Origin: Candidatus Dojkabacteria bacterium
GTDB lineage: Bacteria > Patescibacteriota > Dojkabacteria > B142 > JAFGFJ01
Length of the DNA stretch: 64,000 nt
Assembly: GCA_016931155.1 (NCBI GenBank)
Contig: JAFGFJ010000006.1
Coordinates: 472,652 to 536,651, forward strand
Direction of reading: 5' to 3'
Numbering within the stretch: position 1 is the stretch's first letter; each line of letters begins with the position of its first letter. The notes beneath the pieces were generated by a model. The model worked only from the letters and a program-made list of their open reading frames with translations. It made no database searches and was not told the origin of the DNA. The translations under genes and the position numbers were made by a program. Below are positions 1-64,000 of the stretch, one piece after another.

Positions 1-743
1 GCGGCTCTTACCATATCGAACCACATATGCATGTGCATAGCTATCTCATCTCCGAATTTTGCTTTTCTATCAAGTACCCAGTTTGTCCAGAAGTTGTAGT
101 TGGCAGGACCAAATGCAGTGTAGATTCTCGGATTGAACATATGAGTCATTGGCATATTGTGATGATCCTTACTTAGTTGATCCATCTGGTTCAAAAAGGT
201 GTTCGATACATCCATTCCTTCCCAGTCTATTGTCCATGCTGAGTATAGAGCGTATGAAATATTTATTTCTACGGGCGTGCTTTTTACTTCTGATACGTTA
301 CTTCCTTCCTTTGGTATTGCTCCGATCAGTTTGTATTTACCTGGTGTGATATTTGTACTGTCAATAATTCCTTCATAGGTATTGTCTGAAGTCTTTTCCA
401 TGTTACCTGAAAAATCGGTATCCTCAAGCCTCCATTTCATATCAAGGTCTTTATCTATGTAGGCGTCTGTAACTGTAACACTGAACTTTGCTTGATTCTC
501 TCCGTTCTTAAACTCAACACCTTTGAGTATCCATTTTCTGCTTGTTGCTCCGGTAAATTCATACACATCTTTCTTTTTGTTTGACTTATACTGTTCGACC
601 GATTCGCCTTTCGGGACAAGAGAAAAAACCCCTGCACATACAGCGGCTATAAAAATCAGTAAAGTAAAAAAAGGTAGGACGTCTCTGAAAAAGTTTGTTT
701 TTCTTCTCGCTGGTTTTTGATTTCTTGAAGTGAAGGTTTCCAT
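1..743 (-). CDS. Partial CDS running off the window start: hypothetical membrane-anchored/secreted protein. Only the N-terminal ~247 aa are present.
   Basis: Uninterrupted minus-strand frame from ATG (complement of 743..741) to position 1. N-terminal hydrophobic segment FFTLLIFIAAVCAGVFSLV after a basic stretch. Absent from the ORF track because it is truncated by the window edge; the listed plus-strand ORF 149..349 lies inside it. Confidence 0.5.
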   Translation of the reverse strand, partial: METFTSRNQKPARRKTNFFRDVLPFFTLLIFIAAVCAGVFSLVPKGESVEQYKSNKKKDVYEFTGATSRKWILKGVEFKNGENQAKFSVTVTDAYIDKDLDMKWRLEDTDFSGNMEKTSDNTYEGIIDSTNITPGKYKLIGAIPKEGSNVSEVKSTPVEINISYALYSAWTIDWEGMDVSNTFLNQMDQLSKDHHNMPMTHMFNPRIYTAFGPANYNFWTNWVLDRKAKFGDEIAMHMHMWFDMVRA

Positions 744-838
744 ATAAATAATTATACTTCATTCCTGCAAAAATGAGCAATTTTTGATATAATCCATACC
801 ACACTTATTATAGAGATACTAATTATTAACATTAGTGT

Positions 839-1138
839 ATGAAAGTAGACAAACATGTTGATTCCACAGAAGTGGAAAACCTTTTAAAAGCTATCTTAAA
901 GCTCAGAAATATTAACGAAGCAAAAAAGTTTTTTAGAGATTTGATGACAGTACCTGAGATTAAGTCTTTTGCAGGCAGATGGAAATCAGCAAGAATGCTG
1001 GATGAGGGAATTTCGTACAAGGAAATTGAAAAGGAAACGGGAATCAGCAGTGCGACAATAGCAAGAGTCAGTCAATGGCTTAACTACGGAATGGATGGTT
1101 ATAGACTGGTTTTAGACAGGGTGAAAAAGAATAAATAA
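839..1138 (+). CDS. YerC/YecD family TrpR-like DNA-binding protein
   Basis: 99 aa; C-terminal ISSATIARVSQWLNYG helix-turn-helix typical of the YerC/TrpR-like family. Confidence 0.65.
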   Translation: MKVDKHVDSTEVENLLKAILKLRNINEAKKFFRDLMTVPEIKSFAGRWKSARMLDEGISYKEIEKETGISSATIARVSQWLNYGMDGYRLVLDRVKKNK

Positions 1139-1157
1139 ATAATTAATTATTAATCTA

Positions 1158-1622
1158 TTGCAAATGCCTGAAGGAAAAATAACGGAAAAAATACGAGACT
1201 TATTGATTCCAGAAGAAATTTCCATAATGACCGATGAGTTCTGTCGTGCTACTGATATCTATAAAGCTCTTGGGCTGGCTTCAGGTGAACAGCAAGTATT
1301 CAGGGGTCAGTTTATTGCTTCACTATATCAGGCAATGCCTGGTAGGATTTTATCTTCATATGTTAATTCTGTTTTAGAGAAAAGGGTTGCTGACTTGTGT
1401 GACATAGAGATAGCCCAACTTGGGCTTAACTCTCCTCGCATAAGTTTTATTCGTGCTTCAGCTATGTCTTTGGCATATGAATATTTTGAAGCATTAAATT
1501 GTGCAAATGAAAATAGTAAAGCAGTTGATTGGGCGGGGATACCAGAAATTAATAATCGTGCTTTAGATAAAATTTTTCTTAGGATTGAAGTGGATAGCAA
1601 TACAATTAAAGATCTTCAGTGA
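1158..1622 (+). CDS. hypothetical protein
   Basis: 154-aa ORF with coding-like composition; no recognisable motif. Confidence 0.45.
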   Translation: MQMPEGKITEKIRDLLIPEEISIMTDEFCRATDIYKALGLASGEQQVFRGQFIASLYQAMPGRILSSYVNSVLEKRVADLCDIEIAQLGLNSPRISFIRASAMSLAYEYFEALNCANENSKAVDWAGIPEINNRALDKIFLRIEVDSNTIKDLQ

Positions 1623-1885
1623 AATTTATTTTAATCTTAGAGATAAAGTTTTCTGTTGATGAAGCTATTTGAGTAGCTGTCTGTACGCTACAAAAATAGT
1701 AGTATTTATATTTGTGATTATGTTTACCAAATACGTATTGAAGCTGAGCCGATCATTGTACTTGTTTATATGAGGAATTGTTTTTTGTTTCTTCTTTCTT
1801 GCCGGTGTAAACCCGGTTTTTTTTTGTTTTATAATATCTGTGTTGACTATGGTGTTTAATGAGAATTACTTTTAAAATAAACATT

Positions 1886-3184
1886 ATGAATAAGAATTTA
1901 ATACAAGCCAGAACATTAAAGGGCTTCCGTGATTTTCTGGCGGATGAGCTCAATATGAGAAGAAAAATTTTCGGAATTTTTGAAGACATATTCGAGAAAT
2001 ATGGATATGAGCCTTTGGAAACTTCTAATCTGGAGTACTATGATATTCTTACAGGAAAATATGGTGAGGAAGAAAAATTGATATATAATTTTACTGACTT
2101 TGGGGGAAGAAGAGTTGGGATGAGGTATGATCTGACAGTCCCGACAGCGAGGGTGTATGCACAGTACAAAGATAAGTTGCCACTTCCATGGAAGAGGTAC
2201 GCTATTCAGAAGGTTTGGAGGGCAGATAATACTCAAAAGGGAAGATATAGGGAATTCTATCAGATGGATGCAGATTCTATAGGGGTGGCTTCTATGATTT
2301 CTGATACTGAATTTATTGATATGGGAATTGAGATAATACAGCAATTGGGATTTCAGGATTTTGAGGTGCAGATAAATAACAGGAAAATATTGAATGCTGT
2401 TGCCAAATATGCAGGAAGAGAAGACAAATTTGAAGACATTGTTTATGCAGTTGACAAATGGGAAAAAAGACCAGAAAAAGAAACCAGAGAGGATCTTTTG
2501 AATAGAGGATTAAGGGCAAAAGAAGTTGATAAAATTTTTGAGTGTATTGAGCTGGAGGTTGATGGCAATTATGAACAGCTTGATAATCTACAGGAGAAGT
2601 TTTTTAATATACCTGAAGGTCTTGAAGGGATAAAGGAGCTTAAAGAAATATTTAATCTTCTTCAGCAGAAGGACTTCTTGAAGTATAAGCCGACAATTTC
2701 CAGAGGGCTTGTGTATTATACTGGGCCGGTATGGGAGTGGGTGATTCTGGAAGGAGGAGTGGGTTCAATTGGTGGTTGCGGCAGATATGATAAATTGATT
2801 GGTTCAATGCTTGGAGAGGATATCCCTGCTACTGGTGGAAGTTTTGGAGTGGAACGCATAATCGAAGTAATGAAAGATAGAAATATGCTTCTTAAGGAAG
2901 ACAAAAAAGAAGATTTACTGGTCACAATTTTCAATGAAGAGTACATCCAGAAAAGCTACGGGATAGCCACAGAAATCAGAAGGCAAGGTCTGACCGTAAT
3001 ACTATACCCCGATATCAAACCTCTAAAAAAACAACTTGAGTTTGCCGATAAGAAATCTATTGATTGGGTGGTGATAATAGGTGAGGAGGAAGAAAAAGAA
3101 AATGTTGTAACTGTGAGGAATATGAAGAGTGGCGAGCAGAGAAAAGTGAAAGTGGGGCAGGTGAAAGATCTTGTGCAAAATTAG
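1886..3184 (+). CDS. hisS: histidyl-tRNA synthetase (class II)
   Basis: MNKNLIQARTLKGFRDFL N-terminus, class II motif 2 (MRYDLTVPTAR) and motif 3 (GGRYD...GGSFGVERI). Start moved to ATG 1886 inside track ORF 1859..3184. Confidence 0.9.
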   Translation: MNKNLIQARTLKGFRDFLADELNMRRKIFGIFEDIFEKYGYEPLETSNLEYYDILTGKYGEEEKLIYNFTDFGGRRVGMRYDLTVPTARVYAQYKDKLPLPWKRYAIQKVWRADNTQKGRYREFYQMDADSIGVASMISDTEFIDMGIEIIQQLGFQDFEVQINNRKILNAVAKYAGREDKFEDIVYAVDKWEKRPEKETREDLLNRGLRAKEVDKIFECIELEVDGNYEQLDNLQEKFFNIPEGLEGIKELKEIFNLLQQKDFLKYKPTISRGLVYYTGPVWEWVILEGGVGSIGGCGRYDKLIGSMLGEDIPATGGSFGVERIIEVMKDRNMLLKEDKKEDLLVTIFNEEYIQKSYGIATEIRRQGLTVILYPDIKPLKKQLEFADKKSIDWVVIIGEEEEKENVVTVRNMKSGEQRKVKVGQVKDLVQN

Positions 3185-3256
3185 TATCAGTAGTTATCTA
3201 TGTCAGAAGATTTGTAAGGGAATGCTATAATACACAATAGTATTTATATAAACATT

Positions 3257-3475
3257 ATGGAAGGAAACAAATATACGATAAGATCAACTGTTCCTGACCA
3301 AGAACTTGGAGGGGTCGAAGTAACTCCTGTGGAAGTGGCGGAGTTAGCGAATAGTATCGATAGGATGTTATCAGCGGTTCCTATTGATATTGATGGTGTT
3401 TTGGTTGGAGATATTGCAGATATGTTGCTTAGTATGTTGAGCGGTAAATCCACAGGTGAAAATATTACACATTAG
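3257..3475 (+). CDS. small hypothetical protein (72 aa)
   Basis: Non-repetitive acidic ORF in an otherwise empty gap; no homology recognised. Confidence 0.3.
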   Translation: MEGNKYTIRSTVPDQELGGVEVTPVEVAELANSIDRMLSAVPIDIDGVLVGDIADMLLSMLSGKSTGENITH

Positions 3476-3541
3476 TAAATTCCTGGTAAACGATCCTTTT
3501 TTCGTGGATCTGGAATTTTAATGTTTTAGCTATTTTTTTCA

Positions 3542-3560
3542 CTCGGAAATACTTACCGAA
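3542..3560 (-). promoter_or_regulatory. copy of the recurrent TTTCGGTA-type motif (reverse strand reads CGGTAAGTATTTCCGAG) upstream of the ABC transporter operon
   Basis: Direct sequence comparison with 30991..31035, 33706..33721 and 48760..48802. Confidence 0.25.
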
Positions 3561-3676
3561 TAACACAATTGTTGGGAAAAATATTATTTAAAATTCTCAC
3601 CGCTAACTTACTTCCCAATTTGTCTGAAGTGTGCTTTAATGGAAATTGTGTATTTTGCACATGTTATGTCTCGAAA

Positions 3677-4441
3677 ATGAAAATGAAATCGATTATTTCT
3701 GTAATAAACTTAAAAAAGGATTACGGAACTTTAAAGGCGGTAAAAGGGGTTTCCTTTGATGTATACAAGGATGAGGTTTTTGGAATACTGGGTCCGAATG
3801 GAGCCGGGAAAACAACGACTCTTGAGATGATGGAAGGGTTGAGGAAAATAGATTCAGGAAAAGTGATGATTGACGGGATTGACGCTCAGAAGTGCCCTGA
3901 CAAAATAAAGAATATTACTGGGGTTCAGTTGCAGGCTACTGCGGTCTTTGATTATTTGACCCTTGCAGAGCTTCTCGATCTATATGCAAGCTTTTATGGT
4001 AGAAAAATTGATTCACTTGAGCTTCTGGATAAGGTTGACCTGGAAGACAAGAAGGGCTTCTTTGTTGATAGCCTTTCAGGAGGTCAAAAACAAAGGTTTT
4101 CAATTGCAATAGCACTAGTAAATGATCCGAAGGTTATTTTTCTTGATGAACCCAGTACAGGGCTTGACCCTCAAGCGAGAAGAAATCTTTGGGATCTTGT
4201 CAAAGAACTTAGATTGAGTGACAAAAAAACGGTTGTTTTAACTACGCATTACATGGATGAGGCGGAGTATCTTTGCGATAGGGTTGCAGTGATGGATCAT
4301 GGTGATGTTGTTGCATTGGACACTCCTGATAATTTGATAAATGAGTTATTGAAAAAGGGCTTTAAGAAAAAGGTTGAAGTAAAGCCAGCAAATCTTGAGG
4401 ATGTGTTTATTGATCTGACGGGTCACAGTTTAAGAGAGTGA
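3677..4441 (+). CDS. ABC transporter ATP-binding protein (ABC-2 exporter type)
   Basis: Walker A GPNGAGKTT, signature LSGGQKQR, Walker B IFLDEPSTGLD. Start at ATG 3677 (MKMKSII) within track ORF 3569..4441. Confidence 0.9.
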   Translation: MKMKSIISVINLKKDYGTLKAVKGVSFDVYKDEVFGILGPNGAGKTTTLEMMEGLRKIDSGKVMIDGIDAQKCPDKIKNITGVQLQATAVFDYLTLAELLDLYASFYGRKIDSLELLDKVDLEDKKGFFVDSLSGGQKQRFSIAIALVNDPKVIFLDEPSTGLDPQARRNLWDLVKELRLSDKKTVVLTTHYMDEAEYLCDRVAVMDHGDVVALDTPDNLINELLKKGFKKKVEVKPANLEDVFIDLTGHSLRE

Positions 4442-4512
4442 TTTTGATAGAAAGACTTCTCTCTTAATAACGGATTTGGATTAGTCTCGAGGAGAAGTCT
4501 TTCTATCAAAAT
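4441..4512 (+). other. Perfect 21-bp inverted repeat (stem 4441-4461 / 4492-4512, ~30-nt loop) between the ABC ATPase stop and the permease start
   Basis: ATTTTGATAGAAAGACTTCTC ... GAGAAGTCTTTCTATCAAAAT read directly; no trailing T-run. Confidence 0.6.
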
Positions 4513-4534
4513 CAAATCTAAACATATTAATAAA

Positions 4535-5656
4535 ATGGTTTCAAAAACTTTCATTCCTTTAACAATCGCATCAATAAAAATGTTTTTCAGGGACAGGCAG
4601 GCCTTGTTCTGGAGCCTATTTTTTCCAATTGTAATTATGGGTATTTTTGGTCTTATTGATTTCTCAAGATTTACTATTGACCTTGGAATTGTTGTTGCTG
4701 AGGAAAATAAGTTGGAGTTTGCTGGGATTGTTGAAGGATTAAAACAAAATGCAGCATTCAACGTAACTGAAGGAAATTATGCTGACGAAGAGGCTGAACT
4801 GATAGATGACAAGCGTGATCTTATTCTGGTTTTGAACAAGAATGATGAGGGAGTTATTGAAGCTGAAGCATTGATTAATGCCTCTACTCAAACTCAAAGC
4901 AGTGCTATTGCGAAAGAAATAAAAGACATGCTTGAATCAAATATTCTGAACCAGGCAAATGTACAACTGCCATTTAGATTCAAAGAACAGATTATAGATG
5001 TTAATGATCTTACGCCTTTAAACTTTATACTACCGGGCGTTTTAGGGATTGCACTTATGAATAATTCTATGTTTGGAGTTGCGGGCGGAATAGTACGAAA
5101 TAGGGAGAGGAATGCTCTGAAAAGTCTTTTTGCCACACCTTTGAAAAAGTCTGACTTTCTGCTTTCTCAGGTAATTACCAGGCTGGTAGTATCAATGATG
5201 CAGGTGGTGATTCTATTTGCATTGCCGATTAGTGTAAACCGTGTTTCGGGATTAATTCAAGGAATTCCTCCTGAAGAGGCTGTTTTTTATTTTAAGGTAG
5301 TTGGAAGCTGGTTTGATCTTTTTGCTGTTGCAGTATTTGGAGCGGTGGTTTTTATTAATTTTGGATTTATGGTGTCAGCTCTCTCCAAGACCTATAATCA
5401 AGCGGTATCTCTAGTGAATATTGTTGCTACTCCTATGATGTTCTTGTCTGGAGCATTTTTCCCCAAGGAGGTTTTGCCAAAATTTTTGCAAAGTATTGCT
5501 GGTTACTTCCCGCTTACATTTCTTGTTGACGGGATGAGGGAAGTCATGAATAAAGGTGCAGGCTTTGTTGAGATAGAAATCCAGCTTGCAGGTCTTCTAA
5601 TATGGGCTTTGCTTATTTTCGTCCTTGCAACAAGACTGTTCAAGTGGGAAAGCTAA
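4535..5656 (+). CDS. ABC-2 family transporter permease
   Basis: Six-plus hydrophobic helices with an ABC-2 type layout, immediately downstream of the ATPase. Confidence 0.8.
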   Translation: MVSKTFIPLTIASIKMFFRDRQALFWSLFFPIVIMGIFGLIDFSRFTIDLGIVVAEENKLEFAGIVEGLKQNAAFNVTEGNYADEEAELIDDKRDLILVLNKNDEGVIEAEALINASTQTQSSAIAKEIKDMLESNILNQANVQLPFRFKEQIIDVNDLTPLNFILPGVLGIALMNNSMFGVAGGIVRNRERNALKSLFATPLKKSDFLLSQVITRLVVSMMQVVILFALPISVNRVSGLIQGIPPEEAVFYFKVVGSWFDLFAVAVFGAVVFINFGFMVSALSKTYNQAVSLVNIVATPMMFLSGAFFPKEVLPKFLQSIAGYFPLTFLVDGMREVMNKGAGFVEIEIQLAGLLIWALLIFVLATRLFKWES

Positions 5657-5742
5657 TATTTTTATTTCTCAAATAATCAGTTATACTTCTCTTGTACTGG
5701 TATTTTGTTTGTATTAAGTTATCAATATATTAATTCATAATT

Positions 5743-6336
5743 ATGTCTGACATAGCAAACCTCTCGGATAGAGTATATAGGCAAATGATAAATCCTCTTT
5801 TTGAACTTCCTGTTGGAGATGATGCTCCAAAAGAGATAAATATGCTTGTCGAGACTCCAATGGGTTCAATTAATAAGTTTGAGTTCCATACGAATACGGG
5901 TCTTATCAAACTTGACAGAGTTCTTTTCGAGAAACTTCCTTATCCTATTGAGTATGGAGCGATTCCTCAAACCTGGGATGAGGATGAAGATCTTCTTGAC
6001 ATTATGTCTTTGATTACATATCCGACATTCCCTGGTTGTTTAATTTCCGTAAGACCGATTGGGGTGATGATGTTCAATGATGGTGGAGAAAAAGACGATA
6101 AGATATTAGCAGTTCCAGTTAATGATATTAGATTCAGCAATGTAAAAAGTCTTGATGATATTAGTGAGCATCAAAAAGATGAAATCGCTTTCTTTTTTGA
6201 AAGGTATAAGGATCTTCAATTTAAGTATAAAGGTGAAAAAGATAAAAAAGTTGTTGTCGAAGGGTGGGGAGAGACTGAAGCAGCATACAAAATAATTGGA
6301 GATGCACAGGAACTATTTATAAAGACGTTTAGTTGA
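5743..6336 (+). CDS. ppa: inorganic pyrophosphatase (family I)
   Basis: ETPMGSINKFEF, KLDRVLF, YPIEYGAIPQTWDEDEDLLD signature blocks. Confidence 0.9.
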   Translation: MSDIANLSDRVYRQMINPLFELPVGDDAPKEINMLVETPMGSINKFEFHTNTGLIKLDRVLFEKLPYPIEYGAIPQTWDEDEDLLDIMSLITYPTFPGCLISVRPIGVMMFNDGGEKDDKILAVPVNDIRFSNVKSLDDISEHQKDEIAFFFERYKDLQFKYKGEKDKKVVVEGWGETEAAYKIIGDAQELFIKTFS

Positions 6337-6345
6337 GATTATTAT

Positions 6346-8379
6346 CTACGAATCACGTATTATAGTCGACCCGGGAACCTCTCTTTCGATATGATTTAAT
6401 AATTCTTGATAACTTTTTATATGCGGATGAATAGAATCTCTTCTTATGTTCATCTCGTGGAAATATCTTGCTGCATATACCAGATCAGTGATGGCTGTGG
6501 AATCACACAGTGGGCTGCCTTGCAGGTCAGGGATTGACATGAACTGATGTACGGTTCTACGCAGGTAGTTTGCAATTGCATCTATTGAAGTCTTATCACT
6601 ATCAGAATCTTTTTTTGTATTATTTTTTATTGCGCAAACCCCACCTATAATATGGATTTTTTCTACTAAACCAAACAGTTGATAACTATACTCAGGAGGT
6701 ATTTTGAGAAGTGTATCGAGATTAAAATCAGACAAATTACCAGAGAAAAAGTCAAGCTCAAAGTGAAAGTCTTGATCTAAATTGGGTCTAATCAATTTTT
6801 CATAGATCTGAATTGCGATTTGGAGTCGAATTTTTTTGTCATTTTCTGTAAGACTATCAAGGAAGGATCCATAAAAAACCGAATTTTCTCCAAGATTAAA
6901 ATCAAATAATTCTGCAGGAGTGTAGTTAACTAAACCTTTTATGCCCAGTTTCTCATTCCCGAAAGTAAGAGCTTTTATTGCTTCGATATAAGTAGCAATA
7001 TATTTTGTATAGCTTTCTGTGCTAAATGTTTCTGGATACATATTTATAAAGGGTGTGGGGAATTTCCCCAGGTGCTCAATTGCATGACCAGATTCGTGCC
7101 AGAGTGAACGATAGTATCCTGGTCTTATAGTTTGAAGTGTAAGATCTATGCTTTCACCTTTGAAAGTGTTTTTTTCTGCATTTAGGCTTAATCTTTTTGG
7201 AAGGGTAAGCATTGCCAGCGGAAAAATTAATCCAAATTCCGTTTCAAGAAAATCTCTTGTTCCCAAAATATTGACTGAGGGGTCAACAGGGATGTCAATA
7301 TTTCTTGCTATCTTTGGTATTACTGTTCTTAATTCTTCTGTATAATTTTCCGGCTCAATTTTGGTATTAGAAAATATCTCATATAATCCTCTTATTTGTT
7401 CATCATCTGATCTGGAAGGATTTTCTCCAGTAGATATTAAAGTATATAACATGTCTGGCATTGCTATCATCCGGACAAAGGGAAGTTGAGACAATCCTAG
7501 TTTTTCTGCAAATGATTGAATAGATGTGTGGAGTTCTGAGAGTAGTGATAATTTCTCAGGACTAATCTGACTGACAAATTCAGAAGTTGGGGCTCTGTTT
7601 TCCTCAAGGGTTTTTGTGGTCGCCTCTGTTTGTAATGCTGGATCATTGGTGTTTTCATTTGGGTGTCTTGTAACTGGTTCATTTGGTTGTTCAGTACTCC
7701 CGCTATCACCTTTTGAAGGTATAAGATTAGTCCCTACCCCTGTGGCTCCTAGTGTAATACAAAAAAAAACTATTTTTTTGAGAACATTTCTTCTGTTTCT
7801 TTCGTGCGGTAACAGACTGTTATCTTTGATTTTTTTTCTTGCATTTTTTGCCAGTTCTTTTGTTCGTTTATCTTTTGCATAAGACTCCAATAGTTCAAGT
7901 CTAACAACGTATTGCAGTTGATCAGTATTGTGCCTTCCATCAAACGGTCGATTTCTTTGATTGTCTTTAGAAGGATCAGTTTTCAATGCACCCTCAGTTA
8001 GAGCTTTGATCAATTCCTTGTTACTCAACGGTTCATATCCTAATGTTTCTGCTGATCTTTTTACTTCTGTAATTGTTTTGAGCATTGCAGTAGATGTTTC
8101 TCTATCAAGTACGATTTTTTCAAGATCCAGGAGGGAAAGAGTATGAACAGTCAATAAAATGTCTTCACTGTTTTTTTCATCGTAATAGTAGGCATTATCA
8201 ATTCTTTCTAAAATGTGTTCAATGAAATGAGTGAGTCTTATGGGGTCAGCATTCAAGTACCTTCCTTTTATTGGATTAGTTGCTATCCCAGAGTCACCGC
8301 TGAAGAATATGTCACCAAACGTAAAATCTGGGGAATACATGGTTGCAGAAGCACTTTCTGTTTTATCTGGTAAGACCAT
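6346..8379 (-). CDS. large hypothetical membrane protein with a C-terminal HExxH zinc-metallopeptidase-like domain
   Basis: 677 aa; single TM (IVFFCITLGATGVGTNLI) around residue 200, low-complexity linker, then YRSLWHESGHAIEHLGKF (HExxH). Confidence 0.6.
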   Translation of the reverse strand: MVLPDKTESASATMYSPDFTFGDIFFSGDSGIATNPIKGRYLNADPIRLTHFIEHILERIDNAYYYDEKNSEDILLTVHTLSLLDLEKIVLDRETSTAMLKTITEVKRSAETLGYEPLSNKELIKALTEGALKTDPSKDNQRNRPFDGRHNTDQLQYVVRLELLESYAKDKRTKELAKNARKKIKDNSLLPHERNRRNVLKKIVFFCITLGATGVGTNLIPSKGDSGSTEQPNEPVTRHPNENTNDPALQTEATTKTLEENRAPTSEFVSQISPEKLSLLSELHTSIQSFAEKLGLSQLPFVRMIAMPDMLYTLISTGENPSRSDDEQIRGLYEIFSNTKIEPENYTEELRTVIPKIARNIDIPVDPSVNILGTRDFLETEFGLIFPLAMLTLPKRLSLNAEKNTFKGESIDLTLQTIRPGYYRSLWHESGHAIEHLGKFPTPFINMYPETFSTESYTKYIATYIEAIKALTFGNEKLGIKGLVNYTPAELFDFNLGENSVFYGSFLDSLTENDKKIRLQIAIQIYEKLIRPNLDQDFHFELDFFSGNLSDFNLDTLLKIPPEYSYQLFGLVEKIHIIGGVCAIKNNTKKDSDSDKTSIDAIANYLRRTVHQFMSIPDLQGSPLCDSTAITDLVYAARYFHEMNIRRDSIHPHIKSYQELLNHIEREVPGSTIIRDS

Positions 8380-8426
8380 CTATTTGATACCTATGGCGCA
8401 TTATACCATAGATAAATTATATGTAT

Positions 8427-9518
8427 TTATTTACTGTTGCTGTATATTACTCCTCCGCCCAGGCATTCTTCTTTGTTGTAGATTGCTGCACTTTGTCCTT
8501 CTGTGATAGCTCTCTGGGGTTTGTAAAAGGTTATCCTTGCATTGCTTCCTGAGATGTCAATAACAGCTTTTTGCGGTGTTTGTCTGTATCTTACAGATAC
8601 ATCTACTTTCCTGGAGGAAGGCATATTTATCCAATTTATGTCGCAAATTGGCATTTCTTTTTTGAAAAGAGCAGGGTTGTTCCTTCCCATCGCTACGAAC
8701 AGAATATTTCTTTTCAGATCCTTATTTACTACAAAGTACGGTTCTTCAACTCCACCTATTTTTAAACCTTCTCTTTGCCCAACTGTATAAAAAATTACAC
8801 CATCATGATCTCCAACTACATCTCCGGTGTTTATATCGAGTATCTTCCCTGACTTTTCCTTTAACCTTGATCTCAAAAATTTTTTGACGTCAATGTTGCC
8901 AATGAAACATATTCCCTGACTGTCTTTTCTTTTTGCGTTTGGAAGCTTGTATTTTTCAGCGATTTTTCTTACTTCCGGTTTTTCCAAATGGCCGATAGGG
9001 AATAGTGTTTTTGAAAGTTGCTCCTCTGTGATCTTATGGAGAAAGTAACTCTGATCCTTATTCTTATCAACTCCTTTGTAAAGGTGAAATCTTTTATCAT
9101 TTCCCTTTTTAACTCTTGCGTAATGGCCGGTTGCAATAAGGTCTGCACCCTCTTTTTGTGATTTTTCCAGAAAAAGGCCGAATTTTATTTCTTTGTTGCA
9201 CATTACATCGGGGTTTGGGGTTCGTCCTGCTTCATACTCTCTAAAAAAATATTCAACCACTTTTTGTCTGTATTCTTTCTCAAAATTGAATGAGCGAAAT
9301 GGAATATTCAGGATTTGACATACAGACTCTACAATTTTCTGTTCTTCCTCCCATGGGCATTCATCTTGAATCCCATAGTTATCTCCAGACCAATTCTTCA
9401 TGTAAACACCAACAAGGTTGTAACCCTGCTCCTTGAGTAAGGCGGCAGATACAGAACTATCTACTCCGCCGGACATTGCGATAAAAATAGTTTTTGCATA
9501 TTTTCTAGACTTTTTCAT
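8427..9518 (-). CDS. mnmA: tRNA-specific 2-thiouridylase MnmA
   Basis: PP-loop SGGVDSS at N-terminus; overall MnmA layout. Confidence 0.9.
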   Translation of the reverse strand: MKKSRKYAKTIFIAMSGGVDSSVSAALLKEQGYNLVGVYMKNWSGDNYGIQDECPWEEEQKIVESVCQILNIPFRSFNFEKEYRQKVVEYFFREYEAGRTPNPDVMCNKEIKFGLFLEKSQKEGADLIATGHYARVKKGNDKRFHLYKGVDKNKDQSYFLHKITEEQLSKTLFPIGHLEKPEVRKIAEKYKLPNAKRKDSQGICFIGNIDVKKFLRSRLKEKSGKILDINTGDVVGDHDGVIFYTVGQREGLKIGGVEEPYFVVNKDLKRNILFVAMGRNNPALFKKEMPICDINWINMPSSRKVDVSVRYRQTPQKAVIDISGSNARITFYKPQRAITEGQSAAIYNKEECLGGGVIYSNSK

Positions 9519-9907
9519 CAGTAGATTATAGCATTCATGCCTGATCTTTAATGTTGATATAACAACACCAAAGAGAAATAAAATTTATATAATAGATATA
9601 TCTTTATATTGAATGGTATAGATAATAATAAGACTGTTGTCAGGCAGGACTGTTTTCGAGTGTGCCAATCAGCAGGAAGAAGCAAATCTAACTTTTGATC
9701 TTCTGATGCTTGATGCAGCCTTTCTAACGATGGTATATATTAGAGCAAATCCAAGGAAGCATAGAAAATGGAAAGTACTTGAAGACCAGACTTTGTAAAA
9801 TTACCTTTAAGCAATATTTCTATTGCTCCACGATTTGCAACGGATAATTTTTATTTTTTCGTTGTTTAGAATTATACCGTTTCAATTCGTTTTAGATCTC
9901 AGTGAAC

Positions 9908-11743
9908 TTAGGTAGAGAAATCTCCTAAGGTCGGATCTGCTGTTTCAATGAGATCTTTTGACTTCATTATTATTGAGTCTGTCTGGAGACCTGCATTAAA
10001 AACTGCTCTTTCCTCATCCAGTATTTTTTTGTCAAAATAAGTCTGAATTCCGAGAAGGTTGCCGAAAGGTGGAACTCCTCCGATCATCAGCCCAAAACTT
10101 TCTTTAATTTTCTCGGGTCTTTCAAACTCCAGTTGTTCACCTGTTTGCTCCGCTATGGCCTTCATATCAATTTTCATGTGGCTTGGTATGCAGACCATAT
10201 AGTTTTCTTCTGTCTTTTTTCCTTTTAAAATTATTGCTTTGATTCCTTCTTCCATTTTCGTTCCTCTGATTTTTGAAGAATCTTCAGAAGTAGGGGTCGG
10301 TTCATGAATGAGGTGTTTGAATTCTCTACCTTCTTTTGTAAGCCTTTGTTTAATTGCTTCAACCATTTTTTCTCCTCCAAGTACCGGTTTTATCTTTATC
10401 TTTACTGCGGCAATTCTTTTCATGTCGGAAGGGAAGAGTGTCGCCTCGCGGATATTTTCAAGCCCAAGAAATTGCTTGGTAAATCTCTCCATTCCAAGTC
10501 CAAAGCCACCGTGAGGAGGCATGCCAAATTTAAAAATGCTCAAGTAATCGGTAAAATCCTGCGGATCAAGACCCTTTAGTTTCAGGCTTTCTACAAGCTC
10601 CTCATATTTATCAATTCTTCGACCGCCACTTGTGACTTCCGCTCCGTTACAGAGAAGATCAGCGTAGTCAGTAATTTCTGGATTCTTCTCATTTGGTCTT
10701 GCATAAAAAGCTACCTTCTTCCGGGGGAAATGAGTGACGAAAACAAAATCACAGCCGGCAGTTTCTTTAGCGTATGTTGATAATTCCTTCTCTGCGTCAG
10801 GTGTGAGATCATCTTCTCTCCTGATATCGGTCTTAGTCCTTTTATAAAAAATTTCTTGTGCCTCTTCCAGTGTTATTCTTGGTATTTTTGTAGACTCAGG
10901 GAGGTCTGCTACATTTCCAAAATATTTAAGTTCGCAGGCACATTCTTTCTTTATGGTTTTTACTATATATTTCATTATTTTTTCTTCCCAATCCAGGATT
11001 GTTTCAAGTCCGTCAATGAAGCCCATCTCAAATTCACACTGTGTGGCTTCAGTTATATGTCTCACTGTATTTGACTTCTCGGCTCGATAACACTTCATAA
11101 GAGCGAATGTGCGCTCAAAAACTCCGACCATTACCTGTTTGTAAAGCTGGCTTGACTGGGACAGTTTGGCAGAATGCCCGAAGTAGTCAACGGTAAAAAG
11201 TTCTGCTCCCCCTTCGCTTGAGGCACCGATTATTGTAGGTCCGAAATATTCGGTAAAACCGTTTTGTGTTAAAAATTCTCTGTACGCTTTCAGAAATACT
11301 GCCTGTATTTTGAAAATTGCTATTTCCCTTTCGTTTCGAAGGGCTATTGGTCTGTTCTCAAGGATTGTATCCAGGTTCGCCCGTATTTCTTTTTTATTTA
11401 TTTCAATGGGCGGGACTTCTGTAACTGGAACTTCTATGGTAATTTTAGGATCGACGACTTCAACACCAATCTCTGTTTGGTCGGATTTTTGAACCTTTCC
11501 TTCAACAGTAAGGATTGACCCAGTTTCTAGATCTTTAATTTTTTTAATTTCCTCTTTGTCTGAGACAACTATCTGAATGAACCCGCCTCTATCACGAAGC
11601 ACAAGGAAGTTAATTGTTCCAAGAAGACGAAGTGTGTGGAGCCAGCCTTTGAGTAGTATCTTTTTGCCGACTTGTTTGGTTGCTTCTGATGAGATTGTAC
11701 GTTCTGTTTTTGTCATTGGATGATGATAGTATTTTTCTTTCAT
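9908..11743 (-). CDS. aspS: aspartyl-tRNA synthetase (archaeal/eukaryotic-type class IIb) fused to a C-terminal YbaK/ProX-like deacylase domain
   Basis: N-terminal OB anticodon-binding fold, motif 2 YRAEKSNTVRHITEATQCEFEMGF, motif 3 GMPPHGGFGLGMERF. About 170 extra C-terminal residues (IILKGKK...VCIPSHMKIDMKAIAEQTG...GLMIGGVPPFG...) follow the YbaK pattern. Confidence 0.85.
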   Translation of the reverse strand: MKEKYYHHPMTKTERTISSEATKQVGKKILLKGWLHTLRLLGTINFLVLRDRGGFIQIVVSDKEEIKKIKDLETGSILTVEGKVQKSDQTEIGVEVVDPKITIEVPVTEVPPIEINKKEIRANLDTILENRPIALRNEREIAIFKIQAVFLKAYREFLTQNGFTEYFGPTIIGASSEGGAELFTVDYFGHSAKLSQSSQLYKQVMVGVFERTFALMKCYRAEKSNTVRHITEATQCEFEMGFIDGLETILDWEEKIMKYIVKTIKKECACELKYFGNVADLPESTKIPRITLEEAQEIFYKRTKTDIRREDDLTPDAEKELSTYAKETAGCDFVFVTHFPRKKVAFYARPNEKNPEITDYADLLCNGAEVTSGGRRIDKYEELVESLKLKGLDPQDFTDYLSIFKFGMPPHGGFGLGMERFTKQFLGLENIREATLFPSDMKRIAAVKIKIKPVLGGEKMVEAIKQRLTKEGREFKHLIHEPTPTSEDSSKIRGTKMEEGIKAIILKGKKTEENYMVCIPSHMKIDMKAIAEQTGEQLEFERPEKIKESFGLMIGGVPPFGNLLGIQTYFDKKILDEERAVFNAGLQTDSIIMKSKDLIETADPTLGDFST

Positions 11744-11963
11744 TAATCATGATAGCAAAATTTGTAAGAAAAGACCTTTGTATGCCAGAAGAATTTCTGA
11801 TCTTGCAAAGACCTCATTATTAAATAGTATATCTATTATTATTTCTTGATTTCTTGCTTGAAGGTTTTACGAATTTTTGTCTCCAATTACTCTCTTGTCA
11901 ATATTTCTTCAGATTCATCAGTTATTTTCCAGATAGAATAACTGTTTGATTGGATTTTTTCTA

Positions 11964-12998
11964 CTATTCCAATAGTTTGTCTGCAAGTTTTGTTGGTGAG
12001 AAATTTCTCGAGTCTAAACCAAAACTCAAGCGTACAATAAATGTTCCTAGTTGTGGGGTAGATAATCCTAATTGCTTATAGTTTCTTATTGCTTCACTAT
12101 TTGCTCCGCCACTTCCATTTGTGATGTATTTAGTAACAAGTTCTTTTACGTAATCCATATTCATGGCCTTAAATCGGGTATTATCTTCCTCAAGAAGATT
12201 AAGCCAGAGACTGCAAATTGTTTGATTGAGTATTCTGCTTAGAATAGGGTTATTGCATGTTGCGAGGAATTTGTGTTCACTTACTTCATCTCTATAATCT
12301 TTAGCCACGCTTTCTGGATAGGTTTTATAGTACTCAATCATTACTTCATTAATGGTACCTTTTAATAATTGCTCACCTGATGTGGCGATATTATCAATAG
12401 TGAGTTCATTGTCAATAGTCTTGAGGCTGAGAATATCCAAGATCAGAGTGTCGATAAGATCAGAGCAACGAATAGGCAGCTGAACCTCATCCTCGATTTG
12501 GTCAAAAGTGTAATAATTACTCATCAATAAGGCGATACCTCTTTGTATTGTTCTTTTATAGTCAGGTAAATCTAAATCATTTCTTTCAGCGTATTCTACT
12601 AAGCATGCACAGTTGTATCTGTTTCTGATATCAGGGAAGTTGGCTGAAATGGGTTTTATCTCTTCCTTCAATGGTGTGCCTGGGCAAGAGCCTCTTAAAA
12701 CTGAAAAGTAATTATCAATTTGATTTAATGAAATTTCTACTGAATATCCCATTTGTCTGAAACTTTCTTCAAGGATTGTGGCTATCTCAGCGGTGGATTT
12801 ATTTATCAGTCCACTACTCTGCGCAAACTGAGATAAAATAAAGGTGTCGAATGGGGTAACCACAAAATCCTCAGGTGGTGTAAAATTATTTGACTCATAC
12901 ACCAGTCTAATTGTATTTTGATCAGTTCGTGCATTCGGTCCTATGACTAAATCCGCAACTGCTGCTCTTGAAATAATTCCTTCTGCTCTAGTTGGCAT
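11964..12998 (-). CDS. hypothetical protein
   Basis: 344-aa ORF; no motif recognised. Confidence 0.5.
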   Translation of the reverse strand: MPTRAEGIISRAAVADLVIGPNARTDQNTIRLVYESNNFTPPEDFVVTPFDTFILSQFAQSSGLINKSTAEIATILEESFRQMGYSVEISLNQIDNYFSVLRGSCPGTPLKEEIKPISANFPDIRNRYNCACLVEYAERNDLDLPDYKRTIQRGIALLMSNYYTFDQIEDEVQLPIRCSDLIDTLILDILSLKTIDNELTIDNIATSGEQLLKGTINEVMIEYYKTYPESVAKDYRDEVSEHKFLATCNNPILSRILNQTICSLWLNLLEEDNTRFKAMNMDYVKELVTKYITNGSGGANSEAIRNYKQLGLSTPQLGTFIVRLSFGLDSRNFSPTKLADKLLE

Positions 12999-13143
12999 AA
13001 TTAGATATTCTAAAAGATATGCTGATTATATTGTTCAGTCATTTTTTTATCAACAACACTGTTCTTCTTTAGAACAAGCCTTTGAATTATAGCTTATGTC
13101 TCGGTTATATACAAAACTTTTTTCTATTTTTATTTATTTCCTC

Positions 13144-13200
13144 TTGACAATGTAATTATTTTTATCTAAAGTGGTGACAGGTGGTGAAAAGTGGTGAACA
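13144..13200 (+). promoter_or_regulatory. mraZ promoter (TTGACA at 13144-13149, TAAAGT at 13167-13172) overlapping three 10-bp-phased GTGGTGA direct repeats (13171, 13181, 13191), an MraZ-operator-like array
   Basis: gtggtgacag gtggtgaaaa gtggtgaaca read directly; MraZ is known to bind phased GTG-containing direct repeats in its own promoter. Confidence 0.5.
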
Positions 13201-13357
13201 ATGAATTTGCACTCTTAACCGTTTTTTCTCTTAGATTCGTAAGAATTTAAGACCTCACAAACTTCTATTTTACTTCAACATCACGATTCACCACCAAAAG
13301 ATAGTAAACAATAGCTAGAACTGGTTTTTGCTGCCCAATATTTTTTAAAGGACAGCA

Positions 13358-13834
13358 ATGCTAATAGGAGAATACAGAAACAGGCTTGGAGAAAAGAATA
13401 GGTTGGCATTACCGATTAAATTCAGAGAGGAGCTTGGGGACAATATAATCGTAACCCGCGGCTACGAAAGTAGCTTGATTATTGTAGATAAAAAACTTTG
13501 GGAGAATTTGCTTAAAGAATTTGGTGACAGAGCTTTTGCGATGAGTCTTGTTAGGGATACAAGGAGATTTTTGATAGGGGGTGCTTACGAGATAGATCTG
13601 GATAAACAGGGGAGATTTGTTCTTCCTGAGAGTCTGAAAGAGTATGCAGGTGTGAAGGAGGAAGCAGTTTTTGTAGGACTTGAGGATTGGATTGAAGTAT
13701 GGGACTTCGATAAATGGGAGAAGAAACTAAATGAGCTTAAACTTAAGGCAGGAGAAATTGCAGAAAGTATATATAAGGTCAGACCTTTTAGTGAAGCGAG
13801 GTCAAATAATAAAGAGGAGGGAAATGGAAAATAG
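13358..13834 (+). CDS. mraZ: transcriptional regulator MraZ
   Basis: Two MraZ half-domains; N-terminal RLALPIKFREEL. Confidence 0.9.
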   Translation: MLIGEYRNRLGEKNRLALPIKFREELGDNIIVTRGYESSLIIVDKKLWENLLKEFGDRAFAMSLVRDTRRFLIGGAYEIDLDKQGRFVLPESLKEYAGVKEEAVFVGLEDWIEVWDFDKWEKKLNELKLKAGEIAESIYKVRPFSEARSNNKEEGNGK

Positions 13835-14810
13835 TAAACACGTACCAGTCCTTTTACAACATACACTTGATTTTCTGAAGGTTGAGCCGGGGAAAACTTA
13901 TGTAGATATGACTCTGGGTGGTGGTGGACATTCACGGGAGATTATTAAAAAGCTAAAAGAAAAAGGAAGGCTTATAGCTTTTGATGTCGATAAAAAGGCA
14001 ATTGAAAGATTTAAGAAAGAATTGAGAAATCTAAAATTTAGTGAGAAATATTTCGGAAACAAAAATAAATTGAAGAATCAAGGATTTTGTTACGAAATGT
14101 TCGAGTACATGAAAGACGAGCTAAAGGTTTTTCTGGTAAATATGAACTTTGAAAGGTTGATTGATGCTTTAGCAGAGATTGGAATAAGCGAAGTAGACGG
14201 GATTATTGCTGACCTGGGATTTTCAACAAACCAGTTGGAGGATTCAGGAAAAGGTTTCAGCTTTAAAAGGGAAGAAGAGCTTGATATGAGGATGAATGAT
14301 GGGCTAAGAGTCAAAGCCAGGGATTTGGTTAATCTGCTTGGCGTGAAGCAGTTGGAGTCGATGTTTAAGGAATACGGAGACGAGGTGTATGCGAAAAGAA
14401 TTGCAAAAGAAATAGTAAAGAGGAGAAAAGAAAAAGGAATTGAGACAACATTTGATCTTTTAAAAATCATAAATATTGCTGTTCCGGCAGTAAGAAAACG
14501 AAGAATGCTTCGTAATCTGCTGCCAGCTACCAGGGTTTTTCAAGCACTACGGATTGCAGTGAATCATGAATTTGATTCACTGAACCTCTCACTGCCCCAG
14601 ACGCTTGAGGTATCGGTAGCTGGCAGCAGATTGGTTTTTTTAAGTTTCCACTCAGGAGAAGACAGGATAGTAAAGAACTTCTTCAGAGACCAGGAAAAAT
14701 CAGGAAAATTAAAAATAATAACGAAAAAGCCAATTACTCCTTCTGTTGAGGAATTGCACCTCAATAGAAAATCGAGAAGCGCGAAATTGCGTGCTGCAGA
14801 GATGATGTAG
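13824..14810 (+). CDS. rsmH: 16S rRNA m4C1402 methyltransferase RsmH (MraW)
   Basis: HVPVLL...VDMTLGGGGHS SAM motif. Start ATG 13824 overlaps the mraZ stop and is preceded by AGAGGAGG. Confidence 0.9.
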   Translation: MENSKHVPVLLQHTLDFLKVEPGKTYVDMTLGGGGHSREIIKKLKEKGRLIAFDVDKKAIERFKKELRNLKFSEKYFGNKNKLKNQGFCYEMFEYMKDELKVFLVNMNFERLIDALAEIGISEVDGIIADLGFSTNQLEDSGKGFSFKREEELDMRMNDGLRVKARDLVNLLGVKQLESMFKEYGDEVYAKRIAKEIVKRRKEKGIETTFDLLKIINIAVPAVRKRRMLRNLLPATRVFQALRIAVNHEFDSLNLSLPQTLEVSVAGSRLVFLSFHSGEDRIVKNFFRDQEKSGKLKIITKKPITPSVEELHLNRKSRSAKLRAAEMM

Positions 14811-14843
14811 AGTACTTTAACTATAACTATTGCACTGCCTTAG

Positions 14844-15185
14844 ATGTTCAAGCTAAAAAATAGCGAGCAGAACTTCACAAGTCAAGACAGATTTCAAGGT
14901 CTTCAAAAAAGGCTTGCAATGGTTTTATTTTCTCTTGTATTGTTATTCATTGCTATCCAGTTTCTGGTGCTTGGTGTTATTGGTGTGAGAGGGAACGATC
15001 TTAGTAAACTGCGAACGCAACAGGAACAGCAGAGAATAGAGAATGAAATCCTCCGTGCAGATATAATGGAATCTCAGGTTTCGAGCAAAATTAAATCAGA
15101 GGTTGAATCAAGTTATCTGATGAAAGAAACGAAACTTATGGTTATCGATTCAAAGACTGGCGAGGTTAGTGCACAAACTCCATAA
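14844..15185 (+). CDS. ftsL: FtsL-like cell division protein
   Basis: Small bitopic protein: one TM helix then a coiled coil, positioned between rsmH and ftsI. Confidence 0.6.
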   Translation: MFKLKNSEQNFTSQDRFQGLQKRLAMVLFSLVLLFIAIQFLVLGVIGVRGNDLSKLRTQQEQQRIENEILRADIMESQVSSKIKSEVESSYLMKETKLMVIDSKTGEVSAQTP

Positions 15186-15191
15186 TATCAA

Positions 15192-16982
15192 ATGAAACTT
15201 GAAAAATATCATCAAAGAAAAATCAAATTACTGGGGTCTTTTTTGGTTCTATTTTTTCTTTTGATAGCATTCTTTCTTATCAGATGGCAGGTTGTTGAAA
15301 GTGAGAAATACAAGGCGTATGCCAACCAAAGGATCACTGAAACAATGATCCCATCAATTCGTGGTGCTATCCTTGCGGCTGATGGTTCTACACTGGCTTA
15401 TAGTGAGCCGCGTTTTGACATTTATATTTTCAAAAAAGATATTGAAGAGGCTGAGAAAAAAAAGTTTCAGACCAGGGGAGAATTTATCGAAAAGGTTTCG
15501 TCTATACTTGAAAATAAGGAAAAAGTAGAGCAGGCGTTTCTTGAAAAAGAGACCTGGATAAGAATTGCTGATAAGGTAAGCTATGAAACAAAGGAAGAGC
15601 TTTTTAATCTTCAGCCTGAGTGTTGTAACACTAGAAAACTTCAAGGAATATTTTACGAGCTTTCTACACAAAGGATATATCCTGAAGGGGCACTTGCTCC
15701 GCACGTTCTTGGATTTGTGGGAAAAAGTTATAGCTCAAATGAGCTCGGTCGTGGAGGGATCGAGCAGTTCAGGAATGGGATCTTGAGTCCTCAGGAGGGG
15801 TATGACTTTAGTGAAAGGGACAGCTTTGGAAATATTATTACTCTTTCCGAGTCTGATCCTATCGAGGCGAGGAGAGGAAGTACTCTTATTACAACTATTG
15901 ATAAAACACTTCAACAGAAAGTTGAAGAAAAGCTTGAAGAAGGGGTAAATAGGTATGAAGCAAAAAGCGGTACTGCGATAATAATGGATCCAAAAACAGG
16001 AAAGATTTTAGCTATGGCAAACTATCCGGATTTTGATCCCAATAAATATTATGAAATAGAGGATCAGAGCGTTTTCAGGAACAATGGAATCAGTTCTCCC
16101 TATGAGATGGGATCGGTGATGAAAGCGATTACAATGTCTGCTGGAATTGATTCAGGGAAAATAACTCCGAACACGGTGGTGGTTGAGAGTCATGAGGGAT
16201 GCGAGCACCTTTTAGAAGAAAAAGAGGTCTGTACTTACGATAAAAAGCCACAAGGAAAGCTTACTGCACTCGATGCACTAATAAAGTCTGACAACATTGC
16301 TCTTTATCATACTGCAAAAATGATTGGACAGGACACGTTTTATAAATACTTGAAGAAGTTCGGGATCGGTTCCCCGACAGGTATCGATCTCACAGGTGAG
16401 TCCTATAGTTCCATTCCTGACTCCAGGACGTGGAATCTTGCAGATCTTGCAACCTACTCCTACGGTCACTCATATCAAGTCACTCCGATTCAGACAATAT
16501 CTGCTGTTGGAGCTCTAGCAAACGGCGGGAAACTCATGCAGCCCTATATAGTTCAAAGAATTATTGATCCCTCGGGAGAAGTAAAAGAATTTAACCCTGT
16601 TGTGGTAACTCAGGTTGTGAAGCCAGAAACTGCTGTCATAATGCAGGATATGATGCACGAAGTGTTTAAATCTCAAACAAAGGAAATTCATTATCAGAGA
16701 GCATTTAAGGAATACCGGATTGCCTTGAAATCAGGAACAGCTCTTATTCCTTGTGTTCTTGTGCCTGAGAAAAATTGTTACGGTTATTCAAGTGAATATA
16801 ACGCTACCTACATCGGTTTTGATGCTTCTGATGAAAAAAGTTTTATTATGCTGATCAGGCTTGAAAGACCAAGGCTGGAATCATCAAGTTCGGATCTTTC
16901 TTATTTCAATGCAAGGCATGTGTGGCTTGAAACTTTTGATGCAGTAAAGGATTATATTGGAGTACCAAAAGCAGGAGGATAA
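15192..16982 (+). CDS. ftsI: peptidoglycan D,D-transpeptidase FtsI (class B PBP)
   Basis: SxxK (GSVMK), SxN (KSDN), KSG(T) motifs after an N-terminal TM helix. Confidence 0.9.
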   Translation: MKLEKYHQRKIKLLGSFLVLFFLLIAFFLIRWQVVESEKYKAYANQRITETMIPSIRGAILAADGSTLAYSEPRFDIYIFKKDIEEAEKKKFQTRGEFIEKVSSILENKEKVEQAFLEKETWIRIADKVSYETKEELFNLQPECCNTRKLQGIFYELSTQRIYPEGALAPHVLGFVGKSYSSNELGRGGIEQFRNGILSPQEGYDFSERDSFGNIITLSESDPIEARRGSTLITTIDKTLQQKVEEKLEEGVNRYEAKSGTAIIMDPKTGKILAMANYPDFDPNKYYEIEDQSVFRNNGISSPYEMGSVMKAITMSAGIDSGKITPNTVVVESHEGCEHLLEEKEVCTYDKKPQGKLTALDALIKSDNIALYHTAKMIGQDTFYKYLKKFGIGSPTGIDLTGESYSSIPDSRTWNLADLATYSYGHSYQVTPIQTISAVGALANGGKLMQPYIVQRIIDPSGEVKEFNPVVVTQVVKPETAVIMQDMMHEVFKSQTKEIHYQRAFKEYRIALKSGTALIPCVLVPEKNCYGYSSEYNATYIGFDASDEKSFIMLIRLERPRLESSSSDLSYFNARHVWLETFDAVKDYIGVPKAGG

Positions 16983-17084
16983 ATATTTATAAATCTGTCA
17001 TAATGGAAGGCGTATATCGTTAGTATCTATGTCCTACCGGGTTTTATTCGAGTAGGACTTTACGTTTAAAAAGGGAAAAGGCTT

Positions 17085-18371
17085 ATGTCAAAATATCGAA
17101 TTGTTGGTGGAAATCCTATATCCGGGACAATTATTCCAGCTGGAAATAAAAACTCGGCTCTTCCGATTATTGCTGCGAGTCTACTGACTGATGAGGAGGT
17201 CATACTTACAAATGTACCTGCAATTAGTGATGTTTCAGTTCAACTGAGGCTACTGCGAAAACTTGGTGCTTCTGTTAAGTACAACAGAAAAGAGGGGGAG
17301 GTAATAATAAGGGTAAAGACACTTGTTACGCATAAACTTGATAAGGGTGATGTTTTGAAAACACGTGGTTCAATATTATTCCTGGGTTCCCTTGTCGGTA
17401 GAGCCAAAAAAGCTGAGGTATGGTCTCCTGGTGGATGTAAGCTTGGCAAAAGACCTCTGGATAGCTATTTCATTGCGATGCAGAAGCTGGGAGCAAAAAT
17501 TTTAGTGAGTGACTCATACATTGTTGATGCAAGTAAACTCAGGGGAAGCAGAGTATGGCAAGAGGAGACTGCAGTAACAGGTACGGAAAATCTGATTATG
17601 GCAGGTGTTTTGGCAAAGGGAACAACAATGATTATTAATGCTGCAAGTGAACCTCATGTACAGGATCTGTGCAATTTTCTTAACCAAATGGGAGCTCGAA
17701 TTTCAGGAGTAGGAAGCAATGTATTGAGTATAGAAGGCGTGGAAAAACTCAGTGGTACACAGTTCGAAATTTCTTCGGACTTCATGGAAATTGGAACATT
17801 TATTGCGGCAGCTGTTGTTACAGGCGGAGAAATTAAGATAAAAAAAGCTCTGACTATGCATATGGATCAGATTTTGAGTCAGTATGGAAAACTTGGAGTA
17901 AGAGTTCTGGTAGACAAGAATAAAGATGAAATAATAGTACCCCCTGGACAGAATCTTGTAGTCAGAGATTATATGGATGGCTCAACAAACAAACTGGAAA
18001 CAATGCCTTGGCCTGGTTTTCCCGCAGATCTTTTGCAGTTTGCGATTGTGATTGCTACTCAGGCTAAGGGCAGGATTTTAGTATTTGATAAATTGTATGA
18101 AGGAAGGCTTTTTTATACTTCAGAACTTAATAAAATGGGTGCTGATATATTTTTAAGTGATCCTCACAGACTTGTAGTGTATGGGCCGACAAAACTAAAA
18201 GGAAAAACATTGAAATCGAGTGATATAAGATCCGGGATGTCTCTTCTAATAGCGGCACTTGCTGCGGAAGGAGAAAGTATTCTTGAAAATGGAGAAATAA
18301 TTGAAAGAGGTTATGAACATATTGAGGAGAGATTTAGGGAACTCGGTGCAAGAATAGAGAGAATTGTTTAG
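17085..18371 (+). CDS. murA: UDP-N-acetylglucosamine 1-carboxyvinyltransferase
   Basis: N-terminus IVGGNPISGTI..AGNKNSALPIIAAS; active-site Cys in SPGGCKLGKRPLD. Confidence 0.9.
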   Translation: MSKYRIVGGNPISGTIIPAGNKNSALPIIAASLLTDEEVILTNVPAISDVSVQLRLLRKLGASVKYNRKEGEVIIRVKTLVTHKLDKGDVLKTRGSILFLGSLVGRAKKAEVWSPGGCKLGKRPLDSYFIAMQKLGAKILVSDSYIVDASKLRGSRVWQEETAVTGTENLIMAGVLAKGTTMIINAASEPHVQDLCNFLNQMGARISGVGSNVLSIEGVEKLSGTQFEISSDFMEIGTFIAAAVVTGGEIKIKKALTMHMDQILSQYGKLGVRVLVDKNKDEIIVPPGQNLVVRDYMDGSTNKLETMPWPGFPADLLQFAIVIATQAKGRILVFDKLYEGRLFYTSELNKMGADIFLSDPHRLVVYGPTKLKGKTLKSSDIRSGMSLLIAALAAEGESILENGEIIERGYEHIEERFRELGARIERIV

Positions 18372-18453
18372 ATTTGTTGAACAAGGATATCAGTAGAGTA
18401 ATTTCACGTTTTCAGTTATTATTAGGTATCTGCTTCTCTTATTTGTACTAAAA

Positions 18454-19212
18454 ATGGTCTTTCCTAGAAAAATTCTTAAACTCTATCTATCTTTCCTGTC
18501 AAGACTGGCTATTAAAAAGCACTCAATGGAGCTGATAATAATTGTTGGCTGGCATAGCACCGAGATTGTGAGAGAAGCTATTTATGAAATTTTAAATGAA
18601 AAATTTCTTGTAAGAAGAAATGTTAAGAATCTCTGGTGGGACTTGTCGGTTCCTCTGACTGTCCTGGGATACAAGGATAAAAAAAGGAATATGGCAGGAT
18701 GGTTTATTGTGTGTGTAAGGGCTTTGTTTTATCTCATTGTAGGTCAGAGGAATCCGCATAAAATCATTTTGAATTTGAATACTGTTCACAGTAGTACTGC
18801 AGATTTTTGGACAGAATTTATCAAGCCGGATTTCCTTATTATTGTCAATCAGAAAACAAAAAGCCGTCTTATAGAGAACCTTATCGAAAATACAGAGAAA
18901 AATTCGGGAAAGGTGATTTATGATCCTTTGAAGAGTAAATTCCAGTTCGAGAGAGCTGTTGGTTTCACCTTCGGGGAAGAAAAAAATGTGGATCTAAAAG
19001 TCGTTGAGGGAAAGAATTGTGCAATATACAAATATAAAAATCAAAGTGTTAGGCTTTCCTATTCTATCCTTCCAAAATTCTCTTCACACTTTTTCGCTTC
19101 TGCGTTAAGTCTAGGAGTTAGTTATGGCGTGAGTTTGATAAATGCTTCTTTTGCCGCACTTAAAGTGGATTTCCATTCAAGACTGATCCCTAAGATTATT
19201 TCAAAAATTTAA
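18454..19212 (+). CDS. degenerate MurF-like (Mur ligase central-domain) protein, P-loop lost; likely pseudoenzyme or decaying gene
   Basis: IIIVGWHSTEIVREAIYEIL...KNLWWDLSVPLTVL aligns to MurF VALTGSSGKTSVKEMTAAIL...GNLNNDIGVPMTLL, but GxxGKT is GWHSTE. Only 252 aa with no C-terminal domain. Confidence 0.5.
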   Translation: MVFPRKILKLYLSFLSRLAIKKHSMELIIIVGWHSTEIVREAIYEILNEKFLVRRNVKNLWWDLSVPLTVLGYKDKKRNMAGWFIVCVRALFYLIVGQRNPHKIILNLNTVHSSTADFWTEFIKPDFLIIVNQKTKSRLIENLIENTEKNSGKVIYDPLKSKFQFERAVGFTFGEEKNVDLKVVEGKNCAIYKYKNQSVRLSYSILPKFSSHFFASALSLGVSYGVSLINASFAALKVDFHSRLIPKIISKI

Positions 19213-19784
19213 TGGATGACTTGAGCGAAAAAGAGCAAATTGCTCTCATAAAAAAAACGAAACTTGACAAGAAATGCTTCGGGAAGATCTACGAGTATTA
19301 CTATCAAAAAGTTCTTGATTTTGCAAAAAAGCGAGTGACAGATATTCATACCGCTGAGGATTTGACAGGAGATATTTTCGAGAAGATTTTTCGTTCTTTC
19401 GGTAACTTCCAATGGCAAGGCATATCTTTATCTGCATGGATATTTAGAATTGCAAGAAATGCTGTTATAGACTTCTATAGAAAAAACAATAAACGAAAAG
19501 GTAATATTTCAATGGAGGATATGCAGGATAAGCTGATTGCGCCGGACAGTGCGATCGAAACAGGTATCCTTGAAGATGAGATACAGGTAATGCTGTACAA
19601 TTCGATACGGGAATTCGGAGATGAGGAGCAGTATTTGATTTATTTTAAATTCTTTGCTGAAATGTCAAATAAAGAGATAGCAGAGGAATCAGGAATGACG
19701 GAGACCAATGTCGGGACAAAATTGCACAGAATAAGAAAGAAATTGAAGAGAATAATGGAAAAAGCTGAGAAAACGGGTCAATAA
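19212..19784 (+). CDS. ECF-type RNA polymerase sigma-70 family factor
   Basis: Region 2 (AWIFRIARNAVIDFYRK) and region 4 helix-turn-helix (EIAEESGMTETNVGTKLHRIRKKL). Confidence 0.8.
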   Translation: MDDLSEKEQIALIKKTKLDKKCFGKIYEYYYQKVLDFAKKRVTDIHTAEDLTGDIFEKIFRSFGNFQWQGISLSAWIFRIARNAVIDFYRKNNKRKGNISMEDMQDKLIAPDSAIETGILEDEIQVMLYNSIREFGDEEQYLIYFKFFAEMSNKEIAEESGMTETNVGTKLHRIRKKLKRIMEKAEKTGQ

Positions 19785-19795
19785 TTTTTCAAAAT

Positions 19796-21145
19796 ATGCT
19801 GAATAAGATCAAAAACACTTATCATCTGGTACAGTCGGTCATTTTTAATGCATTGAACGGGTTTCCTGCCTCAAAGCTTGATATTATTGGTGTTACAGGC
19901 ACGGATGGGAAAACTACTACTTCGTCTATGATTTATCATATTCTCAAGTTCTGCGGCAAGAAAGCTTCTCTTATATCAACTGTTGCAGCATATATCGGGG
20001 ATGAAGAGATAGATACCGGACTGCATGTGACAACTCCTGATCCATGGCGATTACCTTCGATTATCAAAAAAATAATATCAAGTGGGCATGAGATTCTTGT
20101 AATTGAAGCCACTTCTCAAGGTCTTGAGCAAAACAGATTGTGGGGAATAGAATTTTCCACCGCTGTATTTACAAATATTGGAAACGACCATTTGGATTAT
20201 CATGGAACTTGGGAAAAATATGCGAACGCTAAATTTAGGCTTGCAAGGCAATTGAAAAAAAACGGAACCTTAGTAATAAACGAGGATCATGAAGAAAGCT
20301 TTAGTTGGTTGAAGAATGCAGCCGAGAACAACAGATTCAGACATGCCAAGTCAAGGTTTTATTCGAAAAGAGAGTTAAAAAATATGAGCCAGTCTGTTGA
20401 TGGTCTAAGTTTTGAATATGATAATACAAAATTCTTTATCCCAGTAATCGGAGAGTATAATTTTGAAAATGGATTGGCAGCGATTGAAGCAACGAGAAAA
20501 TATGTGAGTCTGGATAAAATTTCAAAGGCATTATCTGAATTTACTTCTCCTGGTGGAAGGATGGAAATAATGAAGACGAAACCCTTTACTGTAATTGTTG
20601 ATTTTGCTCATACTCCTGATGCTCTCGAAAATTCGCTTCATTCAGTTAAGAAGATACTGGAAAAAGGCGGAAGAGTAATAAACGTATTTGGTTGTGCTGG
20701 AAAGAGAGACAAGGGTAGGAGAAGGATGGGGAAAGTATCGGCTGAATTAGCAGGTATTACTGTATTGACAGCGGAGGATCCAAGGGATGAAGATTTGAAG
20801 CAGGTGAATAATGAAATTCTGGCATACGCGAAAAAAGCGGGTGGATTTCTTGCGGGAAGGTTTTCTGATCACAAACAGTATTTAAAAAAGAAAATCATTG
20901 CAATTGAGAGAACAGGGAAAGCAAAAGGAAAGCCCGTTGTTGCTTTCGATGAAAATTCTGTAAAAAGTAGAAAAGATGCTATCGATTTTGCCATTTCTAT
21001 AGCAGAAAGGGGAGATGTTGTTTTTATTACTGGAAAAGGACACGAGAAGAGCCTTTCTTTTGGTGCTAAGGAGAAAGAATATTCATGGAGTGATCAGGAA
21101 GAGGTAAAAAGAGTCCTAAAGAGACAGGAGCTTAAGAAAAAGTAG
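19796..21145 (+). CDS. murE: UDP-N-acetylmuramoyl-L-alanyl-D-glutamate--2,6-diaminopimelate ligase MurE, lacking the usual N-terminal domain
   Basis: P-loop IIGVTGTDGKTTT near residue 35, DFAHTPDAL, an EDPR motif at the DNPR position, C-terminal GKGHE. Confidence 0.85.
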   Translation: MLNKIKNTYHLVQSVIFNALNGFPASKLDIIGVTGTDGKTTTSSMIYHILKFCGKKASLISTVAAYIGDEEIDTGLHVTTPDPWRLPSIIKKIISSGHEILVIEATSQGLEQNRLWGIEFSTAVFTNIGNDHLDYHGTWEKYANAKFRLARQLKKNGTLVINEDHEESFSWLKNAAENNRFRHAKSRFYSKRELKNMSQSVDGLSFEYDNTKFFIPVIGEYNFENGLAAIEATRKYVSLDKISKALSEFTSPGGRMEIMKTKPFTVIVDFAHTPDALENSLHSVKKILEKGGRVINVFGCAGKRDKGRRRMGKVSAELAGITVLTAEDPRDEDLKQVNNEILAYAKKAGGFLAGRFSDHKQYLKKKIIAIERTGKAKGKPVVAFDENSVKSRKDAIDFAISIAERGDVVFITGKGHEKSLSFGAKEKEYSWSDQEEVKRVLKRQELKKK

Positions 21146-21329
21146 TTATGTCAGTCTTGATTTCAGAGGTGAATTTAGAGCAAAGAAACACTTCAATGAG
21201 TTTTGAATTCCCAGAAATAATAGAATTAAGAATTACATTTGCTGGCAGGAAGAAAAATGTTTTTCCTGAAAATTGGCATAAAAATTTGGGGTTTGAGACT
21301 AACGGTTTGATAGAAATGAAAGTTGATAT

Positions 21330-21980
21330 CTAATTTATGGATTTTAACTCAGCCAGATCCTTTCTCCATTCTTTTCCGTCGAACCACTCTATTCCACTAA
21401 ATTGTAGCTTGTATTTCGAGGATGCGTCCTTGTAGGAACCAAGGTAAATGTATTTTTTGTTTTTGTCTTTTGCCCAGTTTACAGCAATTGTCATCATCCC
21501 TATGCCCAGTCCGGCTTTATCAAACTCGAGTTCATAAAAAGGGTAGGAGTAATGCAGGATATTTTTTGTCTCAAGGCAGATACAATAACCAAGATCTCTC
21601 TCTATTTGTGAGTACACAAATAACCTGTTGAAGTTGCTTTTTTCATGATCAGTAAGCACATTTTTTATTTTACCTGCAGACATTGTTCCAGATCCAAATT
21701 TCTGAGTATAAAAATTCTTTGCGAGTTTATGGAATTTGTAGTTGTAATTCACCAGAGGAACTGCTTGCACACCAAGTGAAATTTTTTCGTTTTTACGCAA
21801 AATTCTTCTATTCTCACTGCTCATCTCAAATTTCTCGAGGTTTACTCTGATGCTTCTTGTCTGTTCCATGGAACCTTTGAATTTTCTTGTAAAGACAAAG
21901 CCTCTGTCGTAAGAATCCTCAATCAGTTCATCGCAAAAGTCCGATAAAGATTTTTCCGCCCACTTTATATAATCAATCAT
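21330..21980 (-). CDS. Bpt/Ate1-like aminoacyl-tRNA--protein transferase family protein
   Basis: SENRRILRKNE block and C-terminal YIYLGSY...YKLQF resemble the ATE_N and ATE_C signatures. Confidence 0.45.
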   Translation of the reverse strand: MIDYIKWAEKSLSDFCDELIEDSYDRGFVFTRKFKGSMEQTRSIRVNLEKFEMSSENRRILRKNEKISLGVQAVPLVNYNYKFHKLAKNFYTQKFGSGTMSAGKIKNVLTDHEKSNFNRLFVYSQIERDLGYCICLETKNILHYSYPFYELEFDKAGLGIGMMTIAVNWAKDKNKKYIYLGSYKDASSKYKLQFSGIEWFDGKEWRKDLAELKSIN

Positions 21981-22203
21981 CTACTATTTCAATAGTTTTA
22001 ATATTGTTTTTCATTCCTTTGATTATACTTATATTTTGTGGTTTTGTGTCGAAATATTGAGACAGTAATCTAATGATTGCATCATTGGCCTTCCCTTTTT
22101 GAGGGGGATCTGTCACTTTGAGTTTATAATCATATAAAGGGTTTTCCACCTTTTCTATTGAGTTTTTGGATGACTTTGTAATTGCTTTTATTCTAATATT
22201 CAT
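21973..22203 (-). CDS. YggU/DUF167 family protein
   Basis: LKVTDPPQKGKANDAIIRLLSQ matches the UPF0235 core. Confidence 0.6.
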   Translation of the reverse strand: MNIRIKAITKSSKNSIEKVENPLYDYKLKVTDPPQKGKANDAIIRLLSQYFDTKPQNISIIKGMKNNIKTIEIVDD

Positions 22204-22291
22204 TCAATCATTTCTTTTATAGTTACCGGGCTTGTGCCAAATAAATTGGCAACTAATATGAATGACAGTATTGACCAGAATACACAAATTG

Positions 22292-22822
22292 CTAATACTC
22301 AAGTCCCTTAATAGCTTTTAATCCTTTACCGTCTTCATATAAGTGTTTGATTTCTTTCATTTCGGTAACTATATCTGCTTCCTTCACCATATTTTTTGTA
22401 GCTCCACGACCAGTAAGAATCAAATGAGTTTTTCCTCTTTTTGCAAGGTTGATGATTCTTAGGACTTCTTTTTCGCTTAGCATATTAAATAGCACTGCAA
22501 CATTTATTTCATCTAGGACTAAAAGAAAAGGCTTTTCATCAGACACAACTTCCACTGCTTTGCTGAAAGCTTTGTTTACTAGTTTTATATCCTCTTTCGA
22601 TGGTTTTTTGAAATTAACCCATCCTTTCTTCCCAAAAGATTCTATTTCTAAGTTCTTTTTTTCAACTGTTTCGAGAAATTCTACTTCAGCTGATTTTAGC
22701 CAGTCTTTAGATTTCATGAACTGGATAATATGTACCTTCTTTCCGCAACCAATTGCTCTTAAGGCTGTACCAAATGCGGCTGTTGTTTTGCCTTTTCCTT
22801 TGCCCGTAAAAATATAAATCAT
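22292..22822 (-). CDS. cobO: ATP:cob(I)alamin adenosyltransferase (CobA/CobO/BtuR type)
   Basis: N-terminal IYIFTGKGKGKTTAAFGTALRAIGCGKKVHIIQFMKS. Confidence 0.85.
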   Translation of the reverse strand: MIYIFTGKGKGKTTAAFGTALRAIGCGKKVHIIQFMKSKDWLKSAEVEFLETVEKKNLEIESFGKKGWVNFKKPSKEDIKLVNKAFSKAVEVVSDEKPFLLVLDEINVAVLFNMLSEKEVLRIINLAKRGKTHLILTGRGATKNMVKEADIVTEMKEIKHLYEDGKGLKAIKGLEY

Positions 22823-22843
22823 AGTATTTAATATACCAAAAAC

Positions 22844-25360
22844 CTAGTTGTTTTGTCTTTTTATCATTTTCAATCTTTCTATTTCTTCATTCAGTAGTTG
22901 CATGTATAGTCCAAGCCCAATGTTTAAAATATTTCCATGTTGTTCCTTTCCGAGAATATTACCCGCACCTCTTATCTCTAGGTCACGGCTGGCAAGGCTA
23001 AACCCGCTTCCTAGTTCTTGAAGATCATGAATTGCCTGGAGTCTTTGGTCAGCCTTATATCCCTTTGGCTTTTTTTTCTCAATGTATTCCTCGGTTTCAA
23101 CTATTTCTGCCTTCACAATCTCTTCAATTCGTTCCGATTTATGAGAATAGAGAAGATGAGCATAGGCTTGCTCGTCTGATCTTCCTACACGTCCTCTCAA
23201 TTGATAAAGCTGTGCAAGTCCGAAGTTTTGGGCATTGTTTACAATGAGAGTGTTAACGTTTGGCATATCAAGACCATTTTCAATAATAGTAGTGCAAAGC
23301 AGGACATCGTATTTTTTGTTGTAAAAATCTTCCATTACTTTTTCGAGTTGAGCCGGTTCCATCTGTCCGTGACCAATTGCAATTCTCAACGAGGGGAGGT
23401 AGCCTTGCAATTTTGCTTTCATTGAATCAATAGTTCTAACTTCATTGTGGACAAAATAAACCTGACCACCTCTTTTTAGTTCAAATGTAATTGCATCAAT
23501 AAGTTTTGTCCATGCGAAATTAACTACATTCGTTTTTATCGGCTTTCGACCTCTTGGTGGAGTTGTGATTATCGAGATGTCGAGAATCTGAGAAAGTGCC
23601 ATGCTGAGTGTTCTTGGGATTGGACTTGCCGATAAGGTAATTGTGTGAACCTGTGTATTTAAATTTTTTAAGATTTCTTTTTGTTTTACTCCGAACTTCT
23701 GTTCTTCGTCTATCACAATTAGCCCTAGATTTTTGAATGATACATCATTCGATAGAAGTCTATGTGTGCCCACGACAATATCTATCTCGCCTGAATTTAT
23801 TTTATTAATAGCAGTACTATTTTCTTGTCTTAAACCAAACCTTGAAAGTGAGGCAATTCTTACCGGGAAGCCTCTAAACCTTTCTTTGAGTACGGAATAA
23901 TGTTGAGCAACAAGTACTGTGGTTGGAGCAAGGATCGCAACCTGCTGACCGGACTCAATTATTCTGAATGCCGCTCTCATAAATACCTCAGTTTTACCAA
24001 ACCCTACATCTCCTACAATCAATCTGTTCATTGGTCTTTCTTTCATGAGATCTTCCTCGATCTGCCTTATTGCAACGAGCTGATCTTCTGTTTCTTCATA
24101 TGCGAATTTGTCGCTGAAATCTTTATAGGCTTCTGTTTTTATTTCATCAATTGGGGAGACTTTACTGATTTCTCTTTTGGCTAAACCTTCCAGCAATTCT
24201 CTTGCTAGAAGTCCGATGGATTTTTTTATCTTTGTTTTGAGTCTGTTCCACATACCTTTTCCAAGTCTGGTTATTTGTGGTGCCTTATCAGTTGGGGCAA
24301 TATACTTGGTTAATTTATGTGCTTGGTTTAAAGGAACAAGAAGCTCATCTCCTTCTGCGTACTTTAAGAGAATAAACTGCTTATTGTCAGGTTCCTGCGT
24401 AATCCCTCCATAGATAGCTACACCATAGTCCTCGTGCACCAAATAACTTCCCACTTTTATCTCACCCTCCAGTTGCCTTAAAAATTTAGTCGAATCTGAT
24501 TCTTTTCCTTTTTTAACAAGGAATATCGTTCCGAAAAGCTCTCTGTCAGTAATAAAAATAGTTTTTAAATCCTTTGAGTAAAAACCTGATTCTATAGTAG
24601 TATCTGATTTTACAACGTACTTTCTCAGTTCTTTCGGGATTTCATTTTTATGTTTGGTATAGATAATTGGTTTGTAACTTAGACCTATAAGTCTTATTAT
24701 TTCCTTCTTGAGAAGATCGAATCTATGAAAGAATAGTTGAGGGTACTGGAAATCGAAAGAAATAATCTTGTCTTCAACTCTTTTTTCTTCATCCGAAAAG
24801 GACAAGCAAGCTCCTTTGAATATTTTGTTATTGTCGGATGAAATATTGATGAAATTGTCTGATTCAGCCAGAGACAAATCGCCAAGTACAAGTTCCTCTA
24901 TTCTTTTTATTCTTGTTCCATATATGCTATCGTAGACTTCCAGTTCTTCTATCTCTTCTCCAAAAAAGATCGCTCTGACCGGATTATCAAGTTCGATCGG
25001 CCAGAAACTGATTGTGTCACCCTTAATACTGAAATCTCTTTTCGTATAGACTTTGCTTTGGTTTGAAAAATTACTTTTTATTAGAGTGTTTTTCAGTACG
25101 GAAAACTTCAGTGTAGTCTTGCTGTAAGTGTTGAGGCTTTTCAAGTATCTAATATTTTCTCTTGTTGCATAGTTTAGAAATATAAATTTCTTTTTAAAAA
25201 CTTGTTCCAAAATGTGGAAAAGAGGTTTTTGAAAATGAAGAAAGAAGCCCTTGATTAACACAAAACGAGCGGGTTTTATATTTGCCCACTCTTTTAAATA
25301 TTTGATTAATTCTTTTGTTGATGGATGAGAAGCAATCAGCCCCTCAATCTCACTTGACAT
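22844..25360 (-). CDS. mfd: transcription-repair coupling factor Mfd (short form, reduced N-terminal region)
   Basis: RNAP-interacting domain (GSYLVHEDYGVAIY), SF2 helicase motif I GDVGFGKTEV, C-terminal TRCF domain. Confidence 0.9.
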   Translation of the reverse strand: MSSEIEGLIASHPSTKELIKYLKEWANIKPARFVLIKGFFLHFQKPLFHILEQVFKKKFIFLNYATRENIRYLKSLNTYSKTTLKFSVLKNTLIKSNFSNQSKVYTKRDFSIKGDTISFWPIELDNPVRAIFFGEEIEELEVYDSIYGTRIKRIEELVLGDLSLAESDNFINISSDNNKIFKGACLSFSDEEKRVEDKIISFDFQYPQLFFHRFDLLKKEIIRLIGLSYKPIIYTKHKNEIPKELRKYVVKSDTTIESGFYSKDLKTIFITDRELFGTIFLVKKGKESDSTKFLRQLEGEIKVGSYLVHEDYGVAIYGGITQEPDNKQFILLKYAEGDELLVPLNQAHKLTKYIAPTDKAPQITRLGKGMWNRLKTKIKKSIGLLARELLEGLAKREISKVSPIDEIKTEAYKDFSDKFAYEETEDQLVAIRQIEEDLMKERPMNRLIVGDVGFGKTEVFMRAAFRIIESGQQVAILAPTTVLVAQHYSVLKERFRGFPVRIASLSRFGLRQENSTAINKINSGEIDIVVGTHRLLSNDVSFKNLGLIVIDEEQKFGVKQKEILKNLNTQVHTITLSASPIPRTLSMALSQILDISIITTPPRGRKPIKTNVVNFAWTKLIDAITFELKRGGQVYFVHNEVRTIDSMKAKLQGYLPSLRIAIGHGQMEPAQLEKVMEDFYNKKYDVLLCTTIIENGLDMPNVNTLIVNNAQNFGLAQLYQLRGRVGRSDEQAYAHLLYSHKSERIEEIVKAEIVETEEYIEKKKPKGYKADQRLQAIHDLQELGSGFSLASRDLEIRGAGNILGKEQHGNILNIGLGLYMQLLNEEIERLKMIKRQNN

Positions 25361-25407
25361 CGAACGAGTATAGCATAGTTGATTTTAATATGTTTGGGAA
25401 ATCGTTT

Positions 25408-25525
25408 ATCTTATATCACATATCTGGTATTGCATATCCTACGTTCTATTTCCTATGTCTTATATCATATATCCTGCACTCTATGCTATATCCCACGGCT
25501 AATATCCCTCCCCATGGCCTATATA
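25408..25525 (+). repeat. Degenerate ~11-bp periodic repeats (cTATATCC-like) in the mfd upstream region
   Basis: cttatatcaca tatctggtatt gcatatcctac ... tatatcccacg gctaatatccc read directly. Confidence 0.4.
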
Positions 25526-25584
25526 GTAAATAAATATCAGGATTTACCTTGACATAGATCTTTCTTTTGGGTACATTGTTAGCG

Positions 25585-25625
25585 GTAGCTCAATTGACTT
25601 CGGTTTTGCGAGCTACCATTTTTTG
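25585..25625 (+). terminator. Orphan intrinsic-terminator-like hairpin with a T7 run, plus strand, with no annotated upstream plus-strand gene
   Basis: GGTAGCTC-18 nt-GAGCTACC followed by ATTTTTTG. Confidence 0.3.
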
Positions 25626-25670
25626 TAAATAAGATTTGCTATAACTCCATAGCAAAAGCTAAGAAATTCC

Positions 25671-28295
25671 TCAATTTTTTTCAGTTGTTTTTTTGAGTTT
25701 CTCCAACTCGCTCAGTGCTTCAAGTGGTGTGAGTTTGTTGGGATTTAATTGCTTTAGCTTTTTGATTGCTGGGTGTTCATCATTTGAAATCCCAAACGCA
25801 AGTTGGATAGGCTGCGTCTTCACAGTATGTGATTCAATGTATTTTTTTGCCTTGTCTTTACTGAACATATTTTCGTGCTCGAGATTCATCAGTATTTCCT
25901 TCGATCTTTCAACAACCTCTTCTGGAATACCAGCCAATTGTGCAACATGCGTTCCATAGCTTTCGTCTGTACCGCCTTTTACTATCTTTCTTAAGAATGT
26001 GACTTTATTGCCTTCTTTTTTTACCGCGACATTATAATTTTTTACTCCAGAAAGTTTTTCTTCAAGCTCAATTAGTTCGTGGTAATGGGTTGCAAATAAT
26101 GTTTTTGCTTTTACTTTTTCGTGAAGGTATTCAGCTATTGCCCATGCTATTGCAACACCATCATAAGTGCTTGTTCCACGTCCAACTTCATCGAGAATTA
26201 TTAGAGACTTATTTGTTGAATTATTGAGAATATTGGCTGTTTCGTTCATTTCGACGAGGAACGTACTTTCCCCATGTGCAAGGTTATCGCTTGCTCCGAT
26301 TCTTGTAAAAATTCTATCGACTATTGACCATGTCATTTTCTCGGCTGGTACAAATGAACCGATTTGTGCCATGTGTGTGATAAGTGCAACCTGTCTTATG
26401 TAAGTCGATTTCCCAGACATATTCGGGCCTGTAAGAATAATCAATTCGTTATTTTTGTTATCCAGCTCAGTGTCATTTGACACAAAAGGCTCTTCCGAAA
26501 TTTCCTCGATTACCGGGTGCCTTCCTTTTTTGATTATGAGTACGTCTTTCCCGTTGTCGACAATTTGAGGTTTAATGTATCTATTGAGTCTTGCTATCTC
26601 AGCAAAATTTGAAATTGCATCAACTGTGGAAATTTTGTCTGAAATCTTCTGAAGATTATCAATACTTTTTGCAATTTCGTTTCTTATCTCCTGAAAAATT
26701 TCAAGTTCAAGTTTTATCACTTTTTCTTGGGCGTTGAGAATTTTGTCCTCCCATTCTTTTAACTCTGGGGTGATAAATCTTTCTGCATTTACCAGGGTCT
26801 GTTTTCTTATATAATCATCCGGCACTTTATCAAGATTTGATTTGCTTATTTCTATATAGTAACCAAAGACTTTGTTGTATCTAACCTTTAGCGAAGAAAT
26901 TCCTGTTCTGTTAATTTCTCTTGCCTGAAGATTTCTAATCCAGTCTTTGCCATTAATCATTGCCTGCTTGATTTCCAAAAGTTCTCTGTTGTATGTCGGT
27001 TTTATTATATTACCTTCGGTAAGCGTATTTGGAGGTTCCTCATCTATGGATTCGAGAATAAGTCTAACCACTTTTTTCGCATCTTTTATTGTATCTTTGC
27101 ACAATCCCTTTTTTATATTCAACAAAGTGTTTTTTGAGTCAATAATAAGATTGAATACTTCTAAAGCATCTTCAAGCGAATTCTTCAGCGTAAGTAAATC
27201 TCTGGCATTTGCATTTCCTGTCCCGATCCTGCCTAATATTCTTTCCAGATCAGACATCTGTTCTAGTTTCTCTTGAATTTTTGAAAGTTTAATATTGTCT
27301 TTGAAAAGTTCTTCTACGCTGTCCTGCCTTTCTTTAATTTGAGTTTTGTTTATCAATGGGTTTAAAATCCATTTTCTGATTAGTCTTCTTCCCATAGCGG
27401 TCTTTGCGTTCCCAAGAATACCTATTAGAGTTGCTTTTTGATCGCTTGAGTTCAATGGGTAAAGAAGTTCAAGGTTTCTGATTGTTGATAAATCCAGGTT
27501 CATATACTTATCCGTTTCTTTTCTGATTTTTGTTATATGATCGAGTGTGGATCTTTGTGTGTTATTCAGATAATAAATAATAATGCCCGCAGCAATAATA
27601 CCGGACTTTTCACCCTCAATTCCAAAGCTTTTTAAATTTTTTGTTTTAAACTGCCTAGTGAGCCTGATAAAATTTTCTTTAAAATTGAATTCCTCTTGGT
27701 CTATTTTTTGTATAAGACCAAAGTTGAAAGTATCTGTATAAGCTGAATCTGCTGAAAGCAGAAGTTCGGAAGGGGAGAGTCTTTTTACATAAGAAACGAT
27801 GTCATCGGGAATAAACCCTTCCAAAGAAGAGAAGAATGATTTTATTTTAAACTCCCCTGTTGTAAGGTCAGTAAAAGCTATTGCCCATTCAGTGCCACCT
27901 TTTATTTTTGAGTTGTAAATTGCTGCAAGATAATTATTTTCAGAGTCGCTCAATGACTTTTCATCCATGATTGTCCCTTTTGTGATGATTTTGACTATAT
28001 CTCTCTCAACAATTCTTCCTGCTTGTGCCTCCTCCATCTGTTCGGCTATGGCAACTTTGTACCCTGCGTTTACAAGTTTGTGGAGATAGGAGTCAAGGGC
28101 GTGGTAGGGAATACCGGCCATTGGTCGGGAATTTTCTCCTTTTCCTCTTTTTGTGAGTGTAATCCCCAAAACCCTGGAGAGAGTTTTGGCGTCATTGTTG
28201 AACCCCTCGTAAAAATCTCCAAGCCGGAAAAGCACTATACAGTCTGAATAGCGTTTCTTAAGTTTATCGTATTGTATAGACATCGGAGTGGCCAT
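25671..28295 (-). CDS. mutS: DNA mismatch repair protein MutS
   Basis: Mismatch-binding N-terminus (GDFYE), Walker A TGPNMSGKST, C-terminal dimerisation region. Start placed at the internal ATG (MATPMSIQYDKL) of track ORF 25671..28433. Confidence 0.9.
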   Translation of the reverse strand: MATPMSIQYDKLKKRYSDCIVLFRLGDFYEGFNNDAKTLSRVLGITLTKRGKGENSRPMAGIPYHALDSYLHKLVNAGYKVAIAEQMEEAQAGRIVERDIVKIITKGTIMDEKSLSDSENNYLAAIYNSKIKGGTEWAIAFTDLTTGEFKIKSFFSSLEGFIPDDIVSYVKRLSPSELLLSADSAYTDTFNFGLIQKIDQEEFNFKENFIRLTRQFKTKNLKSFGIEGEKSGIIAAGIIIYYLNNTQRSTLDHITKIRKETDKYMNLDLSTIRNLELLYPLNSSDQKATLIGILGNAKTAMGRRLIRKWILNPLINKTQIKERQDSVEELFKDNIKLSKIQEKLEQMSDLERILGRIGTGNANARDLLTLKNSLEDALEVFNLIIDSKNTLLNIKKGLCKDTIKDAKKVVRLILESIDEEPPNTLTEGNIIKPTYNRELLEIKQAMINGKDWIRNLQAREINRTGISSLKVRYNKVFGYYIEISKSNLDKVPDDYIRKQTLVNAERFITPELKEWEDKILNAQEKVIKLELEIFQEIRNEIAKSIDNLQKISDKISTVDAISNFAEIARLNRYIKPQIVDNGKDVLIIKKGRHPVIEEISEEPFVSNDTELDNKNNELIILTGPNMSGKSTYIRQVALITHMAQIGSFVPAEKMTWSIVDRIFTRIGASDNLAHGESTFLVEMNETANILNNSTNKSLIILDEVGRGTSTYDGVAIAWAIAEYLHEKVKAKTLFATHYHELIELEEKLSGVKNYNVAVKKEGNKVTFLRKIVKGGTDESYGTHVAQLAGIPEEVVERSKEILMNLEHENMFSKDKAKKYIESHTVKTQPIQLAFGISNDEHPAIKKLKQLNPNKLTPLEALSELEKLKKTTEKN

Positions 28296-28441
28296 AGATA
28301 ATTGTACAACAAGGTTTATGAGGCAGAAAGTAGATTCTAGCGTATCAATATTTTGAAAGTAAAAAAATCTTTCTGAAAGTATATTCTGTTCTACACGAGG
28401 TTCTTGATAAGAGGGGGCAGTTATCAAAGACAATTATTCTT

Positions 28442-28530
28442 TGGTGCCGAGGACAGGAGTTGAACCTGCATGGGATTGCTCCCGCTGGTTCCTAAGACCA
28501 GTGCGTCTACCAATTCCGCCACCTCGGCAC
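28442..28530 (-). tRNA. tRNA-Leu (anticodon TAG), type II long variable arm, CCA encoded
   Basis: Hand-folded cloverleaf; GTGGCGGAATTGGTAGACGC D-arm; anticodon loop CTTAGGA. Confidence 0.85.
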
Positions 28531-28600
28531 AATCAGATTTTGGAATTTTATCATATTCTTATGCTATTGAGATAATGTTAGAGTTTATAAACATATTGCC

Positions 28601-29642
28601 ATGCTCAATTTCTTTTCCAAAAATGAAAAGCTGTTTTTTCTTCATAGTTCGATATTTGCTGTTCCGTTATCAATAGCAGGTGTTTTTATCAATTTTTTTG
28701 TCTGGGACAAGACTGCAAGTCTTGTTTCAGTTGGTCTTTTTCAGGCATACAGTGCTGCAGGCATTGTGGTTGGGGCATTTCTTGGAGCAATACTTTTGAA
28801 CAGAATTGCTCCTAATATAATGCGTATTGTTGGATCGATTTTTACTGCAATTTCAATAGGTATTATTCTTGTTTTCAGTTACGATATCTCAAAATACATT
28901 TTGCCATCTGGTCTTTTCTTTGGAATAGCGATAGGGTCGAGGGCTATGGCTAACAAACTTATTTTCTTGAGGGGTGTGGATGTTCAATCAAGAGAAAAGT
29001 ATATTAATAATGAAAAGCATGTATCTTCAATTTCTGCGATTATAGTTCCCTTTGCGGCAGCTCTTCTGATCAGTAAGACCGGGAATTATACTATTTTGTT
29101 TATCTTGGTGGCTATACTTTTTGCTCTTTCTTCGATTCCACTTCTGATGATTAAGGGATTGGGGAACCTATAATGCTATTTTTGCTTTTCTTTCTGCAAT
29201 AATTACATACACCCTCGGAAGAAAAGTAAAGTTTTCAAACTCAAAGGATTACCTTATAGTAATGTCATATATTTTTACTCTTGCAGGTCTATTGTTTGCT
29301 TCAAGTTTTGATTTTACATCATATCTGATTTTCAGTTTTATTGCAGGGATCTCTTCAAAGCTCTTTGATACTGCTTTTCAAAGTATAGAATCAAAAATTA
29401 TTGATAGAAATATTGGGGATTTAGATACTATCGATGAATTCAATTTGCTTGAGGAAATTCCTTTGTTTTTTGGTAGAATGATTCCATTTCTCTTTGTAGT
29501 AATAACTAAACCCACTTTTGAAAATGATCTTCTTTTGAGAGTATTTGTTCTTATGGTTTCATTGATTCCTTTTGTGATTTCATATATTCTTTCAAATACT
29601 TATGTTACAAGAAGAAGTAAGGATCCTTTTGTGAAAGGATAA
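28601..29642 (+). pseudogene. MFS-like transporter split by a frameshift near 29151-29173 (track ORFs 28601..29173 and 29262..29642)
   Basis: Both parts are polytopic membrane segments. The downstream frame is open from 29151 and overlaps the upstream ORF's last 7 codons, so a single +/-1 shift fuses them into a ~350-aa protein. Confidence 0.45.
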
Positions 29643-30009
29643 AGTATATATAATCAATGTATTTTTAGTTATAAAATTATATTTTCTTGTCTAAAATTTT
29701 AATTATAAAATTCATATGAAAACCAATATAGAAAATAACGGTAGTAATGGAAATAACGGTAGTAATGACCCGAGCTTAGGGCTAGAGCTTCCTTTGAGTT
29801 ATCGTATCGAAAGACTGCAAAGGAAACTCTATACACAATCTCGTTTTATGGGATTAGAGTCTGAACCGGGTGCATCTTGTTCAAAGCCTAATGAAGGAGA
29901 TGGGTTTCGTTTTGAAGAACCTTGATCATTAAGGTATGTACATAATAATTGAGGGCATAGCTAAATGTTATCTTTGAAGAACCAATTATTAATGCGTATG
30001 CACGATACT

Positions 30010-30987
30010 CTAGTCTTTGGAAAGAACGGGTAATGCGTGTGTGGGACTTCGTCTGTTATCTATATATTTCCTAGACCAGGTTTCCTGGCGTTTTACGTAT
30101 TGTCTGTGTTTCAATTTGATCAGTTTTTTAGTTTCTTCAAGTGTGATTTTTCCTTCAAGATATTTCACGACTTCTTTGTAGCCCATTCCTTTCATTACTT
30201 CAATATTCTTGCCATATTCAGCTAATAACACTCCCGTTTCTTCCACTAGTCCTCTGTCAAACATCTCTTCTACACGCTTATCAATTTTTTTAAATAATGT
30301 TCTTTTGGAGTAAGCCGGTCTCATGTAAACAAAATTATAATTTTTAATAACATTATTCTGAGTTTCGATATTTTTTTTGTATCCCTTAATTATTTCTATT
30401 GCTCTAATTAATCTTCTTGGATTGTTTTTATCGCTATTATTCATTTGTATAAGTTTTTTAGGATCCAGTTTTTTCAATTTATTCATAAGGCTATATGTTG
30501 ATAGTTTTTCTAAATCTTTCCTTAAATTTGTATCGGGTTCTATTTGAGGAATTTCATAGCCTTTTGTAATTGCATCTATATAGAGTCCCGTTCCCCCGAC
30601 AACTATCGGAGTTTTTCCTCTTTTTATTATATTTTCAATAACTTGATAGACCAATTGTTGATATTCATAGAGGGATAATTTTTCATCGGGATTTATGATG
30701 TCAAACAACCACCCCCGGACTTTGTATTTAATCCTTTGTTGAGGTATTCGAAATTTTCTTTTATTGATATTTATCTTTAGTATGCCTTCTGAAAATTCCG
30801 GCAATATTTCAAGCACTTCTGGCTTGTCCGTGCCGATGAATAGTTTATTGTATATCTGTCTTGAGTCTGCATTGATTATTTCTCCATTTATTTTCTTCGC
30901 GAGTTTGATGGCCATTCCAGTCTTTCCGGATGCTGTTGGTCCATAAATTACATAAACTTTACTTTTCTCTGATTTTTCTCTTGACAT
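30010..30987 (-). CDS. miaA: tRNA dimethylallyltransferase MiaA
   Basis: P-loop GPTASGKT, NADSRQIY block. Confidence 0.9.
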   Translation of the reverse strand: MSREKSEKSKVYVIYGPTASGKTGMAIKLAKKINGEIINADSRQIYNKLFIGTDKPEVLEILPEFSEGILKININKRKFRIPQQRIKYKVRGWLFDIINPDEKLSLYEYQQLVYQVIENIIKRGKTPIVVGGTGLYIDAITKGYEIPQIEPDTNLRKDLEKLSTYSLMNKLKKLDPKKLIQMNNSDKNNPRRLIRAIEIIKGYKKNIETQNNVIKNYNFVYMRPAYSKRTLFKKIDKRVEEMFDRGLVEETGVLLAEYGKNIEVMKGMGYKEVVKYLEGKITLEETKKLIKLKHRQYVKRQETWSRKYIDNRRSPTHALPVLSKD

Positions 30988-30990
30988 GTT

Positions 30991-31035
30991 CGGTAAGTTT
31001 TCGGTAGAGTGTAATACGGTTAGTTTTCGGTATCT
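30991..31035 (+). promoter_or_regulatory. Two direct copies of a 16-nt motif (CGGTAAGTTTTCGGTA / CGGTTAGTTTTCGGTA) in the divergent miaA-dinB intergenic region
   Basis: Read directly; the same core recurs at 3542..3560, 33706..33721 and 48760..48802. Confidence 0.35.
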
Positions 31036-31529
31036 GGTGCAAATGAACCTTATGAGTTCCTCAAAACCGAAACAACCTATTTTTCACCACTGTCCTGTCT
31101 CGTATTTTGTATACGGGACAGGACGCTTTAAAGATTTTGAATGTACGAAAAGATCCATCAAAAGGTCGATGTGCAGGTGATATTTCTTAAAGATAGACCG
31201 GTTGTCAGAAGTTTCATCTGGAAAAACAGCCATTATCCTATCTCTTCGGTTAATCTTATCACCAGAGCAAGTAAAGGCCAAATGCCAGTGTTTCTATTTT
31301 CTGTTTCAAATGAGAAAGGGGCTTATGAACTCCGTTTTGACACTGACAATCTTGCGTGGTGGCTTGAGCAAATTTATTATAAATAAAAATTACATACTTA
31401 TTTGTACGTAATGGAACTATTTTGGTGGGGAAATTGATCTACTGAGAGTTAGGCATCAAGAGCAAGACCAAGGTTTATTTTGCGGAGAGTCTTAAACAGG
31501 GAAGGTTCAACTAATGGAAGTTACATTCA

Positions 31530-32876
31530 ATGACATCAGGATATTTAGTAAAACAGAACAAATTTATACTTCATATAGATATGAATTCTTTTTTTGCATC
31601 CGTTGAACAGCAGGCAAATCCTTTTATTCGTGGGAAGCCTGTTGGTGTTGCTCATTCCGGTTATGAGGGAGCGGCTATCTTGGCCGCCTCTTATGAGGCG
31701 AAGGCTTGTGGAGTTGGTACGGGAACCAGAGTTTTTGAGGCCAGGAAGATATGTCCTGGTCTGATTATTGTCCCTTTAGATACTACAAAGTATTATGCAG
31801 TCAATAGACAGTTTGTGAAAATTCTCAAAGACTATACACCACAGGTCGAAATCTATAGTATTGATGAGGCTTTTCTCGATGTTACTAAAACTGAAGACCT
31901 TTTTGGTGGAGCTTATAATATTGCTCAAAGAATCAAAGAAAGAATAAAAGGTGAAATAGGGGAGTATCTTACTTGTTCTATTGGTATTGCTCCGAATAAA
32001 CTTCTTGCTAAAGTCGGATCGAATTTTAAGAAACCTGACGGACTTACTATTATCAAATGGGAGGAAAGATTCAAATTTCTTGATCAAATGGGATTGGAAA
32101 GAGTTTGGGGAATTGGGAGGCGGGTTGGAAGAAAGATGGGAAAGATTGGAATAAAATCTCTTCGTGAGATCAGGAAAATGGAGGATTGCGAACTAAGAAG
32201 CCTTGTGGGTGGGTATTATACGAGGCTCCGGCTTATTGCTAATGGAGAGCATTTCGAGGAAGTAAAAACCGACGTTTCCAAAAAAATACCAAAATCTATG
32301 CAACATGCTCATACCTTGTCAGATGCCAGTTCTAATTCTGCTGAACTTTTGAGTATTATGAGAAAACAGGCAGAGAGACTGGCAAGAAGACTTCGGAGAA
32401 GGGGGATGAAGGCGAAAAGGGTTTATTTGGCTATGATTCCTTCAGGACTTAGGCATTATGGATGGAATACCGAAGTACATAATTTTGGCTTTTTAAAGAT
32501 GGATCACTATACAGATGATGGGTATGAGGTATATAAGGCAGGAGAGATAATCTTTAATAGAATAGTCTTTTGCGATAACGTAGGCAATAAAATAGCTCTG
32601 AATGGAGACGGGAAGATAAGGCAGTTGATTATAGGAGTTTCTGATTTCTTGAATGCTGACAATCTCGAACTCCCTATGTCGTTGTTTGGAGAAGGAGTAG
32701 TGGCAGGATTTAAATTAAAATCAGAATTAAAAGAAAGAATAAATAGGGCTTTTGACAAGATAAATGATAAATATGGTGAATTTACCCTAAGAACTGGAGA
32801 TATTCTCTATCAATTTGTAAAAGAAAAAGAACTTGATGTCGAGAGGGAGCAGATGATGTTTCATCCTGGAATTTAA
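31530..32876 (+). CDS. dinB: Y-family DNA polymerase IV
   Basis: ILHIDMNSFFASVEQ catalytic N-terminus and EAFLDVT palm motif. Confidence 0.85.
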   Translation: MTSGYLVKQNKFILHIDMNSFFASVEQQANPFIRGKPVGVAHSGYEGAAILAASYEAKACGVGTGTRVFEARKICPGLIIVPLDTTKYYAVNRQFVKILKDYTPQVEIYSIDEAFLDVTKTEDLFGGAYNIAQRIKERIKGEIGEYLTCSIGIAPNKLLAKVGSNFKKPDGLTIIKWEERFKFLDQMGLERVWGIGRRVGRKMGKIGIKSLREIRKMEDCELRSLVGGYYTRLRLIANGEHFEEVKTDVSKKIPKSMQHAHTLSDASSNSAELLSIMRKQAERLARRLRRRGMKAKRVYLAMIPSGLRHYGWNTEVHNFGFLKMDHYTDDGYEVYKAGEIIFNRIVFCDNVGNKIALNGDGKIRQLIIGVSDFLNADNLELPMSLFGEGVVAGFKLKSELKERINRAFDKINDKYGEFTLRTGDILYQFVKEKELDVEREQMMFHPGI

Positions 32877-32915
32877 TTGTGATATAATGCCGACATTTTA
32901 AAGATATTTTGTTCT

Positions 32916-33569
32916 ATGGGCGCACTTTGCAGCGATTTCAATATTCCTGAACCGATGTGGCCATATGCTGGCAATGTGTTTCCTGATTTGGACGAAAGAT
33001 CAAGTAGATCAGCAGGAGAAAGGAATGGTAATGTAAACCCGGAAGAAGACTTTTTTGCAGGGGGAATCTTGAGGAAGTTAATTTTTCTTAGCAAGGGGAC
33101 TACAGTTAATATGCTTTTGGCAAGTGAAATTTTGCGAAAGGAAAGTCTGCCGTTCTTCTATTTTCGTATTGTAGACAATCTGGTTGATATTGCATTTCAT
33201 AAGATGGTATTGGAAGAGGGCAAGTACTATCCTCTGTATGATTTTACTCCAAATCCAGCTGAATACCCGGATAAAGAATTTGTTCCCTCACTTCTTGTAG
33301 GGTATGAGGTTTATTTTAGAAGGATTCAAGAAAATGCGGGGATGAGTAATTTGGATATGAGTGAACTCTGTGGTGATCTTGAAGGAATGTTTAAGTTTTG
33401 CTGCAATGTTTTGGGTTACGAACAGGGGAAAAATATAGAGGCGAGCGATCGTGTTGGTGTTCTGTTACTAGAAGCTAATGTTAGATTTGTTTGTCAAATA
33501 GGCGATATTGCTAAAGCCCGGGAATCTGCGAAAGGAATGGACTTGGGATCAGAATCTGGAACACAATAA
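32916..33569 (+). CDS. hypothetical protein
   Basis: 217-aa ORF; no motif recognised. Confidence 0.4.
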   Translation: MGALCSDFNIPEPMWPYAGNVFPDLDERSSRSAGERNGNVNPEEDFFAGGILRKLIFLSKGTTVNMLLASEILRKESLPFFYFRIVDNLVDIAFHKMVLEEGKYYPLYDFTPNPAEYPDKEFVPSLLVGYEVYFRRIQENAGMSNLDMSELCGDLEGMFKFCCNVLGYEQGKNIEASDRVGVLLLEANVRFVCQIGDIAKARESAKGMDLGSESGTQ

Positions 33570-33705
33570 ACTCTATTCTTCTTAAGAATTTTAATAATTT
33601 TTTAATCTTTCTTCTGTATAATTTTTCAGTTTCAAATTTATTCCAGAACTGCAAATCTTGAGGTACGAGAGATTTGCAGAAGGGAATAGAGTGCCAAAGG
33701 AGTAC

Positions 33706-33721
33706 AGTACCGAAAAGTACT
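33706..33721 (+). promoter_or_regulatory. Palindrome AGTACcgaaaaGTACT about 42 bp upstream of ssb; contains the TACCGAAAA (reverse of TTTTCGGTA) core
   Basis: Read directly. Confidence 0.35.
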
Positions 33722-33762
33722 ATTGCCCGAGGTATTAATACTTTATTTATTATTTAACCCTC

Positions 33763-34107
33763 ATGTATCTACAACAGCTTTTGCTTGTTGGTCGAGCTAC
33801 TAAGGACGGTAAAGTTCACAACTCAAAAAAAGGCAAGAAATTTGGAACCTTTTCTCTTGCTGTAAACCGCTATATTGAAAAGGCGGACAACAAAAAAGGT
33901 TCTAGCAAAGAAGAGAAAAAGGAAGAAACAACCTTTTATGAAATTGTAAGTTTCGGGAAAAAAGGAGAAGCAGTATCAGAAAGGATAAGAAAAGGGGAAC
34001 TGATTGTCGTTACAGGGAGACCAGCTGCTGAGGCTTATCTTTCGAAAGACGGAGAGGCAAAAGCACAGCTAAAGGTCGTTGCAAGAGATTGGTATGTGAT
34101 TAAGTAA
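33763..34107 (+). CDS. ssb: single-stranded DNA-binding protein, short form without acidic C-terminal tail
   Basis: OB-fold pattern LLVGRATKD...FSLAVNR...FYEIVSFGKKGE...KGELIVVTGR...AQLKVVA; 114 aa. Confidence 0.75.
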   Translation: MYLQQLLLVGRATKDGKVHNSKKGKKFGTFSLAVNRYIEKADNKKGSSKEEKKEETTFYEIVSFGKKGEAVSERIRKGELIVVTGRPAAEAYLSKDGEAKAQLKVVARDWYVIK

Positions 34108-34176
34108 ACGATAACTTCACTTAAGAAGTATATGGTTAATTGATTGTTTGTTTGGAAAGTCAGGAGGTTCGCGTAC

Positions 34177-34210
34177 GCCCTGTATCTGGAAGATGCAGGG
34201 CTTATTTTTT
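34177..34210 (+). terminator. Rho-independent terminator downstream of ssb
   Basis: GCCCTG-13 nt-CAGGGC hairpin followed by TTATTTTTT. Confidence 0.45.
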
Positions 34211-35776
34211 AGGTTTCTTGATAGATTCGTTTTTTGCTCGAACTAGAGTACTGTTGTCAATGTATTTTTCGATATCTTTGTAGATTTCTCTTGTTGTGTC
34301 TTCGAGCTCGGACTTCAATGACGGGAAAGGTACTCCTTCTTTTGCAGTAACATTTTCAAAAAACCAGAATACTCTTTCACTATGACCATAACCAACTGCC
34401 GGAGGCATCCCGTATTCAAGCATTTCAACGTAGTCAATGTCCATCATCTGTGCCTCGTCGTCACCCGCCTCCCTAAGCTTTTGCTGATCAACAAACCTCT
34501 CCAGTTGATCAACCGGATCATTCAGCTCAGACCAGGCATTTGCAAGTTCACTTCCGGCGATTATCGGTTGGAACCTGTCTACAATATTCGAATTTTCTGC
34601 ATTACTTTTTGAAAGGGGAGATAAAAATTTTGGCACTCCAAGCAGAAATGCCGGTCCTCCTATATCTTTCCTGATTAATTTCCAGAGATTATCTACAACT
34701 CTATTTCTGTTTATATCCTTTCCCAGGTCAACTCCTTCTTTTTTCAAAACCGAGTTCATTTTTTCCACTGGGTCTTTGAAAATATCGATCTTAAACCGTT
34801 TGCTCATAAGATTAACAAAATCAAGTATTTCCCATTCTTTATCGAGGTCAATTTGGAAGCCTCTAATCTCGAAATTCAGTTTGCCGTATACTTCTTTCAT
34901 TACGTATTTAAACATTTCCTGTGTAAGCTTCATGCCGTCACGGAAATCTGCGTAAGCCCAATACCATTCGATAGCAACATGTTCAGGCAAGTGCTCGTCA
35001 CTAAATCCCTCATTTCTGAACCTTGCTCCGATGTCGTAGACTTTTTCAAATCCTCCTCCGATGAGCCTTTTTAGTGGAAGCTCATGCGAAATTCTTAAAT
35101 ATAAATCCTGGTCAAGTGCATCAAAATGTGTAATAAAAGGTTTGGCATCAGCTCCACCTGTTACATGCTCAAGAACCGGAATATTAACCTCAATAAACCC
35201 GTTCTTATTTAAAAAAGCTCTTGTGGCCTGCCAGAACTTTGATCTCCTTTCAAACCTTTCTCTCACTTCGGGGTTCATTGTCATGTCAAGGTATCTTCTC
35301 CTGAAACGCTCTTCTACATCTGTTATTCCATGCCATTTTTCGGGAAGAGGCCTTAAAGTCTTGCTTAAAAGTTTAATCTGAGAAGGAAGAATTGAAATTT
35401 CTCCTCTTTGTGTTTTTGTAATTTCCCCGTTAGCCTCGATAAAATCACCAACATCAAGAAGTCCAAGATCAGAGAATCCCAAAGTCTGTTTCTCTTTTGA
35501 AGTTTTTTCCAGTACTTCATCTTTTACATAGAGCTGAATTCTTCCGGATTCATCCTGGATATGTGCAAAGACAATATGTCCATGTTCTCTCCATGACATG
35601 ATCCTTCCGACTAGAGAAACTTTTTTCCCTTCATATTTTGGGAAATTTTCAACAATCTCCTTGTTTAAAAAATCTTTCCTGCCTTTTGAAGGGTAAGGAT
35701 TTATTCCAAGCTTTCGAAGTAAATTGATCTTCTCAAGCCTTATTTTTCTGATTTGAGCGAGTGTGCTTTCTGACAT
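34202..35776 (-). CDS. lysS: lysyl-tRNA synthetase (class II)
   Basis: N-terminal OB domain, class II motifs, C-terminal GMPPAVGYG. Confidence 0.9.
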   Translation of the reverse strand: MSESTLAQIRKIRLEKINLLRKLGINPYPSKGRKDFLNKEIVENFPKYEGKKVSLVGRIMSWREHGHIVFAHIQDESGRIQLYVKDEVLEKTSKEKQTLGFSDLGLLDVGDFIEANGEITKTQRGEISILPSQIKLLSKTLRPLPEKWHGITDVEERFRRRYLDMTMNPEVRERFERRSKFWQATRAFLNKNGFIEVNIPVLEHVTGGADAKPFITHFDALDQDLYLRISHELPLKRLIGGGFEKVYDIGARFRNEGFSDEHLPEHVAIEWYWAYADFRDGMKLTQEMFKYVMKEVYGKLNFEIRGFQIDLDKEWEILDFVNLMSKRFKIDIFKDPVEKMNSVLKKEGVDLGKDINRNRVVDNLWKLIRKDIGGPAFLLGVPKFLSPLSKSNAENSNIVDRFQPIIAGSELANAWSELNDPVDQLERFVDQQKLREAGDDEAQMMDIDYVEMLEYGMPPAVGYGHSERVFWFFENVTAKEGVPFPSLKSELEDTTREIYKDIEKYIDNSTLVRAKNESIKKPKK

Positions 35777-35895
35777 TGAAATAATTTAATCTGGCTTATT
35801 ATACAGAGGTTTGAAATTATATTAAATAACAAGATTTGTTTAGAAATAGTCTTACCTATGAGAGCTAAAGTGGAGGTCTAATTCTCTTAGCAGTG

Positions 35896-36783
35896 CTAAT
35901 CAATACTTTTCAGGTCTGCGTCTTTATCTGAAATTACCGAAAGAAACATACCTGCAACTATTATAAGTCCGCCGATGGCCTGAGTGAGCACAAATTCTTC
36001 ATTTCCAAGGGTCCAGCCTATAACTGCTCCAATTATACTTTGGAAAAGAACAATTATGCTTACTACAATAGGATTTGCTCTTCCCTGTGTCCACATCTGC
36101 ACGATAAGTCCCAGACCCATAGAGATAAGAGCTATGTATAGAAATGCTCCGATATTTCCAGCGTTTAATTCAGGAAGGTGAAAGTTCCCATAAAAAGTGG
36201 TAAGGAAAAACCCGATCACTGCACAAACCAGCATCTGCCAAAAAACAAAAGAGAGAACATTTACCTTGGAGTCCAGGTTTCTATCCGAGCATATAACATG
36301 GAAGGCTCCAATCATGGATGAGAGTATGAGAACTATATCTCCTATGTCCAGTTTCCCCAAACCCCCTGTTATAAGCCACATACCAGCAGTTGCGAGAACT
36401 GCGGCAATTATTCTTCCTTTAGACATTTTTGCTTTGAAGAAGAGTATTTCATAAAGGGTCACAAATATTGTTGTTGTTCCCACAAGAAAGGCCGCATTTA
36501 CAGAAGTCGAGAGATTGAGTCCTAAATTTAAAAGATAGTTACTTGCTGCAAGCAAAGCCCCTGCAAAAATACCCCCAGCAATCAATTTTTTATTTCTAAT
36601 TTCCCTGCCTGCAAATGGAAGCAGAATAATGGTGAGAAGTGCAAATCTGCTGAAATGAAGCAAATACACATTTATTTCGGTCTGGAGTCCTTTTGTGATA
36701 AGAAAATAGCTTCCCCAGACTACCTGCATAAGGAGAAGGGGAAGTAAACTCAAATAGCTTTTTAACTGGATTTTTCTACTCAT
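35896..36783 (-). CDS. EamA/DMT family transporter
   Basis: Ten predicted TM helices in two repeated halves. Confidence 0.75.
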   Translation of the reverse strand: MSRKIQLKSYLSLLPLLLMQVVWGSYFLITKGLQTEINVYLLHFSRFALLTIILLPFAGREIRNKKLIAGGIFAGALLAASNYLLNLGLNLSTSVNAAFLVGTTTIFVTLYEILFFKAKMSKGRIIAAVLATAGMWLITGGLGKLDIGDIVLILSSMIGAFHVICSDRNLDSKVNVLSFVFWQMLVCAVIGFFLTTFYGNFHLPELNAGNIGAFLYIALISMGLGLIVQMWTQGRANPIVVSIIVLFQSIIGAVIGWTLGNEEFVLTQAIGGLIIVAGMFLSVISDKDADLKSID

Positions 36784-36798
36784 TTTGATATTAATGGG

Positions 36799-37758
36799 TT
36801 ATTTTGTTGACTCTATCCTTACCCAGGTTTTTTCGAAACTCTTTTCTTTGAATTTTCTTTCAAACCAGATCTGTATCCATAGAAAAAGTCTAATCGGGTA
36901 GAGGAAAATTGCCCAAGTAAATTGCTTCAGATTTCTAGAATATTTTACAGGGAACCAGAAATACTCTATTTCGTGCCAAAAAGAACGGGATTTTGTTTCT
37001 GGTTTTACAATGTTATATTTCCAGAGTTGAATAAACCCGCCGAGAGATCTCTTCTTTTGTTTGAAATAATCAGAAAGGCTAGAAGCATATTTGACGTATG
37101 CTTTCACCTCTGGCTGATAAGCAATTCTGTAACCTCTATTAAAAAGAGAGTAAGAAATGAATGCGTCATCAGAGAGTACGTCTTGAGGAAGCTCCAGTTT
37201 AATGTTTCTGATTGCCATGGCATAACCACTCATTGGGAAAAACTTTCTTTTCTTTACAATTTTTGTTCCAAAACCTTGTGCATTTTCAGTGAGATCTATC
37301 ATTCTTTTGTGGTGTGCGGCGTCAGCTAGAAGATTTCCGTAGAAGCCCATCGGACTTTCATCCGAATCCGCTGATACCGGTCGTCCGCTTACCCCTCCTA
37401 TTTTCTCGTCTGTGAAAACTTCGAGAAAGTTTTTTACTGAATTGGGGCTTAAGTACACATCCCCGTCTGTAAGCACTAGAATCTCCCCTTTCGCTTCTTT
37501 GAAAGCAATATTAAGTGCCACTGGTTTCCCTTTTCCCGGGTCTTTTATGATTTTGTAGTACTGCGGATTTTTGGTGTTTCTTGTAAGACCCAGTTTTTTA
37601 AAAGCGGCTTTTCCTGCGTTTATTGTTTCGTTGTCCGGCGAGAGTTGTATCACCTCAAATTCTTCCGGAAGCTCGTTAATCTTTGGATCAAGCAGAGATT
37701 TTATTGCATTACCGATAGTTTTTGGTTCCTTCCATCCGGTGATGATGATTGAAATCAT
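36799..37758 (-). CDS. family 2 glycosyltransferase
   Basis: N-terminal IIITGWKEP...LVLTDGD (DxD) GT-A fold signatures. Confidence 0.75.
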   Translation of the reverse strand: MISIIITGWKEPKTIGNAIKSLLDPKINELPEEFEVIQLSPDNETINAGKAAFKKLGLTRNTKNPQYYKIIKDPGKGKPVALNIAFKEAKGEILVLTDGDVYLSPNSVKNFLEVFTDEKIGGVSGRPVSADSDESPMGFYGNLLADAAHHKRMIDLTENAQGFGTKIVKKRKFFPMSGYAMAIRNIKLELPQDVLSDDAFISYSLFNRGYRIAYQPEVKAYVKYASSLSDYFKQKKRSLGGFIQLWKYNIVKPETKSRSFWHEIEYFWFPVKYSRNLKQFTWAIFLYPIRLFLWIQIWFERKFKEKSFEKTWVRIESTK

Positions 37759-37929
37759 TTCTATAAATGTTTTTGAGCTAACGGCGAATCAATTTCTATC
37801 CTTTTTTAGAAAGAATAATTGATAGAAACATGGGGTCATTATAAACCAGTTTGAAACTTTAGAGTAGATTTATATATTTATATTTATTCATTTCTCTATA
37901 TTGTGACAATCAATCTGCAGAAGCTGGAG

Positions 37930-38535
37930 TTATTTTGCAAGTTGACTTTGGATCAGCTTCATTGCTTCGATTACAAATTGCAAATGCTTGTCAAAATCTA
38001 TACCCAGCTCTTCAGCTCCTTTATATATTTCCTCTCTATTCACTTGTGCGGCAAAAGCTTTATCTTTTAATTTCTTTTTTACTGATTTTGGCTCGATATC
38101 TGCTATACCGTTTGGTCTAACGTATGAGACTGCCATGATAAATCCTGTGATTTCGTCACAGGCGTAGAGGGCTTTGTCCATCAGCGTTTTTCTCTCTGTA
38201 AATCTTGGGTTACCATCCTTGTCCAGGTACTGCTCGCTCATATCTCCGTGACCCGCTACGGCTTGTGCTATTTCCTCTTCTCCTTTTTCTCTAAGTAAAG
38301 CAACTATTTTTTTAGGATGCTCATCTGGGAAGCTGTCCCAGTCAGCATCATGTAGCAGTCCGGCAATTCCCCATTTTTCTTCATCTTTACCGAATTTCCT
38401 GGCGTAAGATCTCATACACTCTTCAACAGCAAGCATATGTTTCTTTGAAAAAGGCTTTGTAGACCACGTATCTAAAATTTTTAAAGCCTCATCTCGTGTC
38501 ATGACAGTAATATGATAATAATTATTATTTAACAA
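37930..38535 (-). CDS. HD-domain phosphohydrolase
   Basis: GLLHDADW ... GHGD metal-binding motifs. Confidence 0.7.
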   Translation of the reverse strand: MLNNNYYHITVMTRDEALKILDTWSTKPFSKKHMLAVEECMRSYARKFGKDEEKWGIAGLLHDADWDSFPDEHPKKIVALLREKGEEEIAQAVAGHGDMSEQYLDKDGNPRFTERKTLMDKALYACDEITGFIMAVSYVRPNGIADIEPKSVKKKLKDKAFAAQVNREEIYKGAEELGIDFDKHLQFVIEAMKLIQSQLAK

Positions 38536-38947
38536 ATCCGGTAATTTTATCCAGTACCTTTTTTCCTTCTTCAGATGTCAGTATCTTGTCTGGAGCAGGA
38601 AAACTATTGAGAAGATCATGGAGACCCCCACTGAAATTTGTAGGCAGAGGATAAAGTTTTATATGCATGTGGTCAACATCAAGTCCTTCTATTATTTCTA
38701 GGACTCTTGGTGAATTTAGAGATTTTCTCAGAGTGCTGGAAATAGTTTTTGCTATTAAAATTCCTTTCTTCAAGATTTCATCAGGAACCTCGTCGAAATT
38801 GCTTGAAATATGTTCTTTACTAATCACTAAGACCTGTCCTTCAATGCGGGGAAAGGCGTCAAGAATCACTGCAAAATTTTCATTTTCAATGATTTTGAAA
38901 CTTGGAATCTCGCCCTTTACTATTTTACAGAAAATGCAATCGTCCAT
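38525..38947 (-). CDS. HIT family hydrolase
   Basis: CIFCKI N-terminus; histidine triad DVDHMHIKLYP. Confidence 0.85.
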   Translation of the reverse strand: MDDCIFCKIVKGEIPSFKIIENENFAVILDAFPRIEGQVLVISKEHISSNFDEVPDEILKKGILIAKTISSTLRKSLNSPRVLEIIEGLDVDHMHIKLYPLPTNFSGGLHDLLNSFPAPDKILTSEEGKKVLDKITGFVK

Positions 38948-38958
38948 AATTTACTATC

Positions 38959-39273
38959 TTAATAATTATTTTTTTGTTTTTCATCCCATTCCTTTTTCAA
39001 CTCCTTCAACTTCCACATAAAAATTTTTCCTTTGTTTCTTGCTTTGGGGTAGTCCATAGAAAATGATACTGCTTCTTCGAGCAGTCTTCTATCCTCACTT
39101 TTAGCAAGTTTAATGTATAAAGCCTTGTGTGCCAAGTCGCCCAGCTTTATTGCAAGTCTGTAGCCAAAATCCTGAAACTCCCGGGTGACGTATTTCAGGT
39201 TTTTCTTCTTTTCTTCAAGAAAATCATGGGAGAGTAGAATGTCTTTTGCGGACTTTACTTTTCTTCTTTTCAT
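38959..39273 (-). CDS. hypothetical protein
   Basis: 104-aa basic ORF; no motif recognised. Confidence 0.4.
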   Translation of the reverse strand: MKRRKVKSAKDILLSHDFLEEKKKNLKYVTREFQDFGYRLAIKLGDLAHKALYIKLAKSEDRRLLEEAVSFSMDYPKARNKGKIFMWKLKELKKEWDEKQKNNY

Positions 39274-39285
39274 TTCTTGAGTATA

Positions 39286-40683
39286 TCACTGAGCTGAAAT
39301 GCTTTCGATAGTTTTTTCAATCATACCCCTAAAGCCGTGTGAGCCTGTGAACAGAATAATCCTTTTCCCCTTGATTTTTATCAGATGATCGATAAGTTCA
39401 TTATCAATCGGGAAATAATTTACCTTGTTATGTGTTTTTGAAATAACTTCAGAAAGTTCTTTTCCTCCAAGCCGGAAAAGTCTGTCTCTCGTTTTGGTGG
39501 TTGAAAGTCTAGGAATTATAACTTCTGTTGCATTCTTGAAAACACTATTGTACAGCGGGATAGCCTCTTTCGTTCTGTTTCCTGCATTTGGCTCGAAAAC
39601 TACTACTATTTTGTGTTTTGGATATTCTTCCTTAACTGCACTCAAAGACCCTCTGGCCTTTGAAGGTGTGCTTCCAAAGTCGTCAATCACCATGCAGTCA
39701 TTTATGTTCATCCTGACTTCAAGTCTTCTCTTGATTCCGCTGAAAGTTTCTATTCCATCTTTTATTGCTTCTGCCGGTATGTCAAGATTTCTAGCGAGAG
39801 TAGCAGCTCCGGTTATATTTATTTTATTGTGTTTTCCTATTAGCTTTGTCTTATACGAAAAGTCTTTTTCATTATATTCGTAAAAAATTACTTTTGCTTT
39901 TGCGTTTTCAACTACTTCTTCGATATTTTCTCCTTCTTTACTGGCTACTATTAGGCCATCCTGGGGGACTGACTCGACAAGTTTTTTAAAATTATCAACG
40001 TATGCCTTCTTTGTAGGAAATATATCCGTATGGTCATGCTCTGCAGAAGTAATGACTAAGTACTTCGGGTGGTAATGGAAAAATTTGGATGTTTGGTCGT
40101 AGCATGAAGTTATATATTCATCGCCCTCTGTTATACTCCATTCAGTTGTTTTGTCTTTTAGTTTTATTCCATCTTTTATATTGTTCGCTAATGCCCCAAT
40201 CATATAACTGATTTTCTTGTTTGCTTTATGAAAAATATTTACGAGAAGGGCTGTAATGGTTGTTTTCCCATATGTACCAGTAATAACAATAGAATTTTTG
40301 TCTACAATTTGATGTTTTTCCAGTACTTCAGGGTATGATTTCACGGTGAGTTTTTTCTTTTTGGCAAATAATAGCTCAGGATTTTTTGATGAAATAGAAG
40401 CACCGATTATCACTAAGGTTGGAAAGTCAGGAAGTCCAGACCTTATTCCCTTGCTATATTTTTTTCTGTAATAAGCTCTTGTAAGGTGTTCTTTTCTGAA
40501 TCCTACCTCTACAGTGATAGCTTTTTCTATCAAATAAGTACTCATTGGTGGGTAAAAGGCTTTGTCAGAACCAGTTATGAACCATCCATTTTCCTTAAAT
40601 GCGTTTGCCATTGGAGCCATTGTGACGCCAGAAATGCCTATCAAATGTACCCAATTTACTTTTTCCTTACAGGATCTTTTCAT
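39286..40683 (-). CDS. Mur ligase of the MurC/Mpl family (Mpl-like YPPMST motif)
   Basis: HLIGISGVTMAPMANAF...GSDKAFYPPMST, P-loop TGTYGKTT, SAEHDHTD. Confidence 0.85.
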   Translation of the reverse strand: MKRSCKEKVNWVHLIGISGVTMAPMANAFKENGWFITGSDKAFYPPMSTYLIEKAITVEVGFRKEHLTRAYYRKKYSKGIRSGLPDFPTLVIIGASISSKNPELLFAKKKKLTVKSYPEVLEKHQIVDKNSIVITGTYGKTTITALLVNIFHKANKKISYMIGALANNIKDGIKLKDKTTEWSITEGDEYITSCYDQTSKFFHYHPKYLVITSAEHDHTDIFPTKKAYVDNFKKLVESVPQDGLIVASKEGENIEEVVENAKAKVIFYEYNEKDFSYKTKLIGKHNKINITGAATLARNLDIPAEAIKDGIETFSGIKRRLEVRMNINDCMVIDDFGSTPSKARGSLSAVKEEYPKHKIVVVFEPNAGNRTKEAIPLYNSVFKNATEVIIPRLSTTKTRDRLFRLGGKELSEVISKTHNKVNYFPIDNELIDHLIKIKGKRIILFTGSHGFRGMIEKTIESISAQ

Positions 40684-40836
40684 TTGCTAAATTCTATTCG
40701 AAAAGGGGTTCAAATACAAACCTTCTCCTGAACAAAAATGTTGAACAAACTGGTTAATTTGCCTTTTCAATTCTGGAATTTGCACAAATTGCTAAAATCT
40801 TGACACCCCAATCTGTTGTTGTTACTCTAGCTATGC

Positions 40837-40852
40837 CACACAAAATGTTGTG
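40837..40852 (+). promoter_or_regulatory. candidate NrdR box ACACAAAATGTTGTGC
   Basis: 13 of 16 positions match the consensus acaCwAtATaTwGtgt, in the 364-bp divergent region upstream of nrdR. Confidence 0.35.
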
Positions 40853-41047
40853 CTTGGCAGAGATTAAGTCTGGGGTAGACTTTTGATTTCAAGTAGTAAT
40901 TTAAGTGTATATGTAGGGATTGTTGTTGCACCTTTAGCCGTTGTTGCTACCTCTTTTTAGTCTCCAGAGTTGAAGATAACCCTTTGTTTAGAAGGTTAGT
41001 TGAGATGCCCCAAAAATTGGAGACTGTTTAATTGATTTTGGAAAAAA

Positions 41048-41512
41048 ATGTTTTGTCCATATTGTCATTTTGAAGATACTAAAGTCGTTGATAAAAGAGA
41101 TAATGATGAAACGGCTGTTACCAGAAGAAGAAGGGAATGTTTGGGCTGTGGGAAAAGGTTTACTACTTATGAGCGTATAGAGACTATTCATCTCAATGTA
41201 GTGAAAAGAAGCGGGAAGATGGAAGAGTTTGACCGGGAGAAACTCAAAAGAGGGATAATGAAAGCAGTAAAGAAAAGACCGATAACTGAAAAACAGATAG
41301 ATGAATTGATTGATGATATTGAATTGAAGCTATTAAACAGGAAAAGCACGGAAATAAAGAGTACAGAGATAGGAAAAATGATCCTGACGAGACTTAAAAA
41401 GCTTGATCAGGTGGGTTATATACTTTTTGCGTCAGTGTACAGGGATTTTAATGAGATAAATGACTTTGAAAGAGTGCTTGAGGAATTGAAAATGCCGAAT
41501 GGGAGTGATTAG
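41048..41512 (+). CDS. nrdR: transcriptional repressor NrdR
   Basis: Zn ribbon MFCPYCHFEDTKVVDKR...CLGCGKRFTTYE followed by an ATP-cone. Confidence 0.9.
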   Translation: MFCPYCHFEDTKVVDKRDNDETAVTRRRRECLGCGKRFTTYERIETIHLNVVKRSGKMEEFDREKLKRGIMKAVKKRPITEKQIDELIDDIELKLLNRKSTEIKSTEIGKMILTRLKKLDQVGYILFASVYRDFNEINDFERVLEELKMPNGSD

Positions 41513-41553
41513 AGGTTTTGTTTGAGTTTTGGGTTTATAAAGCTATTTAACTA

Positions 41554-43350
41554 ATGCCGAAAAACCTTGCCATAAAACCAGAGCTTACTCCAAATGCGCT
41601 CTTCATTGCTGAAAAGAGGTATTTTAAGCTGGGAAAGGACGGGAAACCTGAAGAAAATCCTTCTCAAATGTTTAGACGTGTTTCGAAGTTTATTGCTTCT
41701 GCGGAAAATAAACTCAACGATAAGAAAAAAGGCTACAAGAAACCTGCAGCAAAAAGACTAAAGGAGATAGAGGATTCATTTTATGAGATTCAGTCAAATT
41801 TGGAATTTCTACAAGGAATGACTCTTCTTGATAGAGGAAAAGAAGATCTGGTTGCTGCCTGTTATGTTATGCCAATTAAGGATTCTCTTGAATCGATCTA
41901 TGGTACTCTTGCAAATACTGTTACTTTGCACAGACGGGGAGCGGGAGTAGGTTATGATTTTTCTGAGATCAGACCGGAAGGGACGATTATAAATTCGACC
42001 GGGAAAGAGGCAAGCGGTCCGATTTCATTTATGAGGCTCTATGATTTTTCCTCGGAGGTTATTATGAATCGCGGATCGGTCAGACATGCGGGTCATATGG
42101 GAATTTTGAGAATTGATCACCCTGATATAGAAAAATTTATCACGGCAAAAGAAGATTATACTCAGCTTACAAATTTCAACATTTCCATAGCAATTACGGA
42201 TGAGTTTGTTAAGGCTCTGCGAAAAGGCGGGAAATACAAGCTTGTTCACGATGGGAAGCCTTATGGAGAAGCTAACGCCAGGGAAATGCTTAGAAAAATT
42301 ACAGAAAGTATTCACCGAAGCGGTGAGCCAGGATTTATATTTATTGATGAAGTAAACAGGTTTAATCCTACTCTCAATGTTGGTAAGATGACTGCTACAA
42401 ATCAATGCGGAGAACAGCCGCTTCTGCCGTATGAGGCCTGTAATATAGGATCTATTATTTTGAATAGATTTGTAGTTCCGGAAGGTGATGGTGGTGATAC
42501 AGGAGCAAAGAAGCCGGAGGACAGGATAAATTGGGAACGTCTGGAATATGTAGTAAAAGTTGCTGTCAGATTTTTGGACAACACCATTACAGTTGCAAAT
42601 CACTTACTTCCGGAAATTGAAAAGATTGTTATGTACGGGAATAGAAAGATCGGACTTGGTGTTATGGGCTGGGCTGACCTCCTTTATGAACTAAAACTGC
42701 CATATAACTCAGAAGAAGCTCTGGATTTAGCTGAGGGAGTTATGAAATTTATCGAAAAGACAGGACACGAAGCGTCACAGGAATTGGGTATTGAAAAAGG
42801 CGACTTTGGTAATTTCAAGGGAAGTAGGTGGGATAAGAAAGGCTATAAGCATATGAGAAATGCCACCGTAACTACAATTGCACCAAATGGCACTACGAGT
42901 CTGCTGGCTGAAGTTAGTGGTGGGATTGAACCGGTTTTCGCTCTTGGCTATGTGAGGAAAAACATGGAAACAGTTGGGGAAAATGTGGAAATGCTTTATG
43001 TAAATTCTGGACTGGAAAGAGCACTCAAAGATAAGTGGCTTTATTCGAAAGATTTGATGGCCAAAATTGCGGGGAAGGGAACTCTGGAAGGTTTTACTGA
43101 AATCCCTGATGAGCTTAAAAAGGTGTTTGTAACTTCTTACGATATAAGTTCAGAGTGGCATTTGAGGATGCAGGCCGCATTCCAAAAATACACAGATAAT
43201 GCCGTTTCGAAAACTATTAACCTGCCGGAAAGCGCAAAAATAGAGGATATCGAAAAAGCTTTTATTCTTGCGACCGAACTTCACCTGAAGGGTCTAACTA
43301 TATACAGGGACAAAAGCAGGGACAAGCAAGTACTAAATTTGAATAAATGA
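41554..43350 (+). CDS. nrdJ: class II (adenosylcobalamin-dependent) ribonucleotide reductase catalytic core, short form without C-terminal redox tail
   Basis: AACYVMP (C225 equivalent), [17 protein letters not shown] (thiyl Cys, Glu, C462 equivalent), TIAPNGTTS finger loop; 598 aa. Confidence 0.9.
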   Translation: MPKNLAIKPELTPNALFIAEKRYFKLGKDGKPEENPSQMFRRVSKFIASAENKLNDKKKGYKKPAAKRLKEIEDSFYEIQSNLEFLQGMTLLDRGKEDLVAACYVMPIKDSLESIYGTLANTVTLHRRGAGVGYDFSEIRPEGTIINSTGKEASGPISFMRLYDFSSEVIMNRGSVRHAGHMGILRIDHPDIEKFITAKEDYTQLTNFNISIAITDEFVKALRKGGKYKLVHDGKPYGEANAREMLRKITESIHRSGEPGFIFIDEVNRFNPTLNVGKMTATNQCGEQPLLPYEACNIGSIILNRFVVPEGDGGDTGAKKPEDRINWERLEYVVKVAVRFLDNTITVANHLLPEIEKIVMYGNRKIGLGVMGWADLLYELKLPYNSEEALDLAEGVMKFIEKTGHEASQELGIEKGDFGNFKGSRWDKKGYKHMRNATVTTIAPNGTTSLLAEVSGGIEPVFALGYVRKNMETVGENVEMLYVNSGLERALKDKWLYSKDLMAKIAGKGTLEGFTEIPDELKKVFVTSYDISSEWHLRMQAAFQKYTDNAVSKTINLPESAKIEDIEKAFILATELHLKGLTIYRDKSRDKQVLNLNK

Positions 43351-43508
43351 ATAAATTTGAAAAAAGAACAATAATTATAGATTCGAGAGGGAATAAGGCA
43401 AATCTTTATGCTTCCGCTTACAGCGAGCAAGAAGCGAATAGAGCCATGGGTATGCTCGTCGATGAGATGTTTATTGATATGAGTATTGAAAATGGAAACA
43501 AAAGATAA
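43347..43508 (+). CDS. 53-aa ORF translationally coupled (ATGA overlap) to the first nrdJ stop
   Basis: MNKFEKRTIIIDSRGNKANLYASAYSEQEANRAMGMLVDEMFIDMSIENGNKR; below the 60-aa track cutoff, found by manual translation. Confidence 0.3.
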   Translation: MNKFEKRTIIIDSRGNKANLYASAYSEQEANRAMGMLVDEMFIDMSIENGNKR

Positions 43509-43568
43509 AGCAAAATTTTACATTGTGTTTACCAGAGTTTGTTGTTTATTTAATTTGCAGGAACAAAT

Positions 43569-46500
43569 ATGAGAAAAGGAGGAAAAACATCTTCAGTAGA
43601 TGATAAACTCCCCGCAGTTTACACTGAAGGCTCGGTTCAGCTTCTGAGAAAAAGATTTCTTAAGACCGATGATGAAGGTATACCAATAGAAACCCCTGGA
43701 GATATGTTTGCTAGAGTTGCTGAAGGTGTTGCAAAAGGGGATCTGGTCTTTAATAAGGGCAAGAAGGAAGCCAAGAAAACAGAGGCAGAGTTTTTTGACA
43801 TGATTTACAATCTTCGCTTCATACCCAATTCTCCAACTCTTCTGAATGTCGGGAGAAACAACAAAAACTTTGCGGCCTGTTTTGTACTGCCTATAGCGGA
43901 TTCTCTCTCTGAAATTTATTCGACTCTAAATGAAGCAGTTAATGTTCAGTGGAAAGGCGGGGGAACGGGTTTTAATTTTTCGCCAATAAGACCGAAAGGC
44001 GACATGGCAGGAGGGATTCCAGATGTTGCGGCAGGACCTATTCACTACATAAAGACCTTCTCGACAGCGATGATGGGTGTGAGGCAGTCCGGTAAAAGGG
44101 GAGGCGGAAATATGGCAATACTCAATGTGGATCATCCGGATATTTTGGAGTTTATACATCTCAAAGAGCAGGACAGAACGATAATGAATTTCAATATTTC
44201 TGTTGGAATTACCAATATATTTATGAAAGCTCTTCAGGAGGATACTACATATGATCTGGTAAATCCTCGAAATAATGAGGTTGCCGGGCAGTTGAGTGCA
44301 CGACAGGTATTTGACGAAATTGTTCAGCTTGCTCACAAGACAGGTGATCCCGGTCTTGCTTTCATAGATAATATTGAAGCTGACAACAAAACTCCACTTG
44401 TAGGGAAGATGGATGCTACAAACCCTTGCGGCGAACAGCCTCTTCTTCCTTATGAGTCGTGTAATCTTGGGGCAGTAAACCTCAGGGTAATGTTTGATCA
44501 GAAGAAGAACATACTTAACTGGGATCTTCTTAAAAAAACAATTCATACAGGTGTTCATTTTCTGGATAATATTGTTGAAATAAACAATTATCCGCTGGAA
44601 AAAATAGAGAAAGTTACAAAGCATACAAACAGAAAGATTGGTTTGGGACTAATGGGATTTGCTGACCTGCTTATGATGATGGAGATTCCCTATAACTCTG
44701 AAAAAGCCTATAAATTTGCTGAAAAATTGATAAAATTTATTGAAGATGAAGCAATTAAGGAGTCGATCAGGCTTGCGAAAAAGCGTGGAGTTTTTCCAGC
44801 ATACAGTGGAAGTGTATGGGAGAAAAGGAAGCTCCCTGTAAGAAATGCTACTCTCACAACAATTGCTCCAAACGGTAACACAAGTCTTATTGGGGGGTCT
44901 GTTGGGGGTATTGAGCCATCATATGCTCTTGCATACAAAGTAGGAGGTGTTGAGGATAGAAGCTACAGAGCTACAGAGGTTATATTCAACGTATCGGAAG
45001 GGTTCAAGCATCTTGCTAAAAAACACGGATTTTACAAACCTGAGGTAATTGAAAAAATAGTTAATGGAGTGCCTGTTTCTGCTATTAAAGAAATTCCGGA
45101 AGGTGTTAAAAAAGTGCTTGTAACGGCTCTTGATATCTCACCGATGGATCACTTAAAAATGCAGGCAGCTTTTCAGAAGAATGTTGATAATGCAATTTCC
45201 AAGACAATAAATTTTCCGAATGATTCAACTCCGATGGATATAAAGAAAGTCTACATTGAAGCGTACAGGCTTGGTCTTAAGGGTGTAACAATTTATCGGG
45301 ATGGGAGCAAAAGCGGGCAGACACTCGTTTCGAGCGACAACAAAGGAAAATTGAATGTGGAAGGGACAGGTGGAGAAAAATCCGGCAACGAATCAGATGG
45401 GATGAAAATGGAACCTGCTCCTATTCTTACGTCAAATGCACTTCAGGTTCTTGAGAAAAGAGCTTTAAAGAAAAGCGAAAATGGAGAAATAATTGAAACT
45501 CCCGAGGAGCTTTGGAGAAGAATCGCAAAACATGTTGCGAAAGCTGAGAAGAAGGATAAGCAAAAAGAATGGGAAGGGAATTTTTTTACGGTTTTTAATT
45601 CTGCTGAATTTTTAAGCGGGGGTGCGCTGATTTATGCTGGTCTCGGGGAACGTGCGATTCTTTCGAAATGTCTTGTTCTACCTGTTGACGACTCGATAGG
45701 TAGTATTTTCGAGAGTCTTAATATGAATATTGAAATGCTTAAACGAGGTGTTGGTACAGGGTTTAATTTTTCAAAGATCAGGTCATCTTATGCTGTTGTG
45801 AAAACGACTGGAGAGCATGCAGCAGGACCTATTAAATATCTGAAACTCTATGATAGTGCACAAGACACTCTTACCGGTCGTGGTGGTAGAGGGCTTGGCT
45901 CGATGGCGATACTTAATGTGGATCACCCCAATATTGAGGAGTTTGTAAATTTGAAGGACGATCTAAGTGCGATCCATCATTACAATATTTCTGTTGGTGT
46001 GAGCGACAAATTTATGAAAGCGGTTAAAAGTAATGCAAAGTGGGATCTGGTAGATCCACATGATGGGAATGTTTATAAAACGATTAAGGCAAAGGAGCTT
46101 TTTAATTCGATAGCAAAGCATGCGTGGTTGAGTGGTGATCCTGGAATCTTTTTCCTGGATACAGCTGAAAAGGGGAATACAACTCCTGCTCTTGGAAAGA
46201 TGGATGCTACAAATCCTTGCGGTGAGCAACCCCTTATCCCCTATGAAACCTGTAATCTCGGCAATATTGATATTTCAAAAATGATAAAGGGAAATCCATA
46301 TGCACTGGATCCAGACCTTTTGGATGCTCCTTTCAAGGAGAAGATGAGATTTGTGAATTGGGAAAGACTGGCAGAGGTTACACGTATTGGAGTGAGATAC
46401 CTTGACGATATTATTGATGTAAACACTTATCCTATAAAGGAGATTGAGGTGATGACTAAAAAGACTAGAAATGTAGGGTTGGGAATAATGGGGCTTGCTG

Positions 46501-47933
46501 ACTTCTTCATAAAACTTGGTATCCCATACGAAAGTGATGAAGCAGTAAAGGCATCAGAAGAGGTAATGAAATTTATTCAAAGTGAGGCACATAAATATTC
46601 TGAAGCTTTGGGGAAAGAGAAGGGAAATTTCCCGGCTTTTAAAGATAGCACATGGAGGAAGAAAGGAAAGAAATACATGAGAAATACAAGGACAACGACT
46701 ATTGCTCCAACAGGTACAATTGCAATTGTTGCAAACTGTAATCCGGGGATTGAGCCTGTATTTGCTCTTGGATATCGAAGAAAGAACTCGATGGGGGGGA
46801 CGGATCAGTTGGTGATTGAACCTTTGTTTATTGAGGTTGCAATGCAAAGAGGTTTTTACTCAGATGAACTTATTAATGATATAGCAGACGGAAAACACTT
46901 AAGTGAAATTAAAGAAAAATATAATATTCCTGATGATGTGGTTAAGGTTTTTGTCACGACTCATGAAATAGATCCAAAGCGGCATGTACATATCCAATCG
47001 GCTTTCCAGAAATACGTTGATAGTGCTGTTTCAAAAACTATCAATTTGCCAAACTCTGCAACTCCTGAGGACATAGAAAGGGTTTATGCACTTGCATATG
47101 ATCTCGGCTGTAAGGGAATTACTGTATTTAGAGATGGAAGTAAAGATCCGGCTCTCCAGGTGGGGGTTGGTGTAAGAGATAATTCAGCTTCTGACTTTCC
47201 AGCAGATAGGCAAAGTGGCGAACAGTCTGGTAAACAGGATGGCACAAGAGAGACCTTTGAGCCAAGGGATCGCGCAATGGTAACAAGAGGTACTACTACT
47301 AAACTCAAGACAGAACAGGGAAGCCTTTTCGTGACTATAAATGAGGATGAAAAAGGAATTGTGGAGGTGTTTCTGGTGCTTGGAAAGAGCGGAAGCTTTA
47401 CTACAGGTTATACAGAGGCTATTGGAAGACTTGTCTCTATGTCTCTGAGAAGTGGTATAAAGGTGGAGAATATAATTGAACAGTTAAAAGGAATAAGAAC
47501 TTCCATGCCTACAATGAACAAAGGTATGATAATTTACTCTGTACCTGATGCTGTTGCCAAAGTGCTTGAGCAGTATGTTGAGAATAAGAAAGGGCAGGTG
47601 GAAATGTTTGAAGCTCAGCCTGCATCTGTAGCTGATGTAAAAGATGCGCCGGAATCCAGCTCTGTAAAATCTGTCCCTGAATCTCCCGAGACGGAAACAG
47701 AAGAGGAGGAGAAGTCAGAAGATGAGGAGAAAAATGAACGACCCGCTAAAGAAATCACACCGAAGCTTGACGCAAAAATCAGTGACAAGGAATCAAACCA
47801 TGTTGACGGTAAGTTCTATAGCAAAAATAATGTAATGGGTGATTTACTGGAGTGTCCGGAATGTGGTGGAGATCTGGAATATGCAGAAGGGTGTATTCTA
47901 TGTAGAAGTTGTGGGTATAGTAAATGCGGATAA
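43569..47933 (+). CDS. nrdJ: giant class II ribonucleotide reductase: two complete NrdJ catalytic cores fused in tandem, plus one C-terminal tail domain and a terminal CxxC...CxxC zinc ribbon
   Basis: Core A (~43569-45350): [33 protein letters not shown]. Core B (~45402-47150): [33 protein letters not shown]. Then [24 protein letters not shown] tail and ECPECGG...[13 protein letters not shown]. Cores are ~45-50% identical to each other and to the upstream nrdJ. Confidence 0.9.
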
Positions 47934-47973
47934 ACATAGAAACAACGTTAATTTGAAGATGAGGGTTACTTTT

Positions 47974-48672
47974 TCAAATATTTCCTGTAAGACTCCTGAT
48001 CATATACCAGATCTGACCATTTACAAGAGTCCAGGCAAGCATTGGTCCGTATATATTGCTGCTTTTCTTGTAAATTACTCCCAGTATGGCAAAGATAAAC
48101 CCTGTGTAGAGTGAATTAAACAAGTCGGTAGTTAAAATGTGTGTAACAATAAACAAAATAGTTGTGATTATAAGACCAATATAATGATTGTTTGCCTTAT
48201 AAAAAATTTTGTCAGTTTTTTCAACAAGCCAGAAGAAGAAAAAAACCTCGAGCGGACCCCATGCAAACACTGCAAGTGGTAGAAAAAAAATGTTTAATGG
48301 AAAGCCGACACTAAAGCTCTCTCTTGTATCACTCATAATAGTGCCATTTTTTAGGTAACCAAAGAGAGAAAAAACTAGAACAAACATAAGTGAGTAGAAT
48401 AGAGATTTCTTAATTCCTTTTGAATTGAAACCCAGCAATGCTAATTTCGTTTTCTCAGCAAAAGTATAAATCAGTGGAACAAGTCCCACAGACACGATCT
48501 CCACAATACTTAAAATATATGGTTTTTCATTAAACAAATTTCCCGCAGCATCACGTGATAAAGGGGTGCCAGTCAATACAACTATCAGCAGGATTGTGAC
48601 AATAGCTCCAACTAGAAACCAAACCCACGTGAATATGACTTGAAATTTTGGATTGTAAAGAAGTCTATGCAT
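47974..48672 (-). CDS. CPBP (CAAX protease/Abi-like) family intramembrane protease
   Basis: Polytopic protein with FVTHIL and WTLVNG motif-like segments characteristic of the CPBP family. Confidence 0.5.
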   Translation of the reverse strand: MHRLLYNPKFQVIFTWVWFLVGAIVTILLIVVLTGTPLSRDAAGNLFNEKPYILSIVEIVSVGLVPLIYTFAEKTKLALLGFNSKGIKKSLFYSLMFVLVFSLFGYLKNGTIMSDTRESFSVGFPLNIFFLPLAVFAWGPLEVFFFFWLVEKTDKIFYKANNHYIGLIITTILFIVTHILTTDLFNSLYTGFIFAILGVIYKKSSNIYGPMLAWTLVNGQIWYMIRSLTGNI

Positions 48673-48759
48673 TATTATTTGTTCCCGAAAAGTATCTCAC
48701 TTCAGGATATTTCTGTAAATAAATAGTACTTGTATGTTTTTCTTGACATTCCTTCATGA

Positions 48760-48802
48760 TTTCGGTATTCTTTCGGTATAATATTTCGGTTAAGTTTCAG
48801 TA
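48760..48802 (+). promoter_or_regulatory. Three to four phased TTTCGGTA-type repeats overlapping a TATAAT box and the start codon of the lexA-operon first gene
   Basis: tttcggtattc tttcggtataatat ttcggttaagtttcagtATG read directly. Confidence 0.35.
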
Positions 48803-49266
48803 TGGATTTAGTTGCACTTCAAAAATTTCTTTACGAATCTACTTCGGAAATATATGCGAACCCTGAGGTTAGAATAATTGAGGAAAAGGATGGCTCGCAT
48901 ACGATAGTGTGTATAAATGGAAGCTTCACTCTTCATGACAATTATTTCGGAGGAGAGCCTTTCGGAGGTAGAGAAGTAATTTTTGAAAATAATAAGCCTG
49001 TATGGATGATGGTCTATTATGGTTCGGTTACGAATCGTTTTAAAAAGCTTGGGTCAGTTTACTCATTTCTGAAAGAAGCTCTTCGGAACAATACTAAGAA
49101 TATGCCATATAGGGGACCTAAGAAATACAAAAAAGATGAGTGGCTTTATAAAAACGAACTTAAGGGAGATATGAAGTCTTTCATCGGAGAAGAGAAAATA
49201 TTTTATAAGGATAAGATGGTTTATTCTGCAAATTATCAAGGAGGTCTGATAAATAATAATGAATAA
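48802..49266 (+). CDS. hypothetical protein, first gene of a probable two-gene operon with lexA
   Basis: 154-aa ORF ending 16 bp before lexA. Confidence 0.5.
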   Translation: MDLVALQKFLYESTSEIYANPEVRIIEEKDGSHTIVCINGSFTLHDNYFGGEPFGGREVIFENNKPVWMMVYYGSVTNRFKKLGSVYSFLKEALRNNTKNMPYRGPKKYKKDEWLYKNELKGDMKSFIGEEKIFYKDKMVYSANYQGGLINNNE

Positions 49267-49282
49267 TTTTTAATCAATTTAT

Positions 49283-49909
49283 ATGACATACGATTTAGCT
49301 AGACCGACTATTCAACAGAAAAATATTCTTGATTTTATAGAATCATACATAGCTAAAAATGGAGTATCTCCAACTCTTCTTGAAGTGAAAGATCATATCG
49401 GTGTTAACTCTCTAGGCACTGTATACGAGCATCTGGATAAACTTGAATCAAAAGGGCTCATACAAAGAGATAAAAATGCTCCACGTGGTATAAGGTATCT
49501 GATAAATGTCGGAATATGTATTGGAGAAATGATACAAATCCCAATGGTCGGGACAATTCAAGCGGGATACCCTATAGATTTTGACTTTGATTCATCAGAG
49601 ACTATTGAACTACCCGTGAATTTTATTAAGGGAAAAGATGTTTTTGCTCTTGAAGTAAAGGGTGACAGCATGGTAGATGCTTATGTGACGGAGGGTGATA
49701 TTGTGATCTGTGAAAAAACAAATAGTGTAAGAGACGGTGACATGGTGGCGGCAATGGTTGATCACAGGGAAGCTACCTTAAAGAGGTTTTTTAAAAAGAA
49801 AGGAAGAATAGTTTTAAAACCGGAAAATCCCAAATACAAAGATATTGTCAGGAAAACAGGAGAAATAGAAGTGCAGGGCAAAGTACTTACAATTATTAGA
49901 AATCTTTAG
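49283..49909 (+). CDS. lexA: LexA repressor (S24 peptidase)
   Basis: N-terminal winged HTH; A-G cleavage site (IQAG), catalytic Ser in GDSM and Lys in ATLKRF. Confidence 0.9.
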   Translation: MTYDLARPTIQQKNILDFIESYIAKNGVSPTLLEVKDHIGVNSLGTVYEHLDKLESKGLIQRDKNAPRGIRYLINVGICIGEMIQIPMVGTIQAGYPIDFDFDSSETIELPVNFIKGKDVFALEVKGDSMVDAYVTEGDIVICEKTNSVRDGDMVAAMVDHREATLKRFFKKKGRIVLKPENPKYKDIVRKTGEIEVQGKVLTIIRNL

Positions 49910-49915
49910 CTTAAT

Positions 49916-50521
49916 ATGGCCGGGAAAGAGCTTGAAATTAAATTCCGACTTCCGGATAAAGATCTTAAATTACTTACCAAGTAGCTTTCCAAAAACGCCG
50001 AGTTTATCGGAGAGGAAGATCACGAAGAATATTATTTTGATCATAAAGAGGTTCCTTTTACTTTTATCAACGAGGAAGGAGTAAAGGACGCTACAGACTA
50101 CTTGCGTCTCAGAAAAGAGAAGAGCGGATGATATTCAATTTGCCTCAAAAAATTCCACAAACACTCCGTTCGCAAGCACGAGTACACCCACTGTGATGAG
50201 TACGAGTTTGAAATCTTGGATGCTGGACAGGCAAAGGAGCTTCTAAAGGGCATAGGATTCTCAATTTTTACTCCGGTAATTAAAAACAGGAAAAAATATA
50301 TGTACAAAGTTTTTGAAATTGTAATAGATGATGTAAAAGGACTTGGAAGATTTGCGGAAATAGAGCTGAAAGAAGACTTTGATGATACCGACAAAGCATT
50401 TGAAAAGATATTTGATCTACTGAGGCAAATCGGGCTAAAGAAAATAGAAACACTTAAGAGGGGATATGTTTCCCTTATTTGGAACCCTGACCACGATTTC
50501 TCTGTGATTAAAGAGGTATAA
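49916..50521 (+). pseudogene. CYTH-domain (class IV adenylyl cyclase CyaB-like) gene disrupted by an in-frame stop and two frameshifts
   Basis: Fragments MAGKELEIKFRLPDKD...(TAG) / EFIGEEDHEEYYFD...YLRLRKEK / HEYTHCDEYEFEILD...LGRFAEIELKED are colinear with CyaB across three frames; only the last piece (50216..50521) is an intact ORF. Confidence 0.55.
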
Positions 50522-50538
50522 CTTATTCTTCCTGTAAG

Positions 50539-50769
50539 CTACAGGAGCCTCTGCTTGTACCCGGCCTCAAGTATTTGAACTTTAAATTTCGCTTCGTGAA
50601 GTTTCTCATACCTTTCAAGTCTGACAAGCCTTATAGGGAGTTTCTCCTTTGTCTTCCTTATCAGTCCCTGTCTGTGCCTGCATAGCTCCTCTCTAAAGTT
50701 GGATGTTAAGCCAATATAAGTTGAATCGTCCCTGCACCTGATTGTGTAAACAAAATATGGGGGTTTCAC
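50539..50769 (-). CDS. GIY-YIG nuclease-family small protein (UPF0213/YhbQ-like)
   Basis: YFVYTIRCRDDSTYIGLTSNFREELCRHRQG GIY-YIG core. Confidence 0.7.
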   Translation of the reverse strand: MKPPYFVYTIRCRDDSTYIGLTSNFREELCRHRQGLIRKTKEKLPIRLVRLERYEKLHEAKFKVQILEAGYKQRLL

Positions 50770-51076
50770 GAAAACAGTTTAGGATAAGAAAATTAAAAAA
50801 TTATTAAAAATGAAGATTAAAACAAAAAAGAAATACTCTTTATTCTTTTTCGTTTGAACAATAAGATATATAAACATGCTGATCAACAGCGAATCCAAAA
50901 ATAAGGGAGAACCATACTTAAGGCTGGGTTTTTATTACAGCTATTACATTAAAGATGATGATGATTTCGTAGGAGAGGATTTTGATGACGATTTGCCTTT
51001 GGAAGACTAGTTCTACCACTGGGTTTCAGTGAACCATATGTTTTCAAAATCTACCGAAAGTATTGGTACCGAGACA

Positions 51077-51152
51077 TGGAGCGAACGACCGGAGTCGAAC
51101 CGGCGACCTTCTCGTTGGCAACGAGACGTTCTACCAACTGAACTACGTTCGC
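51077..51152 (-). tRNA. tRNA-Gly (anticodon GCC), CCA encoded
   Basis: Hand-folded cloverleaf; anticodon loop TTGCCAA. Confidence 0.85.
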
Positions 51153-51191
51153 TTGGACTGCTCGAATCTTCTAATTATACATTATAGCTGA

Positions 51192-52019
51192 TTATTTCTT
51201 TCTTTTTCTTGTGCTCCTTTTTTTTGTTTTTGGAGCCGCACTTATTACAGTATTGACAGCTCTCTTTTCCCCTGATTTTAGAGCTTCCAATAGTAGATAA
51301 GCTCCAACTGCAACTAGACCTCCTGCGAGAGGAGCAAGGATGTACAGCCAAACATTTTTAAGTGGATCTCCTCCTTCAAACAAAGCAGGTACCAGGCTTC
51401 TCATTGGGTTAAATGAAGCTCCTGTAATCTGGTTGGAAAATGCTGTGATTGCAAGAAGAGCTAGTCCTGCTACAATCCCACCATATTGTTTGACCTTTTC
51501 GCTCCTGACAACGGATATCACTGTAAATACAAAAAAGAATGTTAGAACAGCTTCAAGCATGAATGATAAATCTGCTGAGCCTTCTAGAAAGGAATTTGAT
51601 AATACAGGGAATTGATCTGATATCTGATCTCTTGTGACTTCTCCCGAAACTGAGCCGGTTGTGTTGTAGGCTGCAAGCTGAATATCTACAATGGACTCTC
51701 TTACCCATGAAATGAACTGATAAGCAGCGATACCTCCAATCAACTGAGCTAGTAAATAGGACATTGTATCCATCAATGCAGGTACCATCTTTTTTGTACC
51801 TCTTACAGCATGAGTAAGATTTGCGGCAACAGTAAGCACAGGATTGAAGTGAGCTTCGGTATAACTACCAAGAGCGAGCACCAGTGCACCAAAACCCAAC
51901 CCGACCGCAAATGCGGCAAGGGAACCTCCAAACACCGCAGACATATATATAATAGCGAAAAAAAGAAACGTACCTAACGACTCGGCAAAGTACTCGCCGA
52001 CCTTCTGAGTTAACTTCAT
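51192..52019 (-). CDS. MIP-family channel (aquaporin/glycerol facilitator) with NPV and NPM in place of the two NPA boxes
   Basis: HFNPVLT and SFNPMRS half-helix motifs; six TM helices. Confidence 0.85.
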   Translation of the reverse strand: MKLTQKVGEYFAESLGTFLFFAIIYMSAVFGGSLAAFAVGLGFGALVLALGSYTEAHFNPVLTVAANLTHAVRGTKKMVPALMDTMSYLLAQLIGGIAAYQFISWVRESIVDIQLAAYNTTGSVSGEVTRDQISDQFPVLSNSFLEGSADLSFMLEAVLTFFFVFTVISVVRSEKVKQYGGIVAGLALLAITAFSNQITGASFNPMRSLVPALFEGGDPLKNVWLYILAPLAGGLVAVGAYLLLEALKSGEKRAVNTVISAAPKTKKRSTRKRKK

Positions 52020-52112
52020 TTTAAAAAAATATTAAATAAAATCGCGGGCAGATCTGAAATTGTATAGAAATAGTTTTCACAGGTCAAATATGGTATCTTG
52101 AGAACAATTGCT

Positions 52113-52835
52113 ATGCATAGATTTTTCGTAGAAAAAAGGAATATTTTTCCGGGAAAGGTTTTACTTGAAGATAGCGAAAGCATTCACAAAATCCGGCAGG
52201 TTTTGAGACTGAATATCGGTGATAAGATTACTCTTTTTGACGGGGAGGGAGGGGAATATAGTGGAGAAATAATGACACTTCAGAAGGCAGGAATTATGGT
52301 AAAAATCGGATCCAGACTGAAGAACGAAAGAACAGATAAACAGTACCTTACTCTTGGGCAGGCTCTTACCAGATCGACAAAGATTGATAATGTTGTGAGA
52401 ATGAATACAGAGGCAGGAGTAAAGGAGTTTGTGTTTTTTGAAGCAGACTATGGAGTTGTTAAGCTCAAGGATTTTAATGAGAATAAAATAGAAAGGTGGA
52501 GGAAAATTACTCAGGAGGCGTGCAGGCAAAGTGAGAGGGCAGATATTCCAAATATAAATTTTTCGGTAAGTTTTGGTGAGGTTATTGGTATTGAGGCGGA
52601 TTTAAAAATAATTCTGCATTGTAGAAATATTGAAGGCTCTGCGGATCTGAAAAATTTAAGAAAAAAGATAAAAAGCGATTCCAGAATTTTAATTTTGGTT
52701 GGACCGGAGGGTGGCTTTTCAAAGGAAGAACTAAAAAAAGCTAAAGCAAAAGGATTTATTTTTGGCTTTCTGAATTTGCCAATTCTGAGAACTGAAACAG
52801 CCGGGATTGTAGCTTCTTCAATATTACTGTCTTAA
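52113..52835 (+). CDS. rsmE: 16S rRNA (uracil1498-N3)-methyltransferase RsmE
   Basis: MHRFFVEK N-terminus (PUA-like) and SPOUT C-terminal half; start at ATG 52113 inside track ORF. Confidence 0.85.
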   Translation: MHRFFVEKRNIFPGKVLLEDSESIHKIRQVLRLNIGDKITLFDGEGGEYSGEIMTLQKAGIMVKIGSRLKNERTDKQYLTLGQALTRSTKIDNVVRMNTEAGVKEFVFFEADYGVVKLKDFNENKIERWRKITQEACRQSERADIPNINFSVSFGEVIGIEADLKIILHCRNIEGSADLKNLRKKIKSDSRILILVGPEGGFSKEELKKAKAKGFIFGFLNLPILRTETAGIVASSILLS

Positions 52836-53530
52836 TATAGATTAATCAAAAGATTTCCGTTATATTCTGGGTTATAATTAAAACCAGCTGAAAGTGCTGG
52901 CCTATCAATGATAATAAGACCTCTTGCAAAGCTGAGTGGGTTTTTTCTGTTAATTTGCTCAATCTGTTCAACAGGAAGGCTTTCTGGACAATTGGTTATT
53001 TTATAGTGATTGTGGACAGATATTACTATTGCTTTTTTTGCTCCTGCCATTCTAGATGCCTCCAGTATTGCTTGAAGTATCTCCGTTCTAAAGTCGAACT
53101 GTAAGAATTTTCTTTTGCTTTGTCTTGTTTGAAATTTATCTCTACTAATTCCTTGAGGCATTTGACCGATGACTGCCACTAATTCCCCGGTCGGCTCCTT
53201 CCATATGTCAAAAGCAGAAGAAGCGACTGCCTGCCGGGTATATGGGTCAACAAGTTGGAGTCCTAATTGTCCATCTATTATGTAGTTACTATGCCAACCT
53301 TCTTCCTTTACCTTTACAATTTTTCTTACGTCAACTGATCTCATCTCAAGTAAAAATTGGTTTGTTTCTAAATATGGGAATCTATAGAAATCAGAAAGGT
53401 TAGTTCTATGGCTTATCTGGTAAGAACCGTTAGTGTAAGTGAGGAAAATTTCATTATTGATACCCTTTTGGGCTAAGGCCAAAACATTTGGCAAAGTATT
53501 ATCTAATTGTTCTACAGAAAAACCTGACAT
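52832..53530 (-). CDS. hypothetical protein
   Basis: 232-aa ORF; no motif recognised. Confidence 0.5.
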   Translation of the reverse strand: MSGFSVEQLDNTLPNVLALAQKGINNEIFLTYTNGSYQISHRTNLSDFYRFPYLETNQFLLEMRSVDVRKIVKVKEEGWHSNYIIDGQLGLQLVDPYTRQAVASSAFDIWKEPTGELVAVIGQMPQGISRDKFQTRQSKRKFLQFDFRTEILQAILEASRMAGAKKAIVISVHNHYKITNCPESLPVEQIEQINRKNPLSFARGLIIIDRPALSAGFNYNPEYNGNLLINLY

Positions 53531-53652
53531 AAAAGGCTCTATAACAACTATATATTATAGTCCGGCACTTTTACTTTTGTCAATTTCTGGCTAGTTTTAT
53601 ATTCAGAATGGATTTGCTAATATGGTCTCTGTCTTTTATAATCATTTTAGTT

Positions 53653-53726
53653 TGCCGAGGTAGCTCAGTTGGTAGAGCACGCGACTGAAAATCGCGGTGT
53701 CGCCAGTTCAATTCTGGCCCTCGGCA
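53653..53726 (+). tRNA. tRNA-Phe (anticodon GAA), CCA not encoded
   Basis: Hand-folded cloverleaf; anticodon loop CTGAAAA. Confidence 0.85.
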
Positions 53727-53886
53727 CACTGTACTTGAGTTTTATGAAGCCGTACCGATGATAACGTTTCAATTTTGTCATCATCCCAAAGTTTAGAAAA
53801 AATCTAAGCTCAAATAGGTACAAATCGGTAACTTTTTTTTTGAGCAGTTATCATTGCCTGGCACATGTTATAATAAACACCGCTCA

Positions 53887-53963
53887 GGGCACCTAGCTCA
53901 ACTGGTTAGAGCAATTCGTTTACACCGAATAGGTTGGGGGTTCGAGTCCCTTGGTGCCCACCA
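53887..53963 (+). tRNA. tRNA-Val (anticodon TAC), CCA encoded
   Basis: Hand-folded cloverleaf; anticodon loop TTTACAC. Confidence 0.85.
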
Positions 53964-53969
53964 TCAATT

Positions 53970-54719
53970 TTAAAGTTTTTCCAGTATCATAAAATGTGAA
54001 ATCCCGAAGTAGTGAAGAGGTGTTGATTCAGCAACTTTTGTAAATCCTTTCATAAAGTTACCCAAAAGTTTCGATCTGTTTTGTAGCCCGTCGAAGCCGG
54101 GGAAAACGTGCTTATGGTGAACAATTTTTATCGGCAGTGCCTGCAATAGATTTTTGATTTTTCTGTTTGAATAATTCCTCACATGAGGTGTGAGTCTGTT
54201 GAAAATAAAATTCGGGAGCCAGGTAACAAGTGGAATATTCCCGAATTTATACTTTCCGTTTATGTAAATTCCGTGGGTCTCGAATGGCCAGAGTCTATTT
54301 GGTGCGAAAATAATCAGTTTTCCTCCCGGCTTCAAAACCCTTACAAGCTCCCTTACGGATTTTCTGTCATTGTCTACATGTTCCAGGACTTCATGAAACC
54401 AGATGATATCGAAAGAATTATTTTTGTATGGTAATTTTTCTGCACCACTAATAGTTACGTTCTTGAATTTCTTTTTTGCAAGTTCTATTTTTCTCGGGTC
54501 AGGATCGAACCCGTAAATATTACTAGAAAATTCTGAAAATTTCTCCATGAACATGCCTATTCCGCATCCTGCATCTAGGATCTTTTTGTCATCCAAAATC
54601 ACGAGTTTTCGAACCATTTTTAATCTTCTCTCCAGTCCATAAGTCCAGTATGAGGAAGGACTTCCTGACTTAATACTCTCGAAATCACTGTATTTTTTTT
54701 GCCAGTTTCCGTTGGGCAT
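53970..54719 (-). CDS. class I SAM-dependent methyltransferase
   Basis: Motif I ILDAGCGIGMF and motif post-I/II spacing typical of type 11 methyltransferases. Confidence 0.8.
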   Translation of the reverse strand: MPNGNWQKKYSDFESIKSGSPSSYWTYGLERRLKMVRKLVILDDKKILDAGCGIGMFMEKFSEFSSNIYGFDPDPRKIELAKKKFKNVTISGAEKLPYKNNSFDIIWFHEVLEHVDNDRKSVRELVRVLKPGGKLIIFAPNRLWPFETHGIYINGKYKFGNIPLVTWLPNFIFNRLTPHVRNYSNRKIKNLLQALPIKIVHHKHVFPGFDGLQNRSKLLGNFMKGFTKVAESTPLHYFGISHFMILEKL

Positions 54720-54725
54720 AGAAAA

Positions 54726-55835
54726 TTAGTAGAAGCTGAGCCATATTCCTATTGCTGCAAATACTGAGCTGAAAAGCCAAAATCTCATCACGACTTTTGT
54801 TTCCGGCCATCCTTTAAGCTCATAATGATGATGTAGTGGAGCCATTCTGAACAATCTTCTACCAATTGTTCTTCTTGCAATTCCCTGAATAAGAGTTGTT
54901 GCTATCTCTGCGATAAACAACATACAAATAGGAATAAGAAGCAAAGGCTTTTCCAAAGCAAATGCAACTGTTGCAAGAAGTGTTCCCAATGCGAGTGATC
55001 CTACGTCACCCATTTGGAATCTTGCTGGTGGAATGTTGAAATACAGGTATGCGATTAATGCGCCACACACGCTAGCACAAAGTAAAGCGATTGGCATATT
55101 TAACTGGAGTACAGAAATTATCAAGAACGTCCCAAAGCTTGAAAGTAGTAATCCTGCCGAAAGACCGTCCATGCCGTCTGCGATATTTACAGCATTTGTC
55201 ATACTTATTATGGTGAAAATTACGAAAGGGATCATAAGCCAGCCAATATTTATTCCTCCCAGGAAGGGAATCCATAAGAACCCCGGGACAGGAAACCCGG
55301 CAAGATAATAGATCCAAATAGCCACAATACCACCAGCGATAGCCTGAACCAGAATTTTTTCATGAGCCTGAATGCCCTTACCAGGATTTGATCCAAGCAT
55401 AAAAAACAGCCTTTTATATATTGCCCAGGGAAGAGTTAATAAATAATATAGTCTCATCAATGGGCTGGCGTGAACTTTTATCAACATAAGAATCCTGCTG
55501 ATTTTTCTTACTGGTCTTTTTCTGCCATAAATGTTTAGTACATCATCAAAAGCTCCCAGAAGTGCTGAAATGGAGAAAACCAGCAGTGGGACTTTTGTTG
55601 TCCCGTTGAAATTGAATATGATGTTTACTAGAAGTACTGCAAGTATGACAATAAGCCCTCCCATTATTGGTGTACCAACCTTCAACTTTCTGGCTTCTAT
55701 CAAGGTGGAAAAATCTACATCAATTTCCCTTACTATTTTGAACTTGTAAAGAAGTGAGATGATTGGGATTGATAAGGCAAAACCCAGAACCGATGACCCT
55801 AGAAAAACTGACACAATCAACAATACATCTATCAT
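54726..55835 (-). CDS. mraY: phospho-N-acetylmuramoyl-pentapeptide transferase
   Basis: KVGTPIMGG, NAVNIADGMDGLSAG, HHHYELKGWPETKVVMRFW blocks. Confidence 0.9.
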   Translation of the reverse strand: MIDVLLIVSVFLGSSVLGFALSIPIISLLYKFKIVREIDVDFSTLIEARKLKVGTPIMGGLIVILAVLLVNIIFNFNGTTKVPLLVFSISALLGAFDDVLNIYGRKRPVRKISRILMLIKVHASPLMRLYYLLTLPWAIYKRLFFMLGSNPGKGIQAHEKILVQAIAGGIVAIWIYYLAGFPVPGFLWIPFLGGINIGWLMIPFVIFTIISMTNAVNIADGMDGLSAGLLLSSFGTFLIISVLQLNMPIALLCASVCGALIAYLYFNIPPARFQMGDVGSLALGTLLATVAFALEKPLLLIPICMLFIAEIATTLIQGIARRTIGRRLFRMAPLHHHYELKGWPETKVVMRFWLFSSVFAAIGIWLSFY

Positions 55836-55931
55836 GGTTATTGAGATATGACTAAAACAAATAACGTAATAACTGACTAATAATTACCCTTCGTATGTTA
55901 TACTTGCCCAGACATATTAGCAGATTAAGAA

Positions 55932-56135
55932 ATGTTAAAGAAGTTGATTGAGCCGATGCAGTTGGTTTTGCTCCAAAAGAAATATTGCCCTGGTTGTACT
56001 AGAAAACTTGATTCGCAAAGGAATAGAACTGGAAGATCACAAACAACTGAGAAGGTAGTCTGTGATTGTGGAAGGATTTTCATTTATGATAAAGAGCTAG
56101 ATACTTATAGGAGGGCTGCATTTCAAGAGGTATAG
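55932..56135 (+). CDS. small zinc-ribbon protein
   Basis: CPGC...CDCG spacing; 67 aa, ends 7 bp before uvrC. Confidence 0.4.
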   Translation: MLKKLIEPMQLVLLQKKYCPGCTRKLDSQRNRTGRSQTTEKVVCDCGRIFIYDKELDTYRRAAFQEV

Positions 56136-56141
56136 CCTGGT

Positions 56142-57758
56142 ATGTTCTATCCCACAGAAGATTTAAAAGATAAAGTACTGTCGGCACCATTTCAACCTGG
56201 CTGTTATATTTACCGAAATAACAGAGGAGAAGTTTTGTATATAGGAAAAGCAGTAAACCTTCGTAGTCGAACAAGATCATATTTCCAGAATTTCCACAGA
56301 CTGGATCCAAGGATTAAAGTACTTGTTGAGCAGATCAATGACGTTGAGTATGTTACAACTGACTCGGAACTTGAGGCATTGATTCTTGAAACAAATCTGA
56401 TTAAAAAGTATATGCCCAAATACAATCGTCTGATGAAAGACGACAAAAACTATATTTGGGTTATGGTTCCGAAAAATACTGATTTTCCCAAAATTGAGTT
56501 TGTAAGAGAAAAGAGAATAAAAAATGCGGACTATTTTGGTCCATATCCGGAGACAATGCCAATAAAAAGGACACTAAGAAGGCTAAGACATATTTTCCCA
56601 TTCAGAAGTTGTAACAGAAAAATATGTGAACAGGAAGAGAACGGCAGAAAAACTGTGGTATCTTCGGATTCGAAACCTTGTTTGTATTTTTATCTTGGTC
56701 TTTGTAATGGTCCTTGCACAGGAAAAATCTCTAAGGCTAATTATATGAAAGGTATAAATGATATCAAAAGATTTTTCCGTGGAGAAAGAAACAAAATCAT
56801 TGATGAATTAAGAAAAGAAATGGAAGAAAATTCCCGGCAAATGGGCTTTGAAAAGGCTGCCTCCTTGAGAGATAAGATTCAGGATATAAACTATGTGACA
56901 CAAACAATCAAAATAGATAAGGACATGGATGAAGTAATTTTGAAGGCCGAGAAGCAGAAGTTAAGATCAAAAGCTTTGCAGGAGCTCATTGAGAAATTAG
57001 ATATTCAAAATCTAAAATTGAAGAGTAATTTTAAAATTGAAACATATGATGTTTCTAATATTCAGGGAAAAAATGCAACTTCGTCGATGGTCGTTTTGAT
57101 TGACGGGAGATCAGAAAAATCTCATTACAGAAAGTTTAAAATTAAGACGAAATCAACTCCTGACGACTTTGAAATGATGCGGGAGACCTTCAGTAGAAGG
57201 TTTGCCAGAAAGTCAAAAGTGATGAAAAAAGGAAACCAATTACATAACAGGAAGAGTGAAAATATAAATAAGGATGCTAGTGCAGTAATAGACAGAAAAG
57301 ATTCTGATAAAAGCTTCGATATTTTTCCTGATCTTATTGTAGTTGATGGAGGAAAGGATCAATTAGGTGCTGCTTTTCGTGTTCTTCAGGAAATGACTGT
57401 TGATGTTCCGGTTATTGGTCTTGCAAAAAGGGAAGAAGAGATTTTTAAGATTTTTGAAAAAGATGGCGAGCTGGATTTCAAAAAAGCAAAGATATCTAGA
57501 AAATCTGAGGCATCCTATCTACTTCAAAATATCAGGGATGAAGCTCATAGATTTGCTTTAGGTTATCACAGGAAATTAAGATCAAAATCTCAGGTGAAGT
57601 CGATCCTGGATGACATTCCAGGAATAGGAAAACTGACTAAAATGAAACTTTTGAAAGCGTTTGGAAGTACAGAGGGAGTTAGAAAGGCAAGAAGAAAAGA
57701 TCTTTTTACTATTGTGAGAAACAGATCTACTATTGATAAAATAAAAAGACTACTTTAG
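56142..57758 (+). CDS. uvrC: excinuclease ABC subunit C
   Basis: N-terminal GIY-YIG (GCYIYRNNRGEVLYIGKA), UvrBC domain, C-terminal RNase H-like and HhH (PGIGKLTKMKLL). Confidence 0.9.
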   Translation: MFYPTEDLKDKVLSAPFQPGCYIYRNNRGEVLYIGKAVNLRSRTRSYFQNFHRLDPRIKVLVEQINDVEYVTTDSELEALILETNLIKKYMPKYNRLMKDDKNYIWVMVPKNTDFPKIEFVREKRIKNADYFGPYPETMPIKRTLRRLRHIFPFRSCNRKICEQEENGRKTVVSSDSKPCLYFYLGLCNGPCTGKISKANYMKGINDIKRFFRGERNKIIDELRKEMEENSRQMGFEKAASLRDKIQDINYVTQTIKIDKDMDEVILKAEKQKLRSKALQELIEKLDIQNLKLKSNFKIETYDVSNIQGKNATSSMVVLIDGRSEKSHYRKFKIKTKSTPDDFEMMRETFSRRFARKSKVMKKGNQLHNRKSENINKDASAVIDRKDSDKSFDIFPDLIVVDGGKDQLGAAFRVLQEMTVDVPVIGLAKREEEIFKIFEKDGELDFKKAKISRKSEASYLLQNIRDEAHRFALGYHRKLRSKSQVKSILDDIPGIGKLTKMKLLKAFGSTEGVRKARRKDLFTIVRNRSTIDKIKRLL

Positions 57759-57776
57759 ATCAAAATTACGATATGC

Positions 57777-58841
57777 TTAGATTACTCCAGGTATAAACAT
57801 CCATTTGACTTTCTTTATGTACTTTTTATAATCGGGATCAGTCAGCAGGTGGTCTTCTTCAGTCTTTGCTCTGAAGTAGTAGATTATGTTCCATCCCAAC
57901 AAAGACACCAATCCCGCTAGTGAGAGACCTCTCATAAATCCTTCTATCCACCAGGCAATGTTTTTCGAGATATAGGCTGGATGTCGGATAAACTTGTATG
58001 GTCCTTTTGATACTATGCCTCTATTGGTAAGATTGCTTGATTTTGTGCCCAGGGCAAATGTTGCCCAAACGTAAAGTAGGTATGCAAACAACGTCAATAT
58101 TTTCAATGATCTTAATATAACAACACTTGAACCTGATGATCCAAATGTAACCAGTGTTTTCGTAATCATGAAAGTGTTTGCTGAATTACCAAATAGAAAA
58201 ACAGGGAGATTGCTCAAAAACTGTGAAGTTTGAGTATTGAGCGGAGGGTATGAAGCAAGCGCAATAAACCATCCAAAAAAAGTCGGTTCAACTGATTTTA
58301 TTTCACTCTTGAGTTCTTTGGCTTCGAATGCATATCCGAATGTGAATATCAGGGTGTCGAAAAAAAATAATAGTGTAATAATAAAATCAAATGTGTAATT
58401 AAAGTCAGCAAATAAATCAAATTTGCCACTTATCAGGTTGGAAACTCCAAGAGATACAGTTGGCCATCTTCCGATGAAAAAGGAAAACATTATTGGAAAA
58501 AAGAAAAACTTTACTGCAATGGAAAGAATTGCCGTCTTTAGCTTCTTTTTATCCACTTTTATTTTTTCTGGCTTGAAGAAATTTAGTAGATATGAGTATA
58601 AAAGAGCAATCTTGCTATCTCCAAGAGGAATCTTTTTCGTATAGCAGTAAAGGAAGTAAATCAGGTTAACAAATAAATAGATAAAAAAGAAATAGACCAG
58701 TAAACTTATTCCGTAGACGCCTATAAAGCCCTTAAAATAAGGAATTTTTGTATAAATCAGGTAAGACAGGGCAGTAAGAAGAGCTGTTCCTTCGAGGTTA
58801 ATCAATAAAAAATTTAATTCGCTATTTTTTTGTTTTCTCAT
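57777..58841 (-). CDS. polytopic membrane protein with C-terminal ICMT/PEMT-like methyltransferase domain
   Basis: YKFIRHPAYISKNIAWW ... EEDHLL signature after eight-plus TM helices. Confidence 0.6.
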   Translation of the reverse strand: MRKQKNSELNFLLINLEGTALLTALSYLIYTKIPYFKGFIGVYGISLLVYFFFIYLFVNLIYFLYCYTKKIPLGDSKIALLYSYLLNFFKPEKIKVDKKKLKTAILSIAVKFFFFPIMFSFFIGRWPTVSLGVSNLISGKFDLFADFNYTFDFIITLLFFFDTLIFTFGYAFEAKELKSEIKSVEPTFFGWFIALASYPPLNTQTSQFLSNLPVFLFGNSANTFMITKTLVTFGSSGSSVVILRSLKILTLFAYLLYVWATFALGTKSSNLTNRGIVSKGPYKFIRHPAYISKNIAWWIEGFMRGLSLAGLVSLLGWNIIYYFRAKTEEDHLLTDPDYKKYIKKVKWMFIPGVI

Positions 58842-58929
58842 CTGTTCTTCTATGGGTGTTATGAATTATAGAAGAATATAGTTGTCATAACCAGTAATTT
58901 TTACTACCATGGATTAGGAAAATAATAAA

Positions 58930-60411
58930 ATGAAGAAAGTATTTCCAATAATAATTGTTTTGTCGGCTGTGGTACTTGCAGTTGTAGCAGTTTTGGTTGG
59001 TCTAAGATTGAGACAGCCAGAAAGTACTTTGCCTGACTATATAATGGCTGAGGGTAATAATTGCTGTGGTCAGCCTGATTACGGGGTAGTATGTGACACT
59101 GACCAGAAGTTCATTGATGGCTATAATGCTTGTGTGAGTGGCGGTTGTGCTGCCTGCCGGGGAGGTGGTCCAGTTTGCGGAAATGGTCAATGTGAATCTG
59201 GTGAAACCAGTTCAAATTGCCCGGCGGACTGTGGCAGCACCTCATCAAGTAGTTCGTCAGGCGGAGCAGTCTGTGGTAATGGTCAATGTGAATCTGGGGA
59301 AAATGTCTCTAATTGTCCCGTGGATTGTGGAGGACTTGGTACTGGGATGACACAGTGCAACCAGATTGGGAATTGCTCTTATGAGACATGCCCGGATAGT
59401 GTCAGAGCGGATGGAGTAACTACAAATTGCTACCAGGAGGCAATTGCGGCTGGATGTTACAGATCTTTTTGTGGGGGTACTGAAGAGTGTAAATCGCCTG
59501 TGACTTTCATTTGCTACATGGATACAGCAGAGCAGGTGCTTGCGGCCGCGGCAAGGCAGGATGATTGTAGGCAAAATCCTCAGCCAGGAGCAAATCCACC
59601 ATCCAATATATGTGGATCTTTTCAGATAGATTGCAATGGAGGCGGCGATGGTACCGGTGGCTATGATACTTCCGGCTGTACACCATCCAGTTCTTCGTCA
59701 AGTTCCTCGTCAAGTTCAGGAGGTAGTAGTTCATCCAGTTCCTCATCAAGTTCCAGTAGCAGTTCTTCCAGTTCATCCAGCTCTTCAGGTGGAGAGGAAG
59801 AGATAGATGTTAACGTGACGAAAACTGCTTCCGAAGTATGCATTGAAGATCCAGGTATTTCAGTTGTTACCTACACTATTACTTTCTCAAATAATGGTGA
59901 ATCAGCAATTACTGTAGATATTATTGATACTCCTGATACCAGGATAATTTCCTATATAGATGTATTGACAATAAGTGATGGAGGTATACTCGATCCATCT
60001 GCCGGTCAAATAACTTGGGGTCAGATAGAAGTTGAAGCAGGTGGTGTGATCACGAGGACTTACGGAGCAAATATCCCTTCTTCTCTTTTTGGAGAAACAC
60101 TAATAAATGTAGTAATAGTAGAAGACTCTGAAACTCACGAGGAACTGGGAAGGGCGACAGCAGAAGTAATAACATGGTGTGAGCTTCCTAAAACTGCAAT
60201 ATTTTCTGATGCGATGGATAGAGTGATACTTGGTATGGTATTTGTCCTTGCTGGAATTCTTGTGTACAGGATGGATATGACTAATATTGCCCTTGATGCA
60301 TTTAGAAATATTGGTGGAGATAGATTTCTTGCTGTATTCAGTGAGAAAGAGAAGAAGAATTTAATAAAGAGGAGGATAAAGAATCTGGAAAAGAGGTCTC
60401 TCGCTAAATAA
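58930..60411 (+). CDS. cell-surface protein: signal/TM anchor, two CGNGQCESGE-x-SNCP-x-DCG Cys modules, ~45-residue poly-Ser linker, DUF11-like beta domain, C-terminal TM
   Basis: Read from translation; poly-Ser is encoded by the low-complexity AGTTC/TCATC repeat DNA at ~59690-59790. Confidence 0.7.
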   Translation: MKKVFPIIIVLSAVVLAVVAVLVGLRLRQPESTLPDYIMAEGNNCCGQPDYGVVCDTDQKFIDGYNACVSGGCAACRGGGPVCGNGQCESGETSSNCPADCGSTSSSSSSGGAVCGNGQCESGENVSNCPVDCGGLGTGMTQCNQIGNCSYETCPDSVRADGVTTNCYQEAIAAGCYRSFCGGTEECKSPVTFICYMDTAEQVLAAAARQDDCRQNPQPGANPPSNICGSFQIDCNGGGDGTGGYDTSGCTPSSSSSSSSSSSGGSSSSSSSSSSSSSSSSSSSSSGGEEEIDVNVTKTASEVCIEDPGISVVTYTITFSNNGESAITVDIIDTPDTRIISYIDVLTISDGGILDPSAGQITWGQIEVEAGGVITRTYGANIPSSLFGETLINVVIVEDSETHEELGRATAEVITWCELPKTAIFSDAMDRVILGMVFVLAGILVYRMDMTNIALDAFRNIGGDRFLAVFSEKEKKNLIKRRIKNLEKRSLAK

Positions 60412-60503
60412 AATAATGGTCAATCAATTGAATGAATTGAACAAGCTATTCACTCGTTTTTTTATCTCTAGGAATATCTAATACTTTCAAAAATGTTTGT
60501 TAT

Positions 60504-60636
60504 TTCCAGGAATATTTAATATCTCCAGCAATGAGTAGTATCTCCAGAAGTATTTGATTCCTCCAGAAATGCGTAATATCTCCAGAAGTATTTGATACCT
60601 CCAGGAATGAGTAATATCTCCAAGAATAGGGGTACA
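60504..60636 (+). repeat. Tandem array of seven contiguous 19-bp repeats (CTCCAGnAATnnGTAATAT alternating with CTCCAGAAGTATTTGATwC, giving a 38-bp higher-order unit) between convergent genes
   Basis: Units begin at 60504, 60523, 60542, 60561, 60580, 60599 and 60618. Confidence 0.7.
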
Positions 60637-60640
60637 AATT

Positions 60641-61687
60641 TTACCGGTTCTTCAGCATATACTTTGTTCCTCTGCCTTTTCCGTCAATTTTCAGAAGTTT
60701 CTTTTTGACAAGATCATCCAAGTCACGAAAAGCTGTCATTGTGGAAACATCCATCATGTGTACATAATCCTCTCTCTTTACTGCAGGGATATTTTGGAGA
60801 TATCGTAGTATCTTTAGTTGTCTCTTATTTAGATCTAAGAATGGTCGTCTTGTAGTTTTCTCTTCATCAGTAGACAATTTCTGAAGTTTTTCCTTCACAT
60901 CCAGCATATCATTTGATAAGTTTCTAACAAACCTTTCTACCCACAATGTCAAATCTTCGTTGCCTGCCAAAGCAGACGTCCATGATTCTATGTATTCATC
61001 TCCATATATATCAAAATTCCTGGTTATTGGTAGGAAAGTTTCTTCTATATAGCCATTTTTGTACAAAAGCAGATCAGCAATTGCTATCAATGTAAGTTTA
61101 TTTGCAGCCACAAACGGAGATATTCTCATCAGTCTGTAGATGAATATAGCAATTCTAATAACAGGATCAATTTTTCCCTGTTGCGTTTTGTACCATTCAA
61201 TAAGTGAAAGGAGTGTCTCCTGTATTCTTATAGCTTCTATGTTCTTATCTCTTAGGTCAACCCAGTTGTCCAGATTAACATCAATTTCTTCACCGCTTGT
61301 ACGGAATTTTGCTTCCCAGGATTCTTTCCATGTCGTTACCATTATTTTATTTAAATGAAGGAGAATATTCAGGTCTACATCTATATAGGTATTAGCAGTT
61401 GATGATCTTGTGAATTCAAGAGTATTTCTGAAATTATTCAAAATGATCAATTTTGCATCCTGAACATCGAGGTTTTTTCCCTCTGCAAGTCTTTCTGCAT
61501 CCTTAAGAGTAATATTTGCTCCAATTATGTGTGCCAGATGAAAAAGGTTAACTGACTTACTGTCGTTTTTTACTCTTGTAACTGCTCTGGGGGTAAAACC
61601 AGATTTCTGGATTATTATCCTTTCTCTTTCCAATTTGACAAGACTATTTACAATCGAATGAGTAAGGTTAAATTTTGGCTCGTACAT
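60641..61687 (-). CDS. Fic-fold protein with degenerate active-site motif (ISPFVAANKLT in place of HPFx[DE]GNGR) and C-terminal winged HTH
   Basis: Start placed at the ATG complement of 61687-61685. The GTG-initiated track ORF (to 61726) would overlap the tRNA-Thr. Confidence 0.65.
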   Translation of the reverse strand: MYEPKFNLTHSIVNSLVKLERERIIIQKSGFTPRAVTRVKNDSKSVNLFHLAHIIGANITLKDAERLAEGKNLDVQDAKLIILNNFRNTLEFTRSSTANTYIDVDLNILLHLNKIMVTTWKESWEAKFRTSGEEIDVNLDNWVDLRDKNIEAIRIQETLLSLIEWYKTQQGKIDPVIRIAIFIYRLMRISPFVAANKLTLIAIADLLLYKNGYIEETFLPITRNFDIYGDEYIESWTSALAGNEDLTLWVERFVRNLSNDMLDVKEKLQKLSTDEEKTTRRPFLDLNKRQLKILRYLQNIPAVKREDYVHMMDVSTMTAFRDLDDLVKKKLLKIDGKGRGTKYMLKNR

Positions 61688-61721
61688 TGTAGTATAATAA
61701 ATTATGTTTTTTCTTCTATTA

Positions 61722-61796
61722 GCCACTCTAGCTCAGTTGGTAGAGCATCGGTATCGTAAACCGAGGGTCGCGAGTTCGATTCTCGCGGGTGGCTCC
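61722..61796 (+). tRNA. tRNA-Thr (anticodon CGT), CCA encoded
   Basis: Hand-folded cloverleaf; anticodon loop ATCGTAA. Confidence 0.85.
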
Positions 61797-61829
61797 ATCG
61801 GCTTACCTTGAAATCCAACAGAATTGCTT

Positions 61830-61904
61830 TGGAGCGGCGAACCGGGCTCGAACCGGCGACCTCTTCCTTGGGAAGGAAGCATTCTACCACTGAACTACCG
61901 CCGC
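61830..61904 (-). tRNA. tRNA-Gly (anticodon CCC), CCA encoded
   Basis: Hand-folded cloverleaf; anticodon loop TTCCCAA. Confidence 0.85.
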
Positions 61905-61992
61905 ATAGGATATCTTTATCGTAGCAAAAAGCAGATACGTTTATGATACTTTAGAAAAATATTTATAGCAAGGACTATGTGTTTACGGGAAA

Positions 61993-62178
61993 TTATTTTT
62001 CGTCTTCTAATACGGTCAACTCCATTTCACCATCGCTATCAATCAACATAACTTCATATTCCATGCCGCACATCGGGCATTCGACTACGTCGCCTTCTTT
62101 CTTGTCTTCCAGACCAAATTCGTTTTTACATTCATCGCATATGAGTTTTTTGCTCACAGTTTTTAGTTTTTGATCCAT
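61993..62178 (-). CDS. small acidic zinc-ribbon protein (LysW-like pattern)
   Basis: CDEC...15 aa...CPMCG then an acidic C-terminal half; 61 aa. Confidence 0.45.
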   Translation of the reverse strand: MDQKLKTVSKKLICDECKNEFGLEDKKEGDVVECPMCGMEYEVMLIDSDGEMELTVLEDEK

Positions 62179-62277
62179 AATCGGTGTGTTAAAAATATAA
62201 GACAGACCATTATAATAGATATTATCTTTTTTACGTAGTAATATCTAGTAGATTATTTCACATTTTTGGAAACGTAA

Positions 62278-63252
62278 ATGAGCATCTGGTATTACAAAAC
62301 GCTTGCATCGAAGGTTGAAGAAAAATTTAGGTTGACACAGGGTGAAGGAAATACTCCAATTGAACAAGTTTTACTTAAAACTCCGGGTTTTGAACAGGGG
62401 ATGATTATAAAACTGAAAAGAGAAGATTTGAATCCGAACGGTTCGTTTAAGGATAGGAGTTTGGCTTTTCAGGTATCCAGCTATTTCCAGAAAGGAGAAA
62501 AATCACTTGTGATATCATCTTCGGCTAATTCTGCCATAAGTGCGGTGAGTTACGCTAAGATGGCAGGAATCTGTATGCACGTCTTTGTATCTAACAGGAT
62601 AAAGGAAGGCAAAATGAAAAGACTTGAACTAGTGGCCAAACATGGAGACGTGGATAGGAGAGATGAAAATGAAGTAAAAGCTATCATACATACCTCTTAC
62701 AAACCGAAATCTGAAGCACTAAAGTTTGCCAATGATAATAAACTGGTAAATCTCAGAGGTTCTCTGGATGACAATGCACTTGAGGGCTTTAGGACTTTAG
62801 GGTACGAAATTGCTAAAGTTGCGGACATTGTGGATGCTGTATTTATTCCATGCAGCTCTGGAACAAGTACTGCAGGTCTTTACAAGGGTTTGACTGAAAT
62901 AAAGAAAAAAGAAAGTATTCAAATACCGCAAATTCATATTGTACAGACGACTAAAGTCCATCCTATTGCAAAAGAATTTGACAGAAATTTTATAAGGACA
63001 GAAGAAAGTAGAGCAGATGCAATTGTAGATAGGGTTGCTCATAGAAAGGATGAAATTATTGAGATTATTCGTAGTACGGAAGGTAACGGTTGGGTGATTT
63101 CTGATAGTGAAATAATGGATGCAAAAGATGCGTTGGAAAGTGAAGGAATATCTGTGTCTGATACAGCAGCATTGAGCGTGGCAGGGATTTTGAAAGCTGT
63201 AAGAAGTAGATGTCAGTTTATGGCTCCACTAGCGATAATTAGCGGATTATGA
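62278..63252 (+). CDS. threonine synthase-like PLP enzyme (fold type II)
   Basis: NPNGSFKDR PLP-lysine motif; SSSANSAISAVSYA and C-terminal CSSGTS glycine-rich loops. Confidence 0.7.
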   Translation: MSIWYYKTLASKVEEKFRLTQGEGNTPIEQVLLKTPGFEQGMIIKLKREDLNPNGSFKDRSLAFQVSSYFQKGEKSLVISSSANSAISAVSYAKMAGICMHVFVSNRIKEGKMKRLELVAKHGDVDRRDENEVKAIIHTSYKPKSEALKFANDNKLVNLRGSLDDNALEGFRTLGYEIAKVADIVDAVFIPCSSGTSTAGLYKGLTEIKKKESIQIPQIHIVQTTKVHPIAKEFDRNFIRTEESRADAIVDRVAHRKDEIIEIIRSTEGNGWVISDSEIMDAKDALESEGISVSDTAALSVAGILKAVRSRCQFMAPLAIISGL

Positions 63253-63761
63253 TTTATGCTATGCTTGCTCTAATAATTATTCTTTCTCTGCTTATTATTC
63301 TTATGGCTCCTTTTCCAGTAGTTGGCTTTTTTATTGGGGCTCCCTATTATCCTAGTAATAGCAGGAAGGTAAAAAAGATGATTGAACTTGCTGATCTCAG
63401 AAAGGGGCAGACCGTTGCAGACCTTGGTGCAGGTGATGGCAGAGTAATTTATGAGGCTTCAAAAAAAGGAGTAGAAGCTCACTGTATAGAAATAAATCCC
63501 ATACTTACCCTGTATTCGAGATTAAAATTCAGAAAGATAAAAAATATAAAAATAATAAATAAAAACATGTGGAAAGTCGATCTCTCAAGCTATGACAGGA
63601 TATTTTTATTTTGTCTTTCCAAGGAAATGAAAAAGTTTGAGAAGAAACTACAGATGGAAATGAAACCTGGTTCTCTTGTTATTTCAAATATTTTTAAGTT
63701 TAACAAATGGATACCAGTGAAAGCGCAGGATAGTATTTACGTTTATAAGGTAACAAAATGA
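63249..63761 (+). CDS. small SAM-dependent methyltransferase with N-terminal TM segment
   Basis: Motif I VADLGAGDGRV. Confidence 0.65.
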   Translation: MIYAMLALIIILSLLIILMAPFPVVGFFIGAPYYPSNSRKVKKMIELADLRKGQTVADLGAGDGRVIYEASKKGVEAHCIEINPILTLYSRLKFRKIKNIKIINKNMWKVDLSSYDRIFLFCLSKEMKKFEKKLQMEMKPGSLVISNIFKFNKWIPVKAQDSIYVYKVTK

Positions 63762-64000
63762 TAAACCAGAATTTAGTACAGAAAATTAATAAATTAACCA
63801 GAAATTCACCTATTTTTTACGTTACAAATGATGCTGAACGGGCACTCGGGCTCGAAAAGATTTTAAATAATTTTCACATTGTGTGCATAGATCACAATGA
63901 TATGGTTGATTATATGTTGAATGATGGTGTGAAAGTTTTCTGTCTTGAAAAAGAACTTGGAGAAAAAAATGTAATATTCAGAAATTCAGCAAAGCTTTTA
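63758..64000 (+). CDS. partial CDS (N-terminal 81 aa) running off the window end; hypothetical
   Basis: ATGA overlap with the preceding stop; open to the last base of the window. Confidence 0.4.
   Translation, partial: MINQNLVQKINKLTRNSPIFYVTNDAERALGLEKILNNFHIVCIDHNDMVDYMLNDGVKVFCLEKELGEKNVIFRNSAKLL

Follow-up and report, generated by a model that had tools for sequence, protein, structure and literature searches.

An aspartyl-tRNA synthetase with a fused YeaK-like editing domain in Candidatus Dojkabacteria, environmental Chlamydiota and Woesearchaeota

Known editing systems of the INS/YbaK superfamily and the fused gene

About half of the aminoacyl-tRNA synthetases are known to carry editing domains; to our knowledge, none has been described on aspartyl-tRNA synthetase (AspRS) or on any class IIb enzyme. 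The INS/YbaK superfamily of aminoacyl-tRNA deacylases is recognized by a strictly conserved lysine residue and a GXXXP loop (2024 paper). With the exception of the INS domain of prolyl-tRNA synthetase (ProRS), its members consist of a single domain, and ProXp-ala also occurs fused to ProRS or with a plant-specific C-terminal domain (2024 review). The ProRS cases are the only acknowledged INS-superfamily deacylases that are present in cis with a class II synthetase (2024 papers). In the ProRS INS domain and in the N-terminal ProXp-ala-ProRS fusions of Plasmodium and trypanosomatids, a synthetic and a hydrolytic site are carried on one polypeptide, as they are in the protein described here. However, the editing domain of the ProRS systems is positioned either between motifs 2 and 3 or at the N-terminus and represents a different, Ala-specific subfamily, whereas here the partner is AspRS and the domain is appended C-terminally. 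Escherichia coli YeaK (ProXp-ST1), a Ser/Thr-tRNA deacylase with broad tRNA specificity (2024 papers), is a single-domain protein of 167 amino acids that acts in trans.

The window (the whole 64-kb stretch of DNA that was analyzed) carries on its minus strand a gene (9908..11743, stop codon included) that encodes a protein of 611 amino acids. Translation revealed one open reading frame with neither a stop codon nor a frame-shift at the domain junction, and a scan for promoters and terminators found no signal above chance between the two halves. The start codon is ambiguous: it is either the ATG at 11743 or that at 11716 (M10), which is used in the 602-amino acid NCBI model. An NCBI entry from Candidatus Dojkabacteria (CPR), labeled just "aspartate--tRNA(Asn) ligase", matches the encoded sequence at 100% identity. 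The protein begins with an OB-fold anticodon-binding domain (11438..11656, minus strand; residues 30-102; Pfam tRNA_anti-codon, 1.9e-13), which is followed by the class II AspRS catalytic core (10427..11371, minus strand; residues 125-439; Pfam tRNA-synt_2, 1.5e-73) with class II motif 3 at residues 407-421 (GMPPHGGFGLGMERF). A linker (10379..10426, minus strand; residues ~440-455) sets in just ahead of the point that aligns with the terminus of Thermus thermophilus AspRS2; the confidence of our structure model is reduced in this segment (pLDDT 56-79). This model was calculated by AlphaFold2 with an alignment, while a single-sequence run (pLDDT 34.8) was discarded as unusable. The C-terminal INS/YbaK-superfamily editing domain (9911..10378, minus strand; residues ~456-611) is present in a single copy within the window. 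A preliminary description had proposed for the stretch 9908-10420, which corresponds to about residues 442-611 and lies entirely C-terminal to motif 3, that a YbaK/ProX-like deacylase domain is fused to AspRS. The presence of a covalently fused, complete deacylase domain of the YbaK superfamily was borne out by the single reading frame and by a match of 82 bits to the Pfam family PF04073.

The synthetase body and its genomic setting

The N-terminal part of the protein surpasses the cut-off of the 'aspartate--tRNA(Asn) ligase' equivalog model NF003483 (478.3 bits vs. 353), and falls marginally under that of TIGR00458 (366.2 vs. 368.4). Its best solved relative is the non-discriminating AspRS2 of T. 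thermophilus (2.8e-97), and Foldseek searches with the structure model retrieved 3nel (1e-46) and 3kfu (TM 0.93), in keeping with a class IIb fold. The residues binding the side-chain carboxylate (K202 and R376) are invariant. His36 aligns with a His residue of the T. thermophilus enzyme and with Trp26 of the discriminating AspRS of Thermococcus kodakarensis, and thus provides a pointer to non-discriminating charging that we regard as suggestive only. T. thermophilus AspRS2 (PDB 1n9w, 3kfu), the archaeal-type non-discriminating AspRS of the transamidosome, ends at residue 422 and has no appended domain; it possesses the canonical QSPQ and 'SLDVEM' sequences, whereas the fused clade carries QS[S/A/N]Q and 'QxEFEM'. 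In the Dojkabacteria protein, the signature reads QSSQLYKQ (residues 196-203), and a conserved Asp near motif 2 is replaced by Glu. We considered this replacement as a sign of an AsnRS-like specificity and dropped the idea because Asp occupies this position in the AsnRS of Dojkabacteria. Collectively, the comparisons characterize the body as an archaeal-type AspRS that is probably non-discriminating.

The preliminary description had placed such an enzyme in an organism that probably relies on an amidotransferase. While the non-discriminating type of the body was upheld by the NF003483 score, an amidotransferase context could not be substantiated for the organism. Genes for HisRS, a class II LysRS and MnmA are located in the 64-kb window, and neither gatCAB nor asnS was found within it. 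In two related Dojkabacteria genomes, an AsnRS gene is located 0.5-0.7 kb downstream of the fused gene; one of these AsnRS proteins scores 501 bits on NF003037 (cut-off 414) and the second is 72% identical to it. This linkage is missing in the third Dojkabacteria genome examined. Among the loci examined, gatCAB genes were found near the fused gene exclusively in Woesearchaeota, where two divergent loci carry a gatC-PPIase-gatA-gatB cluster 4.5-5 kb downstream. An indirect pathway for Asn-tRNA formation is plausible in the archaeal carriers, and it is likewise plausible in the chlamydial ones. In the Chlamydiota, the fused gene is flanked by pnp upstream and ftsH downstream. We abandoned gene neighborhood as a clue to function, since this chlamydial synteny is of the housekeeping type and the neighbors of free-standing relatives of the domain are uninformative.

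Kind of editing domain and distribution of the fusion

The match to PF04073 (tRNA_edit; 9944-10306, minus strand; residues 480-600) covers model positions 1-122 of 123 and, at 82 bits (cut-off 25.5; E 4.8e-23), is far above chance level. The C-terminal region hence hits the Pfam model that had been suggested as its test, and it belongs to the YbaK fold. The narrower assignment to YbaK/ProX was not sustained: the domain attains 48 bits on the YbaK model TIGR00011 (cut-off 153.25) and 12.5 bits on NF007951 (cut-off 243), and we excluded YbaK proper on the basis of these sub-threshold scores. YeaK is closer. When the sequence of this protein, taken from the E. coli K-12 genome, was scored against the domain profile, it reached 82.9 bits and surpassed every solved structure (at most 61 bits when scored in the same way, and at most 63 bits in the PDB profile search). 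In a BLASTP comparison, YeaK and the domain share 27% identity over 146 residues (E 1e-21). When the PDB was searched with the single sequence and with the profile, 3op6, 2cx5, E. coli YbaK and Atu3699 ranked above ProXp-ala, for which the match was weak (5vxb, E 2.4e-3 to the profile). The best solved match to the profile is 3op6 (2.3e-16), the Legionella pneumophila protein lpg1207, which shares the GAMPPFGN and FNAG sequences with the domain; in contrast to the latter, it is free-standing, uncharacterized and lacks the RGT motif.

Lys502 (codon 10238..10240, minus strand) is aligned with the catalytic Lys residues of YbaK (K46) and YeaK (K52), and the loop G555-G-V-P-P559 (10067..10081, minus strand) represents the GXXXP hallmark of the superfamily; both positions were confirmed by translation. 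We compared alignment columns among 128 archaeal-type AspRS fusions, 109 GAD-containing and four GAD-less bacterial-type AspRS fusions, and 176 free-standing proteins. In each of these groups, whether fused or free, the Lys residue and the GXXXP loop are conserved to ~99-100%. The fused domains retain, in about 99-100% of cases, H480, R493-G-T495, G500-x-K502-A, G555-x-x-P-P-F, F582-N583-x-G585, S590 and D597, a set that is present in YeaK and mostly kept in the free-standing relatives. YeaK accordingly shares with the domain not only the Pfam family, the catalytic Lys and the GxxPPF loop, but also the signature H...RGT...GxKA...FNxG...S. Six of these residues (R493, T495, G500, F582, N583, and S590) are mostly missing from YbaK, 2cx5 (ProXp-x), 1wdv and 1vki. 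The Cys-tRNAPro deacylase YbaK and the ProXp-x/ProX proteins (2cx5, 1wdv) thus differ from the domain by their lack of the RGT, FNxG and S590 signature, and the fused domain in turn is devoid of YbaK-specific residues. The archaeal-type and the Woesearchaeota fusions diverge at positions 514, 524 and 541. By this comparison, the domain is YeaK-like, with YeaK/ProXp-ST1 as its nearest characterized relative, a description that stops short of proven family membership. We kept to this label because the comparison did not include reference sequences for ProXp-ST2 and the uncharacterized clusters ProXp-7/8/9; a putative Ser/Thr specificity would likewise rest on one reference sequence, that of YeaK. 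Unlike the single-domain, free-standing members of the YeaK family, the domain studied here is the C-terminal part of a 611-amino acid AspRS.

The preliminary description had asked about orthologous enzymes, and many other genomes proved to carry the fusion. All of the 120 best database homologues carry the same three Pfam domains (54-61% identity; ~595-625 amino acids). With each species represented by one genome, a scan recovered 167 relatives. The best 80 of these 167 loci stem almost entirely from Chlamydiota (Parachlamydiaceae, Rhabdochlamydiaceae and others), with two from Dojkabacteria, and at least 70 environmental Chlamydiota genomes carry the fusion; among the carriers are Parachlamydiaceae bacterium HS-T3 and a Parachlamydia sp., whose records are labeled as cultured or named. 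In every one of the best 80 loci, the domain is found in the same open reading frame as AspRS sequence, and the proteins are full-length (~600 amino acids) where the contig permits; some of the loci are cut by contig ends or interrupted. Because the same-frame fusion is observed in 80 independent loci, each in its own genome, and in the protein clusters of the 120 best homologues, we rule out that an assembly artefact or a chimera, or the frame-shift or separate gene considered in the preliminary description, accounts for it. Between the Dojkabacteria protein and its chlamydial homologues, the editing domain is 52-61% and the synthetase body 50-57% identical. The domain is conserved as much as the body, a sign of purifying selection.

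Three kinds of AspRS carry the domain. Archaeal-type AspRS fusions are present in Dojkabacteria, Chlamydiota and another CPR lineage. Fusions to a GAD-containing bacterial-type AspRS (~744 amino acids) form more than 100 protein clusters from Woesearchaeota/Nanoarchaeota, and fusions to a GAD-less bacterial-type AspRS (~625 amino acids) are represented by P0125, P0149 and a protein of the Dojkabacteria isolate HKST-UBA11 (locus L048). The last of these is 55% identical to the protein studied here in the domain and 26% identical in the body. The domain has hence been joined to, or retained on, three non-orthologous AspRS bodies. It can be dispensed with in some genomes, since some close AspRS relatives from Woesearchaeota exist without it. 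The three carrier lineages are host-dependent and possess small genomes.

When the domain alone served as the query, an exhaustive HMMER search yielded 1518 relatives. Its closest relatives are a mixture of fusions and free-standing proteins of 150-166 amino acids (46-53% identity), one of the latter from Patescibacteria; four free-standing relatives were confirmed as separate genes in their contigs, away from aspS. Among the 150 nearest 50%-identity representatives, 17 are AspRS fusions or fragments of such fusions, and no other synthetase was found as a fusion partner. The remaining architectures with more than a single domain consisted of tandemly repeated copies of the domain and a single GmrSD_N fragment. 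In a rough neighbor-joining tree, fused and free domains are interspersed. The pairing with AspRS is thus both recurrent and specific.

The preliminary description had not recognized the fusion from any known system, and our literature searches agree: we found no description of a YbaK/ProXp or PF04073 domain fused to AspRS, including in work on CPR bacteria, DPANN archaea and chlamydiae. The architecture is visible in public databases through precomputed Pfam hits and has apparently gone undiscussed. What is new here is an editing domain that is present in cis with a new synthetase partner and that represents a new subfamily. It is possible, and we propose it with some reserve, that in CPR bacteria, environmental chlamydiae and DPANN archaea a YeaK-like deacylase became part of AspRS, probably more than once.

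Possible functions of the appended domain

We tentatively favor, with confidence not far below even, a reading in which the domain is an active deacylase that serves as a tethered post-transfer editor on the tRNAs held by AspRS and removes a non-cognate, probably small and polar residue from them. The whole protein would then be a bifunctional enzyme, in which the N-terminal 440 residues constitute an archaeal-type, probably non-discriminating AspRS and the C-terminal ~155 residues a putatively competent aminoacyl-tRNA deacylase of the YeaK/ProXp-ST1-like clade. AspRS would bind tRNAAsp, and probably also tRNAAsn, by the anticodon; the deacylase on its short linker would hydrolyze non-cognate aminoacyl esters at the 3' end of these tRNAs and spare Asp-tRNA. 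By analogy with YeaK, we infer that it may target small polar amino acids, Ser or Thr for example. Post-transfer editing on tRNAAsp/tRNAAsn appears to be the most likely activity, because the deacylase is tethered beside a tRNA-binding AspRS. The reading builds on the domain architecture and the fold, the retained catalytic Lys and GXXXP loop, the kinship with YeaK, the purifying selection and the repeated pairing with AspRS as the sole synthetase partner; that the domain is active, which tRNAs it prefers and which amino acid it removes are inferred. Three observations speak against such a tethered editor. We know of no documented case of mischarging by AspRS, which is regarded as a synthetase without editing; the close free-standing relatives (46-53% identity) are encoded away from aspS; and some Woesearchaeota AspRS proteins do without the domain. 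Since the tRNA specificity of YeaK-type proteins is broad and the free relatives are not found beside aspS, the domain could work in trans on other tRNAs.

This leads to a rather unlikely reading that nonetheless deserves serious attention: a general trans-editing factor, a broad deacylase for Ser/Thr (or other residues), may merely be tethered to AspRS, where it clears the errors of AlaRS, ThrRS, LysRS, ValRS and IleRS, so that the fusion would serve only co-expression, stability or dimerization in small genomes. The action of ProXp-ST1/ST2 on many tRNAs (2024 review), the absence of a synthetase neighbor from the close free relatives, including that from Patescibacteria, and the AspRS proteins of some Woesearchaeota that lack the domain are consistent with such a tether. 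One would expect a neutral tether on various partners, yet AspRS is the sole synthetase partner seen, and this on three backbones in three lineages. The non-discriminating type of the AspRS body raises a different, improbable prospect, a quality control of Asp/Asn tRNA identity. The domain would recognize Asp-tRNAAsn, for instance via the first base pair of the acceptor stem, and then either hydrolyze it, where AsnRS is present, or retain it until it is passed to GatCAB. The asnS gene immediately downstream in two Dojkabacteria and the gatC-gatA-gatB genes of the two Woesearchaeota loci fit such a role, as does the ability of ProXp-ala and other superfamily members to read acceptor-stem elements (for ProXp-ala, PMC3973320; 2024 review). 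Hydrolysis of Asp-tRNAAsn would amount to a futile cycle in GatCAB-dependent lineages, however, and neither gatCAB nor asnS lies in the 64-kb window. Moreover, the fusions bear the YeaK signature and have no new acid-binding signature in common; positions 514, 524 and 541 vary.

A former deacylase could also have been turned into a non-catalytic module for binding of the tRNA acceptor end, or into a surface for protein interaction or dimerization. Synthetases often bear appended tRNA-binding domains, and 3op6 was entered in the PDB as an 'oligo-nucleotide binding protein'; nevertheless, we judge such a module very unlikely, as a degenerate enzyme would not be expected to keep its catalytic Lys, its GXXXP loop and about 15 other positions shared with YeaK conserved at ~99-100% in each fused group. 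That the domain acts as a surrogate D-aminoacyl-tRNA deacylase, stripping D-Asp from tRNAAsp in lineages without DTD, is highly improbable. What speaks for it is background: transfer of a D-amino acid has been reported for AspRS, among other synthetases, and accessory editing factors are frequently lost from reduced genomes. Against it, we know of no YbaK-fold enzyme that selects by chirality.

If AspRS indeed carries a tethered editor, errors on tRNAAsp/tRNAAsn would constitute a real fidelity problem that is selected against, the error being either the attachment of an incorrect amino acid by AspRS or the persistence of Asp on tRNAAsn. The fusion is at odds with the textbook status of AspRS as a non-editing enzyme. 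As a natural 'Rosetta stone', it would show which synthetase a trans-editing factor serves, and AspRS would be the physiological client of an otherwise orphan trans-editing branch. The pairing is repeated in symbiotic or parasitic lineages that are unable to control their amino acid pools. Should the domain edit the products of AspRS, an unrecognized source of mistranslation would be revealed, and a function would be gained for a large group of uncharacterized YeaK-like proteins.

At one of the Dojkabacteria loci in which the fused gene is linked to that of AsnRS, we also found a ProRS with its own INS domain. Because the ProRS of this related Dojkabacterium is so equipped, the appended domain of AspRS is not needed for the editing of Ala-tRNAPro, and together with the weak score of ProXp-ala this speaks against a ProXp-ala-type role in proline editing, which we rejected.

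Signatures of the AspRS catalytic core

The AspRS core of the fused protein (window 10427-11371, minus strand) carries two altered signatures, located at residues 196-199 and 235-239. The QSPQ signature found at the first of these positions is changed to QS[S/A/N]Q in 121 of the 124 full-length archaeal-type fused members, and proline is present in none of them (0/124). At the second position, the conserved aspartate beside motif 2 is replaced by glutamate (QxEFEM) in 121 of the 124 full-length members of this clade, whereas AspRS proteins of known structure read SIDSEM or SLDVEM, with the aspartate. Both QSPQ and this aspartate are retained in the bacterial-type AspRS fusions. The two changes in the archaeal-type fused clade could reflect an altered handling of the amino acid.

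Editing domains on other synthetase bodies

In a second Dojkabacterium, isolate HKST-UBA11 (locus L048, 2567-4468), the editing domain is joined to an AspRS of the bacterial type without the GAD insertion. Its editing domain shares 55% identity with that of the window protein, against just 26% between the two synthetase bodies. This reflects either a swap of the body or a transfer of the domain inside one phylum. In the 499-aa protein P0170 (KKU91974.1) from a CPR genome, an OB domain and a partial catalytic core, covering only the first ~195 of 308 model positions, precede the editing domain. This protein represents either an intact deacylase on a truncated or degenerate AspRS body, or an assembly problem. 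Further architectures occur among relatives from the same editing-domain clade (P0143, P0235, P0226, P0181): some proteins consist of tRNA_edit domains in tandem, in three or two copies, and one joins GmrSD_N to tRNA_edit.

Chlamydia-like fused genes are also present on six contigs with non-chlamydial labels (L020, L032, L044, L047, L060 and L067), namely Verrucomicrobia, Bdellovibrionales, delta proteobacterium or Legionellaceae. These are probably mis-binned chlamydial contigs; the alternative is horizontal transfer among amoeba-associated bacteria.

Gene neighborhoods and the start of the fused gene

A genuine asnS gene lies 3' of the fused aspS in two Dojkabacteria (L088, 9802-11597; L091, 12507-13799), in L088 with an intervening 155-aa hydrophobic ORF that matches no family. 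In the window, mnmA occupies this place. In the Woesearchaeota (archaea) loci L089 and L090, the AspRS joined to the editing domain is of the bacterial, GAD-containing type, and a gatC-PPIase-gatA-(PK_C)-gatB cluster, with the peptidyl-prolyl isomerase gene between gatC and gatA, follows 4.5-5 kb downstream (L089, 14737-18235; L090, 17005-21203).

The first ATG of the fused ORF (window 11743, minus strand) adds nine residues, MKEKYYHHP, that are absent from homologues, and the NCBI model begins at M10 (window 11716, minus strand). No clear ribosome-binding site was found upstream of either ATG.

Other genes in the window

Three large ORFs had no Pfam or NCBIfam match (6346-8379, minus, 677 aa; 11964-12998, minus, 344 aa; 58930-60411, plus, 493 aa); the aspS-mnmA pair lies between two of these ORFs. 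Two adjacent plus-strand genes (41554-43350 and 43569-47933) encode ribonucleotide reductase large subunits. The barrel domain of the second (1454 aa), which also contains a TSCPD domain, is matched in three stretches, a split that suggests one or more inteins or another large insertion.

Follow-up and report, generated by a model that had tools for sequence, protein, structure and literature searches.

Introduction

Ribonucleotide reductase (RNR), which supplies the building blocks of DNA, is an essential and much-studied enzyme. The textbook logic of RNRs is one active site, a choice of substrate set by effectors at a homodimer interface, and a redox tail on each chain. The dimeric T. maritima NrdJ (structures 1xje and 3o0o), an AdoCbl enzyme, is encoded by one gene and forms a homodimer with a tail on every chain; its native C-terminus is long and ends in a cysteine-rich domain. 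In NrdJd of Stackebrandtia nassauensis, a homo-oligomer with a cysteine-rich domain (CRD) on each subunit, the CRD passes electrons to the active site, also between subunits and notably in higher oligomers: when an active-site mutant was mixed with a CRD mutant, TCEP-dependent activity was restored, chiefly in higher oligomers (PMC5704485). That study describes the native reductant of the CRD as unknown. [quoted passage not shown] Some Frankia and Alphaproteobacteria have two NrdJd proteins with a CRD on one of them (PMC5704485); this pair is mentioned there in passing, and the accessible part of the paper states no fusion, third core or conserved operon. Lactobacillus leichmannii RTPR (NrdJm) is a single-chain solution to a specificity site that normally needs a dimer interface, in which an insertion mimics the partner helices and the tail is short with two cysteines.

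Here we describe an nrdJ cluster from Candidatus Dojkabacteria for which a sequence-only reading had proposed that three RNR cores share one redox tail. As far as the sequence tells, its layout is a variant of the known class II RNR, and the new point is three cores, two of them fused, with one CRD. Our full-text search (NrdJ, RNR or cobalamin combined with CPR, Patescibacteria or Dojkabacteria) found no paper on tandem NrdJ or on Patescibacteria RNR, and PMC5704485 and PMC9669993 do not mention tandem cores.

Results

The nrdJ genes follow nrdR in one cluster

All four genes of the cluster lie on the plus strand of the window (the whole 64-kb stretch of DNA that was analysed), and their reading frames and coordinates agreed with the sequence-only reading. 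The first gene, nrdR (41048..41512), encodes a repressor of 154 residues with a Zn-ribbon (PF22811) and an ATP-cone (PF03477), which scored 174 bits against TIGR00244 (cut-off 125; E 1.5e-51). After a 41-bp gap follows nrdJ1 (41554..43350), which encodes J1, a tail-less class II RNR core of 598 residues. The ATG of a small ORF of 53 residues (43347..43508) overlaps the nrdJ1 TGA by 4 bp as ATGA, and after a 60-bp gap a giant gene (43569..47933) encodes 1454 residues comprising two NrdJ cores (Ribonuc_red_lgN and lgC, each twice), a TSCPD domain and a zinc finger. No terminator-like site, which would have spoken for separate transcription, was found on the plus strand between the genes. Judged by spacing and signals, the cluster is one NrdR-headed operon, and 27 of 38 related loci have an nrdR immediately 5' of their tail-less nrdJ.

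A candidate NrdR box had been noted at 40837, and a matching site is present: the NrdR-box-like palindrome ACACAAAATGTTGTGC (40838..40853, plus strand) has one mismatch to the consensus ACACWANATNTWGTGT, and no other site in the window comes within two mismatches of it. NrdR boxes classically occur as a tandem pair in the promoter; here a single box lies upstream of nrdR, and a convincing second box was not found in the window. Of 21 related loci, 15 have a site with up to two mismatches 5' of nrdR; the background rate of such sites is 0.04 per kb. Directly 3' of the box, and adjoining it with a -35-like TTGGCA at 40854, is a promoter-like TTGGCA-16-TAGACT (40854..40881, plus strand; 9 of 12 positions in a consensus scan), which is weak by itself because promoter-consensus matches across the region were not in excess over shuffled sequence. 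Through the box at 40838, NrdR would tune transcription to the nucleotide pool.

The 53-residue ORF has no cysteine, matched no Pfam or NCBIfam family (TSCPD included), and in a large protein search its sole match was the query itself. By tblastn, three related loci of Dojkabacteria were found to have an orthologue of 45-58 residues (40-55% identity, E 1e-9 to 1e-12), in each case between nrdJ1 and the tandem gene.

Three diverged cores have complete active sites but different specificity loops

J1 scored 580.7 bits against TIGR02504 (cut-off 399.95), with an E of 1e-115 for PF02867 and of 4e-105 against T. maritima NrdJ (1xje). The giant protein scored 1195 bits against TIGR02504 over two stretches (PF02867, E 2e-231), whereas the RTPR model TIGR02505 gave 66-91 bits against its cut-off of 340. 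Core A (residues 1-584; 43569..45320; pLDDT about 90) and core B (residues 617-1195; 45417..47153) were each delimited by Pfam, core B also by NCBIfam. They are joined by a Cys-free linker of 32 residues rich in Gly, Ser, Lys and Glu (585-616; 45321..45416; pLDDT below 50). In 102 homologues this linker has a median length of 39 residues and contains any Cys in only 10; in 18 homologues it carries an insert of about 190 residues, Ham1-like where Pfam detects it. No inteins were found in the window genes. Many of the outgroup NrdJs carry large insertions that are probably inteins.

The pairwise identity among J1, core A and core B is 40.6-41.1%, in agreement with the earlier description of three diverged cores. 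T. maritima NrdJ is the best match in sequence and structure, being the closest solved fold (TM 0.81-0.83), and like it the cores align to 1xje without the monomer-type (NrdJm) insertion; the dimer-type D and R columns (244 and 275) are 100% conserved in the J, A and B families. The catalytic residues of T. maritima NrdJ (C134, N320, C322, E324 and C333) correspond to C103, N283, C285, E287 and C296 in J1, to C104, N285, C287, E289 and C298 in core A, and to C701, N882, C884, E886 and C895 in core B. These five residues are invariant in about 115 orthologues per family (113 for J, 119 for A and 119 for B; 45-100% identity), as are the RN, APxG, EP and SKTxN motifs. Of 145 reference columns with a conservation of at least 88% across 42 outgroup NrdJs, most are kept in all three families. 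Thus all three cores are apparently intact, each with a full active site. By analogy with the T. maritima enzyme, AdoCbl would be the radical generator of all three.

The likeness to T. maritima NrdJ, complete at the catalytic residues, does not extend to loop 2 of J1 and core B. Family-specific changes are concentrated in specificity loop 2 and the substrate-contact motif: loop 2 reads QGGxRRGAN in the outgroup, RGAxRHAGH in J, QGKxRGGGN in A and GRGxRGLGS in B. The equivalent of T. maritima S91 is retained in A alone, whose loop type is 'canonical' and whose GGGTGF motif is kept, while J and B lack the equivalents of both S91 and Q203 and have an altered GGGTGF motif. Since loop 2 and the substrate-contact motif differ by family, the three sites are probably non-equivalent, and they may share out the four substrates, or the responses to effectors, among themselves.

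In a neighbour-joining tree of 112 cores (100 bootstraps), in which distances are biased because the outgroups were picked as best matches to J1, each family formed supported clans (J, 78; B, 100; A as two clans, 100 and 92). The deep nodes had no support (A and B as sisters, 35; J, A and B together, 3), so that the tree, while separating the families, does not tell a triplication in a Patescibacteria ancestor from separate recruitments. We read the three cores as ancient NrdJ paralogues.

Only core B carries a redox tail

J1 ends in ...IYRDKSRDKQVLNLNK, 13 residues beyond the YR motif of the barrel and at the same end point as the crystallised T. maritima core (1xje). Its only cysteines are C103, C285 and C296, and all 110 orthologues examined have a Cys-free C-terminal tail of 10-35 residues, which bears out the claim that the 598-residue protein lacks a Cys tail. 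The same holds for core A, whose only cysteines are C104, C287 and C298. Because neither J1 nor core A has a Cys beyond the catalytic three, internal shuttling of electrons is not expected in either.

Core B, on the other hand, is followed by a TSCPD domain (residues 1248-1336; 47310..47576; PF12637, E 1.9e-22), which is Cys-free and is the counterpart of the IscU-like domain found in long C-termini of class II enzymes (PMC9669993). Then come an acidic low-complexity tether (residues 1337-1424; 47577..47840; 26% Asp+Glu), poorly conserved in an 88-sequence alignment, and the six-cysteine zinc-finger CRD (47841..47933 including the stop codon). In the CRD, CPEC is followed by about 9-10 residues to the next Cys, and the six cysteines lie at residues 1429-1453. 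The array CxxC-x(8-14)-CxxCxxC-x(3-4)-C, which matches the CRD characterised in S. nassauensis NrdJd (PMC5704485), was found in 119 of 120 tandem homologues. In the cluster it belongs to the giant protein only and is absent from J1 and from the end of core A; the statement that core B alone bears the tail and zinc finger was therefore correct.

The arrangement is like that of P. aeruginosa NrdJa+NrdJb in that a tail-less core appears with an IscU-like and zinc-finger module elsewhere in the operon, but here the module sits on a full catalytic core, J1 has no extra domain, and the 53-residue ORF has neither Cys nor TSCPD. A motif search of the window for a thioredoxin, glutaredoxin or NrdH-type CxxC protein found none, the only CPYC being that of the NrdR zinc ribbon.

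AlphaFold2 was run on residues 1-1195 of the giant protein with the 88-sequence alignment and returned a core pLDDT of 89, a disordered linker and a pTM of 0.57, a value that leaves the A:B orientation unfixed and a pseudo-dimer computationally unconfirmed.

The layout is conserved across Patescibacteria

The giant and 598-residue proteins are each 100% identical to proteins of Candidatus Dojkabacteria at NCBI. Among the GTDB species-representative genomes that we scanned, loci with enough downstream DNA were taken as informative. In all 29 complete informative loci a two-core, zinc-finger-tailed gene lies downstream of the tail-less nrdJ, and in six further loci the contig ends inside a second nrdJ; counting both sets, a second nrdJ comes after the tail-less gene in 35 of 35. 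Dojkabacteria, Kerfeldbacteria, Doudnabacteria and other Patescibacteria share this gene order, and more than 120 full-length two-core homologues came from independent samples and sources. Taken together, these comparisons of gene order show that a large bacterial lineage has conserved the layout.

Relatives carry one to three unrelated genes between nrdJ1 and the tandem gene (NUDIX, DnaQ-like exonuclease, DUF1653 and small ORFs); hence tight co-translation is not enforced. A cob(I)alamin adenosyltransferase gene adjoins the module in two relatives (L004 and L048). In the distant variant L048, the J-position protein has a TSCPD domain, which J1 lacks, and has no zinc finger. A Peribacteria protein of 739 residues (L045; 41% identity), with no tandem gene downstream, was excluded from the J family. 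Cores A and B appeared unfused in the Doudnabacteria locus L043, where the frame is broken by a run of N.

Discussion

We propose, with moderate confidence, that the cluster encodes a hetero-oligomeric class II RNR whose single CRD would re-reduce three non-equivalent active sites in trans. Every turnover would leave a disulfide in the active site, and the single CRD, on its tether of about 90 residues, would reach all three sites. Its likely form would combine a J1 dimer with A and B as a single-chain pseudo-dimer. A hetero-oligomer with a trans-acting tail was also suggested in the sequence-only reading, of which the descriptive core held; the trans-acting tail is indirectly supported by the cysteine census, the precedents and L048, while the A:B orientation was not fixed by AlphaFold2. 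T. maritima NrdJ is a homodimer from one gene with a tail on every chain; here two of the three paralogous cores are fused, and one tail is present. J1 and core B also differ from T. maritima NrdJ in loop 2 and in the residues of the S91 motif. In NrdJd each subunit has its CRD and transfer in trans was seen with engineered mutants only, whereas here one CRD would serve three cores, and two of them would depend strictly on such transfer. Where RTPR uses an insertion, the giant protein has a second intact core fused in a single chain. The NrdJd pair of Frankia and Alphaproteobacteria likewise combines paralogous class II RNRs with a single CRD, in a different lineage. A more ambitious form of the proposal, which we regard as doubtful, is one holoenzyme in which A and B form a natural single-chain heterodimer, each site is hard-wired or gated for its ribonucleotide, and one tethered redox domain serves them all.

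A somewhat unlikely alternative is that the cluster encodes two independent enzymes with the operon serving co-regulation only, so that A-B-CRD is self-sufficient and J1 is a homodimer re-reduced without the CRD, for instance by some other protein or a small thiol that reaches the active site directly. Of the three paralogues J1 is the most conserved (mean consensus fraction 0.76, against 0.69), and it might just as well be a housekeeping enzyme that works alone with another reductant; the unrelated genes that relatives have between nrdJ1 and the tandem gene would fit this, as would the class II tails without Cys known elsewhere (PMC9669993) and the Frankia and Alphaproteobacteria with a CRD on one of two NrdJd proteins (PMC5704485). 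However, J1 has only its catalytic cysteines, the window encodes no CxxC reductant of the kinds searched for, and the second nrdJ follows the tail-less gene in every informative locus, with the CRD-bearing two-core form in all complete ones. The J protein of L048 moreover has a docking-type TSCPD domain and no zinc finger.

It is quite improbable that one or two cores are catalytically silent and act as allosteric or structural partners providing a dimer interface and specificity site, a role that had also been suggested in the sequence-only reading. The two-core fusion does resemble an enzyme/pseudo-enzyme pair, and J and B do deviate at S91, Q203, GGGTGF and loop 2. Pseudo-enzymes normally lose catalytic residues, yet here these and the four further motifs are invariant in every family, and the deviating positions are strongly conserved within each family, which argues for altered rather than lost function. 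An artefact, whether misassembly, read-through from one gene into the next or a local duplication that is recent and has no functional significance, can be dismissed: the source is a metagenome-assembled genome and L043 at first seemed split, but that split was traced to a run of N, two-core homologues of full length were recovered from independent samples, and the cores are merely about 41% identical and fall into separate, well-supported clans.

Annotation pipelines give all three proteins one name and thereby mask the architecture. Every other class I or II RNR known to us has one allosterically re-programmed site; if the single-holoenzyme form of the proposal is true, the work of such a site would be shared out among paralogous sites. 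The covalent heterodimer, third paralogue and shared tail would let specificity and electron transfer be dissected for each site, which in homodimers requires engineered mutant mixtures. The genomes of Patescibacteria are tiny, and that nrdJ genes totalling about 6.2 kb are kept in them speaks for a genuine functional need. Dependence on AdoCbl would be a further need that Patescibacteria must meet from their hosts or community. It appears that a whole bacterial radiation uses an RNR layout other than the textbook one.

Organization of the RNR operon

The operon consists of four co-directional ORFs on the + strand (41048-47933): nrdR (154 aa; TIGR00244, E 1.5e-51), an nrdJ gene whose 598-aa product is referred to as J1 (TIGR02504, 581 bits against a cut-off of 400), a small ORF of 53 aa without family match (43347-43508), and a giant gene of 1454 aa with two complete Ribonuc_red_lgN plus lgC cores (cores A and B) followed by an IscU-like TSCPD domain (residues 1248-1336, E 1.9e-22). 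nrdR and the J1 gene lie 41 bp apart, the 53-aa ORF overlaps the end of the J1 gene by 4 bp (ATGA), and another 60 bp separate it from the giant gene, whose ATG is preceded by AGGA. A + strand scan between the operon genes found no terminator-like hairpin. The candidate NrdR box that the sequence-only reading placed at 40837 was located as the NrdR-box-like palindrome ACACAAAATGTTGTGC (40838-40853). The site differs from the consensus by a single mismatch, immediately adjoins a -35-like hexamer, and is the sole NrdR-box match with fewer than 3 mismatches in the whole 64-kb window. The box falls in the intergenic region (40684-41047) between nrdR and a divergent Mur-ligase gene (39286-40683, - strand). 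This Mur-ligase gene is kept upstream of the operon across Dojkabacteria (L001, L002, L005-L008), where a small ORF lacking annotation and a gene of the HIT family come after it. Downstream are a CAAX-protease-like membrane protein, a DUF5680 protein (48802-49266) and, directly after it, lexA (49283-49909; PF01726 and PF00717), about 1.3 kb from the RNR genes; the genes on both flanks are ordinary.

The three cores are 40.6-41.1% identical to each other, and the equivalents of T. maritima C134, N320, C322, E324 and C333 are present in all of them. Over its full length J1 aligns with 1xje, the crystal structure of the T. maritima NrdJ core (E 4e-105), and it stops at the same point as that construct. 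J1 and core A each contain three cysteines, all catalytic, and the A-B linker (residues 585-616) contains none. The only additional redox-capable cysteines are six in a CPEC-x9 array at residues 1429-1453 of the giant protein; ahead of them come the TSCPD/IscU-like domain, which has no cysteine, and an acidic tether of 88 residues. This C-terminus matches the cysteine-rich zinc-finger redox domain (CRD) of Loderer et al. 2017 (PMC5704485) and the long "IscU-like + zinc finger" C-terminus of Burnim et al. 2022 (PMC9669993). Cys-free tails of 10-35 residues were also found in 110 of 110 full-length J1 homologues. The earlier claims that J1 and core A have no cysteine tail, and that tail and Zn ribbon follow core B only, are confirmed.

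A redox domain proposed to be shared in trans

Taken together, these comparisons showed what appear to be three intact active sites and a single CRD in a conserved NrdR operon. We propose that the CRD of the giant protein would re-reduce J1 and core A in trans. In NrdJd, a CRD mutant regained activity under TCEP when an active-site mutant supplied an intact CRD, an effect seen mainly in the higher oligomers formed with dATP; reduction by TCEP requires the CRD, which DTT can bypass (PMC5704485). P. aeruginosa carries the CRD module on a separate polypeptide (PMC5704485, PMC9669993). A distant variant locus, L048 (5839-12668), encodes in the J position an NrdJ of 720 aa that has a TSCPD domain bearing several cysteines and no zinc finger, adjoining a 1351-aa tandem NrdJ gene and cobA (cob(I)alamin adenosyltransferase). 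Such a layout is expected if association runs through the TSCPD domains and the partners draw on a common zinc finger. L048 also carries two NDK genes, a few kb further downstream.

AlphaFold2 modeling of giant residues 1-1195 produced two confident T. maritima-like cores (pLDDT 89; TM 0.81-0.83 to 1xje and 3o0q) with a disordered linker. Since the pTM was 0.57 and the A:B arrangement was not fixed, a single-chain A:B pseudo-dimer is put forward as a hypothesis. Of the hetero-oligomer with a tail acting in trans that was noted from the sequence, the tail-less cores stand, and reduction in trans has experimental precedents in other class II RNRs.

Less probably, the proteins are independent enzymes, with J1 served by a separate reductant. 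J1 is the most conserved of the three paralogues, unrelated genes separate nrdJ1 from the tandem gene in relatives, and class II RNRs with Cys-free tails are known elsewhere (PMC9669993), all of which would fit independent function.

Catalytic state and origin of the three cores

From 42 diverse outgroup NrdJs we took the 145 alignment columns with conservation of 88% or more and compared them over 113 J, 119 A and 119 B sequences (the orthologues of J1, core A and core B). In each family conservation, mostly at 100%, extended to the catalytic residues and to the large majority of the 145 columns, which speaks against pseudo-enzymes. The option that one or two of the cores are silent, with a regulatory or structural role, is therefore disfavoured. 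The departures cluster in the PNSPTLxNAG motif, which holds the T. maritima S91 equivalent, in GGGTGF and in specificity loop 2. The loop 2 consensus is QGGxRRGAN in the outgroup, RGAxRHAGH in J, QGKxRGGGN in A and GRGxRGLGS in B; the T. maritima R207-equivalent Arg is invariant throughout, and among J, A and B the Q203-equivalent Gln is kept in A only. In class I and class II structures, such loop 2 residues sense the effector and determine the choice of substrate base, and the S91-equivalent Ser touches the substrate. The yeast Q288A structure is among the fold matches. Because each variant is strongly conserved inside its own family, we infer that the three cores look functionally differentiated rather than degenerate.

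NrdJs of other phyla are no more distant from the J, A and B families than these are from one another; on this sequence distance, the three families are ancient paralogues. In a neighbour-joining tree, bootstraps were 78 for the J clan (tail-less P0243 included), 100 for the B clan, and 100 and 92 for two A sub-clans; the deep branching order was weakly supported, with 35 for A and B as sisters and only 3 for J with A+B.

Core A occurs in two types. The "canonical" type, which includes GGGTGF and RQxGKRGG, is found in the window and in homologues with a linker insert of ~190 aa; the "divergent" type (PGSRVLYEAG, NGGTGF, LQGKKRGGGNM) is found in most other homologues. Compared with the nearest relative (P0002 and its partner P0123), J1 is 77% and core B 78% identical, whereas core A is only 46% identical; the window core A (43569-45320) is 61-68% identical to the insert-bearing lineage (e.g. 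P0010). The low identity of core A relative to J1 and core B implies that core A was exchanged between lineages, by a putative domain-level recombination swap.

Of the closest NrdJs from outside Patescibacteria, which served as outgroup (P0246-P0373), a large share are 1000-1650 aa, with the core split into 2-4 matched stretches, which would fit the pattern expected for intein-containing nrdJ genes. No interruption was seen in any of the three cores in the window.

Conservation across Patescibacteria

J1 and the giant protein are each 100% identical to NCBI Candidatus Dojkabacteria entries, in which the proteins of all three cores are labeled [quoted passage not shown]. Among the best homologues of the giant protein, all 120 have two full cores and 119 of the 120 end with the zinc-finger motif. 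The order (nrdR), tail-less nrdJ, 0-3 accessory genes and tandem nrdJ-nrdJ-TSCPD-zinc finger recurs in Dojkabacteria (L001, L002, L005, L006-L008), Kerfeldbacteria (L003) and other Patescibacteria (L004, L047). When one genome per GTDB species was scanned with the J-family alignment, 38 loci were found, every one from Patescibacteria-type MAGs. All 29 loci whose contigs extend far enough past the J gene have a two-core zinc-finger gene downstream on the same strand; the contig ends within the second nrdJ in six further loci and within the J gene in two. With these identical entries, two-core homologues and informative loci, an artefactual arrangement is excluded. One of the 38 loci, L045 (41% identity), was ruled out as a J-family member. 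The gene immediately preceding J is nrdR in 27 of the 38 loci, and 15 of 21 loci have NrdR-box-like sites (up to 2 mismatches) ahead of nrdR, compared with a background frequency of 0.04 per kb.

Several public MAG records with the module bear the title "uncultured Candidatus Saccharibacteria" or "uncultured Gammaproteobacteria" (L016, L017, L019, L023, L024, L030, L032, L033, L035-L037, L039, L042). These automatically assigned titles are probably wrong, since the proteins are 50-70% identical to those of Dojkabacteria and Kerfeldbacteria and the synteny is the same.

Accessory genes and inserts

The 53-aa ORF belongs to a small lineage-restricted family (45-58 aa, SKFEKxTIxI ... SExDLNxA; window 43347-43508, L001 5809-5985, L006 4991-5128, L007 8612-8788) that is Cys-free, has no known domain and is always positioned between nrdJ1 and the tandem gene. 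In another sub-lineage, the position overlapping the end of nrdJ1 is taken by a small ORF unrelated to this family (L002 4555-4800 and L008 7791-8246, 51% identical to each other). Relatives also carry nucleotide-pool and DNA-hygiene genes in or beside the operon, such as NUDIX hydrolases, a DnaQ-like 3'-5' exonuclease, DUF1653 and a dCTP deaminase/dUTPase gene that replaces nrdR. Inserted accessory genes lie at L001 4704-5802, L002 5000-5878, L003 6219-6686, L005 3904-4446 and 6275-6892, L007 7884-8615 and L008 8249-9133; that at L005 6275-6892 is an unannotated 205-aa ORF between the two nrdJ genes.

The A-B linker insert of ~190 aa is present in 18 of 120 tandem homologues (listed: P0003-P0018, P0036, P0056, P0104). 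The P0010 insert (residues 601-787; locus L005 7001-11815) matches Ham1/ITPase (PF01725, E 3.2e-5), barely over the gathering score, and no Pfam match was detected for the P0003 insert. A Ham1-like insert would place a non-canonical-dNTP pyrophosphatase between two fused RNR cores.

Significance

The individual parts (dimer-type NrdJ core, IscU-like domain, CRD and NrdR) are all of known kinds. No description of their architecture was found in the full-text literature searched or in the two most relevant RNR surveys (subscription journals and RNRdb notes were outside this scope). The combination concerned is conserved across Patescibacteria: two diverged catalytic cores in covalent fusion, a third, tail-less paralogue that is obligate, and one CRD. 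The interest of this system would be greater if the three sites turn out to be specialised.

What the first reader, a model, noticed from the sequence alone, without database searches (positions are those of the whole stretch)
43569..47933. Two complete class II RNR catalytic cores fused head-to-tail in one 1454-aa polypeptide
The protein contains two full NrdJ cores, each with the full catalytic set. Core A has [24 protein letters not shown] and TIAPNGNTS; core B has [24 protein letters not shown] and TIAPTGTIA. The cores are joined by a short Gly/Ser linker. Only one C-terminal tail follows ([19 protein letters not shown]...), ending in a zinc ribbon (CPECGG...[13 protein letters not shown]). 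Class II RNRs normally act as homodimers, or as a monomer carrying a dimer-mimicking insert, so a covalent pseudo-dimer of two diverged cores is an unusual architecture to my knowledge. No intein blocks are present; the extra length is a second RNR, not an intein. The cores are only ~45-50% identical, so an assembly collapse or duplication artefact is unlikely.
Basis: partly seen in the sequence, partly recalled or inferred. Interest (0 to 1): 0.85.

Follow-up and report, generated by a model that had tools for sequence, protein, structure and literature searches.

The report
Three-core B12 ribonucleotide reductase operon
A tiny-genome Patescibacteria (Dojkabacteria) bacterium makes its DNA building blocks with three diverged copies of the B12-dependent ribonucleotide reductase core, two of them fused into one 1454-residue protein that carries the only thiol "recharging" tail; relatives share this layout, but I found no paper describing it.

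Summary
ORF 43569..47933 is one uninterrupted 1454-aa protein with two complete NrdJ cores, an IscU-like/TSCPD domain and a six-Cys zinc finger, and no intein. Two corrections apply: the cores are 41.6% identical, not 45-50%, and a third complete, tail-less NrdJ core lies just upstream (41554..43350), after nrdR.

The architecture is not unique. At least 119 protein clusters, all with named members from Patescibacteria, have the same fusion, and 9 of 9 loci inspected carry the extra single core directly upstream. Nine full-text searches and two RNR-wide phylogeny papers found no description of tandem catalytic cores.

All three cores keep every catalytic and effector-anchoring residue at 99-100%. 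Each has its own conserved loop 2, and only core A keeps the pyrimidine-selecting Gln.

The "covalent pseudo-dimer" is unproven. AlphaFold2 folds both cores well (pLDDT 88-90) but does not place them confidently (pTM 0.56-0.59). Covariation between the A and B interface regions is only suggestive.

Best reading: a three-active-site class II RNR system sharing one redox tail, probably with divided substrate specificity. It is a new variant of a known kind; interest 0.6.

The parts
40838..40853 (.). NrdR-box-like palindrome ACACAAAATGTTGTGC, about 195 nt upstream of nrdR (candidate operator)
   Evidence: the only match in the 64-kb window to ACACNANNTNTNGTGT with at most 1 mismatch (0.64 matches expected by chance). 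No second box at the canonical spacing was recognised. Tentative.
41048..41512 (+). nrdR, the RNR transcriptional repressor (154 aa)
   Evidence: Zn_ribbon_NrdR (5e-18) plus ATP-cone (2e-21). It sits in the same position in L001, L002, L004, L087 and L088.
41554..43350 (+). 'core0': stand-alone, tail-less NrdJ catalytic core (598 aa). Its only cysteines are C103, C285 and C296, the three catalytic ones
   Evidence: TIGR02504 581 bits against a cut-off of 400; at least 113 orthologous clusters of about 590 aa.
43347..43508 (+). 53-aa ORF of unknown function between core0 and the fused gene
   Evidence: a homologous 58-aa ORF lies directly upstream of the fused gene in L001. No Pfam hit. Whether it belongs to the system is uncertain.
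43569..45314 (+). Core A of the fused protein (residues 1-582). Catalytic C104, N285, C287, E289, C298; canonical-type loop 2 with Q173 and R177
   Evidence: (TIGR02504 610 bits).
45315..45419 (+). Disordered A-B linker (residues 583-617), with no Cys and no stop codon
   Evidence: (pLDDT below 50). Linker length varies across the family by about 57 residues, and 17 relatives carry a Ham1/ITPase domain here.
45420..47153 (+). Core B of the fused protein (residues 618-1195). Catalytic C701, N882, C884, E886, C895; Gln-less loop 2 (T769 G770 ... R774)
   Evidence: (TIGR02504 592 bits).
47310..47576 (+). IscU-like / TSCPD domain (residues 1248-1336), without cysteines in this protein
   Evidence: (PF12637, 4.5e-23). 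The domain is described for class II C-termini in PMC9669993.
47577..47849 (+). Acidic low-complexity spacer of 91 aa (17 Glu, 12 Lys, 10 Ser), read as the flexible arm of the tail
47850..47933 (+). C-terminal zinc finger with six Cys ([27 protein letters not shown]) plus the stop codon. These are the only non-core cysteines in the three-core system
   Evidence: All six Cys are at least 90% conserved across 117 homologues. PMC9669993 describes four Zn ligands plus a Cys pair.

Best explanation
The locus is a Patescibacteria-type class II (adenosylcobalamin) ribonucleotide reductase operon. Its order is nrdR, then a single tail-less NrdJ core (core0), then a fused protein of core A, linker, core B, an IscU-like domain, an acidic arm and a Zn finger.

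Shown: all three cores are dimer-type NrdJ barrels with complete catalytic and effector-anchoring residue sets. The three-core layout is conserved across many lineages. Only one Cys-bearing tail exists.

Inferred:
(a) All three cores are active reductases.
(b) Each lacks a dimer-mimicking insert but keeps the specificity-site anchors, so each must pair with another core. The most economical pairing is A with B (within one chain or between two chains) and core0 with itself.
(c) The single Zn-finger Cys pair, on its roughly 90-residue flexible arm, re-reduces several active sites. This includes those of core A and core0, which have no tail of their own.
(d) The three paralogue-specific loop 2 sequences divide the substrate and effector repertoire. 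Core A keeps the Gln that selects pyrimidines, while B and core0 do not. The usual 'one re-programmable site for four substrates' would then be partly replaced by specialised sites.
For: Architecture and domains.

Fold: the model's best PDB match is dimeric T. maritima NrdJ (1xje_A, E 2.8e-42, TM 0.81 normalised to the target).

Catalytic and allosteric residues: roles are taken from Table 4 of PMC4728125. C134, D141, R171, R207, N320, C322, E324 and C333 are 99-100% conserved in each of 119 A cores, 119 B cores and 113 core0 sequences.

Dimer type: spacing from the loop-1 Arg to the Gly-Pro motif is 15 residues in all three cores, as in T. maritima. The RTPR model TIGR02505 fails (45-66 bits against a cut-off of 340).

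Loop 2: each paralogue has its own conserved version. A is Q99-G93-x-K100-R100-x-G-G-N. B is (G/T)-(R/K)-G-G-R-x-x-G-S. Core0 is N-R-G-A-V-R-H-A-G-H. The Gln stabilises pyrimidine substrates and the Arg binds the substrate phosphate (PMC4728125; PMC3267527).

Conservation of the system: 119 of 120 top clusters are double-core. 9 of 9 loci have the single core directly upstream. 43 fused clusters share the exact longest-contig length with a core0 cluster.

Ancient paralogues: A, B and core0 are 42-45% identical to each other, the same as each is to other phyla's NrdJ.

One tail: core A and core0 each have only the three catalytic Cys, and the sole extra Cys are the six in the Zn finger.

A-B contact: the interface regions of A and B hold 19 of the top 0.1% covarying pairs, against 7.1 +/- 5.8 in random blocks. 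This is the highest count among the homologous blocks, and the top pair is helix alphaB to helix alphaB.

B12 link: a CobA/BtuR adenosyltransferase lies immediately downstream in L005/L006 (the same locus on two contigs), L087, L088 and L089.
Against: AlphaFold2 does not dock A on B with confidence (pTM 0.56 and 0.59 despite pLDDT 88-90).

The covariation enrichment is marginal: 5.3% of random blocks reach it. MI on 117 related sequences is confounded by phylogeny; for example, column A679 behaves as a hub.

Loop-2 Gln is not universal even among canonical RNRs. It is 86% conserved in my 43 single-core representatives, and PMC4728125 warns that it is unlikely to be strictly conserved. Its loss therefore does not prove a changed specificity.

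No biochemical data exist for any member.

In L087 and L088 the upstream core keeps an IscU-like domain, so tail sharing may differ between lineages.

Cobalamin binding itself was not tested.
Confidence: 0.5

Rival explanations
1. Homotypic pairing with a scaffold role for the fusion. A pairs with A', B with B' and core0 with core0', giving closed (A-B)2 assemblies or chains. The fusion only co-localises two different homodimeric enzymes and lets them share a tail.
For: AlphaFold2 gives no confident intramolecular A-B interface. A 200-aa Ham1 domain is tolerated in the linker in 17 relatives, so the tether is loose. IscU-like domains have been proposed to drive higher-order oligomers in class II RNRs (PMC9669993).
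Against: Covariation between the A and B interface regions is the highest of all homologous blocks. A strict 1:1 fusion kept across at least 119 clusters is the typical signature of an obligate heteromer.
Confidence: 0.2
2. Independent isozymes. Core0 and the fused protein do not cooperate physically. They are alternative RNRs used under different conditions, such as different cobamides, redox states or growth phases.
For: Many bacteria keep several RNRs (background knowledge). Core0 is a separate gene, is more conserved than the fused protein (65-77% against 53-61% identity within Dojkabacteria), and is separated from it by up to 1.4 kb containing other genes in some loci.
Against: Core0 has no tail cysteines at all, so it needs an external reductant shuttle. 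It is always adjacent to and on the same strand as the fused gene, behind one nrdR (9 of 9 loci). Genomes of about 0.56-1 Mb rarely keep redundant 1.8-kb genes.
Confidence: 0.17
3. Pseudo-enzyme model. One or two of the cores are catalytically dead regulatory or structural partners. This would resemble the inactive Rnr4 partner of yeast Rnr2, or the inner inactive copies of tandem ATP-cones.
For: B and core0 lack the loop-2 Gln and the Ser91 phosphate ligand. Domain duplicates in RNRs are known to decay: inner ATP-cones lose their ligand-binding residues.
Against: The thiyl Cys, the redox Cys pair, Asn, Glu and the loop-2 Arg are 100% conserved in every core over more than 110 clusters each. 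Each core alone scores above the NrdJ equivalog cut-off.
Confidence: 0.07
4. Artefact: a missed stop or frameshift, a collapsed assembly, or an intein-bearing single NrdJ.
For: None found.
Against: The reading frame is uninterrupted. The nucleotide sequences of the cores are essentially dissimilar. 119 independent clusters share the architecture. There is no intein domain, whereas genuine intein-split NrdJs give sequential, not duplicated, HMM coordinates.
Confidence: 0.01

Closest known systems
Dimeric class II RNR NrdJ of Thermotoga maritima (PDB 1XJE, 3O0O)
   Same: Same fold (TM 0.81-0.83 normalised to the target, 35% identity). Same catalytic Cys/Asn/Cys/Glu/Cys set and the same effector anchors D141, K158-like and R171. 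Short loop 1 with no dimer-mimic insert.
   Different: T. maritima has one gene and one kind of core forming a symmetric homodimer. Here there are three cores that are 41-45% identical, two of them covalently linked, with three different loop 2 sequences and one tail for three active sites.
Split class II RNR NrdJa/NrdJb (Pseudomonas aeruginosa type; described in PMC9669993)
   Same: A catalytic chain with no C-terminal cysteines depends on another polypeptide that carries the IscU-like and Zn-finger modules. Core0 is in this situation.
   Different: In the split enzyme NrdJb is only the tail. Here the tail-bearing partner contains two further complete catalytic cores, and core0 lacks the extra C-terminal docking domain reported for NrdJa.
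Monomeric class II RNR (Lactobacillus leichmannii RTPR)
   Same: It also solves the problem of completing the specificity site within a single polypeptide.
   Different: RTPR does this with an inserted two-helix block that mimics the partner (PMC3267527), not with a second catalytic core. The RTPR model TIGR02505 is far below its cut-off here.
Tandem ATP-cones in class I RNRs (PMC9669993 and its bioRxiv version)
   Same: Duplication of a domain within an RNR catalytic subunit.
   Different: Those duplications concern the 90-aa regulatory cone, and the inner copies decay. Here the whole 580-aa catalytic barrel is duplicated and both copies stay intact.
Paralogous heterodimeric RNR subunits in yeast (Rnr2-Rnr4; Rnr1/Rnr3). 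From my own knowledge, not checked here
   Same: Diverged paralogues of an RNR subunit working together.
   Different: Rnr4 is an inactive radical-subunit paralogue. No obligate heteromer of catalytic subunits, and no fusion, is known to me.

Membership tests
Class II (AdoCbl-dependent) ribonucleotide reductase, NrdJ | RNR ten-stranded alpha/beta barrel with an N-terminal all-alpha domain | tested here: met
   Pfam PF00317 plus PF02867 appear twice in the fused protein and once in core0. Foldseek finds 1xje_A with E 2.8e-42 and TMt 0.81.
Class II (AdoCbl-dependent) ribonucleotide reductase, NrdJ | Finger-loop thiyl Cys with Asn and Glu, plus the redox-active Cys pair | tested here: met
   N-x-C-x-E and both pair cysteines are 100% conserved in cores A, B and core0 (119, 119 and 113 sequences).
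Class II (AdoCbl-dependent) ribonucleotide reductase, NrdJ | Sequence membership in the NrdJ equivalog model (TIGR02504), scoring above the class I models | tested here: met
   Core A 610, core B 592 and core0 581 bits against a cut-off of 400. NrdA/NrdE TIGR02506 scores 274-298, below its cut-off of 341.
Class II (AdoCbl-dependent) ribonucleotide reductase, NrdJ | Adenosylcobalamin is the radical generator | not testable with these tools
   Context only: a CobA/BtuR adenosyltransferase lies directly downstream in L005/L006 (the same locus on two contigs), L087, L088 and L089. No cobalamin-contact residues were mapped.
Dimeric NrdJ subclass | No dimer-mimicking insertion in loop 1; specificity-site anchors present | tested here: met
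   Arg-to-GlyPro spacing is 15 residues in all three cores, as in T. maritima. D141 and R171 are 99-100% conserved.
Dimeric NrdJ subclass | Symmetric homodimer of identical chains | tested here: inconclusive
   AF2 pTM is 0.56 and 0.59 for the A-B segment. Covariation is weakly enriched at the A/B interface block.
Dimeric NrdJ subclass | Each catalytic chain carries its own C-terminal redox cysteines | tested here: not met
   Core0 ends at ...YRDKSRDKQVLNLNK with no Cys. Core A runs into a Cys-free linker. Only one tail with six Cys exists.
Class II C-terminal IscU-like plus zinc-finger module (PMC9669993) | IscU-like/TSCPD fold followed by a terminal finger with four Zn-ligand Cys and a Cys pair | tested here: met
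   PF12637 at 4.5e-23. The finger reads C-x2-C-x9-C-x2-C-x2-C-x4-C, and all six Cys are at least 90% conserved. The IscU-type Cys ligands are absent in this protein, as in most members.
Split NrdJa/NrdJb | Tail modules on a separate small NrdJb chain; NrdJa has an extra C-terminal docking domain | tested here: not met
   The tail is fused to core B. Core0 stops right after the barrel.
Intein-interrupted NrdJ | Hint/intein domain splitting one core, with sequential HMM coordinates | tested here: not met
   There is no intein domain. The two stretches each cover the full core model, unlike the true intein-bearing representatives.
Monomeric class II RTPR | Match to the RTPR equivalog TIGR02505 | tested here: not met
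   45-66 bits for each single core (core A 44.8, core B 53.4, core0 65.7), against a cut-off of 340.

The most novel reading that the evidence does not exclude
Patescibacteria have partly replaced the universal RNR logic, in which one kind of active site is re-programmed by dNTP effectors to reduce all four substrates. In its place they use a hetero-oligomeric enzyme with three non-equivalent catalytic cores: one free, and two fused into an asymmetric pseudo-dimer with two different specificity sites. Each core would be tuned by its own loop 2 to a subset of substrates, and all would be recharged by a single swinging Zn-finger thiol arm.
Probability: 0.25. Interest if true: 0.85.

Novelty: new variant of a known kind. 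Interest (0 to 1): 0.6.

Why it matters
Textbook RNR has one catalytic subunit type that forms a symmetric dimer. Its single kind of active site handles all four ribonucleotides under allosteric control, which is how cells balance their dNTP pools.

Here, organisms with some of the smallest bacterial genomes spend about 1.1% of a 560-kb contig on three diverged, fully equipped catalytic cores. They keep two of them fused, with only one redox tail. If the cores really differ in substrate preference or form an asymmetric heterodimer, this would be a natural experiment in how specificity regulation and active-site re-reduction can be split between subunits.

It would also explain a share of the "tail-less, cysteine-free" class II sequences left unexplained in a family-wide survey (PMC9669993).

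On the practical side, current annotation labels all three simply [quoted passage not shown]. Phylogenies built from whole proteins would mishandle the double-core sequences.

Tried and rejected
1. Artefact or intein explanations were rejected.
2. The genome-contig scan with the two-core alignment returned only single-core NrdJs of many phyla, because one core matches both halves.
3. The listing of cluster members on 10 divergent double-core proteins returned no organism names.
4. A representative search at 50% clustering showed only P0015 and P0241, plus three truncated fragments, as true double cores among the top 150. The 'stretches' column could not be used as a count of fusions, because most other multi-stretch hits are intein-split single cores.
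5. A neighbour-joining tree with 200 bootstraps supports the B clade at 100% and the core0 clade at 74%. A+B monophyly reaches only 42% and A is not monophyletic. The origin of the fusion therefore stays unresolved, and I do not claim a tandem duplication.
6. The strict NrdR-box consensus gave no hit. A relaxed pattern gave one palindrome.
7. An Rfam gathering scan found only tRNAs and no riboswitch before the operon.
8. There is no obvious Shine-Dalgarno sequence before the internal Met612 or Met614, but the real starts have none either, so an internal start can be neither supported nor excluded.
The lighter version gave only a marginal signal.
10. Nine literature searches found no description of tandem RNR catalytic cores. 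The library lacks most subscription-journal papers, so absence is not proof.
Full report
**1. Observation**

The ORF at 43569..47933 (+) is continuous. It has 1454 codons and one terminal stop. Pfam finds the RNR all-alpha and barrel domains twice, then a TSCPD domain at residues 1248-1336, and no intein.

Cut apart, residues 1-600 and 616-1195 each pass NCBI's NrdJ equivalog model TIGR02504 (610 and 592 bits against a cut-off of 400). Both fail the monomeric RTPR model.

The two cores are 41.6% identical over 586 aa and have almost no nucleotide similarity. A collapsed or duplicated assembly is therefore excluded.

The linker is about 35 residues with AlphaFold2 pLDDT below 50 (residues 583-617). 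It contains no Cys.

**2.

A third complete NrdJ core, here called core0, lies immediately upstream at 41554..43350 (598 aa). It is 41% identical to both A and B, passes TIGR02504 (581 bits), and stops right after the barrel with no tail. Upstream of it is nrdR (41048..41512).

The exact proteins are in NCBI under Candidatus Dojkabacteria (WS6, Patescibacteria), on a 559,650-bp contig.

**3. How common it is**

Of the 120 best clusters (90% identity) found with the fused protein, 119 have two N-x-C-x-E finger loops, lengths of about 1320-1670 aa, and the TSCPD tail. The named ones are Dojkabacteria/WS6, Kerfeldbacteria, Parcubacteria and "Patescibacteria group".

Seventeen of them carry a Ham1/ITPase domain of about 200 aa inserted in the A-B linker.

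Core0 has at least 113 orthologous clusters of about 590 aa, all without a tail.

In all nine loci inspected (the window, L001-L005, L087-L089), a single core sits directly upstream of the fused gene on the same strand. The gaps range from -1 to 1448 nt, and nrdR usually lies in front. 43 fused clusters share their exact longest-contig length with a core0 cluster.

In two divergent lineages (L087, L088) the upstream core still carries an IscU-like domain but no Zn finger. A CobA/BtuR adenosyltransferase directly follows the fused gene in L005/L006 (the same locus on two contigs), L087, L088 and L089.

At 50% clustering, only P0015 and P0241 plus three truncated fragments among the top 150 representatives are double-core. 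Most of the other multi-stretch hits are intein-split single cores with sequential HMM coordinates. The family is therefore well populated but phylogenetically confined.

**4. Relationship of the three cores**

Mean identities over 564 trimmed columns are A-B 0.45, A-core0 0.42 and B-core0 0.43. Each is 0.43-0.45 identical to single-core NrdJs of other phyla.

In a neighbour-joining tree, B is a clade (100% bootstrap) and core0 is a clade (74%). A+B together reach only 42%, and A is not monophyletic.

These are old paralogues. I do not claim a simple tandem duplication.

**5. Functional residues**

Residue roles come from Table 4 of Zimanyi et al. 2016 (PMC4728125), in T. maritima numbering:
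- Asn320 and Glu324 bind the substrate ribose.
- Ser91 and Arg207 bind the substrate phosphates.
- Asp141 binds the effector ribose.
- Arg171 and Lys158 bind the effector phosphates.

Across 119 A, 119 B and 113 core0 sequences, C134, D141, R171, R207, N320, C322, E324 and C333 are 99-100% conserved in every group. The spacing between the loop-1 Arg and the following Gly-Pro is 15 residues in all three, as in the dimeric T. maritima enzyme. None of them therefore has the dimer-mimicking insert of monomeric RTPR (PMC3267527).

The best structural match of the model is T. maritima NrdJ.

All three thus look like active, dimer-type, allosterically addressable cores.

**6. Where they differ**

Loop 2 is the element that reads the effector and selects the substrate base. 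It has a distinct, tightly conserved sequence in each paralogue:

| Core | Loop 2 pattern |
|---|---|
| A | Q99-G93-x-K100-R100-x-G100-G-N100 (canonical type) |
| B | (G/T)-(R/K)-G100-G100-R100-x-x-G100-S |
| core0 | N99-R84-G95-A/S-V-R100-H95-A99-G100-H95 |

The loop-2 Arg that holds the substrate beta-phosphate is invariant in all three. [quoted passage not shown] Its mutation in yeast is reported to raise purine over pyrimidine dNTPs (PMC4728125). K202 and Q203 play these roles in T. maritima (PMC3267527).

B and core0 also replace Ser91, with Gly and Met respectively.

This is the basis for the division-of-labour idea. It is an inference. The same paper cautions that the Gln is unlikely to be universal, and it is 86% conserved in my 43 canonical representatives.

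**7. The tail**

Core A has three cysteines and core0 has three, all catalytic. Core B has those three plus two more. The only other cysteines in the whole system are the six in the terminal finger, C-x2-C-x9-C-x2-C-x2-C-x4-C. All six are at least 90% conserved.

Burnim et al. (PMC9669993) describe exactly this module in class II RNRs: an IscU-like domain plus a finger with four Zn ligands and a Cys pair, proposed to position the pair for active-site reduction. They also note that 26% of finger-less class II C-termini have no cysteine, and only about 40% of those are explained by the split NrdJa/NrdJb enzymes. Core0-type proteins plausibly account for part of the remainder.

A 91-residue acidic spacer precedes the finger. 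This fits a long swinging arm that could reach several active sites.

**8. Does A pair with B?**

Two AlphaFold2 runs on residues 15-1195, with 74 and 117 homologues, give mean pLDDT 88.0 and 90.5 but pTM of only 0.56 and 0.59. Both barrels are confidently folded, but their mutual placement is not. Coordinates and PAE were not available to me.

I also computed APC-corrected mutual information between A and B columns (117 sequences, Neff 78). It places 19 of the top 0.1% pairs in the block formed by helix alphaA, loop 1, helix alphaB and loop 2 of both cores. Random blocks average 7.1 +/- 5.8, and 5.3% of them reach 19. This block has the highest count among all homologous diagonal blocks, although it is the less variable region. 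The top pair, A-M169 with B-L760, lies in the two alphaB helices.

This is suggestive at best, because phylogenetic confounding is evident. The pseudo-dimer remains the most economical model: an obligate 1:1 fusion usually marks a heteromer, and core0 is left to self-pair. It is not demonstrated, and homotypic pairing or core0-containing heteromers are live alternatives.

**9. Comparison with known systems**

The system works like a dimeric class II RNR, and each core is a member of NrdJ by fold, catalytic residues and equivalog score. It departs from the family norm in three ways:
- There are three non-identical catalytic cores.
- Two of the cores are covalently fused.
- There is one redox tail for three active sites.

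It resembles split NrdJa/NrdJb only in having a tail-less catalytic chain. It resembles RTPR only in putting a "partner" in the same chain. The tandem ATP-cones are the only RNR domain duplications I found described.

Nine full-text searches and targeted reading of the two RNR-wide phylogeny papers found no mention of tandem catalytic cores. Most subscription-journal papers are outside the library.

**10. Verdict**

The feature is real, conserved, already abundant in sequence databases under a generic name, and apparently undescribed. It is a new variant of a known kind.

The larger finding is the three-core operon.

Interest is 0.6. It would be higher if biochemistry shows asymmetric specificity sites or substrate partitioning.

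Noticed in passing
window 43347..43508 (+); L001 7809-7985: A 53-aa ORF (MNKFEKRTIIIDSRGNKANLYASAYSEQEANRAMGMLVDEMF...) lies between core0 and the fused gene. It has a recognisable 58-aa homologue directly upstream of the fused gene in the closest relative's locus. It has no Pfam family and is absent from the more distant loci.
   Followed up: partly
window 40838..40853: A palindrome, ACACAAAATGTTGTGC, resembles an NrdR box and lies about 195 nt upstream of nrdR. It is the only such site in the window, and no clear second box sits at the usual 31-32 bp spacing.
   Followed up: partly
P0003-P0010, P0012-P0018, P0036, P0056; locus L003 8001-12815: Variants of about 1600 aa carry a Ham1/ITPase (PF01725) domain inserted in the linker between core A and core B. 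This fuses a nucleotide-pool sanitising enzyme into the reductase.
   Followed up: partly
L087 4839-7001; L088 4814-6970: In two divergent lineages the upstream single core is 718-720 aa and retains an IscU-like/TSCPD domain with cysteines but no Zn finger. Loss of the tail from core0 therefore looks secondary.
   Followed up: partly
L005 12408-12944; L006 8906-9442; L087 11135-11668; L088 11888-12421; L089 11669-12241: A CobA/BtuR cob(I)alamin adenosyltransferase gene directly follows the fused RNR gene. Two NDK genes lie a few genes further on in L087 and L088. NUDIX, dCTP deaminase/dUTPase, HIT and HD genes recur around the operon, so this looks like a dNTP supply and sanitation neighbourhood.
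   Followed up: no
P0245 (758 aa) and P0389 (765 aa): P0245 is a B-type core with an IscU-like tail but no A core and no Zn finger, and has an odd N-terminus; it may be a split or mis-called variant. P0389 is a single A-like core with about 118 extra N-terminal residues and a short Zn-finger tail. They may be unfused relatives useful for dating the fusion.
   Followed up: no
window 37930..40683 (-) compared with L001 and L002: The gene order HD-domain protein, HIT protein, small unknown ORF, Mur ligase (all on the minus strand) upstream of nrdR is conserved between the window and other Dojkabacteria loci.
   Followed up: no
window 48802..49266 (+) and 49283..49909 (+): A DUF5680 protein is followed directly by LexA (LexA_DNA_bind plus Peptidase_S24) just downstream of the RNR operon. 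Six tRNA genes lie elsewhere in the window: 28445-28528, 51080-51152, 53654-53726, 53887-53960, 61722-61794 and 61833-61904.
   Followed up: no
core A of the window protein compared with the family (residues 84-96 and 285-296): The window's core A belongs to a minority A subtype ([22 protein letters not shown]). It is shared with the Ham1-bearing relatives and groups nearer to B in the NJ tree. Most Dojkabacteria have FLPGSRVL.EAG and NPCGEEPLRA. Core A may therefore not be orthologous across the whole family.
   Followed up: partly
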